Assembly (NCBI GenBank): GCA_963844715.1
Contig: CAWJPJ010000007.1
Coordinates: forward strand, 480,001-544,000
Source: an uncultured Phycisphaerales bacterium
GTDB lineage: Bacteria; Planctomycetota; Phycisphaerae; Tepidisphaerales; Tepidisphaeraceae
Direction of reading: 5' to 3'
Length of the DNA: 64,000 bases
Shown: piece by piece, positions 1-64,000 of the stretch
Position numbering within the stretch: the stretch's first letter is position 1
How the letters are laid out: each line of letters begins with the position of its first letter
The notes under the pieces: model-generated
Told to the model about the DNA's origin: nothing
Databases searched by the model: none
What the model saw: only the letters and a program-made list of their open reading frames with translations
Translations under genes and position numbers: made by a program

Positions 1-131
1 CCTAGGTGATGGAGGACGGGAATCTGGGGGCCGAAGCGGAGGAGCAGGGCGGTGAGGAAGGCGGGGAGGAAGATGCGGGAGGAGAAGAGGCTGGCGTTGC
101 CGATGGAATTGATGAGGGCGTTGGGGTTCAT
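1..131 (-). CDS. 5' end of a hypothetical membrane protein (runs off window)
   Basis: ATG at 131 reads MNPNALINSIGNASLFSSRIFSPAFLTALLLRFGPQIPVLHHL, hydrophobic and open to the window edge; C-ending codons like other minus-strand genes. Confidence 0.6.
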   Translation of the reverse strand, partial: MNPNALINSIGNASLFSSRIFLPAFLTALLLRFGPQIPVLHHL

Positions 132-141
132 GGGTGGGGAA

Positions 142-186
142 GGTGTGAAGGTGTGAAGGTGTGAAGGGTGTGAAGAGTGTGAAGGG
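142..186. repeat. 8-mer tandem repeat arm (GGTGTGAA)n
   Basis: ggtgtgaa x3 then gggtgtgaa, gagtgtgaa; reverse complement of the arm at 681-728. Confidence 0.9.
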
Positions 187-187
187 T

Positions 188-678
188 TTAAGAAGGTGGT
201 GGGATTATGGGTCTGGGGGGCGATTTTTTTGGGGGTTCTTGTTTGCGAGTTGGGCGGGGGCCTGGTTGGATAGGCGGCGCGGCGCGCGAACTTCTCGCCG
301 GGATATTGTGAGGCTTGGAGGTGGGCGATGGAGTTCGAGATCATGCCGCTTATGGAGCGGGAAAGTTCGCTGAGGCGCGCGTGGTCGGCCGAGGAAATAT
401 ATTGCTGATCGGCGGCGATCTGTAGTTGGGCGCGGACTTCACCGCAGGAGCCCTTGACGATGAAGAGAAACTGTGCGAATTCGGTTGTTGAGCCGCGCTC
501 GAATCCCTCGGCGATATTCGACATCACGGAGATTGCCCCGCGACGTATTTGATTGGCCAAGCCGAAATCCCTTTGAAACGGGCCGTCCTTGCAGAGAGCG
601 TAGATCGCGTTGGTCAATTCGTGCGGCCCACTGGTAGATGTGCAACTCCTCGAAAGTTCTTGCGACTTTGCCTTTCAT
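188..678 (-). CDS. four helix bundle protein (23S rRNA intervening-sequence / Avd-like family), apparent frameshift near 620; 3' end approximate
   Basis: Joined frames read MKGKVARTFEELHIYQWA / ELTNAIYALCKDGPFQRDFGLANQIRRGAISVMSNIAEGFERGSTTEFAQFLFIVKGSCGEVRAQLQIAADQQYI; QIRR-x-S-x-SNIAEG and KGS-x-E are family hallmarks. Confidence 0.88.
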
Positions 679-680
679 GG

Positions 681-728
681 TTCGGGCCTTCGCACTTTCA
701 TACCTTCGGACCTTCACACCTTCACACC
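681..728. repeat. 8-mer tandem repeat arm (TTCNNNCC)6
   Basis: ttcgggcc ttcgcact ttcatacc ttcggacc ttcacacc ttcacacc. Confidence 0.85.
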
Positions 729-833
729 CCGTTTGGCGATCCTACCCCGCCGCAATGGCGGACACGAATTCGGAGACTGACGACGACATTTGGCCTTGAC
801 CTTTGCGGCGTGGACGTAATCCTATTGCGGGTC

Positions 834-1461
834 ATGTCGTTTCAGAATGTCATTCAGATCGATCATCCGGTCGTGCAGACGAAGCTGACGGAGCTGCGCG
901 ACTATACGGCGGATCATCGGAAGTTTCGGGCGGTGTTGAATGAGGTTGCGTCACTCATGGTTTATGAGGTGACTCGGGATTGGCCTACGACGCCTCGGCC
1001 GGTGCAGACGCCTATGGAGAGGACGACGGGGCGGGTGTTGTCTCGGCGGGTGACTTTGGTGCCGATTTTGCGCGGGGTTGGGGATGGCGGATGGGGTTTT
1101 GCGGCTGCTGCCGGATGCGCGGATGGGGCATTTGGGTGTTTATCGGGATGAGAAGACGCTTGAGCCGATTTCTTATTATCAGAAGTTGCCGGCGGATATT
1201 GCTTCGACGGAAGTGCTGCTGATCGATCCGATGCTGGCGACGGGGGGGAGCGCGACGGGGGCGGCTACGTTTCTGAAGAAGGCGGGGGTGACGAATTTGA
1301 GATTCGTCTGTCTGGTGGCGGCGCCGGCGGGGATCGAGGCATTTCATAAACAACATCCGGAAGTGGTGATTTATTGCGCGGCGATCGATCGGGAACTGAA
1401 TGAGAAAGGATTTATTCTGCCGGGATTGGGCGATGCGGGGGATCGGATTTTCGGAACTTGA
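834..1461 (+). CDS. upp: uracil phosphoribosyltransferase (frameshift ~1075)
   Basis: [50 protein letters not shown]. Confidence 0.95.
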
Positions 1462-1471
1462 AAAAAACAAT

Positions 1472-1567
1472 AGTTGCCAGTTGCTAGTTGCCAGTTGCCA
1501 GTGAAGATTGGCGACTGGGCGGCGTTTTCGAATTGAACTAACAACTAGCAACTAACAACTGGCAACT
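1472..1567. repeat. heptamer tandem-repeat hairpin (AGTTGCY)n ... (AACTRRC)n
   Basis: agttgcc agttgct agttgcc agttgcc on the left; aactaac aactagc aactaac aactggc on the right; arms are mutually complementary. Confidence 0.85.
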
Positions 1568-1575
1568 TCTTCTTC

Positions 1576-2315
1576 ATGTTTCATCAAACTTTCGCACCAC
1601 AGGATTTGGCGACGGTGGGGGTGCTGGTGGTGTTGGAAAGTGTTTTGTCGATCGACAACGCGCTGGTACTGGGGTTGCTTGCGGGGCGGCTGTCGCGGGC
1701 GAAGCGGATGCGGGCGCTTTCGTACGGGCTTGTTGGGGCGTTTGTTTTGCGGTTGGTGATGATCGGCACGGCGGTTTATCTGCTGCGGTGGGCGATATTG
1801 AAAGTGTTTGGCGGGGTTTATTTGCTTTGGGTGGGGGCGAGATATTTTTTGCCTCGGCGCGGGGGGCGGAAAAAAGCGATTGGGGACGCGGAGGGGCACG
1901 GGTTTTTGGGGACGGTGGTGGCGATTGAGCTGACGGATGTGGCGTTTGCGGTGGATTCGGTACTGGCGGCGGTGGCGCTGGTGGGGCCTGCGCCGCGGGG
2001 GACGCCGGGGGGGAACTGCATCCGAAACTTTGGGTGATCGTGACGGGGGGAATGCTGGGGGTGATCCTGATGCGGTTCGCGGCGGCGATGTTCGCGGTGC
2101 TGATGGAGAAGTTTCCGCGGCTGACGCGGAGCGCCTATGTGCTGGTGATACTGATCGGGGTGAAAATGTTGGTGGAGTGGGCATGCGACAACCCGCCACA
2201 CCCGCAGCGCGTCGATTTTCAGAATCCGGAGGGCGCGGCGTTCTGGATCTTCTGGAGTTTGATGGCGATCGTGCTGGCGTGGGGGCTTTTCGGACCTTCC
2301 AAGGCGTCAGATTAA
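1576..2315 (+). CDS. TerC-family membrane protein (frameshift ~2010)
   Basis: LESVLSIDNALVL, IELTDVAFAVDSVLAAVAL, GGMLGVILMRFAA. Confidence 0.9.
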
Positions 2316-2396
2316 TTTGCTTCCGATTTACGGCGTCGGTACGATTCCGGTTTCGACCGCGAGGAAGCGCTACCTGGGCATTAGGCCGGAGTTGAC

Positions 2397-2858
2397 ATGC
2401 GTTTGTCGGAGATATTGAAGCCAGCAAACATCATTGTTCCCCTCGATGTGAAGACCAAGAACGAAGCGATCAGCGCGCTGGTTACGCGGTTGGCGGAGAA
2501 CAAGGAAATTCTGGACGCCAAGAGCGTGTTGGACGCGGTGCTGGAGCGCGAGAGCACGCGGACGACGGGGATCGGGAACGGGCTGGCGATTCCGCACGGG
2601 AAATGCACGGGGACGGCGCATCTGGTGATGGCGATCGGGAAGTTATTGACGCCGATCGATTTTCAGGCGATTGACGGTCGGCCGGTGTCGCTGGTGTGGC
2701 TGCTGACGAGCCCGCCGGATCAGACGGGGCCGCATATTCATGCGTTGGCGCGAATCAGCCGATTGATGACGATCGATAAGTTCCGGCAAACGCTGAACCA
2801 GGCGAATTCTGCGCAGGAAATTTTCAACGCGATCGTTCAGCAGGAAAATTCACTTTAA
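2397..2858 (+). CDS. PTS EIIA domain protein (PtsN/fructose-type)
   Basis: LERESTRTTGIGNGLAIPHGK phospho-His motif; IDFQAIDGRPV. Confidence 0.92.
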   Translation: MRLSEILKPANIIVPLDVKTKNEAISALVTRLAENKEILDAKSVLDAVLERESTRTTGIGNGLAIPHGKCTGTAHLVMAIGKLLTPIDFQAIDGRPVSLVWLLTSPPDQTGPHIHALARISRLMTIDKFRQTLNQANSAQEIFNAIVQQENSL

Positions 2859-3686
2859 CAATATGAGAAGACCCCCATGCCGGCGGCATGGGCGTTACAG
2901 AACAGGTGGGGCTGCTCTGGGTCAGGGCGAGTCCCAGGCGGCATGCGGCGGATTTCCTCGCGCTGCAATTCGCCCAGGAGGCGGGTGAGTTGCGACATGA
3001 CTTTTCGCCCCTCGAGATCGTTTTCGAGTTTCTTGAATTGGATTCCTGTGATGATGGTGTCGCCGTCGGGGGGGGCGAAGGGATTGCGCATGCGGCCTTC
3101 GAGGATCATGACTTCCTCGCGCACGGTGAGCTGGACGCGGAGGCGGTCTTCGGTGCCGATTTTTGGGGGCTCGCCGTCCTTGCCGATGAGGCGGACGCCG
3201 GCGCCGCCGATGCTGAGGTTGCGCAGGTCGGCCTGGACTTCGGCGGCGGCATTGGGGGGAGCCTTGAAATGGACGCGGTCGCCGAGTGCGCCAGATTCGG
3301 ATGGTGACTTCGCCGTCGTGGGGGATATCGACGCGGTAGTTGGAGCGCCGCTGGACGGATTTGATTTCCTTTGGCCAGGCGACGAGGACGGCGTCTACGG
3401 TGGTTTCGAAGTTGAGTTTGACGCTGGGGACGGTTCGGATCAGGGGCTGGCGAACATGGCCATGTGGGCGCCATGCTTGAAGGAGATGCCGACGGGTCTT
3501 TTCTCGGCGATGAGCTGGGCGATCAGGGCTTGTTCCTCGGGCGGGGACTCGACGAGAAAGCCTTCATCGGTGGAATTGAGGAATCTGGATTTACTGTGAC
3601 GCAGCATACCGGCGGAAGGAAGGGACAGGGCGGCTCCGACATTGCGCAATGGCTTGACGGAGAAGTTCCAAGGAATTATCAGCCAT
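2855..3686 (-). CDS. PilZ-domain (YcgR-like) c-di-GMP receptor, several frameshifts
   Basis: Joined frames give MADNSLELLRQA...KSRFL...VQRRSNYRVDIP...DLRNLSIGGAGVRL...GIQFKKL; RxxxR and (D/N)xSxxG PilZ motifs. Confidence 0.72.
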
Positions 3687-3765
3687 GACGCGACGGCATC
3701 CGCCAAAGATGCACCGCTGTAGAATCGGCCGGATCGCGGGGAAGATTTAGTGAGGGGGCAAATCT

Positions 3766-5258
3766 CTAGTCGAGATTCATGCTCATCAGGAATTGTGCGT
3801 TGCTGGGCACTTTTTCCAGACGTCCCTTGAGCAACTCGATGGACTCGACGGGGTTCATATCGCTGAGAACGCGTCGCAGGCGATAGACGAGATCCATCTC
3901 CTTGGGATCGAGCAGGAGTTCTTCGCGGCGGGTGCCGCTGGAGTTGATGTCGATGGCCGGATAAATGCGCTTGTCGACGAGCCGGCGGTCGAGATGGAGT
4001 TCGGCGTTGCCGGTGCCTTTGAACTCCTCGAAGATGACTTCGTCCATTTTGCTGCCGGTGTCGATGAGGGCGGTGGCGAGGATGGTGAGGCTGCCGCCTT
4101 CTTCGATGTTTCGGGCGGCTCCGAAGAAGCGTTTTGGCTTCTGGAGGGCGTTGGCGTCGACGCCGCCGGTGAGGATCTTTCCGCTGTGGGGGACTTCGGT
4201 GTTATAGGCGCGGGCGAGGCGCGTGATGCTGTCGAGGAGGATGACGACGTCCTTGCCGAACTCGACGTAGCGTTTGGCTTTTTCGATGACCATTTCAGCG
4301 ACCTGGACGTGGCGGCTGGCGGGCTCGTCGAAGGTGCTGGAGACGACCTCGGCCTTGGTGTTGCGCTCCATGTCCGTGACTTCTTCGGGCGCTCGTCGAT
4401 CAGCAGAACGATCAGGACGACTTCCGGATGGTTCTTGGTGATGGCGTTGGCGATTTTTTGGAGAAGGACGGTTTTGCCGGTTCGCGGCGGCGCGACGATG
4501 AGCATGCGCTGACCTTTGCCGATGGGCGTGACCAGATCGACGATGCGCATGTTGAGGTCTTTGGGATCGTGCTCGAGGATCAAGCGGCCGCTGGGATGCA
4601 GCGGTGTCAGGTCTTCAAAGTTGCTGACGTCGGTGATGCGTTCGGGGTCTTCGCCGTTGATGGCTTCGACGCGGAGGAGCGCGAAATAACGTTCGGATTC
4701 CTTGGGGGGACGGATTTGTCCCTGGACGACGTGCCCGTTGCGCAGGCCGAAGCGTCGGATCTGGCTGGGGCTGATGTAGATGTCGTCGGGGCAGGGGAGA
4801 TAGTTGTATTCGGGGCTACGGAGAAACCCGAAGCCGTCGGGGAGAATTTCCAGGACGCCTTCGCCGTACATCAGGCCGTTCTGGCGGATGCGGGCGCGCA
4901 GAATCTGGAAGATGAGGTCCTGTTTCTTGAGGCCGACGTAATCGGTGATTCCCTCTTCCTTGGCGATGTCGTGCAGTTTGTGCACGTCCATGGTCTGGAG
5001 GTCTTTGATGTAGAGTTTTCCGCCTTTGACCTGTTCGTATTTGGCGTTGGTTTCGGCGTCAAAATTGGCGACGTCCTCGCCCGAGCCCGGGGCGGGTTTG
5101 CGGGGCTCTTCTTTGGGGGCTTCTTCGGCCGGTGGTTGCGCTGTGGCGACGGCGGGGGCCGCCTCCTGGCGACGTTCGTGCTCCTGCACCTCATCGCCGG
5201 AATTCGCATGATGCGAGCCGCTGCCGCGCCGAGTCCGGGCGCCGGTTGTCTTTGCCAT
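3766..5258 (-). CDS. rho: transcription termination factor Rho (frameshift ~4385)
   Basis: [58 protein letters not shown]-terminal low-complexity extension. Confidence 0.97.
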
Positions 5259-5501
5259 GAAAGGTCTCCTACTAGAACATAAAAAACAGAGCAAAAAGGG
5301 GAAATGGCGTGAAGAAGCAGGCGCCTGGGGGCAAATCCTCGACCCGAGGCGACCGGGGCGCTCAAAGGCGGCTAGCGCCGCCTGCGAGTCCGACACGATA
5401 CGTCTCTCTTACCCTTGTGAATGGGATCAGGGGACACCTAAGCTTAGCGGGATCACCCGAACAATTCATCCTGAAAACCGCTCGTTCCCTGGCCTGAAAT
5501 A

Positions 5502-6125
5502 TTATCCTGATTTCATGCTTGCAAGGGTTCGGGAAAGCACTTCATTGACTTGGGTGCGGGCATATTCCGCGTCGGCGGTGTTAACGACAACATAATCGGA
5601 TATTTCGCGCTTCTTGTCCAGAGGCCACTGCAATTTTTCGCGGCGATCCAGTTCCTGGGGGTCCCACCCGCGGGAGTCCCGGACCCGCGCAACCCGCTGC
5701 GCCAGCGAGGCCTGAACGAAAATCACGGCATCGCATTGGGTGGTTAATCCCGATTCAAATAATAGGGGGGTATCCCACACAAAAGCGGTAATTTCCGGAT
5801 TTTTTGCAATCGCGGCGTCCATGGCCCGGCGGCGGGCGTCGTCAACTCGCGGGTGAAGAAGGGCCTCGAGTTTTTTGAGTTCCTTTTCGTCGGAAAAGAC
5901 GCGGTTAGCGATGGCCTGGCGATTGGCGGTGCCGTCGGGATTGACGACTTCGGGGCCCCACCAGGATTGCAGAATTTGCACGAGCTGGGGGTTTTGATAT
6001 TCCTGTCGAACCAGTTGGTCGGAATCGACGACGAAGCAACCCTTTTGCGCAAGGAGGTTAGCGACGAGGCTTTTTCCGCTGCCGATGCCGCCGACGATGC
6101 CAAGGATGGGCTTTCCTGCGTACAT
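5502..6125 (-). CDS. coaE: dephospho-CoA kinase
   Basis: GIVGGIGSGKS P-loop, LEALLHPRV, DTPLLFESG. Confidence 0.93.
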   Translation of the reverse strand: MYAGKPILGIVGGIGSGKSLVANLLAQKGCFVVDSDQLVRQEYQNPQLVQILQSWWGPEVVNPDGTANRQAIANRVFSDEKELKKLEALLHPRVDDARRRAMDAAIAKNPEITAFVWDTPLLFESGLTTQCDAVIFVQASLAQRVARVRDSRGWDPQELDRREKLQWPLDKKREISDYVVVNTADAEYARTQVNEVLSRTLASMKSG

Positions 6126-6144
6126 GCTGTTTATTCGATATTAG

Positions 6145-6585
6145 TTAGATGGCGATGGCGTATTCGATAATTTCGAGCGGATTTCCGGCGGGGTCATAGA
6201 GGGCGATGACGTCGTCGCCGGGAGTGATGCCGCGGAGGCGCATGAATTCGATCTCGGCGTCATTGAGTCGCTGCGCCAAATCGGCCAGGGAAGGGACGGC
6301 GATGCCGAGGGAGCGCATGTCCTCTCGCGGCTGGGGGCGCTCGGTGATGTCGAAATAGAGATCGTGATTCTCGGCGCTGTAGACAATATCGCGCGTGTCC
6401 TCGCGGCGAAAAAATTGAAGCAGTCCAAGATAGAACTGATCGAGTTTTCGCTCGATGCCGGCGGTGGCAGGGAGGCGGCAATCGTCGATGGCAATAAGCC
6501 GCACGAGGGGAGGCTGTTCGATTTTTGGGCGGCGGTCCTCGACCGGCTCGAAGGGCGTCGCGATCGGCTCCAATTCCATTGCCAT
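6145..6585 (-). CDS. hypothetical protein, VOC/glyoxalase-like fold
   Basis: LDQFYLGLL, LGIAVPSLADLAQRL and C-terminal LYDPAGNPLEIIE. Confidence 0.6.
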   Translation of the reverse strand: MAMELEPIATPFEPVEDRRPKIEQPPLVRLIAIDDCRLPATAGIERKLDQFYLGLLQFFRREDTRDIVYSAENHDLYFDITERPQPREDMRSLGIAVPSLADLAQRLNDAEIEFMRLRGITPGDDVIALYDPAGNPLEIIEYAIAI

Positions 6586-6623
6586 GCTCGCGCCTTTGTC
6601 TGTAGAGCGGCCTTCACCCGATC

Positions 6624-7187
6624 CTAGCGGAGCATTCCCGCTTTCTTGGCGAAGGGGAATAATCCGCCTGCTTCGATGATGGGCAGGACGTCTCCCAGCG
6701 GCGCAGCGCGTGGCGGGCGCTGCCGCGGGAATGGTTGATTACGCATTGTTTTTCCAGATCGACTTCGAGTTCGTCGCCGGTGTGGATTTTTTCGACCAGG
6801 CGTTCGGCGGATTCGATGGGGACGAGATAGCCGCCGTTTACGCTGTTGCGGAAGAAGATTCTGGCATAGAACTCGGCAATCACACAGGAGCACCCCGCTT
6901 CGGCGAGCGCGAGGGGAGCGTGTTCGCGGCTGGAGCCGCTGCCGAAATTTTTTCCGCCGACGACGATTTGGAAATCGCTTTTGAATTCGTTTTCGCGGAC
7001 GAATCGGATGTGCCCGTTGGGGAGACCGGCTTGCGCCGTCCGGGACGCTGCTCATGGCGTACATGCCGAAGAATTTTCGTTCCTCGGGAATCGACGGATT
7101 ATACGAGAGGTACTTCGCCGGGATGATCTGGTCCGTGTCGATGTTATCGCCAAGGACGTAGGCTTTCCCGCGGATGACGGTTTGCAT
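6624..7187 (-). CDS. leuD: 3-isopropylmalate dehydratase small subunit-like (type 2 LeuD/HacB), frameshifted
   Basis: LGDNIDTDQIIPAKYL, GKNFGSGSSREHAP, IAEFYARIFFRNSVNGG, IIEAGGL across frames. Confidence 0.82.
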   Translation of the reverse strand: MQTVIRGKAYVLGDNIDTDQIIPAKYLSYNPSIPEERKFFGMYAMSSVPDGASRSPQRAHPIRPRKRIQKRFPNRRRRKKFRQRLQPRTRSPRARRSGVLLCDCRVLCQNLLPQQRKRRLSRPHRIRRTPGRKNPHRRRTRSRSGKTMRNQPFPRQRPPRAAPLGDVLPIIEAGGLFPFAKKAGMLR

Positions 7188-7485
7188 GGAAGCGACTCCG
7201 GATCGAACAAAAAAATTTGCGCTACGCCAACATATTTGCAGCGGTCGATGGAACGAATTTTGAGGATCGCCTGGCAATTATCGCGTGTTGGCTGCGTTCA
7301 ATACGGTTATACAACTCTAGTTCGCGGCTTGCCACATGGTTTGGGCATTTCGCGGTTTCCCGTTGATTGCGCACTGGCGAAAAAGCGCAGAATCAAATCA
7401 AAAACGAGGATAAGGCGATTTGAAGCAACCAATCCTGCAAGAGTGATGACAGAAAGCGGTCAAATGAAAGAGCGTTGAAAAAACC

Positions 7486-7522
7486 AAAAAAGAAGACACC
7501 GGCATTTCTGCACGGTGTCTTC
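7486..7522 (-). terminator. intrinsic terminator
   Basis: 10-bp stem gaagacaccg (7492-7501) / cggtgtcttc (7513-7522) followed by a U tract on the minus strand. Confidence 0.8.
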
Positions 7523-7568
7523 CGGAGGGGAGAAAATGCGCCGTCAGCGCGAACGGTATAAATTGCCT
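7486..7568 (-). ncRNA. candidate small RNA (~85 nt)
   Basis: Between a sigma70-like promoter (7574-7602) and the terminator; contains UUUUCUCCCCUCC. Confidence 0.55.
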
Positions 7569-7573
7569 ATTTT

Positions 7574-7602
7574 ATCTTAATCACGAGCAGATCATTAAGC
7601 AA
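7574..7602 (-). promoter_or_regulatory. sigma70-like promoter TTGCTT-N17-TAAGAT
   Basis: -35 at 7602-7597, -10 at 7579-7574, 17-nt spacer. Confidence 0.6.
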
Positions 7603-7694
7603 GAAGTTCGATCTGCCCGCACCATTCAAGAAACCCATCGGCCGCGACCTTCAAACCTCTACAATGATTTTTTCGGAAAATATCGTGAAATTGC

Positions 7695-8405
7695 TTAACA
7701 ATGGAAAATATCAACGCTGGTCGATATGAGATTTTTGTAGCTGGGCGACGGCTTTAAAGATGCGCGAGGTGGCTTCCTCGACGCCGGCGCGAGTTTTCTG
7801 AAGATTCGATAAATCCACCGCTGGACCGAAGGAGACCGAGGCTGCGGCGGGTAGAGTGAAGGCGGCGAGGAACTCGCGGCCGCGCTGGTTTCCATCGAGA
7901 TAAGCCGGAAAGACGGGGGCGCGGTCCGCAGGGCCAGGAGGCCGATGCCCTGCTGGAAGGGGATTAGATCGGGGGTGGACTCGATTTTTCCTTCGGGGAA
8001 GACGCCGAGGAGCAGGCCGTTTTGGAGAGCACGGATGGCGGCACGTGTGGCGGCGGTGTCGTAGCCGGTGCGCTGGACGGGGATGGCGCCGACGAGCTTA
8101 TAGAGCCATTGCAGGCCGGTCTGGTCGAAATATTCGCGGGCCATCATCCAGCGGGCGAGCCTGGGGCAGCCGGTTTGGAGTAGGAGGGGATCGAGGCCGC
8201 TGGTGTGGTTGGAAACGAGGATGGCCGGGCCGGTGCGCGGGATCTGGCAGGGGGATTCGATTTTCAGGGAGTGATAGATGCGGGAGTAGATGGAAGTAAA
8301 GGAGCGTAAGCAACGGACGAGGGTGGATTTTTCGGGGCGGCCCAAAGATGCATCGGCAGGCGGCGGCACAGGCGGGGGAATACTTGATTGGGTGGAATCG
8401 TGCAA
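7695..8405 (-). CDS. lysophospholipid/1-acylglycerol-3-phosphate acyltransferase (PlsC family), frameshift near C-terminus
   Basis: NHTSGLDP (HX4D) and GVFPEGK motifs. Confidence 0.88.
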   Translation of the reverse strand: MHDSTQSSIPPPVPPPADASLGRPEKSTLVRCLRSFTSIYSRIYHSLKIESPCQIPRTGPAILVSNHTSGLDPLLLQTGCPRLARWMMAREYFDQTGLQWLYKLVGAIPVQRTGYDTAATRAAIRALQNGLLLGVFPEGKIESTPDLIPFQQGIGLLALRTAPPSFRLISMETSAAASSSPPSLYPPQPRSPSVQRWIYRIFRKLAPASRKPPRASLKPSPSYKNLISTSVDIFHC

Positions 8406-8446
8406 TCTGGCGTCGGGCAGGGCTGCGGGGAGAATCGGCGTTTAGA

Positions 8447-9425
8447 GTGATTCGGGTACTGACAATCACGAATAATTTGCGGCAGGCGTCGTTTCGGTTG
8501 CGCATTCAATCGCTGGTTGGGAGACTTGCCGAGCGGGGGGTGCAACTCGAGATCGTCGAACGGGAGCGGGGATTTTTTGCACGGCGGAAGATGCTGAGGT
8601 CGGCCGGGGGTTACGACGCGGTGCTGCTGCAACGGAAAATGCTCGATCCGGGGGATATGAATATTTTGCGGCGATGCGCGGCGGATTGTGTTTGACGTGG
8701 ACGACGCGGTGATGATTCACAGCCGGCCGGTGGGGGCGATCGAGCGATGGCGCACGGGGCGACGATTTACGGCGACGGCGAAGAATGTCGATCTGGTGGT
8801 GGCCGGGAATGAATACCTGGCCGGGTTGTTTCGCGCACAGGGGGCGAAGACGGTTGTGCTGCCGACGTGCGTGGATGCGGCGCGCTATCAGACGAAGGCG
8901 GCGGGGCAATCGGGTTCGACGACTTTGGTTTGGATTGGGAGTCGATCGACGTTGCGGTACTTGCAGGAATCATTCGGGGCGCTGTCGGAAGCGGCGCGGA
9001 GCGTGGCGGGGCTTCGGCTGGTCGTGATCGCGGATGTTGGGCCGGAGAATTGTCCGATTCCGATGGAGCTCGTTGTATGGTCGATCGAGGGGGAAGCGGC
9101 GGCGCTGGGTCGCGGAGATATTGGGATTGCGCCGACGCCGTCCGATCCCTGGACGCTGGGGAAATGCGGGTTCAAGATTATTCAGTATATGGCGGCGGGG
9201 TTGCCGGTGATTGCCAGTCCAGTGGGGGCGAATGCGGAGATTGTGGTTGGGGGGGAGACGGGATTGTTGCCGGGGGATTTTTCGAAATGGCCGGAGGCGA
9301 TTGCGGCGCTGGCGGGGAATTGCGAGCTGCGGGGGAGAATGGGGGCGGCGGGGAGGAAGCGGGTGGAGGAGAAATTCACGATTGAATTTGCGGCGGATCA
9401 GTGGGCGCGGTGGCTGAGGGAATAG
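8447..9425 (+). CDS. glycosyltransferase family 4 (frameshift ~8685)
   Basis: ASFRLRI, FDVDDAV, LVWIGS, GKCGFKIIQYMAAGLPVIASPVGAN. Confidence 0.88.
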
Positions 9426-10495
9426 ATTTCTTCGAGGCGATGTAGATGGGATTCGTAGGAGAGCCTGGGACGCAGAGCCAGGGCGGCGGTTTTCATTTTG
9501 GCGCGGCGATTTGGATCGAGCATTTGGGACATTGCGTCGGCGAGTGCGGGGACATTTTTTGGGTCGGGGAGGACGAAGCCTTCGAGGGCGCCGGTCATGA
9601 TTTCGCAGGCGCCGTTGAAGGCGGTGCTGATGACGGGGAGGCCCATGGCGAGGGATTCGAGGACGACGAGGCTGCAGGAGTCGTAGGAGGTGGGAAGCAC
9701 AAAGAAATCGGCGGCGGAGTAGAAGTCGGCGGGGGATTCGGTGGTTCCGGCGAAGATGACGCGGTCCGAGACGCCGAGACGCTCGGCGAGCTTTTTTGCG
9801 GGGGCGGGGTTGTCGCGGCCGACTATGCAGAGGGCGATTCGATTATCAATCTTAGCGAGGGCTTCGATGGCTTGAGGGAGGCCTTTTTGCCGGAAATGCT
9901 GGGCGATCATCAGGCCGACGGTCTGGCCCGGGCGGAATTTGAAACGCTCGCGCATTTTGCGATCATGTTTGGTTGGATCGAATTTTTGCAGGTCTACGGC
10001 GTTGAAAAGTTTTTCCAAACGGGGGGCGAGATTGGGGTAGCTCTTCAAAATAAATCCCTTCACAAAGTCGGAGAGACAGATGACGCGCGGGGGATTTGGG
10101 CCGGTGAGTAATTTTTCCTCGACCTGGGCGTAGAGGGTTCGCTTGCGATTGAAGCGGTTGAGGAATTTGGAATCGTAGGAGGACTTGGCCATGCCGGCGT
10201 GGGGGTGATAGATGTCGCAGCGGGGGATGGGGAGCATGGAGTGGATGATGCCGTAGGAGTTGGATTGGAAGTGGTCATGCAGAGCGCCGAGGAATTTTTG
10301 GTATTCGCCGGCGCGGGTGGGGGATTTTGCGGGGAGTGGGACGGGTTGTACGCCGTCAATCGATGCGCCGAATCGGGCGGCGAGGAGGTGGACTTGGTGT
10401 CCGCGTTTGGCGAGGGCGGCGGCGAGGTCGGCGGTGTATCGCTCGGCGCCGCCGCGGGCGGGATCGGCGGAAAAAATCACCAAGGCGATGTTCAC
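9398..10495 (-). CDS. glycosyltransferase family 4 (WaaG/RfaG-like)
   Basis: GGAERY, KGLPQAI, DFFVLPTSYDSCSLVVLESLAMGLPVI. Confidence 0.9.
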   Translation of the reverse strand: MNIALVIFSADPARGGAERYTADLAAALAKRGHQVHLLAARFGASIDGVQPVPLPAKSPTRAGEYQKFLGALHDHFQSNSYGIIHSMLPIPRCDIYHPHAGMAKSSYDSKFLNRFNRKRTLYAQVEEKLLTGPNPPRVICLSDFVKGFILKSYPNLAPRLEKLFNAVDLQKFDPTKHDRKMRERFKFRPGQTVGLMIAQHFRQKGLPQAIEALAKIDNRIALCIVGRDNPAPAKKLAERLGVSDRVIFAGTTESPADFYSAADFFVLPTSYDSCSLVVLESLAMGLPVISTAFNGACEIMTGALEGFVLPDPKNVPALADAMSQMLDPNRRAKMKTAALALRPRLSYESHLHRLEEIYSLSHRAH

Positions 10496-10546
10496 GCCGG
10501 AGGAGGTTACGCCGGTGGTGGGATGCAGGCAACTTGCGGGGGGCGG

Positions 10547-11635
10547 TCAGCTTTGTGGCTCCGGAGTGTGAAAATATCGTTTCAATCTGAGGATCGGCTG
10601 CTCGAAGAAATGCCAACTTAGCCAGGCGATGGCGATTGACGCGGCGACGGCGGTGATCAGGCGAAGGGCCTCGGAGGCGATGTATCGGTTGCAGAGCGCG
10701 ATGATGAGGGAGTGCACGACGTAGAGGCAATAGCTGTATTTTCCGAAGAATCTCAGGAAGCGCGAGGTCATGATTCGCCAGGGGTTGGCAACGTTCATGG
10801 CGACGACGCCGGCGAAGGCGACGGCGGTCACGGTGTATCCGATGGTTTGGGCGGGGAAAGAATCGGGCGTGTAATGGGGGATTAAAAACGGCAAGGCGAA
10901 TAGGAGAATTAGGCCCACGATTGCCATGGGCGTGGCGTAAGTCGGCTGTCCCATGCGCAGGCGAATCGCAACCCAGCCGCCGAGGGCCAAGCCGTCAAAG
11001 CGGCAAAAGGTGAACAGGTACGTAAAGTATGGGTTGGTCCAGACCAGAGCGGAGACGACGCGCAGGGCCAGGGAGAATACGATGGTGCCGAGGCAAATAT
11101 TCGGCAAGGCGCGCTGGCGCGCCAGCGCGATCAGAAGAGGCCAGATGAAATAAAAGTGTTCCTCGATGGCGAGAGACCAGAATGGATCGAAGGGGGCGCA
11201 GATCCATCCTTTGACGGATTCGAGGAGATTGGCGCCGTAGAACCACCACCAGAGTTGGTAGTGGAGGAATCTTGGATAGCCGTCGATGCGGGCTTTGATC
11301 AGCAGGGGGGCGAGGATGAGGGCGAGGGCGAGGAATCCATAATAGACGGGGAAGATGCGGAGGATTCGGCGGGCGTAGAAGTTTCGGAAGTAGTGCTGGC
11401 CGCCGCGGGAGTCGTAGAGGATGCTGGTGATGAGGAAGCCGCTGAGGACGAAGAAGAGTTCGACGCCTAGCCAGCCGTGATGGGAGACTCGGCCTAGGAA
11501 GGAGTTGTCGTAGCGGAGGAGGTGGTAGAAGAGGACGAGGAGGATGGCGAGGCCGCGGATGCCGTCTAGGGCGGGGAGACGGGAGGCGGGCGGGGCCTTT
11601 TTGGGGATCAATTCTGGGGCCCCTGCGAGGTTCAT
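10547..11635 (-). CDS. acyltransferase family 3 (OafA-like O-acyltransferase)
   Basis: LDGIRGLAILLV, GVELFFVLSGFLI, RRILRIFP, WSLAIEEHFY. Confidence 0.92.
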   Translation of the reverse strand: MNLAGAPELIPKKAPPASRLPALDGIRGLAILLVLFYHLLRYDNSFLGRVSHHGWLGVELFFVLSGFLITSILYDSRGGQHYFRNFYARRILRIFPVYYGFLALALILAPLLIKARIDGYPRFLHYQLWWWFYGANLLESVKGWICAPFDPFWSLAIEEHFYFIWPLLIALARQRALPNICLGTIVFSLALRVVSALVWTNPYFTYLFTFCRFDGLALGGWVAIRLRMGQPTYATPMAIVGLILLFALPFLIPHYTPDSFPAQTIGYTVTAVAFAGVVAMNVANPWRIMTSRFLRFFGKYSYCLYVVHSLIIALCNRYIASEALRLITAVAASIAIAWLSWHFFEQPILRLKRYFHTPEPQS

Positions 11636-11718
11636 CGTCGCGAAAGGTTACGGAGCGTATGGGTGGCAGGCAAATTTGGGTGGGGGGTTCGATTTCAGGG
11701 GGCGCGGTGTGGGGGTGG

Positions 11719-11748
11719 GAACGCGGTGCTGCGCACCGCCGCTAAATG
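11719..11748. repeat. REP-like palindromic repeat, copy 1
   Basis: gaacgcggtgctgcgcaccgccgctaaatg, identical to 34683-34712; stem gcggtgc/gcaccgc. Confidence 0.85.
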
Positions 11749-11829
11749 GGGGGATGATCGGTGGCGGTTGTCCCGGCGGTTGGCCGATCTATACTTTCTG
11801 GGCTTAAGTTGTCGGGAAAGCCGTTTTTT

Positions 11830-14800
11830 ATGGTGCGAAAGCCGTTTCTTGATCTGGTGCGGGAGCGCGTCGTCGTCCTTGATGGGGCGATGGGGACGAG
11901 CATCCATACCTATGCCGCTGGATGTGCAGCGGGATTGGTTGGGGAACGAAAACGCGTCGGAGGTGCTCAATCTCACCCGTCCGGACGTGATTCGGGAGAT
12001 TCATGAATCGTTCCTGGCGGTGGGGTGCGATGCGGTGGAGACCAATTCGTTTAATGGGAGCAAGAACGATCTGGCGGAGGCGGATCTTTCGGATCGGGCT
12101 GTTGAGGTGAATCGGATCGCGGCGGAGATTGCGCGGGAGGCTTGCGACAAGTTTGAGAAGGCGGATTCGCCGAAATATGTGATCGGGTCGATCGGGCCGA
12201 CGCGACGGCTGGTGACTCTGGGGCAGATATCGTTTGACGAGCTGGTCGAGAGTTTCTTTCCGGCAGATTTTGGGATTGGTTGCAGGGGGGGGCGGATGTG
12301 TTGCTGATCGAGACGCAGCAGGATTTGCTGGCGATCAAGTGCGGGGTCGCGGCGGCGAATCGGGCGTTTGCCGAAGTCGGGCGGCGCGTGCCGATCATGG
12401 TGCAGGCTTCGTTCGATACGAATAACGGGCAGCAGATGCTTACGGGGGCCGATCCTTCGGCCTTCGTGGCGGCGATTCGGCCTTATGACGAAGTGGATGT
12501 GCTGGGGTTGAACTGCGCGTTTGGGCCGAACGAATTGAGCGAGACGATTCGGTATATCGCGGGGAATTATCCGAAGTTTGTCAGTGCGCTGCCGAACGCG
12601 GGGTTGCCGGTGTTTGTGAATGGGAAGGCGCATTTTCCGATGAAGCCGGACGATTACGCCAAGGGCGTGCGGCGATTTATCGGGGAGTTTGGCGTGAACA
12701 TCGTGGGCGGGTGTTGCGGGACGACGCCGGAGCATCTGAAGGCGATTGTGGAGGTTGCGCGGAGCACGCGGCGAGCGGAGCGGGATGTGAAGCCGAAGGC
12801 GCAGGTGTGCAGTTTGGTGACGGCGGTCGATCTGAGGCAGGATACGAGCTATCTGATTGTCGCGGAGCGGACGAACACGAACGGGAGCCGGCAATTCAAG
12901 CGGCTTTTGCAGGAGGATGATTGGGACGGCCTGGTGAGCATGGGGCGGGACGAATTGCGCGATGGGTCGCATCTGCTGGATGTGTGCGTGGATTTTGTGG
13001 GGCGGGACGGCGTGCGGGATATGCACGAGGTGGTGAGCCGCTACGTGAACGCGCTGGCTGCGCCGCTGATGCTGGATAGCACCAATCCGGCGGTGCTGGA
13101 GGCGGGGCTGAAATTGTGCGGCGGGGCGGTGCATCCTGAATTCCATGAATCTGGAGGACGGGGAGGAGCGGGTTGCGCACATTTGCGCGATGGCGAAAAA
13201 ATATCGGCGCGGCGGTTGTGGCGGGGACGATCGACGAGGACAAGCAACAGGCGATGGCGCGGACGGCGGATCGGAAAATTGTCGATCGCCAGGCGGATTC
13301 GCGATCTGTCGGTCGGGAAATTTGGGCTGCAGGACGAGGATCTTTTGTTCGATCCGCTGGTTTTGCCGATCAGCACGGGGATCGAGGAGGATCGGCGGAA
13401 CGCGCTGGAGACGATCGAGGGGACGCGGCGGATCATGACGGAGTTGCCGCGGTGCAATACCGTGGTCGGATTGTCGAACGTCAGTTTCGGGCTGAAGCCG
13501 GCGGCGCGCGTGGTGCTGAATAGCTGCTTCCTGAATGAGCTTTGCCAGGCGGGGTTGACGGCGGCGATTGTGCATGCGTCGAAAATTTTGCCGCGGAATC
13601 GGATTCCGGACGAGCAGTGGAACGCGGCGCTGGATTTGATTTACGACCGGCGGCGGGAGGGGTTTGATCCGCTGACGGCTTTTATTTCGCTCTTTCCGGA
13701 AGGCTCGGAAGCGCCGAAGGAAGTGGCGCGGGACGATTCGCCGATCGAGGAGAAACTCAAGCGGCACATCATCGACGGGGAGAAGCGGGACTTGGTTCTG
13801 CATCTTCAGGAGGCGCTGCAGAAATATCCGCCGCTGGAGATCATCAACAACATTTTGCTCGAGGGGATGAAGGTGGTGGGGGAACTATTCGGGAGCGGGC
13901 AGATGCAGCTTCCGTTTGTGCTTCAGAGCGCCGAGACGATGAAGGCGGCGGTGGCGCATCTGGAGCCGCTGATGGAAAAAGCGGAAGGACAATCGCGAGG
14001 GAAGATCGTGCTGGCGACGGTCAAGGGAGATGTTCACGACATCGGGAAGAACCTGGTGGACATCATCCTGACCAACAACGGGTACACGGTATATAACCTG
14101 GGGATCAAGCAGCCGGTGCATGACATCATTCGGGCGGCGATTGAAAAGCGCGCGGACGCGATCGGGATGAGCGGGCTTTTGGTGAAGAGCGTCGCGGTGA
14201 TGAAGGAGAATCTCGAGGAATTGAACGCGCAGGGGATGAAGATTCCGGTCCTGCTGGGCGGGGCGGCGCTGACGCGCGATTACGCGGAGGACACGCTGGC
14301 GGAGCTTTATGGCGGGCCGCTGCTTTATTGCAAGGATGCGTTTGAAGGCTTGTCGGCGATGGATCAGATCGCGACGGGGGAGATTACCTCGGCGGTGCAG
14401 ACCCAGCGGCAGCGGGCGCAGCGGCGGAAGGAATTGCGGGCTCGGAGCGAGGAGAAGTTTGGGGCGATCATCGCGGGTTCGGGATCGGGCGAGTCCTCGG
14501 TGGCGCGGGACAACCCGGTGCCGGCGCCGCCGTTCTGGGGGGGCGTGGCGGTGAAGGAGATTTCGCCGCGGCTGGTTTTTCCGTTTATCAATAAGACGGC
14601 GCTGTATACCGGGCAATGGGGATTCAAGCAGAAGGGAGCGAAGGGGGAGGAGTATCGGAAGCTGCTCGATGAGAAGGCGGAGCCGGTGTTTGAGGCGCTG
14701 GTGAAGAGGGGGATTGCGGAGAAGCTGATTCAGCCGAAGGTGGTTTACGGATATTTTCCGGTGCAATCGGATGGGGACGATCTGATCGTTTACCGGCCGG

Positions 14801-15342
14801 AGGAGTTTGAGACGGGGAAAACGTTGCCGAACGGCGCGGCGAAGGAATGGCTGCGGTTTTCGTTCCCGCGCCAGACGGGGCGGCGGCGGCTTTGCATCGC
14901 GGATTTCTTCCGGGCGCGAAAGTCGGGGGAATTTGATGTGCTGGGCGTGCAGCTTGTGACGGTGGGGGATGCGGCGACGCAGGCGGCGGAGGCGCTGCGC
15001 AAGAGCGATCGGTATCAGGATTATCTTTACCTGCATGGATTCGGCGTGGAGTCGGCGGAAGCGTTGGCGGAATATTGGCACAAGCGGATGAGGCAGGAAC
15101 TGGGGTTCGGGAGCGAGGACGCCGACACGGTCGAGCAGCTCTTTCATCAGGGATATCGAGGGAGCCGGTATAGCTTGGGGTATCCGGCGTGCCCGAATCT
15201 GGAAGACCGCGCGAAGATTGTGGAATTGTTGCCGGTGAATGAGATTAGCGTGCAACTGACGGAGAATTTCATGCTGGTGCCGGAACAGTCGACCGATGCT
15301 TTGGTTGTACACCATCCTCAGGCGAAGTATTTCGACGCGTAA
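11830..15342 (+). CDS. metH: cobalamin-dependent methionine synthase (several frameshifts)
   Basis: VLDGAMGT, GLNCAFGP, GGCCGTTP, ATVKGDVHDIGKNLV (B12-binding), RYSLGYPACPNL. Confidence 0.96.
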
Positions 15343-15369
15343 ATGGGCTGGGGAAGACGGGCGGACGTC

Positions 15370-16531
15370 ATGAGCAAAACGGGGCGCAACGAACCAACGC
15401 TGCTGCTTTCGGCGGTTCTTTGTGTGGTGTTGGTTGTGTTAATGGGGTGGCTGCGGCTGGGGGTTTTTGGGCAAGCGGCGCTGCCGGTGGGGTATGCGGT
15501 GCCGGTGGTGATCGCGGCATGGACGCGGCGGCGGGCGCTGTTTTGGGGCGTAGTCGCGGCGTTTGCGATTCTGACGGTTTGGAAATTCGGGGTTCAACTG
15601 AACGAAATAACGCCGGCGCGGGTCACCCAGCACATCTGGGCGGGAGCGGCGGTTTTGGTGGACCTGTTTTTGACGGCGATGTTGGTGGATCTCTTTTTCA
15701 AGAGCCGGCTGGCTTCGATTCGGCAGCGCGAGGAGATTTCGGCGCAGAACGAGCGGCTGAAGGCGCAGGCGGCGGAATTGGAAATGAGGGAGCGGGAATC
15801 GATCGAAAAACGCCGGGCGGCGGAGGAGAGCTCGATCCGCAAGAGCCGGTTCCTGGCGGCGGCGAGCCACGATATTCGCACGCCGGCGAATGCGATCGGA
15901 TTGCTGGCGGAACTGATTCAGCGATCGGCGCGTCGATCCGGCGGCGCAGGGGGAAGTGCCGGAGCTGGCGATGGAAATCCAAAAAAGTTCACTGGGCCTG
16001 GCGGAGTTGGTGGGGGATATTTTGGATTTGTCGCGGCTGGATCTGGGCGTGATCGAGATGAATCCGGTGGAGTTCGATCTGGGGACGTGGCTGGCGGAAG
16101 AGAGCGTAAAACTTCAGCCGCTGGCGGAAGGGAAGCACCTGGGGTTCGAATGCAGTCCGCCGGTGCGGCCGGTGAGGATGTGGTGCGACCAGATCAAGCT
16201 GGGACGGGTAATCACGAATCTCATCGGCAACGCCGTGAAATATACGCAGCAAGGGGATGTGAAGGTTTGCGCGGATGTTTCGGACGGGTGGGTGCGGATC
16301 GCGGTCCGCGATACGGGGATTGGAATTGCGCCGGAATATCAGGGCAGGATTTTCGACGAATATTTCCAGTTGAAAAATCCCGAGCGCGATCGGAACAAGG
16401 GGACGGGGCTGGGTCTATCGATCAGCAGGCGTTTGCTCGACGCGATGGGAGGGACATTGACGGTGGAGAGCGCCCAGGGGAAGGGGAGCACGTTCACGGT
16501 GTCGCTCCCGGCGAGGATGATTGTCGGATAA
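15370..16531 (+). CDS. membrane-bound sensor histidine kinase (frameshift ~15935)
   Basis: N-terminal TM helices; FLAAASHDIRTPAN H-box, NLIGNAVKYT, DTGIGI, GTGLGLSI. Confidence 0.9.
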
Positions 16532-16544
16532 GCTTACTGGCTCG

Positions 16545-17324
16545 ATGGAGGCCGCGGGCGTTCAATTTCATGTGATGGGGGAGTATCTGGCGGGGCAGGT
16601 CCGGACCCGATGGGTGGAGAGCGCGCGGGCGAAAATCCCTGAGTTGGAATTGGAAATTGAGCGGAATTGGGAGACGGCGCTGCGCGGCCGGGGGTGCGGC
16701 TGTTTGATCTGCCGATGTGCAGGCTGGAGGGGTTCGGGGCCGATGCGGAATTGCAACTGACGCTGAGTTTGACGAGCTATAAGGCATTTGTCGGGACGCA
16801 TTACTGCGATACCAAAATTGTGGAGCGATATGGGCGTGAGGCGGTTGGCTTATGCGATGGGGATGAGCGCCGTTGTGCAGAGCGCGGATGGTTTTTTCCT
16901 GCTGGGGCGGCGGAACGCGTCGGTGGCGCATTACGCGAATCGGGTGCATACGTTTGCGGGAACGCTGGAGCCGGAGGAGGCGGGGGATGTGTTTGGGGCG
17001 ATCGCGCGGGAATTGGATGAGGAATTGCACTTGTCGGTGCGGGAAATGTCGGGGATGGTCTGCCTGGGACTCGTGGAGGATGAGTCGATCCACCAGCCGG
17101 AGCTGGTTTTTGACGCGGTGTCAATGCTGAAGCGGGATGAGATCACGGGGCGATTGGATCAGAGCGAGCACAGCGGGCTGGTTTGCGTCGAGGCGCGGGG
17201 AGATCGGGTCCGGGAAATGGTTTCGGATCCGGAGCTGACGCCGGTGGCGCGGGCGGGGCTGCTTTTTTGCGGAAGGAAGCGGTTTGGCGCGGCGTGGTTT
17301 GACGAAGCGGTCGCGGGCGGCTAA
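16545..17324 (+). CDS. Nudix-fold hydrolase-like protein (frameshifted)
   Basis: SADGFFLLGRR...AGTLEPEEAGDVFGAIARELDEELHL degenerate Nudix box. Confidence 0.65.
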
Positions 17325-17336
17325 GGTGCGGGAATC

Positions 17337-18154
17337 ATGAATTGGCCTGAGGATTTGAAAACGGCGGTGGGTGTGGCGCGTGACGCGGGGCGACTCGTGT
17401 TGGAAAAGTACGGGAAGGTAGCGCGGCTGACCAAGCGGCACGAAGAGGCGGTCAGCGAGGCGGATCGGGCGAGCCAGCGATTGATCGTGGCGGGGCTGAA
17501 GGCGAAATTTCCGACGGATGGAATTGTCGGCGAGGAGAACGACACGGGAGACGCGATCACGTACGAGGTGCGCGATCCGATGGGGCGGAACTGGGTGATC
17601 GATCCGATCGATGGAACGAACAATTATCTCGGCGGGCTGGGGATTTTCGCGGTGAGCATCGGACTGCTGACGGCGGGAGAGGCAGTGCTGGGGGTGGTTC
17701 ACGATGTCACGCGCGGGCAGACTTATGCGGCGGCGCGCGGGTTTGGGGCGTGGCTGGACGATCGGCCGATCAAGGCGCTGGAAACACCGATGGGGAGCAA
17801 CGCGATTCTCATGCTGACGAGCAATCTGCTGGATGCGAGCGGGAAGCTGCCGGCGTGGGCGACGCGGTGGATCGGTCAGACGGATTGGAAACTTCGCATT
17901 CTGGGCTCGGCGGCGCTGGAGGCGGCGCACGTGGCCGGGGGGCGTGGCGCACGGGGCAATCACATTGAACGGAAAGCTGTGGGACGTCGCGGCGCCGGCG
18001 GCGATTGTGCTCGAAGCGGGTGGGGTGGTGAGCGATCCCGGGGGGAAGAAGATTTTTCCATATCGATCTGAGGGGGTATTCGGGGGCGAAAGTTCCATTT
18101 CTGGCGGCGGGGAATCGGGCGCATGGGGAATTGTTGGAAGAGATCAATCGATAA
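17337..18154 (+). CDS. inositol monophosphatase family protein (frameshifts after ~17940)
   Basis: VSEADRASQ, GIVGEE, WVIDPIDGTNNY, RILGSAAL, LWDVAA. Confidence 0.92.
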
Positions 18155-18227
18155 CGATTTATCATCCGAAAACGTTGCAAACTGGGTGGTCGCAAAAGTT
18201 TTTGATCTCGTGTAATATTCTGCGTGT

Positions 18228-19818
18228 ATGCCGAAGATTACTGTGGATGGGAAAATTATTGAGTGCAAGGACCGGCAGATGGTCTTGCAGGCGTGCCTGG
18301 ATGGGGGGCATTTGCATCCCGTCTTATTGCTATCACCAGGGGCTATCGATTCCGGCTTCGTGTCGAATTTGTCTGGTTGAAGTCGAGGGGATTCCGAAGT
18401 TGGTGCCGTCTTGTCAGACGCCGGTGCGGGATGGGATGGTGGTGCATTCGAGATCTCCCAAGGCGGTGGCGAATCAGAAGCAGGTGATGGAGTATCTGCT
18501 GATCAATCATCCGCTGGATTGTCCGGTATGCGATCAGGCGGGGGAATGCTCGCTTCAGGATTACTCATATAAATACGGCAGAAGCGAATCGCGATTTGAG
18601 GAAGACAAGGCGAAGAAGCCTAAGAAGGACGTTGGGGAGGGTATTTATTTGTATGCGGACCGGTGCATCATGTGCACGCGGTGCGTGCGGTTTACGCGCG
18701 AGGTTTCGGGGACGAGCGAGATTTACGTTGACGGGCGCGGGTTTCAGGAGGAGATCGATATTTTCCCGGGGAGGCCGTGCAATAACAAACTGGCGGGGAA
18801 CGTTGTGGATTTGTGCCCGGTGGGGGCGCTGCTGGATAAGGATTTTTTGTTCAAGCAGCGTGTATGGTTATTGAAGCAGACGCCGTCGATTTCGCCGGTG
18901 GATAGCGGGGGGGAGAACATTTATCTGGAACATAATGAAGGGGTCGTGTATCGGATCAAGCCGCGCGAGAATATGGAAGTGAATGGGTTTTGGATCAGCG
19001 ACGACACGCGGTACTCGTACAAGATCATCGCGGATGAAAAGAGATTGAAGAAGGCGATGGTCAAGGAACATGCGCGCCTTCGCCGGCGGGATTTTCGGGG
19101 GCGGTGAAGACCGCCGCGGAAAAACTGCGAGAGATCGCGGCGCAAGGGGAGGGGGGGCTGTACGCGGTCTTGTCGCCGATGATGGCTTGCGAAGAGGCGT
19201 ATTTGCTTGGCAAGGCGATCCGAGAAATGGATCCGCAGGCGCTGCTTGTGCTTGGGCCGGTGCCGGGCGGGGCGGATGAGGTCTTCAAGCATTCGCAGAC
19301 GGGGAAACAGACTTTTGTGATCAAGGGAGAGAAGGTTCCGAATGCGGCGGGGATTCGCCGGGTGCTTGCGATGCTCGGCGGTCCGACGGCGACGTATGAG
19401 GAATTTGTCAAGTGGAGCCCACGCGAATCTTCGCGGGGGCTGGATCGTGGGGGGATATTTGTCGCCTTGGATTGGCGCCGAATTGCCTGCGGTCTTCCGG
19501 AGTGGATTCAAGGTCGTGCAGGATTTGCTGCCCAGCAGCCTGACGGAATCGGCGGATGTGCTGATTCCTGGGGCCGCGTGGGCGGAGAAAGAAGGATGCT
19601 GGGAAAATTACGCCGGGAAAATGCAGCCTTTCGAGGCGGCGGTGGCGCCGCCCGAGGGCGTTCGGCGGGACGGGGATGTGTATATGACGCTTTTCGGCCG
19701 GCAGGGGCTTTATCATGCGGAGACGATTCGCCGGGATATGGGCGGGGCGTTCGCGGAGGTGAAGCTGCCCGGTTCGACCGCGAAAGCCCATGCGCCGATG
19801 GAGTTTGTAGCGCTTTAA
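18228..19818 (+). CDS. nuoG: NADH-quinone oxidoreductase subunit G (short form, frameshifted)
   Basis: MPKITVDG, YCYHQGLSIPASCRICLVE, NHPLDCPVCDQAGECSLQD, RCIMCTRCVRF, CPVGAL. Confidence 0.9.
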
Positions 19819-19831
19819 ATGGATTGATTCG

Positions 19832-21248
19832 ATGCTCGAGTGGATTTCGACACATATTCCGCCGTGGCTGTTTATTTTGCTGGTGGCGCACTTTGCGATT
19901 CTGGGGACGGTTGCGTATCTGATTCTGCTGGAGCGGAAGATTGCCAGTTGGGTGCAGGACCGGATCGGGCCGAATCGGGTTGGGTTGGGATTTGGAATTA
20001 TTCCGGTATTGAAGGATTTTCATTTTTGGGGATTCGGGCAGCCACTGGCGGATGGGTTGAAATTCATTGTGAAGGAAGACTATCGGCCTTCGCACGTGGA
20101 CAAGGTGCTGTTCACGATTGCACCCGGGTTCATGATTTTGGTGATTATCATCAGCATCGCGGTTCTGCCGTGGGGCGGGACGATGCAGTCGAAGCGGACG
20201 ATCACGATACCGGCGGGGACGGCGGATGTGACGCAGTATGCGCGGGACCATCTGACGCTGGGGTCGAGATTGATCGGGTCGCCGGTGCCGGTGGACGGGA
20301 CGACGGACCAGTACACGATCACGTACCGGTATGAATTTCAGATCGCGACTTTGAACATCGGCGTGCTGTTCATTCTGGCGGTTTTGTCGCTGGCGGTTTA
20401 TGGCGTGGTGATCGGCGGGTGGGCGAGCAACAACAAATATTCGTTCCTGGGGGGATTGCGGGCGACTACGAACATGATTTCGTACGAAATCCCGCTCGGT
20501 CTGGCGGTGCTGTGCATCGTGCTGATGTACGGGTCGCTGGATCTGAACACGATCGTCGTGCGGCAATGCCACGACTGGGGGCATTTCCTTCCGGCGTGGA
20601 ATGTTTTTTCGCAGCCGCTGGTGTTTGTGATGTTTTTGGTGTGCATTCACGCCGAGGCGAATCGGGCGCCGTTCGATCTTGCGGAGGCGGAACAGGAACT
20701 GGTCGGCGGATATCATACGGAATACAGCGCGATGCGATTTGCGTTGTTTTTCCTGGCGGAATATGCGGGGATGATCACGACCAGCGCGGTGTGCGTGGCG
20801 TTGTTTTTCGGGGGGTGGGATTGTCCGGGCTTGCGCGGGCATCCCTCGGACCCGGGCTTGAGCACCAGTCTGATTGTCTGCGTGCTTCGAGCGGTAGTAT
20901 TCTTCGCCAAGACGATCGTGATCATCTTTGTGTTCATGTGGGTTCGATGGAGCCTGCCGCGGTTTCGGTTCGATCAATTGATGATGCTGGCGTGGCGGGC
21001 GCTGATTCCGATCGCGCTGTTCCTGCTGTTGGTGACGGCGGCGGTGGTTTATGTGTTTCATGGCGCCAGTTATGACGATGGATTGCATGGCCCGATGGCG
21101 CGTAACGTTGTTCGGGGCGAATCTGGCGGCGGCGCTGGCGATTCTGGTTGGAAGCCGGTTGATACCGCCCGCGCCGGCGACGAACCGGCGGCTGCAGGTG
21201 ATCGGGAGCCGATATAGTAAGACGCCGCTGCCGGCGGGACTTAATTAA
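19832..21248 (+). CDS. nuoH: NADH-quinone oxidoreductase subunit H (frameshift near C-terminus)
   Basis: LERKIASWVQDRIGPNRVG, QPLADGLKFIVKE, GWASNNKY, NRAPFDLAEAEQELVGGYHTEYS, PRFRFDQLM. Confidence 0.95.
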
Positions 21249-21262
21249 TCGCGAGATGTCAA

Positions 21263-21799
21263 ATGAAAGATTCAGACGTGATCATGCTGGAGGAGCCGAA
21301 GCTTTCGGTTCCGGACCAGTTTTACCTGCCGCAGGTTTTGATCGGGCTGGGGACGACGATGAAGCACATGTTCAACGTCGTGGTACTGGGGAAGGATCGC
21401 GTCGTTCAATATCCGGAAGAGAAGCGCGAGGATCTTCCGGTTGAAAAAGGGGGAATGAATCTGCGGACGTATCGCGGGGTACACCGGCTGAACAAGGACG
21501 AAGAGGGGCGAGTGAAGTGCGTGGCGTGCTTTATGTGCTCGACGGCGTGCCCGGCACAGTGCATCCACATCGAGGCCGCCGAAAGCCCATGGCAGGACCG
21601 AGAGAAATATCCCGCCAAATTCGACATTGACGAATTACGTTGCATCTATTGCGGCATGTGCGAGGAGGCATGTCCGGTGGATGCGATCGAACTGACGCAC
21701 TCCTATGACATTGTCGGACTTACCCGCCAGGAAATGATTTTCGACAAATCGAAGCTGCTGCAGATTTTTGACGAAACGGTCAAAAACGAGCCGATGTAG
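21263..21799 (+). CDS. nuoI: NADH-quinone oxidoreductase subunit I
   Basis: QYPEEKR, CVACFMCSTACP and CIYCGMCEEACP ferredoxin motifs. Confidence 0.95.
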   Translation: MKDSDVIMLEEPKLSVPDQFYLPQVLIGLGTTMKHMFNVVVLGKDRVVQYPEEKREDLPVEKGGMNLRTYRGVHRLNKDEEGRVKCVACFMCSTACPAQCIHIEAAESPWQDREKYPAKFDIDELRCIYCGMCEEACPVDAIELTHSYDIVGLTRQEMIFDKSKLLQIFDETVKNEPM

Positions 21800-22014
21800 G
21801 CCGCCCCCTCGCAGGTCCCGCAATAAGAGGGGAATTGGGGCAAAAAAACGCAAATCCGGGGTTCCAAATCGCCGAAATAAACGGGTATCTTCGCCGTTAT
21901 TAATGCGGTGGAGGCGCAGGGGGGTCCGGCAGAGGCCGTGGGACAAACCTGCGAAGATTTTCGGGTCTAATATTAGTGAGGAGCATAGGTATGTTTCCGT
22001 TATTGAGACGAGCG

Positions 22015-22399
22015 ATGTTGGCCCGCGCGGTGGTTCGCGGGACGGTTGGATTAGCGATATTGGGACTGACGGGATGTGTGGTTCGGGAATACAACTCTCC
22101 GCCCCCGCCTCCGCCGCCCCCTCCGCAGCCGGCATATGTAGCCCCGCCGCCTCCGCCCGGCGCGCCGCCGGCGCAGGGGACCGCGGCGCCTCCGCCGCAG
22201 GATCAGGTGGAAGTGGTTACGCCGGCGCCGGGACCCGATTATATCTGGATCAACGGATACTGGGTCTGGCACTACGACCACTATGACTGGGTGCACGGAT
22301 ACTGGGGCCGTCGTCCGTGGGGCGGCAGCCGTTTGGGTTGGCGGGCATTGGGAACACCACCACCACGGCTGGCTCTTCGTGGGCGGTTATTGGCGGTAG
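22015..22399 (+). CDS. YXWGXW-repeat, Pro-rich putative lipoprotein (frameshift ~22330)
   Basis: LAILGLTGC lipobox, poly-Pro, PAPGPDYIWINGYWVW...WVHGYW...WVGGHW...GGYWR. Confidence 0.8.
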
Positions 22400-22476
22400 G
22401 TCCTGCTGAATGATCTCATCGACGCCGGCGGCTTGGTCGGATTCAGACGAATCCCACCAGGCGCCGGCGTTGTCGT

Positions 22477-22782
22477 TTATCTCTGTTCTTCTTCCTCTTC
22501 TTCGTCCACGTCATCGTCCGCGTCCTGGTTGCGGGGGTCGCCGACGGGATAGTCGGCGGTGTATTCAAAAACTTTTCGGACGTACTTTACAAACGGCTCG
22601 GACTGAACCGCCTTTATCTGGTTGGCGGTCATGGTTCCCTCGATGGCGCCGTTATCGGCATCGACATCGGTGACGGACATGCCCGCCGACTTGAGCTTCT
22701 GAACCGCCTGGTCCAGAGGCAGGGGGAGGGGGTCGGATAGAATTACGACGACATCGGCAATCTCTGCGTCCTGGTGTTCCAT
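22477..22782 (-). CDS. small acidic hypothetical protein
   Basis: 101-aa ORF with AAGGAG RBS; acidic tail DADDDVDEEEEEEQR. Confidence 0.7.
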   Translation of the reverse strand: MEHQDAEIADVVVILSDPLPLPLDQAVQKLKSAGMSVTDVDADNGAIEGTMTANQIKAVQSEPFVKYVRKVFEYTADYPVGDPRNQDADDDVDEEEEEEQR

Positions 22783-22798
22783 ACGAAAAAGACTCCTT

Positions 22799-22965
22799 TA
22801 GAGCGGTCTGCGGCTCCGCCTAGCGGCCATTTGTCCACGGCTGCAACGGATGCTGCGTCTTCGCTCCTCAACGTATCTGATTTTCTGATACGCTTCGTCG
22901 CTCATCCTTGCCTCCGTCGCAGCCGTGGCCAAATGGCTCGCTACGCGGAGCCGCAAACCGCTCTA
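22799..22965. mobile_element. MITE-like long imperfect palindrome
   Basis: tagagcggt...accgctcta termini with near-continuous inverted pairing (tgcggctccgc/gcggagccgca, ccacggctgc/gcagccgtgg, cgtatc/gatacg); TA at both ends; no ORF support. Confidence 0.7.
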
Positions 22966-23159
22966 GAATTTGTTGTCCGATTTTATGCGGAATCTCGGGG
23001 TTGAAAACCGAATAAAATTGTCGCCAAGGCGCTTGGTGAGGTTTCGGCGTGAATCGGCGCAGATATTGCGCAGGGAGCGAGGGTTGCGGCGGGTTTTAAG
23101 CCGTGGCCGGCGATCAATTTATCCGGTCCCGCCGGCAGGGTTATGAGGCGGGATTTTAT

Positions 23160-23188
23160 TTGCAAGCATGGAAGCCTTTGTTTAGACT
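23160..23188 (+). promoter_or_regulatory. sigma70-like promoter TTGCAA-N17-TAGACT
   Basis: -35 at 23160-23165, -10 at 23183-23188. Confidence 0.55.
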
Positions 23189-23549
23189 TGCCGTTCGTTC
23201 GGGGCGGAGTTCCGACTGAGCCGGCAGGATGTCGCGGAAAACGAGTTCGCCAGGGCGCTGCGGCATGCGGCGGTAACGGGCATGCCACGAGCCTTACGTT
23301 ACGGAGGAGTCATTGGCGGGCGAGGGTTCCTTGTGTGCGAGGTTTTCCTGCCTGCGAGGAGTTCAAGCATCAGCGGTTAACCCCAGACGGCCTTCCTCAA
23401 GAATGAACAAAAGCCCGCGACGAACAGGGTCGGTATCCGTTTCGGTGATCAGGATGTCGGACCGCAATCCTAGCGGCTTGATGCTTGCGAAGAGAGCCCA
23501 CCGATGCCAAGGCGTCAGGCTGGGAATGATCTGCAAAGGAGAAATACCC

Positions 23550-26500
23550 GTGTTGTTCAAACCCACCGGCCGGGATGATCGTCAATCGAAAAAGATCATG
23601 CGCCGCGGCGTCATAACGGGAAGAAAAGAAGTCTGATCGGGTCTATCGCGTAGGAAGCGGCTGGCGTCGCTGGGGTTTGCCGCCGCGATCGCATTTCCGC
23701 CGACAGCTGGTTCCACAGTCTCGCACTTACGCCGACGACGCGTCGTCGAATCCCAGCGGAACGAAGACTCAGCGATAGCGATATGCTGAAGCTGGGGATC
23801 GTCGCAGTACGACAATGGGCAATTTGAGGAATCACTGGCGACGCTTAAGCAGGTCAACTCCAACACGCTGAGGGACTCGGATAAAAAAGATCTCGCGGAT
23901 TATTTAAGCAAGTCGCAGGAAGCGATGACAGAGCGGCAGGCGGCGCGCGACAATTTCAGCTGGGGAGGATGCGCGGCTGGCGAATAGTCTGCCCGACGCG
24001 GCAGCCACTATCGGGCGGTGTTGAGCAATTCCCGAGCCGACGAAGGGACGCGGCAAAAAGCGAGCGAGCAGTTCGCGCTGGTGGAGGCGGCGGGCGGGGA
24101 GCACCACGATCGGTGAAAGCGGGAGCGGCAGACAGTACGATCGCGCACTGTGCCGGTGGTTGTGCCCGCGCCGGCGGCAACAATCCGCGCCGGCGACGGT
24201 TAACCAGGGCAAGGCCGCGTACGATCGAGGGGTTGAAGAATACAAGAGCGGACAATGGGAACAGGCGAGGGCGGATTTCTCGCAACTCGCAGCAGCCGGT
24301 TATTCCGCGGGATTTTCTGCAGGCGAGCCCGGGCGATTATCTCCAGAAAATTCAGGACAAGGAGAATGACGCGCTGCAGAAACAGGCGGAGCAGCAGACG
24401 ACGGAACAGAAGGATCAGGCGAAGCAGGCTTATCAGCAGGCGCAGTGAAGAATATCGGCAGGGGAAATGGGACGATGCGCGGCGGGATTTCGTGCGGGCC
24501 CGCGACTTGGGTTACAAGCCGGGATTCCTCGAAGGATTGTCACCTTCTGAGTATCTGTCGCGGATGGACGAGAAACAGGCCGAGGAAGCGCGGCTGGCGC
24601 AGCGGGTGAAGGACAACACGGGGGAATCGGCCAGCGGGTCGTCTTCGGCTTCGGATCAGACGGTCAGTCTTGGCGAATCGACGACGTCGAGTCCACGACG
24701 GCCGCCGCCGGTGGTGTTGCCGGTGGCGCGGTGGAGGCGCCGCAGTGCCGGTGCAGCCGGAGCAGCCAGCGATGCCGCAGCCGACGAATCCGCAGAGCAA
24801 GGCGGCGTTTCAGGCGCAGGGGCTCGTGGACATGGGCGCCAAGGCGGAAGCCGCCGGGAAGCAATCAGAATGCGCTGACCGACTACCAGCAGGCGGTATC
24901 GCTGGATCCGACGAACGCGCAGGCGGTCGAGGGCCGCGATCGGATGATGGCGAAGTTGGGGCGGTGGCGCGGCGGGGGCCGGCACGGCGCTCTCGCGGCA
25001 GGCTCGCGAAATTCAGCAGATTCGAGACGCGATCAACTTCAAGTTCAATAACGCGTTGAGCAATGCGCGGATGGCATCGTCTTCGGGGAGCTTCAGCGAC
25101 GCCGAGAACGACATCGCCGACGCGCAGGCCGGCGCGGGATCAGGATCCGTCGGTCTTCAATGAATCGGATTTGCGCAGGATGGATGCGGCGCTGACTCGG
25201 GCCCGGAACGATTTGTATGCGGCCCGACAGGCGAAGCGAGGAGCGGGATCGAACCAGGGCCCGGCAGGAGTCGGAAACGCGGGAAAAGTTGCGGTTGCAA
25301 GCAGGCGGAGGCGGAACGCAGCGCGACGATCGAGTCACTGATCAAACTTTCGCGCACGCTGGTGTGGCAACAGAACTACGCGGCGGCGTTGGGCGTCGTG
25401 GATCAAATCCTGAAGCTTGATCCGCAGAATGACTATGCCCTGGGCGTTCGCCAATTGATCGAGGACAAGGCGATCCTTCAGGAGCAGGCGAGTTCGAAAG
25501 AGAAGTTTGATTACAACTACGAGAAACAACTCAATAACGCCGACGAGCAGTTGATTCCTTATGACGACGTGTTCCGGTTCCCGGACAACTGGCCGGATAT
25601 CTCGGACATGCGCGATCGGGAAGTGGAGGACAAGTCCGCGAGCAAGGAAGACCAGGCGGCGCAGTGCTGCTGGACAAGCGGTTGCCGACAATTCAGTTGC
25701 AGCAGGTTGCGCTGACGGACGCCATCGACTTCCTGCGCGATACGACTGGGGCGAACATTCTGGTGAACTGGAAGGCGCTGGAAGCGGCGAGCATCGACAA
25801 GCAGACCCCGGTCACGGTGACGCTGCACGACGTGAAGTTCTCGAAGGTTCTGGACATCATTCTGCGCAGGCCGGCGGCGGGAAACTGGATCACACGATCG
25901 ACGAAGGCGTGATCTATATCTCGACCACCGACGAGTTGAACAAGGCGGTGGTGACGACGGTTTACGATATCCGCGATCTTTTGATCGATCCGAACTTCGT
26001 TCCGACATTGCCGTCGGTGAACGTTTCGAGCGGAGGCAGCGGCGGGGGCGGCGGAGGCAATCTTCCCAGTGGGCAGGGCACCCAGACGGGAAATGGGCCG
26101 ACGCAGCTCCTGCAGGACATCGAAAAGAAAATTCAAAACACGGTCGCGTTTAACACGTGGAAGGTGAACGACCCCAACGGCTATGGCCAGATCGACGACT
26201 TCAACAACAATCTGATCATAACGCAGACCCATGCGGTTCACGATCAGATTCGGGATTTGCTGGCGCAGTTGCGAGAAAGCCGGGCGTTGCAGATCACGGT
26301 CGAAGCGCGGTTCCTGATCGTCGGACGGCATTTTGTCGAATCGGTGGGGATCGGGCTGAACGGGTTCATCAACGCGACCAGCGATCTGGCGGCGACGGGG
26401 GAACAGGCCAATTCGCACATCACGCCGATTCCGTTCTCGTCGAATAACGCCCAGTTCGTGGCTGCTCCGAGCACGGGCGTGCCGGGCAGCCTGGGTTCGG

Positions 26501-27215
26501 CGCCTGCGCTTCGAGCATCAGCGCCGGGTTCGGAAACTTCCTGGACAATTTCCAGGTCAACGTCGTGTTGGAAGCGGTGCAGGCGTCGAGTAATAACAGC
26601 CTGGTGCACGCCCCGCGGGTCACACTGTGGGACGGGCAGGGCGCGAACATCGAGCAGGAAACGATCATTCCCTACGTGTCGAGCCTGAACGCGTCAGTCG
26701 CCAGCGGCGCGGCGATCGCGACGCCGGTCATCTCGACGGCGACGGACGGCGTGAGCCTGGAAATCGACCGGGCCGTTGTCACGGCGGACCGCAAATTTGT
26801 GACGCTGGATATTCTTCCGGTATTGGACCAGTTCGGCGGGTTCCAGACCTTCGCGTTCCAGATCGCGCCGGCGCCGAGCACGGCGAGCAACGGAACGATC
26901 CTGAACAGCGGCGCCCAGGCGGCGACGCTGGTGGTGCAGGAAGCGATCGAAACGGTCACTGCCGTGCACACGCGCGTGACCGTGCCGGACGGAGGCACGG
27001 TGCTGCTGGGCGGCGTGAACATCAACGGCGAAACGGAACTCGAGGCGGGGCTGCCGGTGCTGTCCAAGATTCCGTTCCTGCGACGGCTGACGACCAGCAC
27101 ATCGTCGGCCAAGGACGATCAGATTCTGCTGATCCTGGTCAAGCCGACGATCATCGTGGACAAGGAAATCGAGGATAAGAACTTCCCGACGTTGTCGGCG
27201 AATCGCGGACAATGA
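23550..27215 (+). CDS. large secretin (GspD/PilQ-family C-terminus) with TPR-like N-terminal region; multiple frameshifts, start approximate
   Basis: AAGGAG RBS before GTG 23550; TPR-like segments (GVEEYKSGQWEQARADF, EYRQGKWDDARRDF); TTVYDIRDLL, LIITQT, QITVEARF, APRVTLWDGQ, TRVTVPDGGTVLLGG, PVLSKIPFL, LLILVKPTII. Confidence 0.82.
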
Positions 27216-27245
27216 ACGCCGTCCAAGCGGCCGGCGGTTCATCCC

Positions 27246-28985
27246 ATGACCAGCCGTGCGCTCCACTTGCCACCCGTGCGCTGGATTGTCGCGGCGCTGC
27301 TTTTCATTCATTGCTTATTGCTGGTTTGGTTCGCGGTGAGAGAACTCGGCGACGTACGACGAGCCGATGCATCTTGCCGCCGGCGTCGCCTATTGGCGGC
27401 GGGCGGATCTTTCCATTTACAGCCTGAGTCCGCCGCTGCTGCGCGATTGGGCGGCCGTGCCCGCAGTGTTGGATGGCGCGAAGGCCCCTGATCCGGCGGC
27501 GTCGCACGATTATGAAGTGGGAATGCGGCATATGGCGTACGTGGATGACTTTCTCGATGCCAATTGGAATACTTTCGAGCACCTTTTGTTCGTGTCGCGG
27601 ATGGGAATGATTCCGATCAGTTGCCTCACGGCGCTGCTGATTTTTACCTGGGCCAGGGACCTGTTTGGGGCGCTGTCGGGGCTGGCGGCGTGGCGCGATG
27701 TATTGCTTCAATCCGTCGATTCTTGCGCACGGGTCGCTGGTGACAACGGATGTGGGGACGACGCTGACGATGACCTGGGCGGCGTGGTTGTGGTGGAAAT
27801 TCTGCCGGCGTCCGACGGTCGGGAGATGGCTGTGGGTCTGCCTGGCGGTGCTGGCCGCGCATTTGTGCAAATTCACGGCGGTGCTGCTGTGGCCGATGAT
27901 GCTGGGGATGGCGATTCCGTTCGCTTTGCGCGGGGAAAACGTTGGAAGACATACTTTTGGGCTTGGGCGGCGGCGATGCCGGTGACGCTGCTGCTGATCA
28001 ACGCGTCGTATGGGTTCGTCGATTCGTTTCGGCCGCTGGGGTCGTTTGCGTTTGATTCAGGGATGATGATCTCGATTCAGCATCATTTGCCCGCCGGGTT
28101 TCGGGTTCCGATACCGGGCGTGATGCTGGAGGGATTCGACGCGCAGAAATATGACACTTCGCTGGGGTATCCGGCGTTTTTATGGGGAACGGTTTATCGT
28201 GGAGTGCGCTGGTATTACTATCCGGCGGCGCTGCTGTGCAAGACGCCGGTGGCGCTGATGGCGCTGATGCTGGCGGCATTGGTGACGCTGCCGATCGCGC
28301 GGCGGCACCTTGCGCCGGAGGATTTTGCTTCGTCGTGGAGCATGGCGCTGGGGGAATCGATTTTCTGGCCGGGGTTTTCATCATCGGCGACGTCAACATC
28401 GGCACGCGATACATTTTGCCGGCGCTGCCTTTCGCATTGATCGTGACCTCGCGCTTGTGGGCGTTCGAGGGGCTGGGCTGGGGATTTTCGGCGAAGATCC
28501 GGGACGGACTGCTGGTGATGGCGGCGATCGAGGCGGTGGCGGTGGGGCCTTATTTCATCAGTTACATCAATTTTGCGTTCGGCGGGCCGTCGAACGGCGT
28601 CAAACTGCTGAAGGATTCGGACTTCGACTGGGGCAACGGATTAATCGCGCTGCGCGATTGGATGCACGACCACGACGTGAAGCGCATCACGCTGGTGAGT
28701 TTTGGATACATCGATCCGGCGATTTACAAGATCAACTATCAGCTCGCGTCGGTGAAGCCGCCGATGCCTTACGTTGCGATCGACAGTTACTTCCTGCAAG
28801 GATTGGTCGCGCGAATGGTGGTCGCGCCGCATCACCGGGAGCCGGTGGCGATTCTGTATAACGAAGAGTTATTGCGGAAAACGCCGGTTGCAGTCGCCGG
28901 GGATACGATCTTCATTTACAACGCAACGGACGTTTTGGGAGCGGCGTTGGAATATCGGGCGATGAATCCCTCATCGCAGCATTGA
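27246..28985 (+). CDS. ArnT/PMT-like (GT39/GT83) membrane glycosyltransferase, frameshifted
   Basis: TYDEPMHLAAG, PPLLR, FNPSILAHGSLVTTD, WYYYPAALLCKTP, IGTRYILP, DSDFDWG; many TM helices. Confidence 0.8.
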
Positions 28986-30796
28986 GTCGGGAGCGGCCGG
29001 CGCCATCAGGCGGATTCCAAAGTGATCGTCGCGAAGCGGGGGATGCGCCCAGGTCGAGGGGAGTGGGGGCCTGGCGATAGTGCGTCATGATCCAGGGGTA
29101 CAGATGCTTGCCGTAGTCGGTTCCGAAAAAGCGCACGCCGAACTCGGTGGTGTCCTTGTGGACGATGAAGACGTAATCGGGCGGATGGGCTTTGAGCGAG
29201 GCCAGCATATTGGATTCGCCGAAGAGGAGCAGGTCGGGGGGATTGAAATTGACATAGGGCACGGACGTGCGCCGCCGGGCCAGGTAATTGATCATGATTC
29301 CTTCGGGGAAACAGGTGATTGTTCGATCCTGGGGGATCTGCCTGGCCAGGGCGACGGCGCGATTGATGTATATGGCTCGGTCGGGGGCTAGGAATTGATC
29401 GCCGCCGCTGCCGACGGCGACGGTGAGTTTGGCGATGGCGGCGCCGGTGATGAGGAGATGGACGAAGAGGACGGCGGACCAGAGGCCGGAGATGCCGGCG
29501 AGATAGACGGCGGCGTTGGCGTTGGTGTTTTTCAGGGCGTCTGCGATCCATCCGAAGACGCAGGCGACGAGCAGCATGGTTGCCGGCATGGCGAGCCAGC
29601 AGCCGTAATGCTCGATGCGAGCGTAGAGGAATATTTTTCCGAGCAGCGTGAGAGAAAGAACGCCCAACAGGGCGGGGAGCGCCGCGGATTCTTTTTTGGC
29701 GAACAGGCGCATGCCGATGGCGGCAAGGGCGACGGCCAGGGCGACGATCGGTAGCGGCCGGAAGATGGATATCCAATCCACGTCTTTCCATCGCAAGGCG
29801 ATAAGTCCCGCCCCGGCAATGGCGGCTGCGGCGGCATTGGGTCTCGTCCATTTTTTTGGCGTCAAGCGAGCCCACGCGGCTAGCACCGCAAGAATCGCGA
29901 CGTATTTCGCCGACCAGGTCAGGAGCCGGCCGAGGCTGCGGCGAGGATCGTCGAGCCCCATGCTGTGGAGATAGAAGCGCTGGCTGGTGATTTTTCCGGC
30001 CAGGAGCATGGGCCACATGCCGGCGGCGCCGTGTATTGCCTGGGGAAGAGGCATCGCCATTGAAAGCAGCAGCACGCTGGTTGTGGGGGGTACGATGGCG
30101 GCGGCGAGGAAATACAGAATCAATACCAAGAGGCGAGATCGCACGATGCGGCGATCGGTGGCCAGGAATAGAAAGCCCAATATTGCCGTTGCGAACGCGG
30201 CGATAAAAAATTCGGCGCGGGTGAGGAAAATCAGGCCGAGGACAAATCCCGCGGCGGCGGCGTTCCAGGCGGATTTTCCGATGATGAGCCGCCAGAGAAA
30301 AATGACCTCCAAAAGACAAAGCAGTGTGGCGTGGGTGTACTCATATTCATATGGACAGACGTAGTTGTAATTTCCGATCTGCATGAGGTGGGAAAACGCA
30401 AACAAGACGACGAAGGAGATTCCAGCGGCGAATGCCGCGGCGCGGCCGGCGATTTGTTCAGAGAGGTAAAAAATCGCGGCGATGATGCCGGCGAGAATCG
30501 GTAAGTTCCATAAAACAAGTGCAAGCAGACTGGGGCCGAAAATCTTGAAGGGGATGGTGTTAAAATAAACGGATAAGGGGCCGGTGTAATGGGCGATGTC
30601 GCGGTAGAGAACTTCGCCGGCGGCGAGGCGCCAGGGAACGTAAAGCTGTACGCCGAAGTCAACTAAGACGTCTGGCCAGGTTCCCCAGGTCCAGACGAGC
30701 ATCGCGACGGCGGCGGCGGCGATGGCGGCGGGGGCGAACCATGCGCCGTTCCCAAAGTGGAGGAAGTTTGGCGGGTTCGTGAAAGGCGGTTGTCAT
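28970..30796 (-). CDS. GT-C-type polytopic membrane protein (putative glycosyltransferase), ends approximate
   Basis: WPDVLVDFGVQLYVPWRLAAGEVLYRDIAHYTGPLS, >10 TM helices, FPEGIMINYLARR. Confidence 0.72.
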
Positions 30797-30894
30797 CCCT
30801 GAGGCTGGGTTTATACACCGCGGTTGATCCGGGCGGTATCGCGGCGCGGCGAGTTCTGCTTGACAGGAGGGGGTCGTGGGCGTAACAGTATCCT

Positions 30895-32424
30895 ATGGAA
30901 CACCCCAAGATCGTCCACGATGGGATTACCTTTGATGACGTGCTGCTGATTCCTGCCCGGAGCGGCTTCGTTCCCGCCGATGCCGATACGCATACCCATT
31001 TAACGCGCAAGATTGAGTTGAATATCCCGCTGGTCTCGGCTCCGATGGACACGGTCACGGAAGCCGCGCTGGCGATCGCGCTGGCGCAGGAAGGGGGGAT
31101 CGGGGTGATTCATAAGAATCTTTCGGTGGAGAATCAGGCGCGCGAAGTGGAGAAGGTGAAGCGCAGCGAAAACGGCGTGATCGTTGATCCGATCACGCTG
31201 CCGCCGACGGAGACGATCTCGACGGCGCGGCGGGTGATGCGGGAATACAACGTGAGCGGAATTCCGATTGTGGAAGGGGCGGCGACGGTCGGGCAGGGTC
31301 CGCATCGGCGGCATGCGGGAAACGGGAAATCGCCGCGGCTGGTGGGGATTCTGACCCGGCGAGATCTCAAATTTCAGGAAGACGACGCCCGCCGGATCGG
31401 CGACGTGATGACGCACGAAAATCTGATTACCGCGCCAGAGCACACGACGCTGGACGAGGCGGAGCGGCTGCTCTATCGGTCGAAGGTGGAAAAATTGCTC
31501 CTGGTGGACAAGGAGAATCGACTGGCGGGGCTGATCACGATGCGCGACATCGACAAGATGCACCAGTTTCCCAATGCGTGCAAGGACAAGCGCGGACGGC
31601 TGCGGGTCGGGGCGGCGACGGGGGTGCTGGATATGGCGCGGGTGGAGGCGCTGATTCGGGCGGATGTGGACGTGATCGTCGTGGATACGGCGCACGGGCA
31701 CAGCCAGAACGTGCTGGATACGGTGAAGGAGATCAAGCGGAAGTATGAGATCGAAGTGATCGCCGGGAACGTGGCGACGGCGGAAGGGGCGCGCGATTTG
31801 ATCGACGCGGGGGTGGACGGAGTGAAAGTGGGGATCGGGCCGGGGGCGATTTGCACGACGCGGATCATCAGCGGGGTGGGGGTGCCGCAGATCACGGCGA
31901 TTATGAATGCCGCATCGATCGCGGATTTGTCGGGCGTGCCGGTGATCGCCGACGGCGGGATCCGCCACAGCGGCGACATCACCAAGGCGGTCGCGGCAGG
32001 GGCGAGCTGCGTGATGATGGGGAGCATGTTCGCGGGATTGGACGAATCGCCGGGCGAGCTGGTGATCCATCAGGGGCGGCGGTACAAGACGTATCGAGGG
32101 ATGGGGAGCATGGGCGCCATGATCAGCGGGTCGAAGGACCGTTATGGGCAGGCGGGGGTTCGCGAGACGAGCAAACTGGTTCCGGAGGGGGTCGAGGGGC
32201 GGGTGCCTTATCGAGGGCCGCTGGGGGATTTTGTTTATCAGATGGTGGGCGGGGTGCGGGCGGGGATGGGTTATTGCGGGACTAAAGATATCGAGGCATT
32301 GCGCAAAGACGCGAAATTTTGCCGGGTTTCGGCGGCGAGCATGGCAGAAAGCCATCCTCATGACATCACAATTACCAAGGAATCGCCGAATTATACGGTA
32401 GAATACGCGGAGGAATCCCGATAA
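30895..32424 (+). CDS. guaB: IMP dehydrogenase
   Basis: [22 protein letters not shown] pair, [33 protein letters not shown]. Confidence 0.98.
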
Positions 32425-32448
32425 CGGTGGATTCCAGGGAGGCACGCC

Positions 32449-32688
32449 ATGAAGTACCGGCGAATTGCTTTGGCGGGGATCGGGGCGGTCGGATTATTGG
32501 CGCTGGCGGCTTGCGGCGCGGATTCGCAAGATTCCTCGCAAAGCGACCCGACGACGCGTGCATTGGCCGATCCGATGGGATATTCTCCCGACTTCGACAA
32601 CACGGGAGTGACGGACGGCAAAGGAATCGGTGACAGCGATCCTGATGGACTGAAGAGGGATGTCAATCATGTACTCAATCCTCCGTAA
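32449..32688 (+). CDS. small putative lipoprotein
   Basis: GGAGG RBS; LALAAC lipobox; acidic mature region. Confidence 0.7.
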   Translation: MKYRRIALAGIGAVGLLALAACGADSQDSSQSDPTTRALADPMGYSPDFDNTGVTDGKGIGDSDPDGLKRDVNHVLNPP

Positions 32689-33082
32689 TGGCGGGCTGGC
32701 CGCGATCGTGGCGTTTTGTTTGTTCGGCTGCTCGAGAGTTCAGCGGATAGAGCCGACGCAAGCTTTGCAGCCGCCGTTGGAGTCCGCGGACGCGGCGATG
32801 TCGGCGCGGCAGTGGGATCCGTCCGTGGCGTGGTACGCCAGCGGCGGGGTGTATGCGTGGCCGAATTACATAACGTTCGCGCCGACGTCGAAGGATCCGG
32901 GGCTGCGGGGCGCCAAGGAGACTTTCTACTTCATCTTCAACACGGTTTACGCTCCATTCGTCGCGTTTACGACGGATCCGGCGTGGAAACTGGTTCTGTA
33001 CCAGCCTTTGACGATGCCGCCGACTTACACGGCCAATCCCCCGCTGCCGGACTCGGCGACGACGCAGCCTTCCGACGAATAA
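32660..33082 (+). CDS. putative lipoprotein
   Basis: CLFGC lipobox after hydrophobic stretch; overlaps upstream gene. Confidence 0.65.
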   Translation: MSIMYSILRNGGLAAIVAFCLFGCSRVQRIEPTQALQPPLESADAAMSARQWDPSVAWYASGGVYAWPNYITFAPTSKDPGLRGAKETFYFIFNTVYAPFVAFTTDPAWKLVLYQPLTMPPTYTANPPLPDSATTQPSDE

Positions 33083-33096
33083 TATCAGGCATTTGA

Positions 33097-34200
33097 ATGC
33101 CTCTGGAGCGATCGCAGGTTTGTGAATCGGCCGCAGCGAAGCTTGCGGCTGCGCTGCCGAGGTTGCATGCGCTGCGGGCGCTGGTGGGGCTGGATGGATT
33201 CGTCGACGAGATCGTGGAAGTGGTGGACAAGCGGCACGATGTGGAAAAATACGACGCCGTGCGGACGATCGACTCGATGGGGAGGAAGATTCTGGCGGCG
33301 GCGGGGCAATCGAGCAATTACGAACTGGTGGTGAAGCGGACGAAGATCGGAGGGAGCGGGCCGATCATGGCGGGGGCGCTGGCGGCGGCGGGGATGGGAG
33401 TAACGTGCATTGGATGCCTGGGGAAGCCGGAAATACATCCCATCTTCGGCGGATTTACACATCCGATCAGCGTCGGGGAGCCGGGTTATACGCAAGCATT
33501 GGAATTCGAGGACGGGAAGCTGATGCTGAACAAGACCGGCGGGTTGCCGGAGGTTTCGTGGGAGCGGATTGTTGACGAAGTCGGCGAGGAAGAGCTGGGG
33601 GAGATCGTGGGGGCGTGCGGGCTGATCGCGATGAATAACTGGACGATGATTCCGCATATGGCGCGGATATGGGAGGGTTTTGGCGGGATTCTGGCGGGGC
33701 TGCCGCGGCGGGATTTCTTTGTCGATCTTTCTGATCCGGAAAAGCGTACGGAAAGAGATTTGCGAATCGTGCTCGAAACGCTGGGGAAATTAGAGGGGAG
33801 CGCGGATGTGATTTTGGGACTGAATTTGAAGGAAGCGATTCGGGTTGCGCAAGTGGTGGGTGGGATCGACGAATCGTTGCCGGCGGGGCTGGTGGGGATG
33901 ATTCGCCAGAAGCTCAAGATATCGTGCGTGGTGGTGCATCCCCGGCATGGGGCGGCGGCGGCATCGGTGGAGGGACTTGCGGAATTCGACGGGCCGTTTG
34001 TGCGGGCGCCGGGCATCAGTACGGGGGCGGGGGATCATTTCAATGCGGGATTCTGCCTGGGAAGAATGTTGGGGATGACGCTGGAGGAATGCCTTTGCGC
34101 GGGGACGGCTTGCAGCGGGTACTACGTCAGGCATGGACGCAGCGCGGATGGGATGGAATTGGTACGGTTCATGGGGGAACTTCCCGATCCCGAGGGATGA
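33097..34200 (+). CDS. PfkB/ribokinase-family kinase
   Basis: GLDGFVDEI, IGGSGPIMA, STGAGDHFNAGFCLG. Confidence 0.85.
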   Translation: MPLERSQVCESAAAKLAAALPRLHALRALVGLDGFVDEIVEVVDKRHDVEKYDAVRTIDSMGRKILAAAGQSSNYELVVKRTKIGGSGPIMAGALAAAGMGVTCIGCLGKPEIHPIFGGFTHPISVGEPGYTQALEFEDGKLMLNKTGGLPEVSWERIVDEVGEEELGEIVGACGLIAMNNWTMIPHMARIWEGFGGILAGLPRRDFFVDLSDPEKRTERDLRIVLETLGKLEGSADVILGLNLKEAIRVAQVVGGIDESLPAGLVGMIRQKLKISCVVVHPRHGAAAASVEGLAEFDGPFVRAPGISTGAGDHFNAGFCLGRMLGMTLEECLCAGTACSGYYVRHGRSADGMELVRFMGELPDPEG

Positions 34201-34226
34201 AAAAAGCGGCGCCGCGAGACGCCGCT
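34200..34226 (-). terminator. putative intrinsic terminator
   Basis: agcggcg/cgccgct stem with adjacent A tract (U tract on minus strand) between convergent genes. Confidence 0.55.
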
Positions 34227-34261
34227 GTCGAAAAGCTGTTTGTCCGCTAGTCAGTATTTGA

Positions 34262-34567
34262 TCAGGTGTTCATGCCGTCGATGGTCGGGGGGATCTTGGT
34301 GATCTTGATGGTCTGATGGGCCGTCGAGCTGCTGAGGGACGTGTGGTGGTGCCTGCGGGAGGTCAGGGACGAGTGGCCACGGGTCTTATGGCTCAAGCGG
34401 TGATGGTGACGATGCGACATGGCGAGCGTCACATGCCTGTGATGCAGGCGCGACAGCGTGCGATGGTGGTGCTTGATTGTCGAGGTGTTGGCGGCGGCGA
34501 CGGTGGAAGCGGCGGGAACGGCCAGCAGGACGGCGACCGCCCACTTCACTAGGGATGACCTGATCAT
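34262..34567 (-). CDS. secreted His/Arg/Ser-rich small protein
   Basis: AAGGAG RBS, Sec signal peptide (AVAVLLAVPAASTVAAA), 16 His in the mature part. Confidence 0.8.
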   Translation of the reverse strand: MIRSSLVKWAVAVLLAVPAASTVAAANTSTIKHHHRTLSRLHHRHVTLAMSHRHHHRLSHKTRGHSSLTSRRHHHTSLSSSTAHQTIKITKIPPTIDGMNT

Positions 34568-34682
34568 GTTTATCTCCTTGGGAACAACTGATCCCGCGCG
34601 ACACCGCCCGGGCTATGGGGTTTATCGGACCGCGTGCTGATTGGGGGTGAATTTTTTTGGGGGGGCGTTAACGGGGGGGGAT

Positions 34683-34712
34683 GAACGCGGTGCTGCGCAC
34701 CGCCGCTAAATG
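34683..34712. repeat. REP-like palindromic repeat, copy 2
   Basis: 30/30 identical to 11719-11748. Confidence 0.85.
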
Positions 34713-34742
34713 TGGGGTGGGGATGGGGAAGCGGAGGAGGGG

Positions 34743-36712
34743 TTATTCTTCTTCCATGAGGGTTTCGCGGACGACTTCTTCGATGGTGGTGACGCCGTCG
34801 TAGATGGCCAATAGTCCGCATTGGCGCAGGGTGCGCATGCCGCGTTTTTTGGCTTCGTTGCGGAGGACCTGGGTGCTGGCGTGCTGGACGATCATGTCGC
34901 GGATGTCGTCGTCGATCATCATGATCTCGTACACGCCCATTCGGCCGCGATAGCCGGTGTTGTTGCAGTTGCTGCATCCCTTGCCGTAGTAGAACGTCTT
35001 TCCGGCCACGTCCTCGGGGCGAAGCTCGAGTTCCATGAGCTGCTCCTGCGAGGGGGAGAATTCGGTTTTGCAGTTGAGGCAGATTTTTCTGACCAGTCTC
35101 TGGGCGACGATGCCTTCGATGGTGGCGGTGACGAGGAACGGCTCGAGGCCAAGATCGAGCAAGCGGGCGATGCAGCTTGGGGCGTCGTTGGTGTGGAGGG
35201 TGCTGAAAACCAGATGGCCGGTGAGGGAAGCCTGGACGGCGATTTCGGCGGTTTCCTTGTCGCGGATTTCGCCGACGAGGATGGTGTCGGGGTCCTGACG
35301 CAACATGGCGCGGAGGATTCTGGCGAAGGTCAATTCGATATCGGGCTTGATCTGGCACTGGATGACGCCGTCGATGTCGTATTCGACCGGGTCTTCGGCG
35401 GTGATGAGCTTGGTGCTGACGTCGTTCAATTCTCGCAGCGCCGAGTAGAGCGTGGTCGTTTTACCGGAGCCGGTCGGGCCGGTGACGATGACGATGCCGT
35501 TGGGTTTGCGGATGAGCTGGCGGAGGACGGAGAGGTCGTCTTCGCGCAGGCCGATTTTGTCGAGATCGAGGCTGACGTTGGCGCGGTCGAGGACGCGCAT
35601 GACGACGCTCTCGCCGAACATGGTGGGCAGAACGCTGACGCGGAGGTCGATCGGCTGGTTGTTGACGGATAGCTCGATGCGGCCGTCCTGGGGAAGACGG
35701 CGCTCGGCGATGTCGAGATTGGCCATGACCTTGATGCGGCTGCTGATCGCGGGGGCGATATGCGAGGGCGGGGGCATCATTTCGTAGAGCACGCCGTCGA
35801 TTCGATAGCGCATCTTGAATTCGCCCTCGAAGGGCTCGAAGTGAATGTCGGACGCCTTGTCCTTGATTGCCTGCAGGAGGACGAGGTTGATCAATTTTCG
35901 AACCGGATTGGAGTTGGCGGCCTCGGAGAGGCTGTCCATATCGATGGACTCGCCGCGATTTTTCAGGCCCTGGAGCGTGTCGTCCTGCGCCATTTCGCCG
36001 AGGACTTCGCCGAGGCCTTCGGTGCTGGTCTGATAGTGCTTGGCGATGAGCTTTTCGAGTTGTTCGGTGTCGGTGGCGATTTTGGCGCTGACCTGGTAAC
36101 CGAAAAGGGATCGCAGATCGTCCAGGGCGCGGAAGTTTTCATGGGACGCCATCGCCACGGTGAGGTGTTTGGTCGCGGCATCAAACTTGATGGGGAGCAC
36201 CTTGTTGCTGGTGGCGAATTCCGCTTTGACGGCGGCGATGGTTGCGGGCTCGATGTCGAGACCTTCAAGAACGACCAGTTCAAAACCCTGCTGAGCGGCG
36301 AGGGCGATGTTGAGATCGGCTTCCTTGATGAAGCCCATGTCGATGAGGATTCGTCCGAGCGCGCCGCCTTTTTGCTTTTGATAGTTGAGGCCCTCGGTGT
36401 ACTGCTCGCGGGTGACGCGGCCCATTTTTGGAGGACGCGACCCAGCGGGCGGCCCTTGAGTTCGCTGATGGGGGGCAATCCGCGCGAAGCGGGATCGGGA
36501 GCGGGCGGCGGGGGCGGCGACGGGGTTACCGGGGGAGGAGTTTTCGGCGGCGAGGCGCCGTTTCCGCCGGCTTTTGGCTGCGCGGAGCCGGGCGTGGGAA
36601 TCCGCGTGATCGGGACCGATGCCGGCGGCCTGCGAAGAGGCTGCCCGTGGCCCGGCGGGTGCGGCCCCGATCCTCCCGGGGGGTTTGGCTGATTTGGAAG
36701 GGCCTGTGACAT
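34743..36712 (-). CDS. pilB: PilB/GspE-family assembly ATPase (frameshift ~36428)
   Basis: ASDIHFEP, LPQDGRI, TGPTGSGKTTTLY, AEDPVEY, STLHTNDAP, Cys4 motif; MshEN-like LGRxL repeats; Pro-rich N-terminus. Confidence 0.92.
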
Positions 36713-36736
36713 TGCCGAGTCCTCTCTCCCGATAGT

Positions 36737-38016
36737 TTATCGTTTAGCGTTCAGCGCCTGCATGCGGGCGCGATTGGCTTCCATTTGGGCGCGACGTTCG
36801 GCCTCGCTGGCGCCGGGCGCGGCGCCTCCGCCGGGCAGGCCCGGCGGCTTGGGCCGCGCGGGATTCGCGCCGCCGGCTTCCGCGTCCGGCGATTCTTCCG
36901 GGGGGCCTCCGACGCCCATTTCGTCGGCGAGCTTGCCCATGTCGACGCCGGGCGCTCGAAACGGTCCATCATCTGGCTGGCGACTTTGCTCTTGTCGACG
37001 GCCTCTTCAGCGCTGATCTTTCCAGCTTGATAGAGCGTATAGAGGGAGTCGTCCAGAAGGAGCATACCGTATTTCTTGCCGGTTTGGATTTCGGAGTCGA
37101 TGCGGAAGACCTTATTTTCGCGAATCAGGTTCTGAATGCCGGGGGTGACGAACATGAACTCATAGGCGGCGACGCGGCCTTCGACGTCGACCCGGGGGCA
37201 AAGAGCCTGCGAGAGCACGGCGATCAGGTTGTTGGCGAGCTGAACGCGAATCTGTTCCTGCTGATCGGTGGGGAAGGCGTCGATAACGCGATTGATCGTG
37301 CTGGCGGCGCCGCTGGTGTGGAGCGTGCCGAAGACGAGGTGTCCGGTTTCAGCCGAGGTGATGGCAGCGGAGATCGTCGCCAGGTCGCGCATTTCGCCGA
37401 CCAGCATGACGTCGGGGTCCTGGCGGAGAGCGCGGCGGAGGGCCTCGGCGAAGTTCGCCACGTCCACGCCCACTTCGCGCTGCACGACCAGCGATTTCTT
37501 GTGGTTGTGGTAATACTCGATGGGGTCTTCCATCGTGATGATGTGGCGGTCGTAGTTCTCGTTGATGTAATTGATCATGGTGGCCAGCGTGGTGGTCTTC
37601 CCCGAGCCGGTGGGGCCGGTAACGAGGAAGATTCCGCGCGGGCGGCGGCAGATCTGGCGGACGACGTCGGGCAGGCCGATCTCCTCAAAGCTCATCAGTT
37701 TGTTGGGAATTCTGCGAAGCACGAGGCTGGTGACGCCTTTTTGCTTGAAGACGGAGACGCGGAATCGCGCCTCGGTGCCGAAGGCGAAACCGAAGTCGCC
37801 GCTGCCGGTTTCCTCGAATTCCTGCTGGATTCGCTCCGGGGTGATGGACTTCATCAAGGCCATGGTGTCTTCGGGCTCGAGGACCTTGGTTTGAAGGTCT
37901 CGAAGATGCCCGTGAAGACGCAGGACGGGCGGCTTTCCGACGGCGAGGTGCAAGTCGGACGCTCCGCGGCGCACGCAGGTTTCCAACAACCGATCGATTT
38001 GAATAGTCGAAGCCAT
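36737..38016 (-). CDS. pilT: type IV pilus retraction ATPase (frameshift near C-terminus)
   Basis: GASDLHL, TGPTGSGKTTTLA, EDPIEY, ALRQDPDV, ETGHLVFGTLHT, IQNLIRENK. Confidence 0.95.
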
Positions 38017-38035
38017 AAACTACCAAGACTCCACG

Positions 38036-39832
38036 CTACGAAGACTGAACGATTCCCTCGATCTGAGCGACTTTGACGACTTCCTCGGCCGTGGTGGTTC
38101 CGGCGAGGACTTTGAGGCGTCCGTCGGCGAGCAGGCTCTTCATGCCGCCGGCGAGGGCGGCTTTGCGAATTTTGTTGGTCGGGGCGCGCTCGAAAGCGAG
38201 GGTTCGCAATTCGGAGTTCATGATCATCATTTCGAAGACGCCGATGCGTCCGCGGAAGCCGGTGCCGGAGCAGTAGTCGCAGCCGCGCGGTTTGTAGACG
38301 TTTCGCTCGGTTAGATCCTGGGGGCGGATTCCGGCGAGCTTGAGCCACATGGGGTCGGGGTCCTTGTCGGGCTGTTTGCACTTGGGGCACAGGGCGCGGA
38401 TCAGGCGCTGGGCCATGACGGCCTGAATGCTGCTGGCGACGAGGAACGGCTTGATGCCCATGTCGATGAGGCGGGTAATGGCGCCGGGAGCGTCATTGGT
38501 GTGGAGCGTGCTGAAGACCAGGTGGCCGGTGAGGGCGGCCTGAATGGCGACTTCGGCGACTTCCTTATCGCGGATTTCGCCGACCAGGATGATGTTGGGC
38601 GCCTGGCGCAACATCGAGCGAAGAATCTTGGCGAAAGTAAGGCCGATGTTCTCGCGGATCTGGCACTGATTGATTCCGACGAAGTTGTATTCGACGGGGT
38701 CCTCGGCGGTGATGATTTTGCGGTCCGGGCGGTTGAGTTCGTTGAGGGCGCCGTAAAGCGTGGTGGTTTTTCCGGAGCCGGTGGGGCCGGTGACGAGGAA
38801 GATGCCGTTGGGGCGTTTGATGATTTTCTGGAAGATTTTGTAGTCGTCTTCCTCGAAGCCGAGGTTTTGGATGCCGATGCGGACGCTGTCGGGGCGAAGA
38901 ATACGAAGGACGACGGACTCGCCGTGGTAGGCGGGGAGCGTGCTGACGCGGAAGTCGATATTGACCTTGTCGACCATGAGCTTGATGCGGCCGTCCTGGG
39001 GGAGGCGCTTTTCGGCGATATCGATGCCGGCCATGATTTTCAGCCGGCTGATGAGGGGGCCTTTCATGCGCAGGGGGATGCGGTCTCTTTCGACGCATTC
39101 GCCGTCAATCCGGTAGCGCAGGCGAACGCGATCCTTCATCGGCTCGACGTGGATATCGCTGGCTCGATTGCGGACCGCTTCGCTGATCATGGAATGAACC
39201 AGCTTGATGATCGGCGCCTGGGTCGCGTCGGAGCCGCCGGGGCCCTCTTCGCCGGCGGCGAGGTCGATGGAACGGTCGATCGAGCGGTCCATCGACTTGT
39301 CGAGGGATTTATCGAGCGACTTGTCCAGGGATTTGTCGAGCGAGTCGCGCAGGCGATCGATGGTGCGGTCCATCGTCTTGTCGATGGTGTTCGAGGCGGT
39401 GGTGTTGAATAACTGATCGAGCACCGATTTGATGCGGCCTTTGGGGGCGAGTACGGTGCGGAAATCCTTGTTCAGGCGGAAGCGGAGGATTTCGAGCATC
39501 TCCAGATCGAGCGGATCGTGGATGGCCAGGCGAAGTTTCCCGCCCTCGTTCCCCAGGGGGAGGACGAGGTATTTTTTCATGATTTCGTCGGGGATGAGCG
39601 TCGCGGCGTTGGGGGGGACGGCGCTCTTTTCCAAATCGATGTACTCCATATTGTGCTGCTGGGCGAGGGCTTTGTAGACGTTGGACTCGCTGCACAATTT
39701 GAGATCGACGAGGGCTTCGCCGATGCGCTGCTTGCTGGTTTTGGCGTGTTCGAGGGCTTTATTGACCTCCTGGGCGGAGATGATTCCCCAGTCAACCAGA
39801 ATTTCCCCCAGTCTTTTCTGTTGCTTGGCCAT
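38036..39832 (-). CDS. pilB: second PilB/GspE-family ATPase with MshEN-like N-terminus
   Basis: KRLGEILVDWGII...RIGEALV, ASDIHVEP, Walker A/B, STLHTNDAP, CPKC...CDYC. Confidence 0.92.
   Translation of the reverse strand: MAKQQKRLGEILVDWGIISAQEVNKALEHAKTSKQRIGEALVDLKLCSESNVYKALAQQHNMEYIDLEKSAVPPNAATLIPDEIMKKYLVLPLGNEGGKLRLAIHDPLDLEMLEILRFRLNKDFRTVLAPKGRIKSVLDQLFNTTASNTIDKTMDRTIDRLRDSLDKSLDKSLDKSLDKSMDRSIDRSIDLAAGEEGPGGSDATQAPIIKLVHSMISEAVRNRASDIHVEPMKDRVRLRYRIDGECVERDRIPLRMKGPLISRLKIMAGIDIAEKRLPQDGRIKLMVDKVNIDFRVSTLPAYHGESVVLRILRPDSVRIGIQNLGFEEDDYKIFQKIIKRPNGIFLVTGPTGSGKTTTLYGALNELNRPDRKIITAEDPVEYNFVGINQCQIRENIGLTFAKILRSMLRQAPNIILVGEIRDKEVAEVAIQAALTGHLVFSTLHTNDAPGAITRLIDMGIKPFLVASSIQAVMAQRLIRALCPKCKQPDKDPDPMWLKLAGIRPQDLTERNVYKPRGCDYCSGTGFRGRIGVFEMMIMNSELRTLAFERAPTNKIRKAALAGGMKSLLADGRLKVLAGTTTAEEVVKVAQIEGIVQSS
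39264..39388 (-). repeat. in-frame 12-bp degenerate repeat encoding (S/T)(L/I/M)D(K/R)
   Basis: TIDK TMDR TIDR LRD SLDK SLDK SLDK SMDR SIDR SID-like tract inside PilB. Confidence 0.85.
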
Positions 39833-40111
39833 GAAGTTAACCTCGATTGCAGCCGCCTGGGCCGCACTCCGCCGCGGGGTATGCCAAACCATTCTATGCC
39901 GCGATTTGGCCCTTGTTAGTTGTACTGATATTCATGCGGTAGGGTTCGCGGGGCAGTTCGGTAATAGATGGCAATTAAGGAGCTTATCCAAGGACGCCAA
40001 AGGGCGATTTTACCTTATCGGGGGGCTGAATCACAAGAAGAAAGGGCGGGGGTTTTTGCGGGATTTTCGGGGATTTGCCAAGGGAGGCCGGGTCGGCTAT
40101 ATGACGCCAAA

Positions 40112-40697
40112 ATGCCCAGGCTCAAAGCTCCGCAGAGACGTCAACAGTTAATGGGGGTGGCAACCAAGCTGTTCGCGAAATGGGGGTATAACGCGACCAC
40201 GACGGCGGCGATCGCCGATGCCGCCGGCGTGACCGAGCCGATCCTCTATCGTCACTTTTCCAACAAGCAGGATCTGTTCGTCGCCATCACGCGAGCGATG
40301 AGCGAGCAGACGCTGCAATACTGGCGGCAGATGATCGAGGGGGCAGCCGGGCGCGACGGAAAAAATCCGGGCGATCGCCAGGGGATTTCCGGCCCATATC
40401 CGCAAGCTGGAAGACGCGTACCACGTTCTGCACGGCGCGCTGGTGACCAGCCGGGACCGGAAAGTGCTGGCGGTCATCCGGGAACACTATTCGGAGATCG
40501 AAAAATTTTTCAGCGCGATCATCTCGCAGGGCCAGTCAGCGGGGGAATTCCGGCGCGACATGGATCCGAGAATTCCGACCTGGGAATTAATTAATCTGGG
40601 AATCGGATACGCGATGATCACGCTCAATCTGCATCAGGTCGAACATTTTTCGGTGGAAGACGGGATTGATCACATCTTGAGGGGATTGAAAGCTTGA
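40112..40697 (+). CDS. TetR/AcrR-family regulator (frameshift ~40345)
   Basis: ATKLFAKWGYNATTTAAIADAAGVTEPILYRHFSNKQDL. Confidence 0.92.
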
Positions 40698-40703
40698 TGA
40701 GGA

Positions 40704-40786
40704 AATGCTGATTGGTGATTGGTGAATGATGAATTGAAGAGGTGGGAACGGCCGCAATTCAATTCAGCACTCAGCATTCATCATTC
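40704..40786. repeat. heptamer tandem-repeat hairpin
   Basis: aatgctg attggtg attggtg aatgatg aattgaa ... ttcaatt cagcact cagcatt catcatt. Confidence 0.8.
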
Positions 40787-40799
40787 GGAATTTGCCCCT

Positions 40800-41368
40800 A
40801 TAAAGCCAGAAGGCCCACGAAGTGACTCGCGACGTCACCGCGTGGGCCAGCCGTGTGTTTCCACCTGGCGCTCTGGTTCGGACCGATTTTTTCGGCAACC
40901 TGCTCCCGGGCCTGGGCCCGCCTCGATCCAATCAGCATGAACCAACAGTTGCCTGAAGATTCACACAGACGGTAGGTCGCGGCTGTATCCGCCGCGACCG
41001 CGCGCCCAACAGGGCGGCATGGCGGTTTCCCGACTGGATGGCCGTGGGCTTCGCTGTCCCGAGCCCGTTCCTAGGATCGCAGTCCCGTCGCACCCCGTTA
41101 CCAGAGCGCTGAGGACAAGCTGGGCTCGATCCGCCGGAGGTCGGGGGACTCTCTCCCCGCGGTTCGGCGGATCACAGGCGGCGACTCTAACCCGGATTGC
41201 CGCAGGCGTTTTTACGCCGAGCGTTTACGGGTGGCCTCATCGCTGGCCGCCGACTTTCGCCGTGCCCGCATTTGAGTTTGCTTTGCACGGTCTTCGCGTT
41301 AGAAAGTCGGACTTTTACGTCAGGAGCGTTTTCCTTTTTCGCCGGTCACTTCCGTGCCCGACGACGTG
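40800..41368 (-). ncRNA. candidate large structured non-coding RNA (~570 nt), family not recognised
   Basis: Back-to-back stems across the whole interval, four GNRA-capped hairpins on the minus strand, TATATT -10 box at 41378-41373, terminal hairpin at 40812-40848; no credible ORF. Confidence 0.65.
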
Positions 41369-41539
41369 GGGAAATATATCGCGGCAAACAAAAAAATCGG
41401 AGAATTATCGACAGCTAAAAATTACTTATCCACCGGAGCGCGCAAATGCTTTGGGGACAAGCGAAATCGCGGTGCATAAACCGGTGGATAATCTGATCCA
41501 CATGCCGCGGAAGAGGAAAAGATTGATACGATATCATGG

Positions 41540-42127
41540 ATGCAACTCTCTGATCGGGCGGCGGAAGTCCTTTTGAATATGGCCGGGGACCTGATTCGCC
41601 GGAGCCTGGCGCCGGCGGCCGTCGCGGCGGCGAATCCGCCGGTTTTTCCGGATGATCCGGAGCTGGTGCAGCCGGCGGGGTGTTTTGTGTCCCTGCACGA
41701 GAAGGCCGCGCACAATTTGCGTGGATGTATCGGGATTCTTGAAAGTGAAAAGCCGCTGCGCGAAACGCTGGCGGCCGCGGCGGATGGGGTTTTGAAAGAT
41801 CCGCGATTCGTGCATCAGCCGGTGACGTTCGAGGAGCTGGCTCGGCTGGAGATTGAAGTGACGGTGATTGGGCCGATGAAGCCGGCGGCGAGTCCGCTGG
41901 ATTTTGATCCTCGGGAGAATGGGATTTTTTTGACGCTTGCGGGTCGGTCCGGGTGTTTTTTGCCGCAGGTGGGGAGGGAGACGGGGTGGTCGCGGGAGCA
42001 GCTTTTGTCGCGGCTATGCACGGAGAAGATGGGGTTGACTGGGGATGCGTGGCGGCGCGGGGACGCGAATTTGCGGGTTTTTAATGCGGTGGTGATTGGG
42101 CCGCGTGCGCTTTCGAGTGAAATCTAA
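41540..42127 (+). CDS. AMMECR1-domain protein (AmmeMemoRadiSam system protein A)
   Basis: GCFVSLH, LRGCIG, DPRF, FLPQVGRETGW, LCTEKMG. Confidence 0.9.
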   Translation: MQLSDRAAEVLLNMAGDLIRRSLAPAAVAAANPPVFPDDPELVQPAGCFVSLHEKAAHNLRGCIGILESEKPLRETLAAAADGVLKDPRFVHQPVTFEELARLEIEVTVIGPMKPAASPLDFDPRENGIFLTLAGRSGCFLPQVGRETGWSREQLLSRLCTEKMGLTGDAWRRGDANLRVFNAVVIGPRALSSEI

Positions 42128-42170
42128 CGGCGTGCTGGCTTCGACAGGCGCAGCCCAGGACGCACGCCCG

Positions 42171-43607
42171 CTAAATAGGTTTGGTGGGGGCGTCGCCCAA
42201 AATGGGTAGCTGAACCTTTACGCTGCGATCTTGTCCATCATCCAATCCTGGCGCGGTTCCGATGAATTTCTGATCGATTTGTTTCACATTCCGGACGGGC
42301 AGGAAAGTGGCGGGCATCAGGTCCGGGGATTTTGGGCCGTCGTGGCGGTGGAGGACGTTGTAGTACTGATCGCGCTGGGCGGGGAACCAGCCGGCGTCGC
42401 GGATGAGGCGGCAGATTTCTCGCTCGCTGAGGCGGTAGGTTGTCCCGGCGGCACTGACGACGTTTTCCTCCATCATGACGCTGCCCATGTCGTTGGCCCC
42501 GAACATCATGGCCATCTGGCCGATCTTGGGGCCCATGGTGACCCAACTGCTTTGCAGGGAGGGGATGTTGTCGAGGAAGAGGCGGGCGATGGCGAGCATG
42601 CGCAGGTATTCGTCGGCGCCGGCCATGCGGACGACTCGGCCGCGGAGGATGTCGTCGTTGGTCGAGTCGTCGAAGGGGCCGTAGATGTCCGGGTCCCATT
42701 CGGCGGCGCGACCGAGGGGGGTGTTTTCACGTTGAAACGGCCAGTGGATGAACGCAGCGTAGCTGCCGGGATTATCGGGGATTTTGCCGTCGAATTCGGA
42801 TTTGGCGAAGACGCCCGGCCAGCGAGCTTTGATTCGTTCCACTTTGTCTGTTCGTCCCTGGGTCTGTTCGTCCCTTAGCGAGATCGCGTAATCCTGCATA
42901 TCGCGCACGGCCGCCATGTGCTCGATGCGCTCGCGGACGAATTCGATGTGCCCGATGAGCATGGTGGCGCTGCTGCTCATGCCTTCTTCGTGGGCGACGC
43001 GCATGACGCGGAGCCAGTCGTCGCCGGTGCATTTTCCCAGGCCGATTCGGCGGCGGACGCGCGGGGTGAAGATTTCGCCGCCCCCGCCGGGGATGGTATC
43101 GAGGCCGGCTTTGCGGAAGCGGCGGATGACCTGGCGGACGTCCATATTGAAGAACCGCTCGAACTCGATGAACTCGGGCGGCGAGAAGGCGTGAATGTGA
43201 ATGGTGGGGAAAGTGGTTTTGATGAAGCGGAGGAGATTTTCGTAGTACTCGATGGGGAGCTGGTCGTTCATGCCGCCTTGCATGAGGATTTGAGTGCCGC
43301 CGATGGAGACGAGTTCGGAGATTTTCTGGCCGATCTGGTCGTGGCCGAGGGTGTAGGCGTCGACGTCTTCGTGGTCGCGGCGGAAGGCGCAGAAGGTGCA
43401 GCGGGCGGTGCAGACGTTGGTGTAGTTGATGTTGCGGTCGATGACGTAGGTGCGGTAGTCCTCGGGGTGCATGCGGCGGGCGGCGGCGGATGCCCAGCTT
43501 CCAAGATCGTGGAGAGAGGCGGAATGGTAAAGCTCCAACGCCTCGGCCTCGGTGAGCCGCCGCTTCCCGGCGATGATTTCGTCGATGTTGAAGGAGAGCG
43601 GGGGCAC
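42171..43607 (-). CDS. mqnC: CofH/MqnC-family radical SAM enzyme (cyclic dehypoxanthine futalosine synthase-like)
   Basis: TYVIDRNINYTNVCTARCTFCAF, ILMQGG, IPGGGGEI, SATMLIGH, QSSWVTMG, GANDMGSVMMEENVVSAAG. Confidence 0.85.
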   Translation of the reverse strand: MPPLSFNIDEIIAGKRRLTEAEALELYHSASLHDLGSWASAAARRMHPEDYRTYVIDRNINYTNVCTARCTFCAFRRDHEDVDAYTLGHDQIGQKISELVSIGGTQILMQGGMNDQLPIEYYENLLRFIKTTFPTIHIHAFSPPEFIEFERFFNMDVRQVIRRFRKAGLDTIPGGGGEIFTPRVRRRIGLGKCTGDDWLRVMRVAHEEGMSSSATMLIGHIEFVRERIEHMAAVRDMQDYAISLRDEQTQGRTDKVERIKARWPGVFAKSEFDGKIPDNPGSYAAFIHWPFQRENTPLGRAAEWDPDIYGPFDDSTNDDILRGRVVRMAGADEYLRMLAIARLFLDNIPSLQSSWVTMGPKIGQMAMMFGANDMGSVMMEENVVSAAGTTYRLSEREICRLIRDAGWFPAQRDQYYNVLHRHDGPKSPDLMPATFLPVRNVKQIDQKFIGTAPGLDDGQDRSVKVQLPILGDAPTKPI

Positions 43608-43675
43608 GATGTGTGCAAAGTGTAGGGATCGTCGCGGCGGGTTCAAATCTTTCGCGAAAAGAGCCAATTTGCGGA

Positions 43676-44011
43676 TCAGGAATGCCGTACTTCGTTTTGG
43701 TACGCCTGAAGGATCGCCGTGATCATGGCCCCGAATTTCTTTTGGAGTTCAGCACAGCGGGGATGATTTTGCAGCTCGACGCCTTTACGCTCGCTACGGA
43801 TCAGCCCGGCTTCGCGCAGGATTTTGAAGTGCTGCGAAAGAGTGGATTTGGGGATGCGGGTTTTGTTCATATCGAGGAAAGCCGAGCAATTTTTGGCGCA
43901 ATCGGCGTTGATCAACTGGGCGAAAATGCGCACGCGCACGGGGTCGGACAGGGCGTAGAGGATTCCCTGCACGGTGATTTCCTTGAGGGACGGATGGTAA
44001 AGCGGCCGCAT
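43676..44011 (-). CDS. ArsR/SmtB-family regulator
   Basis: ILYALSDPVRVRI, KSTLSQHFKILREAGLI. Confidence 0.9.
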   Translation of the reverse strand: MRPLYHPSLKEITVQGILYALSDPVRVRIFAQLINADCAKNCSAFLDMNKTRIPKSTLSQHFKILREAGLIRSERKGVELQNHPRCAELQKKFGAMITAILQAYQNEVRHS

Positions 44012-44042
44012 ATTAAAATTGTAGCACGGGTTGACTTCCATT

Positions 44043-44075
44043 ATCCATTAGTTCTAGAGTACCGAACTATTGGAT
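44043..44075. promoter_or_regulatory. inverted repeat, probable ArsR operator
   Basis: atccattagttc-N9-gaactattggat (12-bp arms, 1 mismatch) between divergent ArsR and SDR genes. Confidence 0.65.
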
Positions 44076-44097
44076 TGATAGAAAGGAGATTACTGAT

Positions 44098-44832
44098 ATG
44101 GGCAAGCTCAACGGAAAAACGGCGGTGATCACGGGAGCCACTTCGGGGATGGCGCTGGCGACGGCGAAACTCTTCGCCCATGAAGGGGCCTTTGTCTTCA
44201 TTACCGGGCGAAGGCAGGAGCAATTGGACGCGGCGGTGAAGGATATCGGCGCCAACTCAGCCGGAGTGCAGGGGGATGCCGGGAATCTTTCCGATCTCGA
44301 CCGGCTGTTCAAAACGGTGAAGGAGAAGAAGGGGCAGATCGATATCGTGTTCGCCAGCGCGGGGATAGGGGACCTGAGCAGCCCGCTTGGGTCCGTGACG
44401 GAAAAGGGGTTTGACGATATTTTCAACGTGAATGTTCGGGGCACTCTGTTTACGGTGCAAAAGGCGCTGCCGCTGCTGCGGGACGGGGCTTCGATCATTT
44501 TGAACGGCTCGATTGCCGGGTCCAAGGGTTTTCCCGGCGCGAGTGTTTACAGCGCGAGCAAAGCGGCGGTGCGATCGTTGGCCCGAACTTGGGCGGCGGA
44601 ACTCGTGGCGCGGAAGATTCGAGTGAATGTCATCAGCCCGGGGCCGATTGATACCAATATTTTCACTCGGCGCCCGGCGGGAATGAAGGATCAGTTTGCG
44701 TCGCTCGTTCCGATGGGTCGCCTGGGCCGGCCGGAGGAGATCGCTTCGACGGCGCTCTTCCTGGCGTCGCAAGATTCGAGCTTCATCACTGGGAGCGAGA
44801 TCTTCGTCGATGGTGGAACGGCACAGACTTAG
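44098..44832 (+). CDS. short-chain dehydrogenase/reductase
   Basis: ITGATSGMA, YSASK, RVNVISPGPIDT, VDGG; AAGGAG RBS. Confidence 0.93.
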   Translation: MGKLNGKTAVITGATSGMALATAKLFAHEGAFVFITGRRQEQLDAAVKDIGANSAGVQGDAGNLSDLDRLFKTVKEKKGQIDIVFASAGIGDLSSPLGSVTEKGFDDIFNVNVRGTLFTVQKALPLLRDGASIILNGSIAGSKGFPGASVYSASKAAVRSLARTWAAELVARKIRVNVISPGPIDTNIFTRRPAGMKDQFASLVPMGRLGRPEEIASTALFLASQDSSFITGSEIFVDGGTAQT

Positions 44833-45118
44833 GGGTTCAATTAAACCTCCATCTTGGTCTGTTGAATGCGGTTTGCCGTGGGGTGCGTTGTTTTGCGCGG
44901 GGAAGAATGCCACCGATTCGCCTCGGATTCAGTGGCGGCGTCCTTCAAATAGCGGCGCTGTCGTGGGTTAACTCCGGTCGTGGGGTGCGGAAAATTCATT
45001 CCAGATAGGGGAGTGGCCCGCGACATTTGTAGCCGTATGGCCGAATGTCATCCAATCTTATCTTTTGTAGCAAGTTTTTAGTCGCATTTTCATAGCGCTG
45101 TTTGTAGGGTACGGGGTT

Positions 45119-45969
45119 GTGACAAAAAGGGGTTTTATGCGGCGCGTCGGGTGGTGGATAGTCATTTGTTCGCTTTTTGGGTTGGTCGGGTGTGCGTCGA
45201 AGGCGCCATCAGCACAGCCGGTGGCGGCGGGCAACGCGACCCCGGCGGCTCTGAGCGCGGCCGTGGATACCGATCAAGCCGAAATTGCGCTTTTGAAAGC
45301 TGAAAACGAGGAGTTGAAGGGCAGGCTGGCTACCGCTGCGGGGGATGCCGACGGCGATAAATCGCGCGGGCTGGGGGATTATCCTCAATCGAAAGAGGAT
45401 AGTTCGCTCCACCTGCTTCCATTGGTCGTTTTTCCCAAGCCGCATCAGGGGCCGATGAACATCAGCGAAGATTGCTGGAACAGGGACGAGACCCTGACTT
45501 GCGCAAGTTGGAGAAGCGCATTTCCACCGCTCTTCAGAAGATCGACCTCCCCTGGACGGTGTGGGCGTATGGCGGGGTTGGGCACCCTGCCGGATTCGCG
45601 ATCGTCTCGAGTTTGCAGGAGATCGACGAGCACGGCATCTGCGAAGATAAACCGCCGAGCACCCAGAGAAATCTAAGGCAATTCATTTTTGTATTGAGTC
45701 CGACGGTTGTCGAGACCAACGATCGGCCCGCCGAAGAGGAGGAATTCACCTATTACTTCGAACACGGGAGCGCGGAATTACCGGATTCGATCGCGGACAA
45801 CAGTCTTGTCGACACGAGGGAAGGGGGGGATCACCTCTATTTGCTGGTGTATCGGTTCCAGCGACCAATGGATTTACCGACTCTGGATTTGATGTCGGAC
45901 AACCCGGAAATTGACCATTTCCACAAGTCCGGATTAGCGGCTGCACTCGATGAAGAATTGGGGAAATGA
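45119..45969 (+). CDS. hypothetical lipoprotein (probably one gene, frameshift ~45470)
   Basis: LFGLVGC lipobox, coiled segment LLKAENEELKGRL; continues in ORF 45472-45969. Confidence 0.55.
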
Positions 45970-46595
45970 TGCCTAACCAAACGACGTCTGGCACTGCATC
46001 GACAGTGCCGGCAAAAGCGGCTGATTGCGACGGAAAAAAATCCGCCTGGGCGGAGAGAATATTGATCGCAATTTGCGGCCTCCTGGTGCTCATAATCGGG
46101 GTGGTTCTGGCGAGACAAACGTATGAAGCGACTGTGCAGGTGCAGACGCTTGAAGCAAGCGCGCAGAAGACCAGCACGGACTACCTGAACACGCGGGTGT
46201 TCGTGGTTTCGCTTTTGACGTTGCCGCTGCTGGGCACGCTTTTCGGAATTTTGCCCATACACTCGCATCACCATGCCTTGTCGTACACGTTTCTCAGCGC
46301 GTTGATCGGATCGGCGCTTTATTTGGGATCGGTTTTGGCGCTAATTTGCCTCGAGGACAGTTGCTTCCCGGGCGAGCTGACTACGTATTTCGGTTACTGG
46401 GCAGTCCTCTTTGCTCTTTTTCAATCATATGCAACACTTTCGATAACTCGCCTTGCCCGCCCCGATCTCCGTAAGGGCGAGGATGAGAAAACGGAAAAAA
46501 GCGGAGAAAAACCCAACTTGGAAATAAACATCAACATGGTGGAGATAACGGAATCAATCACTGTCGAGACTGATACTGCCGCCGATTCCCCGTAA
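45966..46595 (+). CDS. hypothetical membrane protein
   Basis: 209-aa ORF, ~4 TM helices, ATGA overlap with upstream stop. Confidence 0.65.
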   Translation: MMPNQTTSGTASTVPAKAADCDGKKSAWAERILIAICGLLVLIIGVVLARQTYEATVQVQTLEASAQKTSTDYLNTRVFVVSLLTLPLLGTLFGILPIHSHHHALSYTFLSALIGSALYLGSVLALICLEDSCFPGELTTYFGYWAVLFALFQSYATLSITRLARPDLRKGEDEKTEKSGEKPNLEININMVEITESITVETDTAADSP

Positions 46596-46634
46596 AAATC
46601 TTGACCCTGCCTCTCCGCAGGCGATAATACAAGT

Positions 46635-48272
46635 ATGGCCAAGTTCCGACTTGTGTTGATCGGCGAACTGGCCCGCCAGATGGGCTTTACGCCTCAGGAG
46701 TTGCGATTCGCGCAACTTGATGCGGCGGAAGAGCTTCTGCTAGATATCGATCCCGCCAAGGCTTATCCGTTCGGATTCATCGTCTTCAGGATCACCGGCT
46801 ACCATCCCAAGCGCATTGACCAGGAATTGCTTACGGGTCTGGCCCTTCAGCACGATTTGGGGCTGCTCGTCGAGCAGGTCAGCGACACTTTGGACTTGAG
46901 GCAGGACAGCCAGCCCCAGCCGGTTTTGAGCATCGACGAAGTGACCGAGCGGTTCAACGTCACGAGCAAGACGATCCAGCGCTGGCGGCGGCGGGGTCTG
47001 GGGGCGCGAATTTTTACGTTCCCCGATGGGAAGCGGCGGGTGGGGTTTTTGCTATCGACCGTCGAGCGGTTTTTCGCCAGCCATCGGGATCAGGTGGCCC
47101 ATGCGGGGAATTTCTCGATCGTTACCGAGAATGAGAAATCGCAAATCCTGCTGACGGCGCGTCGATTGGCGCGGGGCGGGAAATGCAGCGCGGTGGAGAT
47201 CGCCCGGCGCATTGGCCGGAAATTGGACCGCGCGCCCGTGGCGATCACGCAGATTCTCAAAACCCATGGGCAGGCGATCCTTGCGATGGCGGCTCCGCCG
47301 ATCTCCGAGGAACAATGCGAGGAGATTTATGCGGCCCATCGCGGTGGCGAGTGCGTGCAGGCTTTGAGCGATCGGTTGGGACGATCCGCGGCCGAAATTC
47401 GCCGGGTGATTCTGGAACACCGCCTGGGCCGGTTGATTCGGCGGCGGATGCGGTTTATTGACGATCCGATTTATCACCAGCCGGACGCGGCCGAAGCGAT
47501 TGATGCCATCGTCGAGCAGGAGGAACTGGCCGATCCGCATAACGGGCAAGAGTCGCGTATTCCGCGGGATTTGCCGCCGTATTTGCAGGATTTGTATCGC
47601 ACGCCGCTGCTATCCGCCGCGCGGGAGCGGGCGCTTTTCCTGAAGCTCAATTTCCATAAATTCGAGTTTGTGACGGCCCGGCGGAAGATCGATCCGGCGC
47701 TGGCGACGGCGCGGCAGGTGAATCTGCTGGAAAATCTGCGCCGCCGGGTGATCGAGGCGAAGAACCGGATCGTGCGGGCGAATCTGCGGCTGGTGGTCAG
47801 CGTGGCGCGGAAACACCTGCGGGCGAATCTCTCACTGATGGACTTGATCAGCGATGGAAACATCACCCTGATGCGGGCGGTCGATTCGTTTGATTTTCAC
47901 AAGGGGAATCGATTCAGCACCTATGCGACATTTGCCCTGATGAAGGGATTTGCGCGAAGCGTGCCGCAGATGCAGGTTCGTCAGCGGCGGACGATGGCCG
48001 ATGCGGAAATGCTTGCGACGGTTTCCGACCAGCGGCCGACGATGGATGTGGATCGCATGCTGGATCGGGACCAGGTCAACGGGTTGCTGTCGCGGCTGGA
48101 GCCGCGCGAGCGCGATGTGATCCTGGCCCACTTTGGATTGAATGAGCGGACGCCGGCGACTTACGAGCAGGTGGGTTCGCGAATGGGGTTATCCAAGCAG
48201 CGGGTGCGGCAGATCGAGCAGGCGGCGCTGGCGAAGCTTCGGGCAGCTCCAAAAAGCGATCTGCCCGCCTAA
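46635..48272 (+). CDS. sigma-70 family factor with long N-terminal HTH-containing extension
   Basis: PPYLQDLYRTPLLS (1.2), NRIVRANLRLVVSVARK (2.1), DLISDGN...FSTYAT (2.2-2.3), TYEQVGSRMGLSKQRVRQIEQAAL (4.2). Confidence 0.9.
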   Translation: MAKFRLVLIGELARQMGFTPQELRFAQLDAAEELLLDIDPAKAYPFGFIVFRITGYHPKRIDQELLTGLALQHDLGLLVEQVSDTLDLRQDSQPQPVLSIDEVTERFNVTSKTIQRWRRRGLGARIFTFPDGKRRVGFLLSTVERFFASHRDQVAHAGNFSIVTENEKSQILLTARRLARGGKCSAVEIARRIGRKLDRAPVAITQILKTHGQAILAMAAPPISEEQCEEIYAAHRGGECVQALSDRLGRSAAEIRRVILEHRLGRLIRRRMRFIDDPIYHQPDAAEAIDAIVEQEELADPHNGQESRIPRDLPPYLQDLYRTPLLSAARERALFLKLNFHKFEFVTARRKIDPALATARQVNLLENLRRRVIEAKNRIVRANLRLVVSVARKHLRANLSLMDLISDGNITLMRAVDSFDFHKGNRFSTYATFALMKGFARSVPQMQVRQRRTMADAEMLATVSDQRPTMDVDRMLDRDQVNGLLSRLEPRERDVILAHFGLNERTPATYEQVGSRMGLSKQRVRQIEQAALAKLRAAPKSDLPA

Positions 48273-48433
48273 CTTAATTCCCTTCCCATTGTCTGATCTT
48301 CGGCGAGAGAATTGAAAAGCGGTCGAAGTTGCGATCTTCTTTGGGATCAGGGTAAATTATTTTCCGCCGTTTTTTTGAATGTTTTGTAGGCAGCGGGGTT
48401 GTTGCCCCGCTGGATTTGGAAGGAAGGATTTTT

Positions 48434-50228
48434 ATGCGGCACCTGCGAGGCTCGGGCGCGGCGGCATTTTTTTTGATCTGTCTGTCGGCGGCGCTGGCGC
48501 GGGGCGACGCCAAAGTGGATACGACGGACGTTGGGGACAATGGGAACGTCGCGGCGTTCGCGGTGAGTCCGCATGTGAAGCACTTTCTGGTTTTGTCCGT
48601 GAAGGGAAGCCGGTATCAGATTCTGATCGATGGGGCGGCGGGTCCGAAGATTGAATCGATCGATTGGACGGGGGGGACGGCATACAACGCGGGGGCCGGA
48701 GGGGCGGTGTTGACACAAATGCCGGTGGTCTTTTCACCGGATGGGGAGCATTTTGCCTATTGCTACAAGGATGCCGCCGATACCGTGATCGTTGAGGACG
48801 GCAAGGAAATCGGTCGGCTGGCGACGCTGAACGGGCTGGAAATGCCGCTGACGTTTTCGAACAACGGGCAGCATCTGGCATGGGGTTACAACAACTCGAT
48901 TTATATGGACGGCGTCGCCGGGCCGCAGAGTCGCTATCAGCCTGTGCTGAATTTCAGTCCGGATGGAACGCGATACACCTACAACGGGACGGTCGTGGGG
49001 GGCAATCAAAACTGGGGGTTCGTGGACGGAAAGCAGGTCAACTACTTTGGAGAATTTTCGCAATTCTCAGCCACCAATCATCTCATCAGCCTCTACCCGG
49101 CGGACGGAGGCGGAACGATTTTCGTGCTCGACGGCAAGCCGGAGTTCAAAGCGGGCGGCATTCGCAATGTCTGGACCTCTGCGGACGGGAAGCAGATTGC
49201 CATCCTCATTCAGCCGGATATCCAAAACTCCCAGACGGTGCTTTCCGTGAATGGGAAGTTGGTGCCCTCAACCCAAGGGGTGAATATCACAAACATGTAT
49301 TTCAGCCCCGACGGCAAGCGCTGGGCCGCGCTCTGCAACGCCAACGGCGGGAACTTCATGATCATCGACGGGACCAAGGCGGATTCATATCAGAACATTC
49401 CGCCCGCGGTCGACTATGACTACCGGGCGACTTTCGCCTGGGCGTATCCGACGGTGGATCCGAAGACGGTGCTCGAGCTGCCGGCGTTTACATCCGATTC
49501 GGCGAAATTTGTTTATGTCGCCACGGCCAACTCGCAGAATTTCTTGATGACCGAGGACGGAGAGTACGACGATTTTACGATCAATTACCAGAACGCGATC
49601 GTGAGCCCGGCGGGAGGGCATTGGGGATTTATCGGGCAAAATCGCCTAAAAAAAGGGGCGGTGGTCGTTGACAACAAGCCGGTCTTTACGCTGCAGCTAG
49701 CGCACGAACGAGCAGGCCGCGGCTGTCGGTTTGTGCTTCAGCCCGGATGGGGGGCATTACGCCTTTACTAGCATTGATGGCCAGCACCTCTACGAGGACG
49801 CCAAGCAATTGCCGGGAGGAATCCAGGGGCGGAATTTCATTTTCAGCCCGGATGGAAGTCACCTGGCGTATGTGACGTATCGCTCCGGAGTGGCGATCGA
49901 CGGGAAAATCTTCGCCAACGTCCCTCCCGGGCACGGTGTGAACTCGCCTCTATTTTCGCCGGATGGGCAGCATTTTTACTTCATCACCACAGGCAATGTG
50001 CCCAACTCCAAGGACCAGCAGACGTTGTACTGCGACGGCAAGCCGGTGGCGCATTTCAGCGGACTGCAACTGGGCCCCGGACAGGAAATCCACTATGATA
50101 TTTCACAAAACGGAGTGCTGACGCTGATTGCGCAGTCCGATGGGGAATTGACCCGGTTCGTCGTGACGCCGGATTCAAACATCGAAGCGGTGCTGAGTGC
50201 CGCCCCGGCGGCGCCGGTAAATCCGTAA
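48434..50228 (+). CDS. secreted beta-propeller (TolB/WD40-like repeat) protein (frameshift ~49720)
   Basis: Signal peptide; repeated FSPDGxH/R-x-A-Y and IDGK motifs. Confidence 0.8.
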
Positions 50229-50314
50229 CCCGCGCGCGTATTAACAATTCACGCGGGATTTTCGTGCGATTTAATGATTGGGCGATTGGGTGTGCCAACG
50301 AATCGCGCACCGCC

Positions 50315-51781
50315 TCACGCCTGATTCACGCGCTTGGACAACTCCCGCTTAAGAACTTTTCCGGTCGGCGAGCGCGGCAAATCCTTTTCAATATAAACTT
50401 CCCGCGGGATTTTCCATTGCGGTAGGCCGTGTTCCCGGCAGAAATCTCGCAGTTCGTCGGCCTGTATCGACTGGCCTTCCCTAGCGACGACGAACGCCAC
50501 GACGATCTCCCCGCGGCCGGGATCTTTTTTGCCAACTACGGCGATTTCCGCCACGGCGGGGTGATTCAGGATCGCTTCCTCCACTTCGCGGGGCGCGACT
50601 TTTTCGCCGGCGATAATGATCAGATCTTTCTTTCTGCCGGTGATGTAGAGAAATCCGTCGGAATCGAATTTGCCGAGATCGCCGGTTTTGAAGAAACCGT
50701 CGGGCGTGATGGCGGCGGCGGTTTCGTTGGGGAGGTTGTAGTAGCCGCGGAAGACCATCGGGCCCTTGAGCCAGATTTCGCCCTCGCCGCCGGTGGGGAG
50801 AGGTTGACCGTTTTCGTCCATGATTTTGATTGTGGCGCCGGGGATGGCTTTCCCGACGCTTCCCTGCCGGAACTCATGCGGCACGTTCAGGGCAACCACC
50901 GGGCTGGTCTCGCTTAGGCCATATCCTTCATGGAGGGTCACGCCGAAGCGCTGTTTGAAGCCTTCCCGGAGTGTGGAAGGGAGCGGCTCCCCGCCGCTGA
51001 TCGCGAGCCAGACGGTTTTAAAATCCGGCGGCGCGGCGTTCTTCAAATGCGCGATCGCGCCAAACATGCTCGGCACGGCAAAGAGCAGCGAAACGCCGCG
51101 ATCGCGGATGGCGTTGACCGCGGCCACGGGGCTGAACCGGGCCATGTAAATAATCGTCGCGCCGAGCTGGATGGGGGCGAGCATCATCGCGGTCATGCCG
51201 AAGGCGTGGAACAGAGGGATTACGCCCAGGAAGACGTGCTTGGAGCCCAATTGCGCGTGCTCGATGCAGGCATCGACGTCGCTTTGCAAATTCTCATAGG
51301 AAAGGATCACGCCTTTCGGTAAGCCGCTGGTCCCGCTGGTGTAGATCAGTACGGCCATGTCGTCGGGACTTTTGGGTGCGGCGGTGGGAAGAGCGGAATC
51401 AGCCGGCGGCGGGGGAAGCTGGGAAATGTCGATGATTTTGAGGCCGCTATTGGCGATGCGCGCGGCCAAAGGGGGCGCGGTGAGGACGGTATCAACGCCG
51501 CTATCAGCCAGGACATGAGCCACCTCGCGGTCGCCGAGCAAAAAATTTATCGGTACGACGCTCTTGCCAGCCAGCAGAATTCCATAGAAACTGGCGACAA
51601 AACCAAAGCTGGAAGGGAGCATGACGGCGACGTTTTGCCGCTGCGTGCCGGCGGAGAGCAAAGCCGCCAATCCCCCGGCCGCCGCCGCAACTTGCTGGAA
51701 GGTGTAGCTGCCCCGATCGTCGTGCAGGGCAATTTCGCCGGGCGTACGCCGGGCGCGATCGAGCAGCGGTTCCACCAGCAT
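50315..51781 (-). CDS. long-chain fatty acid--CoA ligase (AMP-binding family)
   Basis: IYTSGTSGLPKGV, EGYGLSETSP, FKTGDLG, GRKKDLI, PRSPTGKVL. Confidence 0.92.
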   Translation of the reverse strand: MLVEPLLDRARRTPGEIALHDDRGSYTFQQVAAAAGGLAALLSAGTQRQNVAVMLPSSFGFVASFYGILLAGKSVVPINFLLGDREVAHVLADSGVDTVLTAPPLAARIANSGLKIIDISQLPPPPADSALPTAAPKSPDDMAVLIYTSGTSGLPKGVILSYENLQSDVDACIEHAQLGSKHVFLGVIPLFHAFGMTAMMLAPIQLGATIIYMARFSPVAAVNAIRDRGVSLLFAVPSMFGAIAHLKNAAPPDFKTVWLAISGGEPLPSTLREGFKQRFGVTLHEGYGLSETSPVVALNVPHEFRQGSVGKAIPGATIKIMDENGQPLPTGGEGEIWLKGPMVFRGYYNLPNETAAAITPDGFFKTGDLGKFDSDGFLYITGRKKDLIIIAGEKVAPREVEEAILNHPAVAEIAVVGKKDPGRGEIVVAFVVAREGQSIQADELRDFCREHGLPQWKIPREVYIEKDLPRSPTGKVLKRELSKRVNQA

Positions 51782-51825
51782 CGCGGCAAATATAACGCTT
51801 GGAGGCAAGGATGCGAATTCCAAGA

Positions 51826-52605
51826 ATGGATTACCTACGGATCGGGTCCGCGGGGTTTCTACTGATGATGATGACGGCGTGCGCGGATACCAGTCCGCAG
51901 CGCCGGGAATTGAGCGCGGGCGAGGATGCCCTGCGGGCGCAGCAGTATGACCGCGCGCTGCGCGCGGCGGATGTCGTGGTGGCGTCCGGAGTGAGCGCGG
52001 ACGCGGCGGAGGCGCACTACCTGCGCGGGCAGGCAATCGAGGAACGGCCGAAGCTGGACAAGGGGGCGGCAAACGCCGACCTGGCCGAGGCGCGGCGGGA
52101 TTATTGCACGGCGCTGGAGGAGAAGCCCAGTCCGGAATTGCAGGCACGCCTCCACGGGCAGGTCGGGAATGTGACGTATTTCCAGGAAGATTACGCCGTC
52201 GCGCTTCAACAATGGACCATCGCTTATCAGCAGCTTAACAATCCATTGTGGAAGCAATGGGTGCTGTATCGGATGGGGATCTGCCAGCAGCGATTGGGAC
52301 GGTTTGTCGACGCGGACCGGACGTTTGAGATTGTGCAGGGAGATTACCCGGGAACGGAAGTCGCGAGCCGGGCGCACGCGAGGGAAGGGGTGCACGGGTT
52401 TTACGTGCAGGTGGGGGCGTTTACCGACGCGGGCGACGCCCAGAAGGCGGCGTATGTGGTGGGGGCGACTGGTTCCATCCCGCAGGAAGTGGACCAGCAT
52501 GGGCTGAAAGTGGTTCGCACGGCGGGGGTGCCTTCTTACTCGCAGGCCGCGGCACTGAAGAACCGGCTTATAGGTCAATACCCCGATGCCAGAATAATGC
52601 CCTAG
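51826..52605 (+). CDS. TPR + SPOR-domain lipoprotein
   Basis: MMMTAC lipobox, AEAHYLRG and LYRMGICQQRLG TPR motifs, FYVQVGAF SPOR motif. Confidence 0.8.
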   Translation: MDYLRIGSAGFLLMMMTACADTSPQRRELSAGEDALRAQQYDRALRAADVVVASGVSADAAEAHYLRGQAIEERPKLDKGAANADLAEARRDYCTALEEKPSPELQARLHGQVGNVTYFQEDYAVALQQWTIAYQQLNNPLWKQWVLYRMGICQQRLGRFVDADRTFEIVQGDYPGTEVASRAHAREGVHGFYVQVGAFTDAGDAQKAAYVVGATGSIPQEVDQHGLKVVRTAGVPSYSQAAALKNRLIGQYPDARIMP

Positions 52606-52632
52606 GGCCGCGGCGACCGCCGCCAATTCGGC

Positions 52633-55475
52633 TCATTCACCAAAGTCTGACATGGGGGGGCATTGGCAGATCAGATTTCTGTCGCCGTATGGGTTGTCGA
52701 TTCGGCCTACGGCGGGCCAGAATTTGTAATGCTTTGTCCAGGGGGCGGGATAGACGGCTTGCCGGCGCGAATAGGGATGCTTCCAATTATCGTCGGCGAT
52801 GGCGGCGGCGGTGTGTGGGGCGTTTTTCAGAACATTGTCCGCGCGGTCGGCGTTGCCTTGCTCGATATCGCGAATTTCCTGGCGAATCGAAATCAGCGCA
52901 TCGCAGAGGCGATCGAGTTCAGCTTTGGATTCGCTTTCGGTCGGCTCGATCATCAGCGTGCCGGCTTCAGGCCAGGACATGGTTGGGGCGTGGAATCCGT
53001 AATCCATGAGCCGCTTGGCGATGTCTTCGACTTTGATTCCGGCGGATGAGTCGAACTCCCGGCAATCGAGAATGAACTCGTGGGCGCAGCGGCCGTTCTT
53101 TCCCTGGAAGACGATGGGGTAATGCTCCTGGAGGCGCACGGCCATGTAGTTGGCGTTGAGGATGGCGATTTCGCTGGCGCGTTGTAGGCCTGCGTCTCCC
53201 ATAAGGGCGATATAAACCCAGGGGATGGGGAGGATTCCGGCGCTGCCGTAGGGGGCCGCGGCGATGGGTCCGACGGCGTCGTCGCCGTGCCCCGGGAGGA
53301 ATTGGGCCAGATGCTCGGCGACGGCGATGGGGCCGACGCCGGGGCCGCCCCCGCCGTGGGGGATGCAGAATGTTTTGTGCAGATTGAGATGGCAGACGTC
53401 GGCGCCGATATCGGCGGGGCGGCAGAGGCCGACCATGGCGTTCATGTTCGCGCCGTCGAGATAAACCTGACCGCCATGGTCGTGAATGATTTTGCAGATT
53501 TCCCTGGGTTGTTCCTCGAAGACGCCGTGAGTGGAGGGGTAGGTGAGCATGAGAGCGGCCAGGCGGTCGCGATGCTCGGCTGCCTTGGCGGCGAGGTCGT
53601 TCAAGTCGACGTTGCCCATCTCATCGCACGCGACGGGGACCACTTTGAAACCGGCCGTGACGGCGCTGGCGGGGTTGGTTCCGTGCGCGGAGACGGGGAT
53701 TAAGCAGATGTTTCGGCCTTTGTCGCCGCGATGTTCGTGATAGGCGCGAATGACCAATAGTCCGGCGTATTCGCCTTGCGAGCCGGCGTTGGGCTGAAGC
53801 GAGACGGCTGAGAAGCCGGTGATTTTGGCGAGCCAGAGTTCGAGTTCCGCGAAGAGTTCGGCGTAACCGCGCCATTGGTCGGGCGGAGCGAAGGGATGCA
53901 GCCGTGCAAATTCCGGCCAGGTGATCGGCAGCATTTCGCTGGTGCCGTTCAGTTTCATCGTGCAGGAGCCGAGGGGGATCATCGATTGGGCCAGCGAGAG
54001 GTCGCGGCTCATGAGTCGGCGGATGTAGCGCAGCATTTCGGTTTCGCTGTGATAGCGATTGAAGACCGGATGGGTCAGATAGGGCGTGGTTCGGGCCAGA
54101 CCCGGGGGGAATTCGCCGTGACCGGCGAGTTCGTCGATGTTGATGGGGAACGTGGCCCCGCCGGCGAAGGATTCGAGGAGAATTTGCACATCGCCGCGGG
54201 TGGTGGTTTCGTCGAGGGAGATGCCGAGGCTTCCGTCTTGATAGTCGCGGAGATTAAATCCGCGGGATTTGGCCGCGGCCAGGATCATGCCGGTCTCGAG
54301 TCCCTGCGGGCGGACTCGGAGCGTGTCGAAAATTTCGCGTTGATTAACCAGATGCCCGATGCGGCGCAACCCCATGGCCAGGGCGCGGGTCGAGACCGCG
54401 CACGCGCACGGCGATTTGTTTCAGGCCCTCGGGGCCATGGTAGACGGCGTACATGCCGGCGATGACCGCGAGCAGAACCTGGGCGGTGCAGATATTGCTG
54501 GTGGCTTTGTCGCGGCGGATGTGCTGCTCGCGGGTTTGGATGGCCAGGCGATAGGCGGGCTCGCCTGCGGAGTCCTTGGAGACGCCGACCAATCTGCCGG
54601 GAAGTTTTCGGGCGAACTCGCTGCGCGTCGCCAGGTAGGCGGCGTGAGGTCCGCCGAAACCGAGGGGCACGCCGAAGCGCTGGGTGGATCCGACGGCGAT
54701 GTCCGCGCCGAATTCGCCGGGCGGTTTGAGAAGCGTGAGGGCAAGAATATCGGCGGCGACGACCACCATCGCGCCGGCGGCGTGCGCGGCGGCGACGATT
54801 GCCGAATAATCGACGATGGTTCCGTCGGTCGAGGGGCATTGCAGCAGCACGCCGCAGAATTCGCGGGCTTTGAAATCGGTCGCTGAGGCTGGGCCGATTA
54901 CGCATTCGATTCCGACCGCGTGGGCTCGGGCGCGAGTGACGGCGATGGTCTGTGGATGGCAATCCTCGGCGATGAAGAAGGCGTTGCGCTTTTGCTCGCC
55001 GATGTGCCAGCACATTCCCATCGCCTCGGCGGCGGCGGTGGCTTCGTCGAGCAGCGAGGCGTTCGCCAGGGGAAGGCCGGTCAACTCGCTGACCATGGTT
55101 TGAAAATTGAGAAGCGCTTCGAGGCGGCCCTGGGAGATTTCGGCCTGGTAGGGCGTGTATTGCGTATACCAGCCGGGATCTTCCAGGATGTTTCGCTGAA
55201 TGACGGGGGGTGTGATGGTGTCGGAATAACCCATGCCGATGCAGCTACGGGCGACGACATTTTTTTGTGCGATTTCGCGCAATCGCTGGAGCAGTTCGAA
55301 TTCACCGCTGCCGGGACCGATTCCGAGGGACCGGTCGAAGCGGATGGATCGCGGAATGGTCTGGTCAATCAGTTCGGTAACCGAAGTGAGGCCGAGCGTG
55401 GCAAGCATATCGCGGCACGTCGGACTCGGTGGGTCCGATGTGTCTGTGCACGAATGTGTCGGACGGGGCGAGCAT
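52633..55475 (-). CDS. gcvP: glycine dehydrogenase (decarboxylating), single-chain P protein, frameshifts ~54380 and ~55410
   Basis: [70 protein letters not shown]. Confidence 0.96.
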
Positions 55476-55506
55476 CGAGCTTGGAAACGGCTCGGCGACG
55501 GGCGGA

Positions 55507-55887
55507 TCAGTGTCCAATTTTCTTGAGATAATCATCGGCGGAGAGAAGTTTACTGGTTTCATCGGCGCTCGCCACTTTCACCTTGATCATCCAGGCGCCG
55601 GAATATGGGTCGGCATTGACCAGGCCGGGGTTGGAATCGAGTTCGGCATTGACGGCGGTGACCGAGCCGGTGACGCCGCTCACGAGATCGGCGGTGGCTT
55701 TGACCGATTCGATCTCGCCGAACGGCACACCCGCTTTGACGGACTGCCCGACCGTGGGCAATTTCACATAGGTGATGTCCGTCAACTCATCGGCGGCGAA
55801 TTGAGTGATGCCGATGGTGACGGTATCGCCGTCGATCTTGTGCCATTCGTGGGTCTGCAAATAACGTCGGTCTTGTGGTACGGGCAT
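55507..55887 (-). CDS. gcvH: glycine cleavage system H protein
   Basis: [20 protein letters not shown] (lipoyl-Lys), NADPYSGAW. Confidence 0.96.
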
Positions 55888-55895
55888 GGTTGATC

Positions 55896-56991
55896 CTATG
55901 TCTTTGGATTTCTGCGGTAAAACGGCAGCGGGACAATTTTAGCCGGGTGTTGCGATGAGCGCAAGTCGACCAGCAATTCGGTTCCGACCTCGGCGTGGCG
56001 GGAGTCAACGTAAGCCATGGCGATGCTTTTTTGCAGCGTGGGGCTGAGGGTTCCGCTGGTGACTTCGCCGACGTGGGCGGCCCGGTGCAAAACGGCCGAC
56101 CCCTGGCGGGCGATGCGCTGGCCGGACAATTCCAGGCCGACGAGTTTTCTTGCCGGGCCATTCTTCGCGATGACGCGGAGCGGCTCGACGCCGATGAATT
56201 CCTTTTTCAGATCGACGGCCCAATCGAGGCCGGCCGAGATCGGATCGGTTCCCTCGGAGAGTTCATGCCCATAAAGAGGCATGGCGGCTTCGAGGCGAAG
56301 GGTATCGCGGGCGCCCAGGCCGGCGGGTTGGATGATGGAATCAGGCTGGCACAGCCCGGACGAAAGGGATTTGAGCGAGCCGGTTGCCGCCTGCGGCGGA
56401 GAGAATAATTTCGACGCCGTCTTCGCCGGTATATCCGCTGCGAAAGACCGTGTAGGCGGACATCAGATGCCGGCCGTTTTCAAAACTCCAGCGCGGGAGC
56501 GAGGTTAATTCGACCGCCAGCACGCTGCTGATTTCGTCGATCACCCTGGGGCCCTGGATGGCGACCATCGCGGTGGCCTCGGTGCGGTCGTCGATTTTCA
56601 CGTCAAAGCCCTCGCTATGCGCGGCAAGATGCTTGACGATTTTATCGCGATTGGACGCGTTGCAGATGATGAGCCAATGCTTGGCGTCTTTTCCGACGAC
56701 GATGTCGTCGAGCACGCCGCCGGCTTCGTTGCAGACCAGGCTGTAGCGAATTTGCCCGGTTCGGAGATTGGCGACGTTGCGGGTAAGGATTTTATTTAGG
56801 AAAGGGAGGGCGTCTTTGCCGGTGATAAAGAGCCGGCCCATGTGCGAGACGTCAAAGAGGGACCCGCTGGTTCGCGTCTGCTGATGCTCGGCGGCGATGC
56901 CGCGATAGAGCAGCGGCATCTCCCACCCGGCGAAGTCGACCATTTTCGCTCCGCAGGAGACGTGAAACTCATACAACGGCGTTCGCAGCAT
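55896..56991 (-). CDS. gcvT: aminomethyltransferase (frameshift ~56390)
   Basis: RTPLY, FAGWEMP, FDVSHMG, RSGYTGEDG, GLGARDTLRLEAAMPLYGHE. Confidence 0.95.
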
Positions 56992-57061
56992 GAATCGGCG
57001 AAAGGTAGTTCTGGAGGTTTAGCGCGTCAAGGAAACGCCCGCGGGCGTATAATTGTTTACC

Positions 57062-58423
57062 ATGAAGAGCATCAACCCCGCGACCGAAGAAATCATCGCA
57101 GAATATCCCGAGCATAGCTGGGAACAGATCGAAGCCGCATGCGCGGCGGCGAAGGAAGCGTTTCGTTCCTGGCGGAAAACGCCGCTCGCGCAACGGTGCG
57201 ATTTGCTTCGCCGCGCGGCGAGCGTGCTGCGGGAGAGGCGTTCGACTTTGGCCCCGCTGATGACCAGCGAGATGGGCAAGACGATCGCCGCCAGCGAAGG
57301 GGAAATCGACAAGTGCGTATTCGGATGCGAATACTTCGCGCAGCAGCGCCGAGGTTTCTGGCGGCGGAGCCGATGCTATCAGATGCGACGAGCAGTTATG
57401 TTCGATTCGATCCTCTTGGCGTCGTCCTGGCGATCATGCCGTGGAATTTTCCGATCTGGCAAGTGCTGCGATTTGCGATTCCGGCGCTGGCCGCCGGCAA
57501 CACGGTTTTGCTGAAGCATGCGCCGAATGTTCCGGGTTGTGCACTGGCGATCGAAAAGCTTTTTGCCGATGCGGGATTTCCCAAGGGCGTTTTCACGTCG
57601 CTGCTGGTTTCGGACAACGCGACGGCGGAGCAATTGGCGGCGCATCCAAGTTTGGCGGCGATCACGCTGACGGGAAGCGAACGCGCCGGCTCCATCGTCG
57701 CGTCGATCGCGGGGAAGTCGCTGAAAAAGACGGTCATGGAATTGGGCGGGTCCGATCCGTTCATCGTTTTGGACGATGCCGATCTTTCGACGGTTATTCC
57801 GGCGGCCGTGGATTCGCGATGCCAGAATAACGGGGAGAGCTGCATCGCCGGAAAACGATTCATCGTTCACAAAAGAATCGCGGCCACCTTCGAACAGCAA
57901 TTCACCGCGGCGATGGCAGCGCTGAAAGTGGGCGACCCGATGGATCGCGCGACGAAACTCGGGCCGCTGGCGCGGCACGATCTGCTCGAAAATCTACGCC
58001 GCCAGACGGAGGCGACGATCGCGCAGGGGGCGCGGCTGGCGACGGGCGGGCATCGCCTTCCGGGCAAAGGGTTCTTCTTTGAGCCGACGGTGTTGACGGA
58101 TGTCGAGCCGTTTATGACGGCGTTTGTCGAGGAGACCTTCGGCCCGGTCGCCGCGGTGATCCGCGGCAACAGATATCGATCATGCGGTTCAATTGGCAAA
58201 CGAAAGCCGCTATGGATTGGGCGCGAGCCTTTGGACGAGCGATCTGGATCGCGCCCAGAAGCTTGCCGGTGAAATCGAGGCGGGAGCGGTTTTCATCAAT
58301 GGAATCGTCAAATCCGACCCGCGATTGCCGTTTGGGGGCACCAAAAATAGCGGGTGGGGCCGGGAATTGTCACAATTCGGCATCCGCGAATTCGTGAACA
58401 TAAAAACGGTCTGGATTCGATAA
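57062..58423 (+). CDS. NAD(P)-dependent succinate-semialdehyde dehydrogenase-type aldehyde dehydrogenase (frameshifted)
   Basis: [61 protein letters not shown]. Confidence 0.92.
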
Positions 58424-58529
58424 TTCTGTTGCCTGTCCATAAGTGGCGCGGGTCGGGAAGCCGAAATGGGATTCCCAGGTGGAAATCCATACCGAAGCTG
58501 TTTTAGAATCTCAGTCTCGGAACTCACCG

Positions 58530-59700
58530 ATGCGATCAAGAAAATTCCTCATCGCGGCCTTGTGCCTGACTGTAGCGGTGTCTGCTTTAAGCGGGTGTAA
58601 TCGTTCCCCGCAGCCGCAGGGTTTTACAATGCCGCCGGCGGCTGTGGTGATTGCCCCGGTGGTGACGGCGGACGTGCCGATCTATCTGGATGAGATCGGG
58701 AAGACGGTTGCCAAGGAGTCGGTAACCATCCAGCCGCAGGTTTCGGGGAAGCTGGATCGGCGCGATTTCGCGGACGGCGCGGATGTGAAGGCAGGGCAAA
58801 AACTCTTCACCATTGATCGCGCGTCCGTTCCAGGCTTTGGTGGACTCCGCCGAGGCGCAGCTCGAGCAGGCGGAGGCGCAGCGGGAGATCGCACGGATCA
58901 ATTTCAATCGCGACGCGAATCTGCTGCCGACCCAGGCTGTGTCCCAACAGGATTATGACACGGCGAAGAACGCCGTCGCGGTTGGGGAAGCCAACGTCAA
59001 AGCGGCGCAGGCGGCAGCTGGAAACCGCGAAATTGAATCTCAATTATTGCACGATCGCGTCGCCCATCGACGGGCGGGCCGGATTGCGACTGGTCGATCC
59101 CGGAAACGTGGTGACGGCTAACTCGAGCAATTTGCTGGTGGTTCAGAAGATTACGCCGATCGAAGTGCAGTTCACGGTGCCCGAATTACAACTGGATCGC
59201 GTCCGCGCGGAAATGGCCGGGGGGACATTGCAGGTTCAGGTGCATACTCAGGACGATGATCGCCCGCCGGCGGAAGGCGAACTCGAGTTTCTCGACAACA
59301 GCGTTCAGGACGGGACGGGGACGGTTTACCTGCGGGCACTGCTGGAGAACAAGGATCGGCGGTTTTGGCCGGGGCAGTTCGTGCAGGTGCGCCTGATTTT
59401 GGCGACGGTTCATGACGCATTGCTGATTCCGGCCGAGTCGGTGCAGGTCGGGCAGCAAGGATCTTTCGTTTTCATCCTGAACCCTGACGGCACGGCGGCG
59501 CAGCGCAACATCACGCCTGGGCAGCGGCAGGGGGATGACATTGTCATCGAAAAGGGGCTTGCGGCGGGGGAGACGGTGATCCGCTCGGGGCAATTGATGG
59601 TTCAGCCGGGATTACCCGTTAACGTGACGAACCCCGCGGCAACGCAGCCTGCCGCGGCGGGGACTGCCGACGCCGACCCGATGCCGGAGCCAAGCCATGA
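58530..59700 (+). CDS. RND efflux periplasmic adaptor (MdtA-like), frameshifted
   Basis: LSGC lipobox, VTIQPQVSG, IASPIDGRAG, LDNSVQDGTGTV, FWPGQFV. Confidence 0.9.
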
Positions 59701-62700
59701 ATCTCTCCGAGCCGTTTATTCGCCGCCCGGCGATGACCACGTTGCTGACGGTGACGTGCATCCTGTTTGGCGTGCTGGCGTATCGATCGCTGCCGGTGAA
59801 CGATCTTCCTTCGGTGGATTATCCGGTCATTCAGGCGCAAGTGAATTATCCGGGCGCCAGTCCCGAGACGATGGCCGCCAACGTCGCCACGCCGCTGGAA
59901 AAGCAGTTCATGCAGATTCCGGGGCTGTCAGGTGGTGACCAGCTCCAGCGGGCAGGGGCATACGAGCTTCACGCTTCAGTTTGATTTGAGCAAGAGCGTC
60001 GATGCGGCCGCGACGGACGTTCAGGCGGCGATCTCGCAGGCGGCAGGGGAGTTTGCCGGTCGATTTGCCCTCGCCGCCGACGTTTTCCAAGACCAATCCG
60101 AACGACCAGGCGATCATGTACATCGCCCTGGTCAGCGACACGGTCACCGGGCGGCGATCTGTACGACTACGCCAGCACCGAGGTGGCGCAGCGCATCAGC
60201 ATCTTGCCCGGGGTTTCGCGGGTGGATACCTACGGGACGAAATCCGCCGTGCGAATCAAGGCCGATCCATCGGCGCTGGCGATCCGCGGGATGACGATCG
60301 AACGATTTGTCAGCCGCGATCGGCAAAGGGACGGACTACGAAGGGGCGGGGCAGTTGGATGGCCCGCACCGGACTTTTTTGCTTCAGCCGCAGGGACAAC
60401 TCACCGATGCGGCGCAATACAACAATCTGATCGTCGCGATTCGCAACGGTGCGCCGGTTTATCTGCGCGACGTGGCGACGGCGGTCGATACCGTCGAGGA
60501 CGAGCGAATCGCGATGCATTTCTGGGATCGCGATTTCAACGTTCCGCCGGCCGTCGTGGTGCTGGCGGTGTTCCGGCAGGGGGGGACCAATGCGGTGCAG
60601 GTTGCCCAATCGGTGCGCGATCTGCTCCCGCAGATGCAGGTTCAGTTGCCGCCGTCGATTCGGATGTATCCGATTTACGACCGGTCGCTGTCGATCGTTC
60701 ACTCGGCCGACGACGTGCAGACGACGCTGCTGATCGCGTTCGTTCTGGTGGTGATCGTGATCTTCGTGTTCCTCGGCCGGGCCAACGACACGCTGATTCC
60801 GGTGGTCGCCCTGCCGCTCTCGCTGCTGCTGACGTTCATCGTCATGCAGGTCCTGGGATACAGCCTGGACAATCTTTCGCTGATGGCGTTGACGCTGGCG
60901 ATTGGGTTTCTGGTGGACGATGCGATCGTGTTTCTGGAGAACACCGTCAGCCGGATGGAGCATGGCGAAACCGCGCTGGTCGCTTCGATCAACAGCGCCA
61001 AGCAGATCAGCTTGACGATTTTGTCGATGACGGTGTCGCTGGCGGCGGTGTTCGTGCCGCTGGTTTTCATGCCGGGACTGGTGGGGCGGATATTCCGCGA
61101 GTTCGCGGTGACGATCATCGTCTCGATCATTCGCGTCGGGAATGGTTTCGTTGACGCTCACGCCGATGATGTGCTCGCGCATGCTGGCCAATCGCGGCAA
61201 GGGGCATCGCAAGACGATAATGGAGCGCATCGGGCAATTGGCGTGATCGACCGCGTTTTGGTCGTGTACGGAAGATCGCTCTCCTGGTTCCTGCGGCACC
61301 GCTGGATTTCGCTGTGCATCTGGTTCATCACGATGATCGGGACTCTCTGGCTCTTCACGGCGGTCCCCAAGTCGTTCCTTCCGATCGGGGACAGCGGATT
61401 TATCCGCGGCCTAATGATCGGCCAGGAAGGCGCTTCGTATCAAGCAGATGCGCGTCTACCAGCACCAGGTGGACTCCATCATGCAGCCCAATCCGCCGTG
61501 CAAGCGACATTTACGCTGACCGGGTTCGCGCAATTCCTGCCTTCGAACCAGGGTTTTGTGCTCGCGTTTCTGAAGGACCGGGATCAGCGTCAGTCTATCA
61601 ATGCCGTGGTTGGGCAGTTGATGGGGGCATTCCGATCGATCTTAACTGTTTTACGGTTACGCAGCCGTCTCCCGTGTTGCAAATCAGCACGGGGGCGACG
61701 GCGAGCAACCAGGGGAAATACGCGTTATGCGATCTCCGGAATCGACCGGGGCAGGTGGACGAGGCCGGCAAAAAGCTGAAATACGCGATGTTGCCAAATC
61801 GGGGCCGACCGGGCTGTTTCAAAGCGTGTCGTCCGATCTGTTCACCCAGACCCCAATCTTCAGATCGATATTCTGCGGGACCCGGCCTCGACTACGGCGT
61901 TTCCGGCGACCATCGATCTTAAACACCATCCGGCAGGCGTATTCGCAGAATTACGTCTACCTGATCAAGAAGACCGGAAGATCAATTTCAGGTGATTCTC
62001 GAAGCGGCGGACGCGGACCGGGCGCATTCCGGCCGATCTTGCCAATGCTGTACGTGCAGTCCGATGACGGGCAGAGGCTGGTTCCGATGCCGGCGGTGGC
62101 GACGTGGCACGAAACGCTCGGGCCGCAGAACGTGAACCACATCAACCAGTTTCCCTCGGTGACGATTTACTTCAATCTGAATGAGGACGTCCCGATCGGC
62201 GTGGCGACCGATTTCATCACCGGCGTCGCCGCGCAGGTCATCCCGCCGGGAATCCGCGGAACGCTGCAGGGCGAAGCCAAGGATTTCGCCGACACAATGC
62301 AGCGTGCTGAGCATCCTGATGCTGCTGGCGGTATTCGTCATGTACGTGATCCTGGGAATTCTGTACGAAAGCTATGTGCATCCGCTGACGGTCTTGTCGG
62401 CGCTGCCGGTGGCGCTGGTGGGCGGGCTGGCTGACGCTTTGGATCGCGGGGAAAATTTTCGCACCATCGACGCATCGCTTTACGCCTTCATCGGCTTGTT
62501 CATGCTGATGGGGATCGTCAAGAAGAACGGGATCATGATGATCGACTTTGCGCTTCAGCGCATGGCGCATGGGCAGAACAGCGTGGACGCGATTCACGAC
62601 GCGAGCATGAATCGATTCCGCCCGATCATGATGACGACGCTGGCGGCGCTGATGGGCGCGGTGCCGATCGCGCTGGGCTTCGGCGCCGACGGGCAATCGC

Positions 62701-62975
62701 GTCGGCCGCTGGGTCTGGTGATCGTCGGCGGGCTTATCGTTTCGCAGTTCATCACGCTCTACATCACGCCGGTGATTTATCTCTATCTGGAGCAATTCCA
62801 GGAGAAGGTGCTCGACCGGACCAGCTTCTTCCATTCGGTGCGCAATCTGGCGGGCGCCGACGTCGAGGTGCTGGGTCACGAGGCTGGGGAGGGCTCCAAT
62901 GGAAAGGGCGGGAACGGGAGCGAAAACGCCGATTCGGCCACCCAGCGCGACAGGTCTGAAACCGCGTTCCGATAA
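59697..62975 (+). CDS. RND efflux permease (MdtB/MdtC-like), multiple frameshifts
   Basis: FIRRPAMT, LPVNDLPSVDYP, GFLVDDAIVFLEN, GIVKKNGIMMIDFA, RFRPIMMTT. Confidence 0.92.
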
Positions 62976-63155
62976 AAACGCTTCCCTGGATTACCCATTT
63001 TCTCCCGCAGTTTACCGGACGTTCCATTCCGTCCGACGGGGCAATTGGCGCAAGATATTTCGTTGATATGGGATCAGCCCCACGGTAGGATTCCGTGACT
63101 CGGCCGTTGAGGAAACTTGGTTTCGCACCCCTAATTTGTAGTGACGGAGTCAACC

Positions 63156-64000
63156 ATGAAATTGTGGAAAGGTCTGGCAGGCGTGGCCATGGTCATGCTC
63201 GCGACGGGCGGCATAGCGCGGGCACAGGATACGGGCACAGGAACGGGCGACAACGGAACCGGCAACGAGGTGGTCGCCCCCGCCGCCACGCCGGCGGAGA
63301 CGCCGACGCAAACCGCTCCGCTGATGGACGCGCTGGATCGCGCCCATCTCTCCGGCCCGCTGGATGCGGCGAACATCAACATCTACGGCTTCGTCGAAGC
63401 GGGCTGGATGTACGATTACAACACGCCGACCAACATCACTCCCGCCAAGAGCGCTCCCGGCGATTTCATTTTCTTCCCCGGCGCGTACAAAGATTCGCTG
63501 ATGCTGAACCAGGTCGACCTCACCATCGAGCGCACGGTCGACATCAACAAAAACAGTTGGGACGTCGGCTTCCTTGTCGAGGGCATCTACGGCCGCGACG
63601 CGTTCTTCACGCACTCGCACGGCATGCTGGACGAGGATAACAAAAACGGCGGCACCACCGGGCCGGACGATCAGCTCGACCTGCCGCAGGCGTATATCGA
63701 TGCGGTTATCCCGGTCTGGAATGGAATTGAAGTCAAGGCCGGGAAAATGGCCGACCTCCTCGGCGTGGAAACCATCAACCCGACCAAGAACGTCTTCTAC
63801 ACGCACAGTTATCTTTTTAGTTACGGCACGCCGTTCACCCAGACCGGCGTTTTGGGCACGATCAATATGCCCAGCGACATCAGTTCCACGGAATCGAGCA
63901 CGATGACGTTCGGCCTCACTCGCGGCTGGAACCAAAGCACGGAAGACAACAACGGCGTCCCCGACGGGTATTTCCAATTCGCACACCGCGGCGATTGGCT
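63156..64000 (+). CDS. outer-membrane beta-barrel porin (BBP2/DUF1597-like), runs off window
   Basis: Not in ORF track; ATG 63156 open to end: signal peptide, LNQVDLTIER, QLDLPQAY, KAGK..LLGVETINP, FYTHSYLF, PFTQTGV, GWNQ. Confidence 0.85.
   Translation, partial: MKLWKGLAGVAMVMLATGGIARAQDTGTGTGDNGTGNEVVAPAATPAETPTQTAPLMDALDRAHLSGPLDAANINIYGFVEAGWMYDYNTPTNITPAKSAPGDFIFFPGAYKDSLMLNQVDLTIERTVDINKNSWDVGFLVEGIYGRDAFFTHSHGMLDEDNKNGGTTGPDDQLDLPQAYIDAVIPVWNGIEVKAGKMADLLGVETINPTKNVFYTHSYLFSYGTPFTQTGVLGTINMPSDISSTESSTMTFGLTRGWNQSTEDNNGVPDGYFQFAHRGDW

What the first reader, a model, noticed from the sequence alone, without database searches (positions are those of the whole stretch)
40800..41378. Unrecognised ~570-nt ornate non-coding RNA candidate (minus strand)
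Seen: an intergenic block in an otherwise gene-dense region is tiled by stems: ggcccacg/cgtgggcc (40812-40848, inner gtgac/gtcac), ggtcgcggc/gccgcgacc (40975-40999), gatccgccg/cggcggatc (41128-41173), ggcgt/acgcc (41205-41218), ccgactttc/gaaagtcgg (41250-41310, inner ccgtgc/gcacgg). Four hairpins have GNRA loops only when read on the minus strand (GGAA 41353-41350, GUAA 41101-41098, GAAA 41029-41026, GAAA 40861-40858). A TATATT -10 box (41378-41373) precedes it and a hairpin plus short U-rich tail ends it, convergent with tetR, so it is not a 5' UTR. Known: GNRA-rich multi-junction RNAs of this size include ribozymes and the OLE, ROOL and GOLLD classes. I do not find the signature motifs of RNase P, tmRNA, SRP or group II introns. 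Inference: a stand-alone large structured RNA, possibly an undescribed class.
Basis: partly seen in the sequence, partly recalled or inferred. Interest (0 to 1): 0.85.

Follow-up and report, generated by a model that had tools for sequence, protein, structure and literature searches.

The report
New large knotted soil-bacterial RNA class
A family of soil and peat planctomycete bacteria carries a roughly 565-letter non-coding RNA gene of a kind we could not match to any catalogued class; it folds into a knotted shape and has self-complementary loops suggesting that copies join into dimers or cages.

Summary
Real, and apparently undescribed. Window 41365-40800 (minus strand) is a stand-alone ~565-nt non-coding RNA gene. 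Both halves are found in 54 of 141 genomes of this family (Tepidisphaeraceae by record titles), with no credible hit in 150 other Planctomycetota. Across 30 homologs, 132 named pairs are 93.8% paired and 78 show double-sided changes, including four long-range pseudoknot-type helices. Indels ignore codon phase. A -10 box lies exactly 7 nt upstream in 41 of 49 loci. Metatranscriptome contigs cover the element, but show neither strand nor level. No Rfam family matches (GOLLD, ROOL, OLE, RNase P, tmRNA, group II). Best reading: an abundant self-assembling RNA dimer or cage under DnaA-type promoter control; assembly and regulation are inferred, not shown.

The parts
41426..41496 (-). Upstream promoter module: TCA-NN-TTATCCACC (41491-41483), TTATGCACC (41479-41471, 12-bp tandem) and an inverted box GGTGGATAA (41434-41426); DnaA-box-like. 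A CAA-N4-TTG-like motif lies near 41455-41441.
   Evidence: At least one strict box in 48 of 50 homolog loci and three in 27 of 50; the only cluster of 3 boxes within 120 bp in this genome. All 23 exact module matches in 141 family genomes lie directly upstream of the RNA. The DnaA and IHF consensus sequences are recalled.
41373..41378 (-). -10 hexamer TATATT
   Evidence: TAnnnT exactly 7 nt before the conserved 5' GUCGU in 41 of 49 loci, 8 nt in 4, 6 nt in 1, none in 3; background 0.5% per position
40800..41365 (-). Large non-coding RNA, ~565 nt (46 distinct homolog stretches, 549-1024 nt including ~6-9 flanking nt, variable by helix insertions)
   Evidence: covariation; non-coding; RNA contigs
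41339..41364 (-). 5' hairpin P1 with a GNRA loop (GGAA 41353-41350)
   Evidence: 7 of 10 pairs with double-sided changes; loop GAAA 35, GGAA 7, GCAA 1 of 46
41250..41310 (-). P3 arm (CCGACUUU/AAAGUCGG) with inner CCGUGC/GCACGG and a conserved asymmetric loop
   Evidence: 6 of 8 and 1 of 6 pairs with double-sided changes; 97.5-100% paired
41036..41334 (-). Long-range pair LR1: GG 41334-41333 with CC 41037-41036
   Evidence: Both pairs show a double-sided change; 98.3% paired. Only 2 bp, so the weakest of the four.
40902..41327 (-). Long-range helix LR2: GCUCC 41327-41323 with GGAGC 40906-40902
   Evidence: 3 of 5 pairs with double-sided changes; 96.6% paired; variants listed
40894..41201 (-). 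Long-range helix LR3: GGCAAUC 41201-41195 with GGUUGCC 40900-40894
   Evidence: 4 of 7 pairs with double-sided changes; 99.0% paired; pair 41195:40900 E=0.00 and 41196:40899 E=0.42 in my phylogeny-aware null
41069..41076 (-). Palindrome 1, UCCUAGGA, in a junction; candidate intermolecular self-pairing site
   Evidence: CCUAGG 43, CCAUGG 2, non-palindromic 1 of 46; the 8-mer occurs once in this genome
40909..41043 (-). Conserved core: GGCC 41043-41040 with 40912-40909; GGG 41031-41029 with 40916-40914; CCGCC 41025-41021 with 40922-40918; it encloses three hairpins
   Evidence: 96.9-100% paired, with rare compensatory changes
40880..40929 (-). Pseudoknot LR4: GGAUCGA 40929-40923 with UCGGUCC 40886-40880, crossing the core helices
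   Evidence: 3 of 7 pairs with double-sided changes; 99.5% paired
40812..40848 (-). Terminal hairpin with a 7-nt loop that holds palindrome 2, UCGCGA (40832-40827); a short U-rich tail follows to ~40800
   Evidence: 11 of 13 pairs with double-sided changes; loop UCGCGA 45, UCUAGA 1 of 46
41540..42127 (+). AMMECR1-domain gene, divergent neighbour (context, not part of the RNA)
   Evidence: PF01871 E=1e-35; adjacent in many but not all loci
40112..40697 (+). tetR-family gene, convergent neighbour, frameshifted in this assembly (context)

Best explanation
A stand-alone gene for a new class of large bacterial non-coding RNA that works as a self-assembling RNA structure. Shown: it is a conserved non-coding unit with a promoter-like -10 box and about 25 helices, four of them long-range or pseudoknotted, which clamp the 5' half onto a 50-nt 3' segment (40929-40880). 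Inferred: (1) it is transcribed on the minus strand from ~41366 to ~40800 and is abundant (0.9); (2) copies pair with each other through the UCGCGA loop, probably the UCCUAGGA junction, and possibly LR1-LR3 acting between chains, giving a symmetric dimer or hollow cage as in OLE, ROOL and GOLLD (0.65); (3) transcription is controlled through the three upstream boxes, most likely by DnaA, tying the RNA to replication or growth state (0.45); (4) the assembly is a dispensable scaffold that holds or stores a protein or RNP cargo (speculative).
For: Covariation: 132 pairs, 93.8% of cells paired, 78 pairs with double-sided change, against 42.2 in shuffles and 24-33 when slid. Non-coding: 53 of 563 indels are multiples of 3, with no period-3 signal. 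Palindromes: a palindromic hexamer in 46/46 and 45/46, with double substitutions that keep self-complementarity; PMC12286853 used this same type of evidence for intermolecular kissing loops in OLE (B3) and GOLLD (B8), and found that covarying long-range pairs in ROOL (B4) and GOLLD (B7) are intermolecular. Promoter module tied to the RNA. RNA libraries: one run holds contigs of 374 nt with 1 difference and 119 laid nt with none; another has 1001 contigs on the element.
Against: No experiment on folding, oligomer state or function. Each palindrome switch may be one or two evolutionary events (tree); one homolog breaks CCUAGG, and UCCUAGGA could instead form a tiny local hairpin (G009 extends one). 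My phylogeny-aware test is home-made with 12 null replicates and passes only 7 pairs at E<0.5. The structure was derived from overlapping sequences, which inflates the controls. The boxes end in C rather than the recalled DnaA A, and no such box cluster showed near either dnaA gene. Contigs give no strand, ends or level, and DNA carry-over is not excluded. About 60% of family genomes lack it and some copies are decayed, so it is not essential.
Confidence: 0.55

Rival explanations
1. A ribozyme, monomeric or dimeric: the knotted core with invariant unpaired bases is an active site, in the manner of RNase P or the ORF-less group IIC HYER ribozymes, which dimerise through palindromes.
For: Six helices converge on 50 nt, and 152 of 564 columns are at least 97% invariant. 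HYER1 and HYER5 are of similar size and dimerise by palindromic pairing (PMC12990946 passages). Short motifs superficially resemble RNase P (recalled).
Against: No group I, group II or RNase P model scores. The family profile does not hit this genome's own RNase P or tmRNA loci. The bulged base in the P4-like helix varies among U, A and C. No substrate or variable guide segment is evident.
Confidence: 0.15
2. The RNA is the scaffold of a ribonucleoprotein with a dedicated protein partner, as OLE is with OapA; the neighbouring AMMECR1-domain protein is the candidate.
For: AMMECR1 is present in 48 of 56 RNA-bearing and 27 of 85 RNA-lacking family genomes (my tally) and is the divergent neighbour in many loci.
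Against: Kin are not independent, so the association is overstated. Near-complete genomes carry the RNA without AMMECR1 (G218, G109) or AMMECR1 without the RNA (G367). No other gene family is consistently adjacent.
Confidence: 0.15
3. A highly diverged member of GOLLD, ROOL or OLE.
For: Similar size, pseudoknots, GNRA loops, palindromic loops and patchy distribution.
Against: No match at E<=1 with RF02032, RF03087 or RF01071 in this genome (the ROOL and OLE searches had no positive control) or in homolog loci. Not near tRNAs (1 of 52 loci), not found in phage collections, and without a single central linker.
Confidence: 0.07
4. A selfish or mobile element, or mainly a DNA site (a datA-like DnaA sink) with an incidental transcript.
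For: A few genomes hold 2-3 copies; two copies in G423 are 95.6% identical over 745 bp including 130 bp upstream; partial copies exist. E. coli datA is three DnaA boxes plus an IHF site (PMC5742627 passages).
Against: Mostly single copy at a stable locus; no transposase, reverse transcriptase or nuclease family recurs next to it. Duplicates include the promoter, which fits DNA-level copying rather than retrotransposition. datA boxes share one direction whereas the third box here is inverted. RNA-type covariation over 565 nt is not explained by a DNA site.
Confidence: 0.08

Closest known systems
ROOL RNA (RF03087)
   Same: About 550-660 nt, several pseudoknots, no known protein partner, abundant but non-essential, kissing-loop bridges (PMC12286853 passages)
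   Different: No model match; chromosomal in Planctomycetota rather than phage or prophage near tRNAs; insertions at several helices instead of one linker; dedicated upstream box module
GOLLD RNA (RF02032)
   Same: Giant ornate RNA with self-complementary kissing loops and a 3' segment that gathers many regions
   Different: No model match; shorter in most carriers; no tRNA association
OLE RNA (RF01071)
   Same: About 600 nt, chromosomal, dimerises through a palindromic loop whose variants stay palindromic
   Different: No model match; no obligate adjacent membrane-protein gene; four long-range pseudoknot-type helices
HYER ribozymes (ORF-less group IIC introns) and ARRPOF
   Same: Natural RNA homodimers using palindromic pairing, kissing loops or pseudoknots (PMC12990946 passages)
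   Different: No group II domain V/VI or ARRPOF match; own promoter and free ends rather than an intron
Bacterial RNase P RNA type A (RF00010) and tmRNA (RF00023)
   Same: Large pseudoknotted stable RNAs with their own promoter
   Different: Both are encoded elsewhere in this genome and show no similarity to this RNA
E. coli datA / DARS DnaA-box clusters (for the upstream module only)
   Same: Three boxes at fixed spacing with a possible bending-protein site between them
   Different: Third box inverted, ninth base C, and placed at about -127/-115/-69 of a promoter

Membership tests
Any Rfam 15 family | Score at or above the gathering threshold | tested here: not met
   0 hits in the window; 9 weak unrelated hits at E<=10; none on the RNA in 16 homolog loci
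GOLLD | Match to the RF02032 model | tested here: not met
   0 matches at E<=1 in G000
GOLLD | Location next to tRNAs or in phages | tested here: not met
   tRNA in 1 of 52 loci; 0 pattern hits in viral contigs; no BLAST match in phages
ROOL | Match to the RF03087 model | tested here: not met
   0 matches; one search had no positive control
OLE | Match to the RF01071 model | tested here: not met
   0 matches; one search had no positive control
OLE | Adjacent gene for a dedicated partner (oapA) | tested here: not met
   Neighbours vary; AMMECR1 is frequent but not obligate
OLE/ROOL/GOLLD-like homo-oligomers (works like) | Self-complementary loops whose variants keep the palindrome | tested here: met
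   UCGCGA/UCUAGA 46 of 46; CCUAGG/CCAUGG 45 of 46
OLE/ROOL/GOLLD-like homo-oligomers (works like) | Defined RNA-only multimer in solution | not testable with these tools
   Needs mass photometry or cryo-EM
RNase P RNA | P4 helix with an invariant bulged U and the conserved regions CR I-V (recalled) | tested here: not met
   The bulged base of the look-alike helix varies; no model hit; true RNase P RNA lies on C8
tmRNA | tRNA-like ends and a conserved tag reading frame | tested here: not met
   ARAGORN finds none in the window; true tmRNA lies elsewhere on C7; no conserved frame
Group II intron / HYER | Domain V/VI match and intron boundaries | tested here: not met
   No Rfam group II hit; the conserved 5' end follows a -10 box
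Protein-coding gene | Conserved frame and codon-phase indels | tested here: not met
   53 of 563 indels are multiples of 3; conservation by column phase 0.781/0.778/0.773; longest sense ORF 0-138 aa among homologs
DnaA-regulated promoter | DnaA-box consensus at conserved positions | tested here: inconclusive
   8 of 9 match to the recalled consensus at fixed offsets; this lineage's true DnaA box was not established

The most novel reading that the evidence does not exclude
A new class of natural RNA-only nanocage or dimer, the first from Planctomycetota, encoded on the chromosome without a phage or protein partner, possibly very abundant in soil and peat transcriptomes, and expressed under direct control of the replication initiator DnaA, which would link an ornate RNA assembly to the bacterial cell cycle or dormancy.
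Probability: 0.3. Interest if true: 0.95.

Novelty: categorically new. Interest (0 to 1): 0.86.

Why it matters
Only a handful of bacterial non-coding RNA classes exceed 500 nt, and the functions of OLE, ROOL and GOLLD remain poorly understood; PMC12286853 leaves open whether nanocage formation is common among large natural RNAs. This unrelated class gives a direct test: it has predicted self-pairing sites, natural compensatory variants, natural insertions of up to ~370 nt and a cultured carrier (L072, Fontivita pretiosa B-254 by its record title). Its conserved promoter module also offers a concrete regulatory handle on function. 'Categorically new' refers to the RNA family; the behaviour I predict for it (oligomerisation) has precedents.

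Tried and rejected
Rfam scans: nothing. Viral contigs with two patterns and phage BLAST: nothing; plasmid BLAST gave one 37-nt chance hit. The metagenome pattern scan gave 9 hits, none scoring above 10 bits with the 3'-core model, so that collection was not usefully sampled. Weak model hits outside the carrier set were rejected: G087, G110, G024 and G584 lie inside long ORFs (98-104); G088, G118 and G167 have no full-profile support; G034 and G057 (E 0.01-0.02) were not fetched. The one 'Bacillota'-labelled record (L091) has the same contig and coordinates as a family-f1 hit, so it is not evidence of another phylum. A tmRNA-like tag frame and an RNase P resemblance were considered from memory and not supported. 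The sigma-70-like site at 41432-41404 was set aside in favour of the conserved -10 box. An oriC reading was not supported: GC skew is uninformative and G423 has two module copies far apart.

Full report
Observation. The minus strand folds at z=-5.67 against -3.11 for the plus strand. The block lies between a convergent tetR gene and a divergent AMMECR1 gene. RNase P RNA and tmRNA are encoded elsewhere in the genome, and the element is single-copy here.

Distribution. A pattern scan of the genome collection gave 50 loci. 49 are titled Tepidisphaeraceae, Tepidisphaerales, Phycisphaerales, Phycisphaerae or Planctomycetota, including cultured Fontivita pretiosa B-254 (L072); one is titled Bacillota but also turns up among the family hits. 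A 3'-core covariance model hit 57 of 141 family genomes (55 strong, 1 partial, 1 chance) and a 5' model hit 55 of 141 (54 strong, 1 chance); 54 genomes have both halves. Among 72 genomes at least 90% complete, 25 and 24 matched, each count including the chance hit. In 150 other Planctomycetota the 3' model found 0 and the 5' model 1 weak hit inside an ORF. In a class sample, 7 weak hits lay outside the family; the 5 fetched were chance. Other phyla were covered only by the exact-pattern scan. Unpublished G004 is one row in alignments A1 and A3, model R1 and the tallies; no claim depends on it.

Structure. I kept 46 distinct full-length stretches (549-1024 nt, median identity 71%) after dropping 19 duplicates, four partial copies, one with an internal deletion, one masked copy and the 5'-truncated G007. 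In a home-made phylogeny-aware test, all 7 pairs at E<0.5 are canonical pairs, two of them long-range. On 30 homologs chosen for short insertions, a 132-pair model had 93.8% of cells paired and 78 pairs with double-sided changes, against 42.2 in shuffles and 24-33 when slid. The model came from overlapping sequences, and four helices score poorly (49-80%), largely through misalignment. Four long-range helices stand out: LR1 (41334:41036), LR2 (41327:40902), LR3 (41201:40894) and LR4 (40929:40880). With three core helices, LR2-LR4 lock almost every base of 40929-40880 to six different partners. Insertions of up to ~370 nt fall at a few peripheral points.

Not coding, not a leader. Only 53 of 563 indels are multiples of three and conservation has no period 3. 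Downstream genes differ in identity and direction.

Palindromes. The terminal loop is UCGCGA in 45 of 46 and UCUAGA in one, a double change that keeps self-complementarity. A junction carries CCUAGG in 43, CCAUGG in 2 and a broken form in 1. UCCUAGGA occurs once in this genome, and CCTAGG is ten times rarer genome-wide than CCATGG. PMC12286853 (passages and Discussion read) used palindrome-preserving switches to support intermolecular kissing loops in OLE and GOLLD, and found some covarying long-range pairs to be intermolecular bridges. I infer homo-oligomerisation. The switches are few events, and the junction palindrome could fold locally.

Promoter. TAnnnT lies exactly 7 nt before the conserved 5' end in 41 of 49 loci. 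Further upstream are three boxes at about -127, -115 and -69 (inverted): at least one strict match in 48 of 50 loci and three in 27. An exact module pattern matched 23 places in 22 of 141 genomes, every one directly upstream of the RNA, with 0 control matches. The boxes resemble the DnaA consensus as I recall it, with C at position 9. PMC5742627 (passages) says some DnaA boxes regulate transcription and that datA has three same-direction boxes with an IHF site. The genome has two dnaA genes, with no such cluster seen near them, so the binding protein is not established. A second, partly degenerate module precedes another gene at C8:877951 (E=1e-14).

Expression. Twenty RNA runs from 14 studies hold words of the region, four with a share of 0.28 or more. 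In the four runs laid (three studies), contigs fall in bins 40812-41417, apart from two low-depth stray bins in one run. One run has near-identical pieces (374 nt with 1 difference; 119 nt with none). Another has 1001 contigs with summed depth of 2-5 x 10^5, which hints at high community-wide abundance. Contigs show neither strand, ends nor level, and DNA carry-over is not excluded.

Mechanism and rivals. I favour an abundant, dispensable, self-assembling RNA (dimer or cage) under DnaA-type promoter control (0.55). Rivals are a ribozyme (0.15), an RNP with a dedicated protein such as AMMECR1 (0.15; present in 48 of 56 carriers against 27 of 85 non-carriers, confounded by kinship and not obligate), a mobile element or DNA site (0.08) and a remote GOLLD, ROOL or OLE member (0.07).

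Novelty. No Rfam family matches. Nine literature searches showed no description of this RNA. Term searches in the main texts of PMC11109978, PMC8632094 and 10.64898/2026.10.21.760802 gave no Planctomycetota or Phycisphaerae mention; for the last I also saw the abstract and outline. Their supplements and the preprint's cluster database were not seen and could hold this region, and most subscription journals are not in the library. PMC12990946 was read as passages. Other papers were seen only as listings with the start of the abstract. Verdict: a real and apparently new class of large ornate RNA; interest 0.86.

Noticed in passing
G000 C8:877951-878073 (outside the window): A second copy of the upstream module, with two boxes, a degenerate third box and a -10-like hexamer at similar spacing, precedes a 440-aa ORF instead of the RNA. 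It is either a second regulon member or an emptied RNA locus.
   Followed up: partly
window 40112-40697: The tetR gene is split by a frameshift between about 40335 and 40420 relative to the G001 protein; a pseudogene or an assembly error.
   Followed up: partly
window 40700-40792: A palindromic multi-copy intergenic repeat (REP-like) just past the RNA's 3' end, with several other copies in this genome and many in relatives; not part of the RNA.
   Followed up: partly
L159, L160, L161 (G423): Three full copies in one genome: two are 95.6% identical including 130 bp of promoter, and one is about 74% identical in its alignable parts.
   Followed up: partly
L008, L088, L066, L158, L162: Decayed or deleted copies: 5' part missing (L008), internal deletion of ~85 nt (L088), loss of the LR3 5' strand (L066) and fragments (L158, L162).
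   Followed up: partly
L058 and L050: Homologs of about 1020 nt, with 355-369-nt insertions at one peripheral helix; the inserts were not analysed.
   Followed up: no
G000 C6:952626-956065 (outside the window): An array of 24 tRNA genes in 3.4 kb; no GOLLD or ROOL match in the genome.
   Followed up: no
window 40969-40934: Opposed U-U bases in the helix under the 40966-40935 hairpin switch together to C-C in several homologs, suggesting a conserved non-canonical pair.
   Followed up: no
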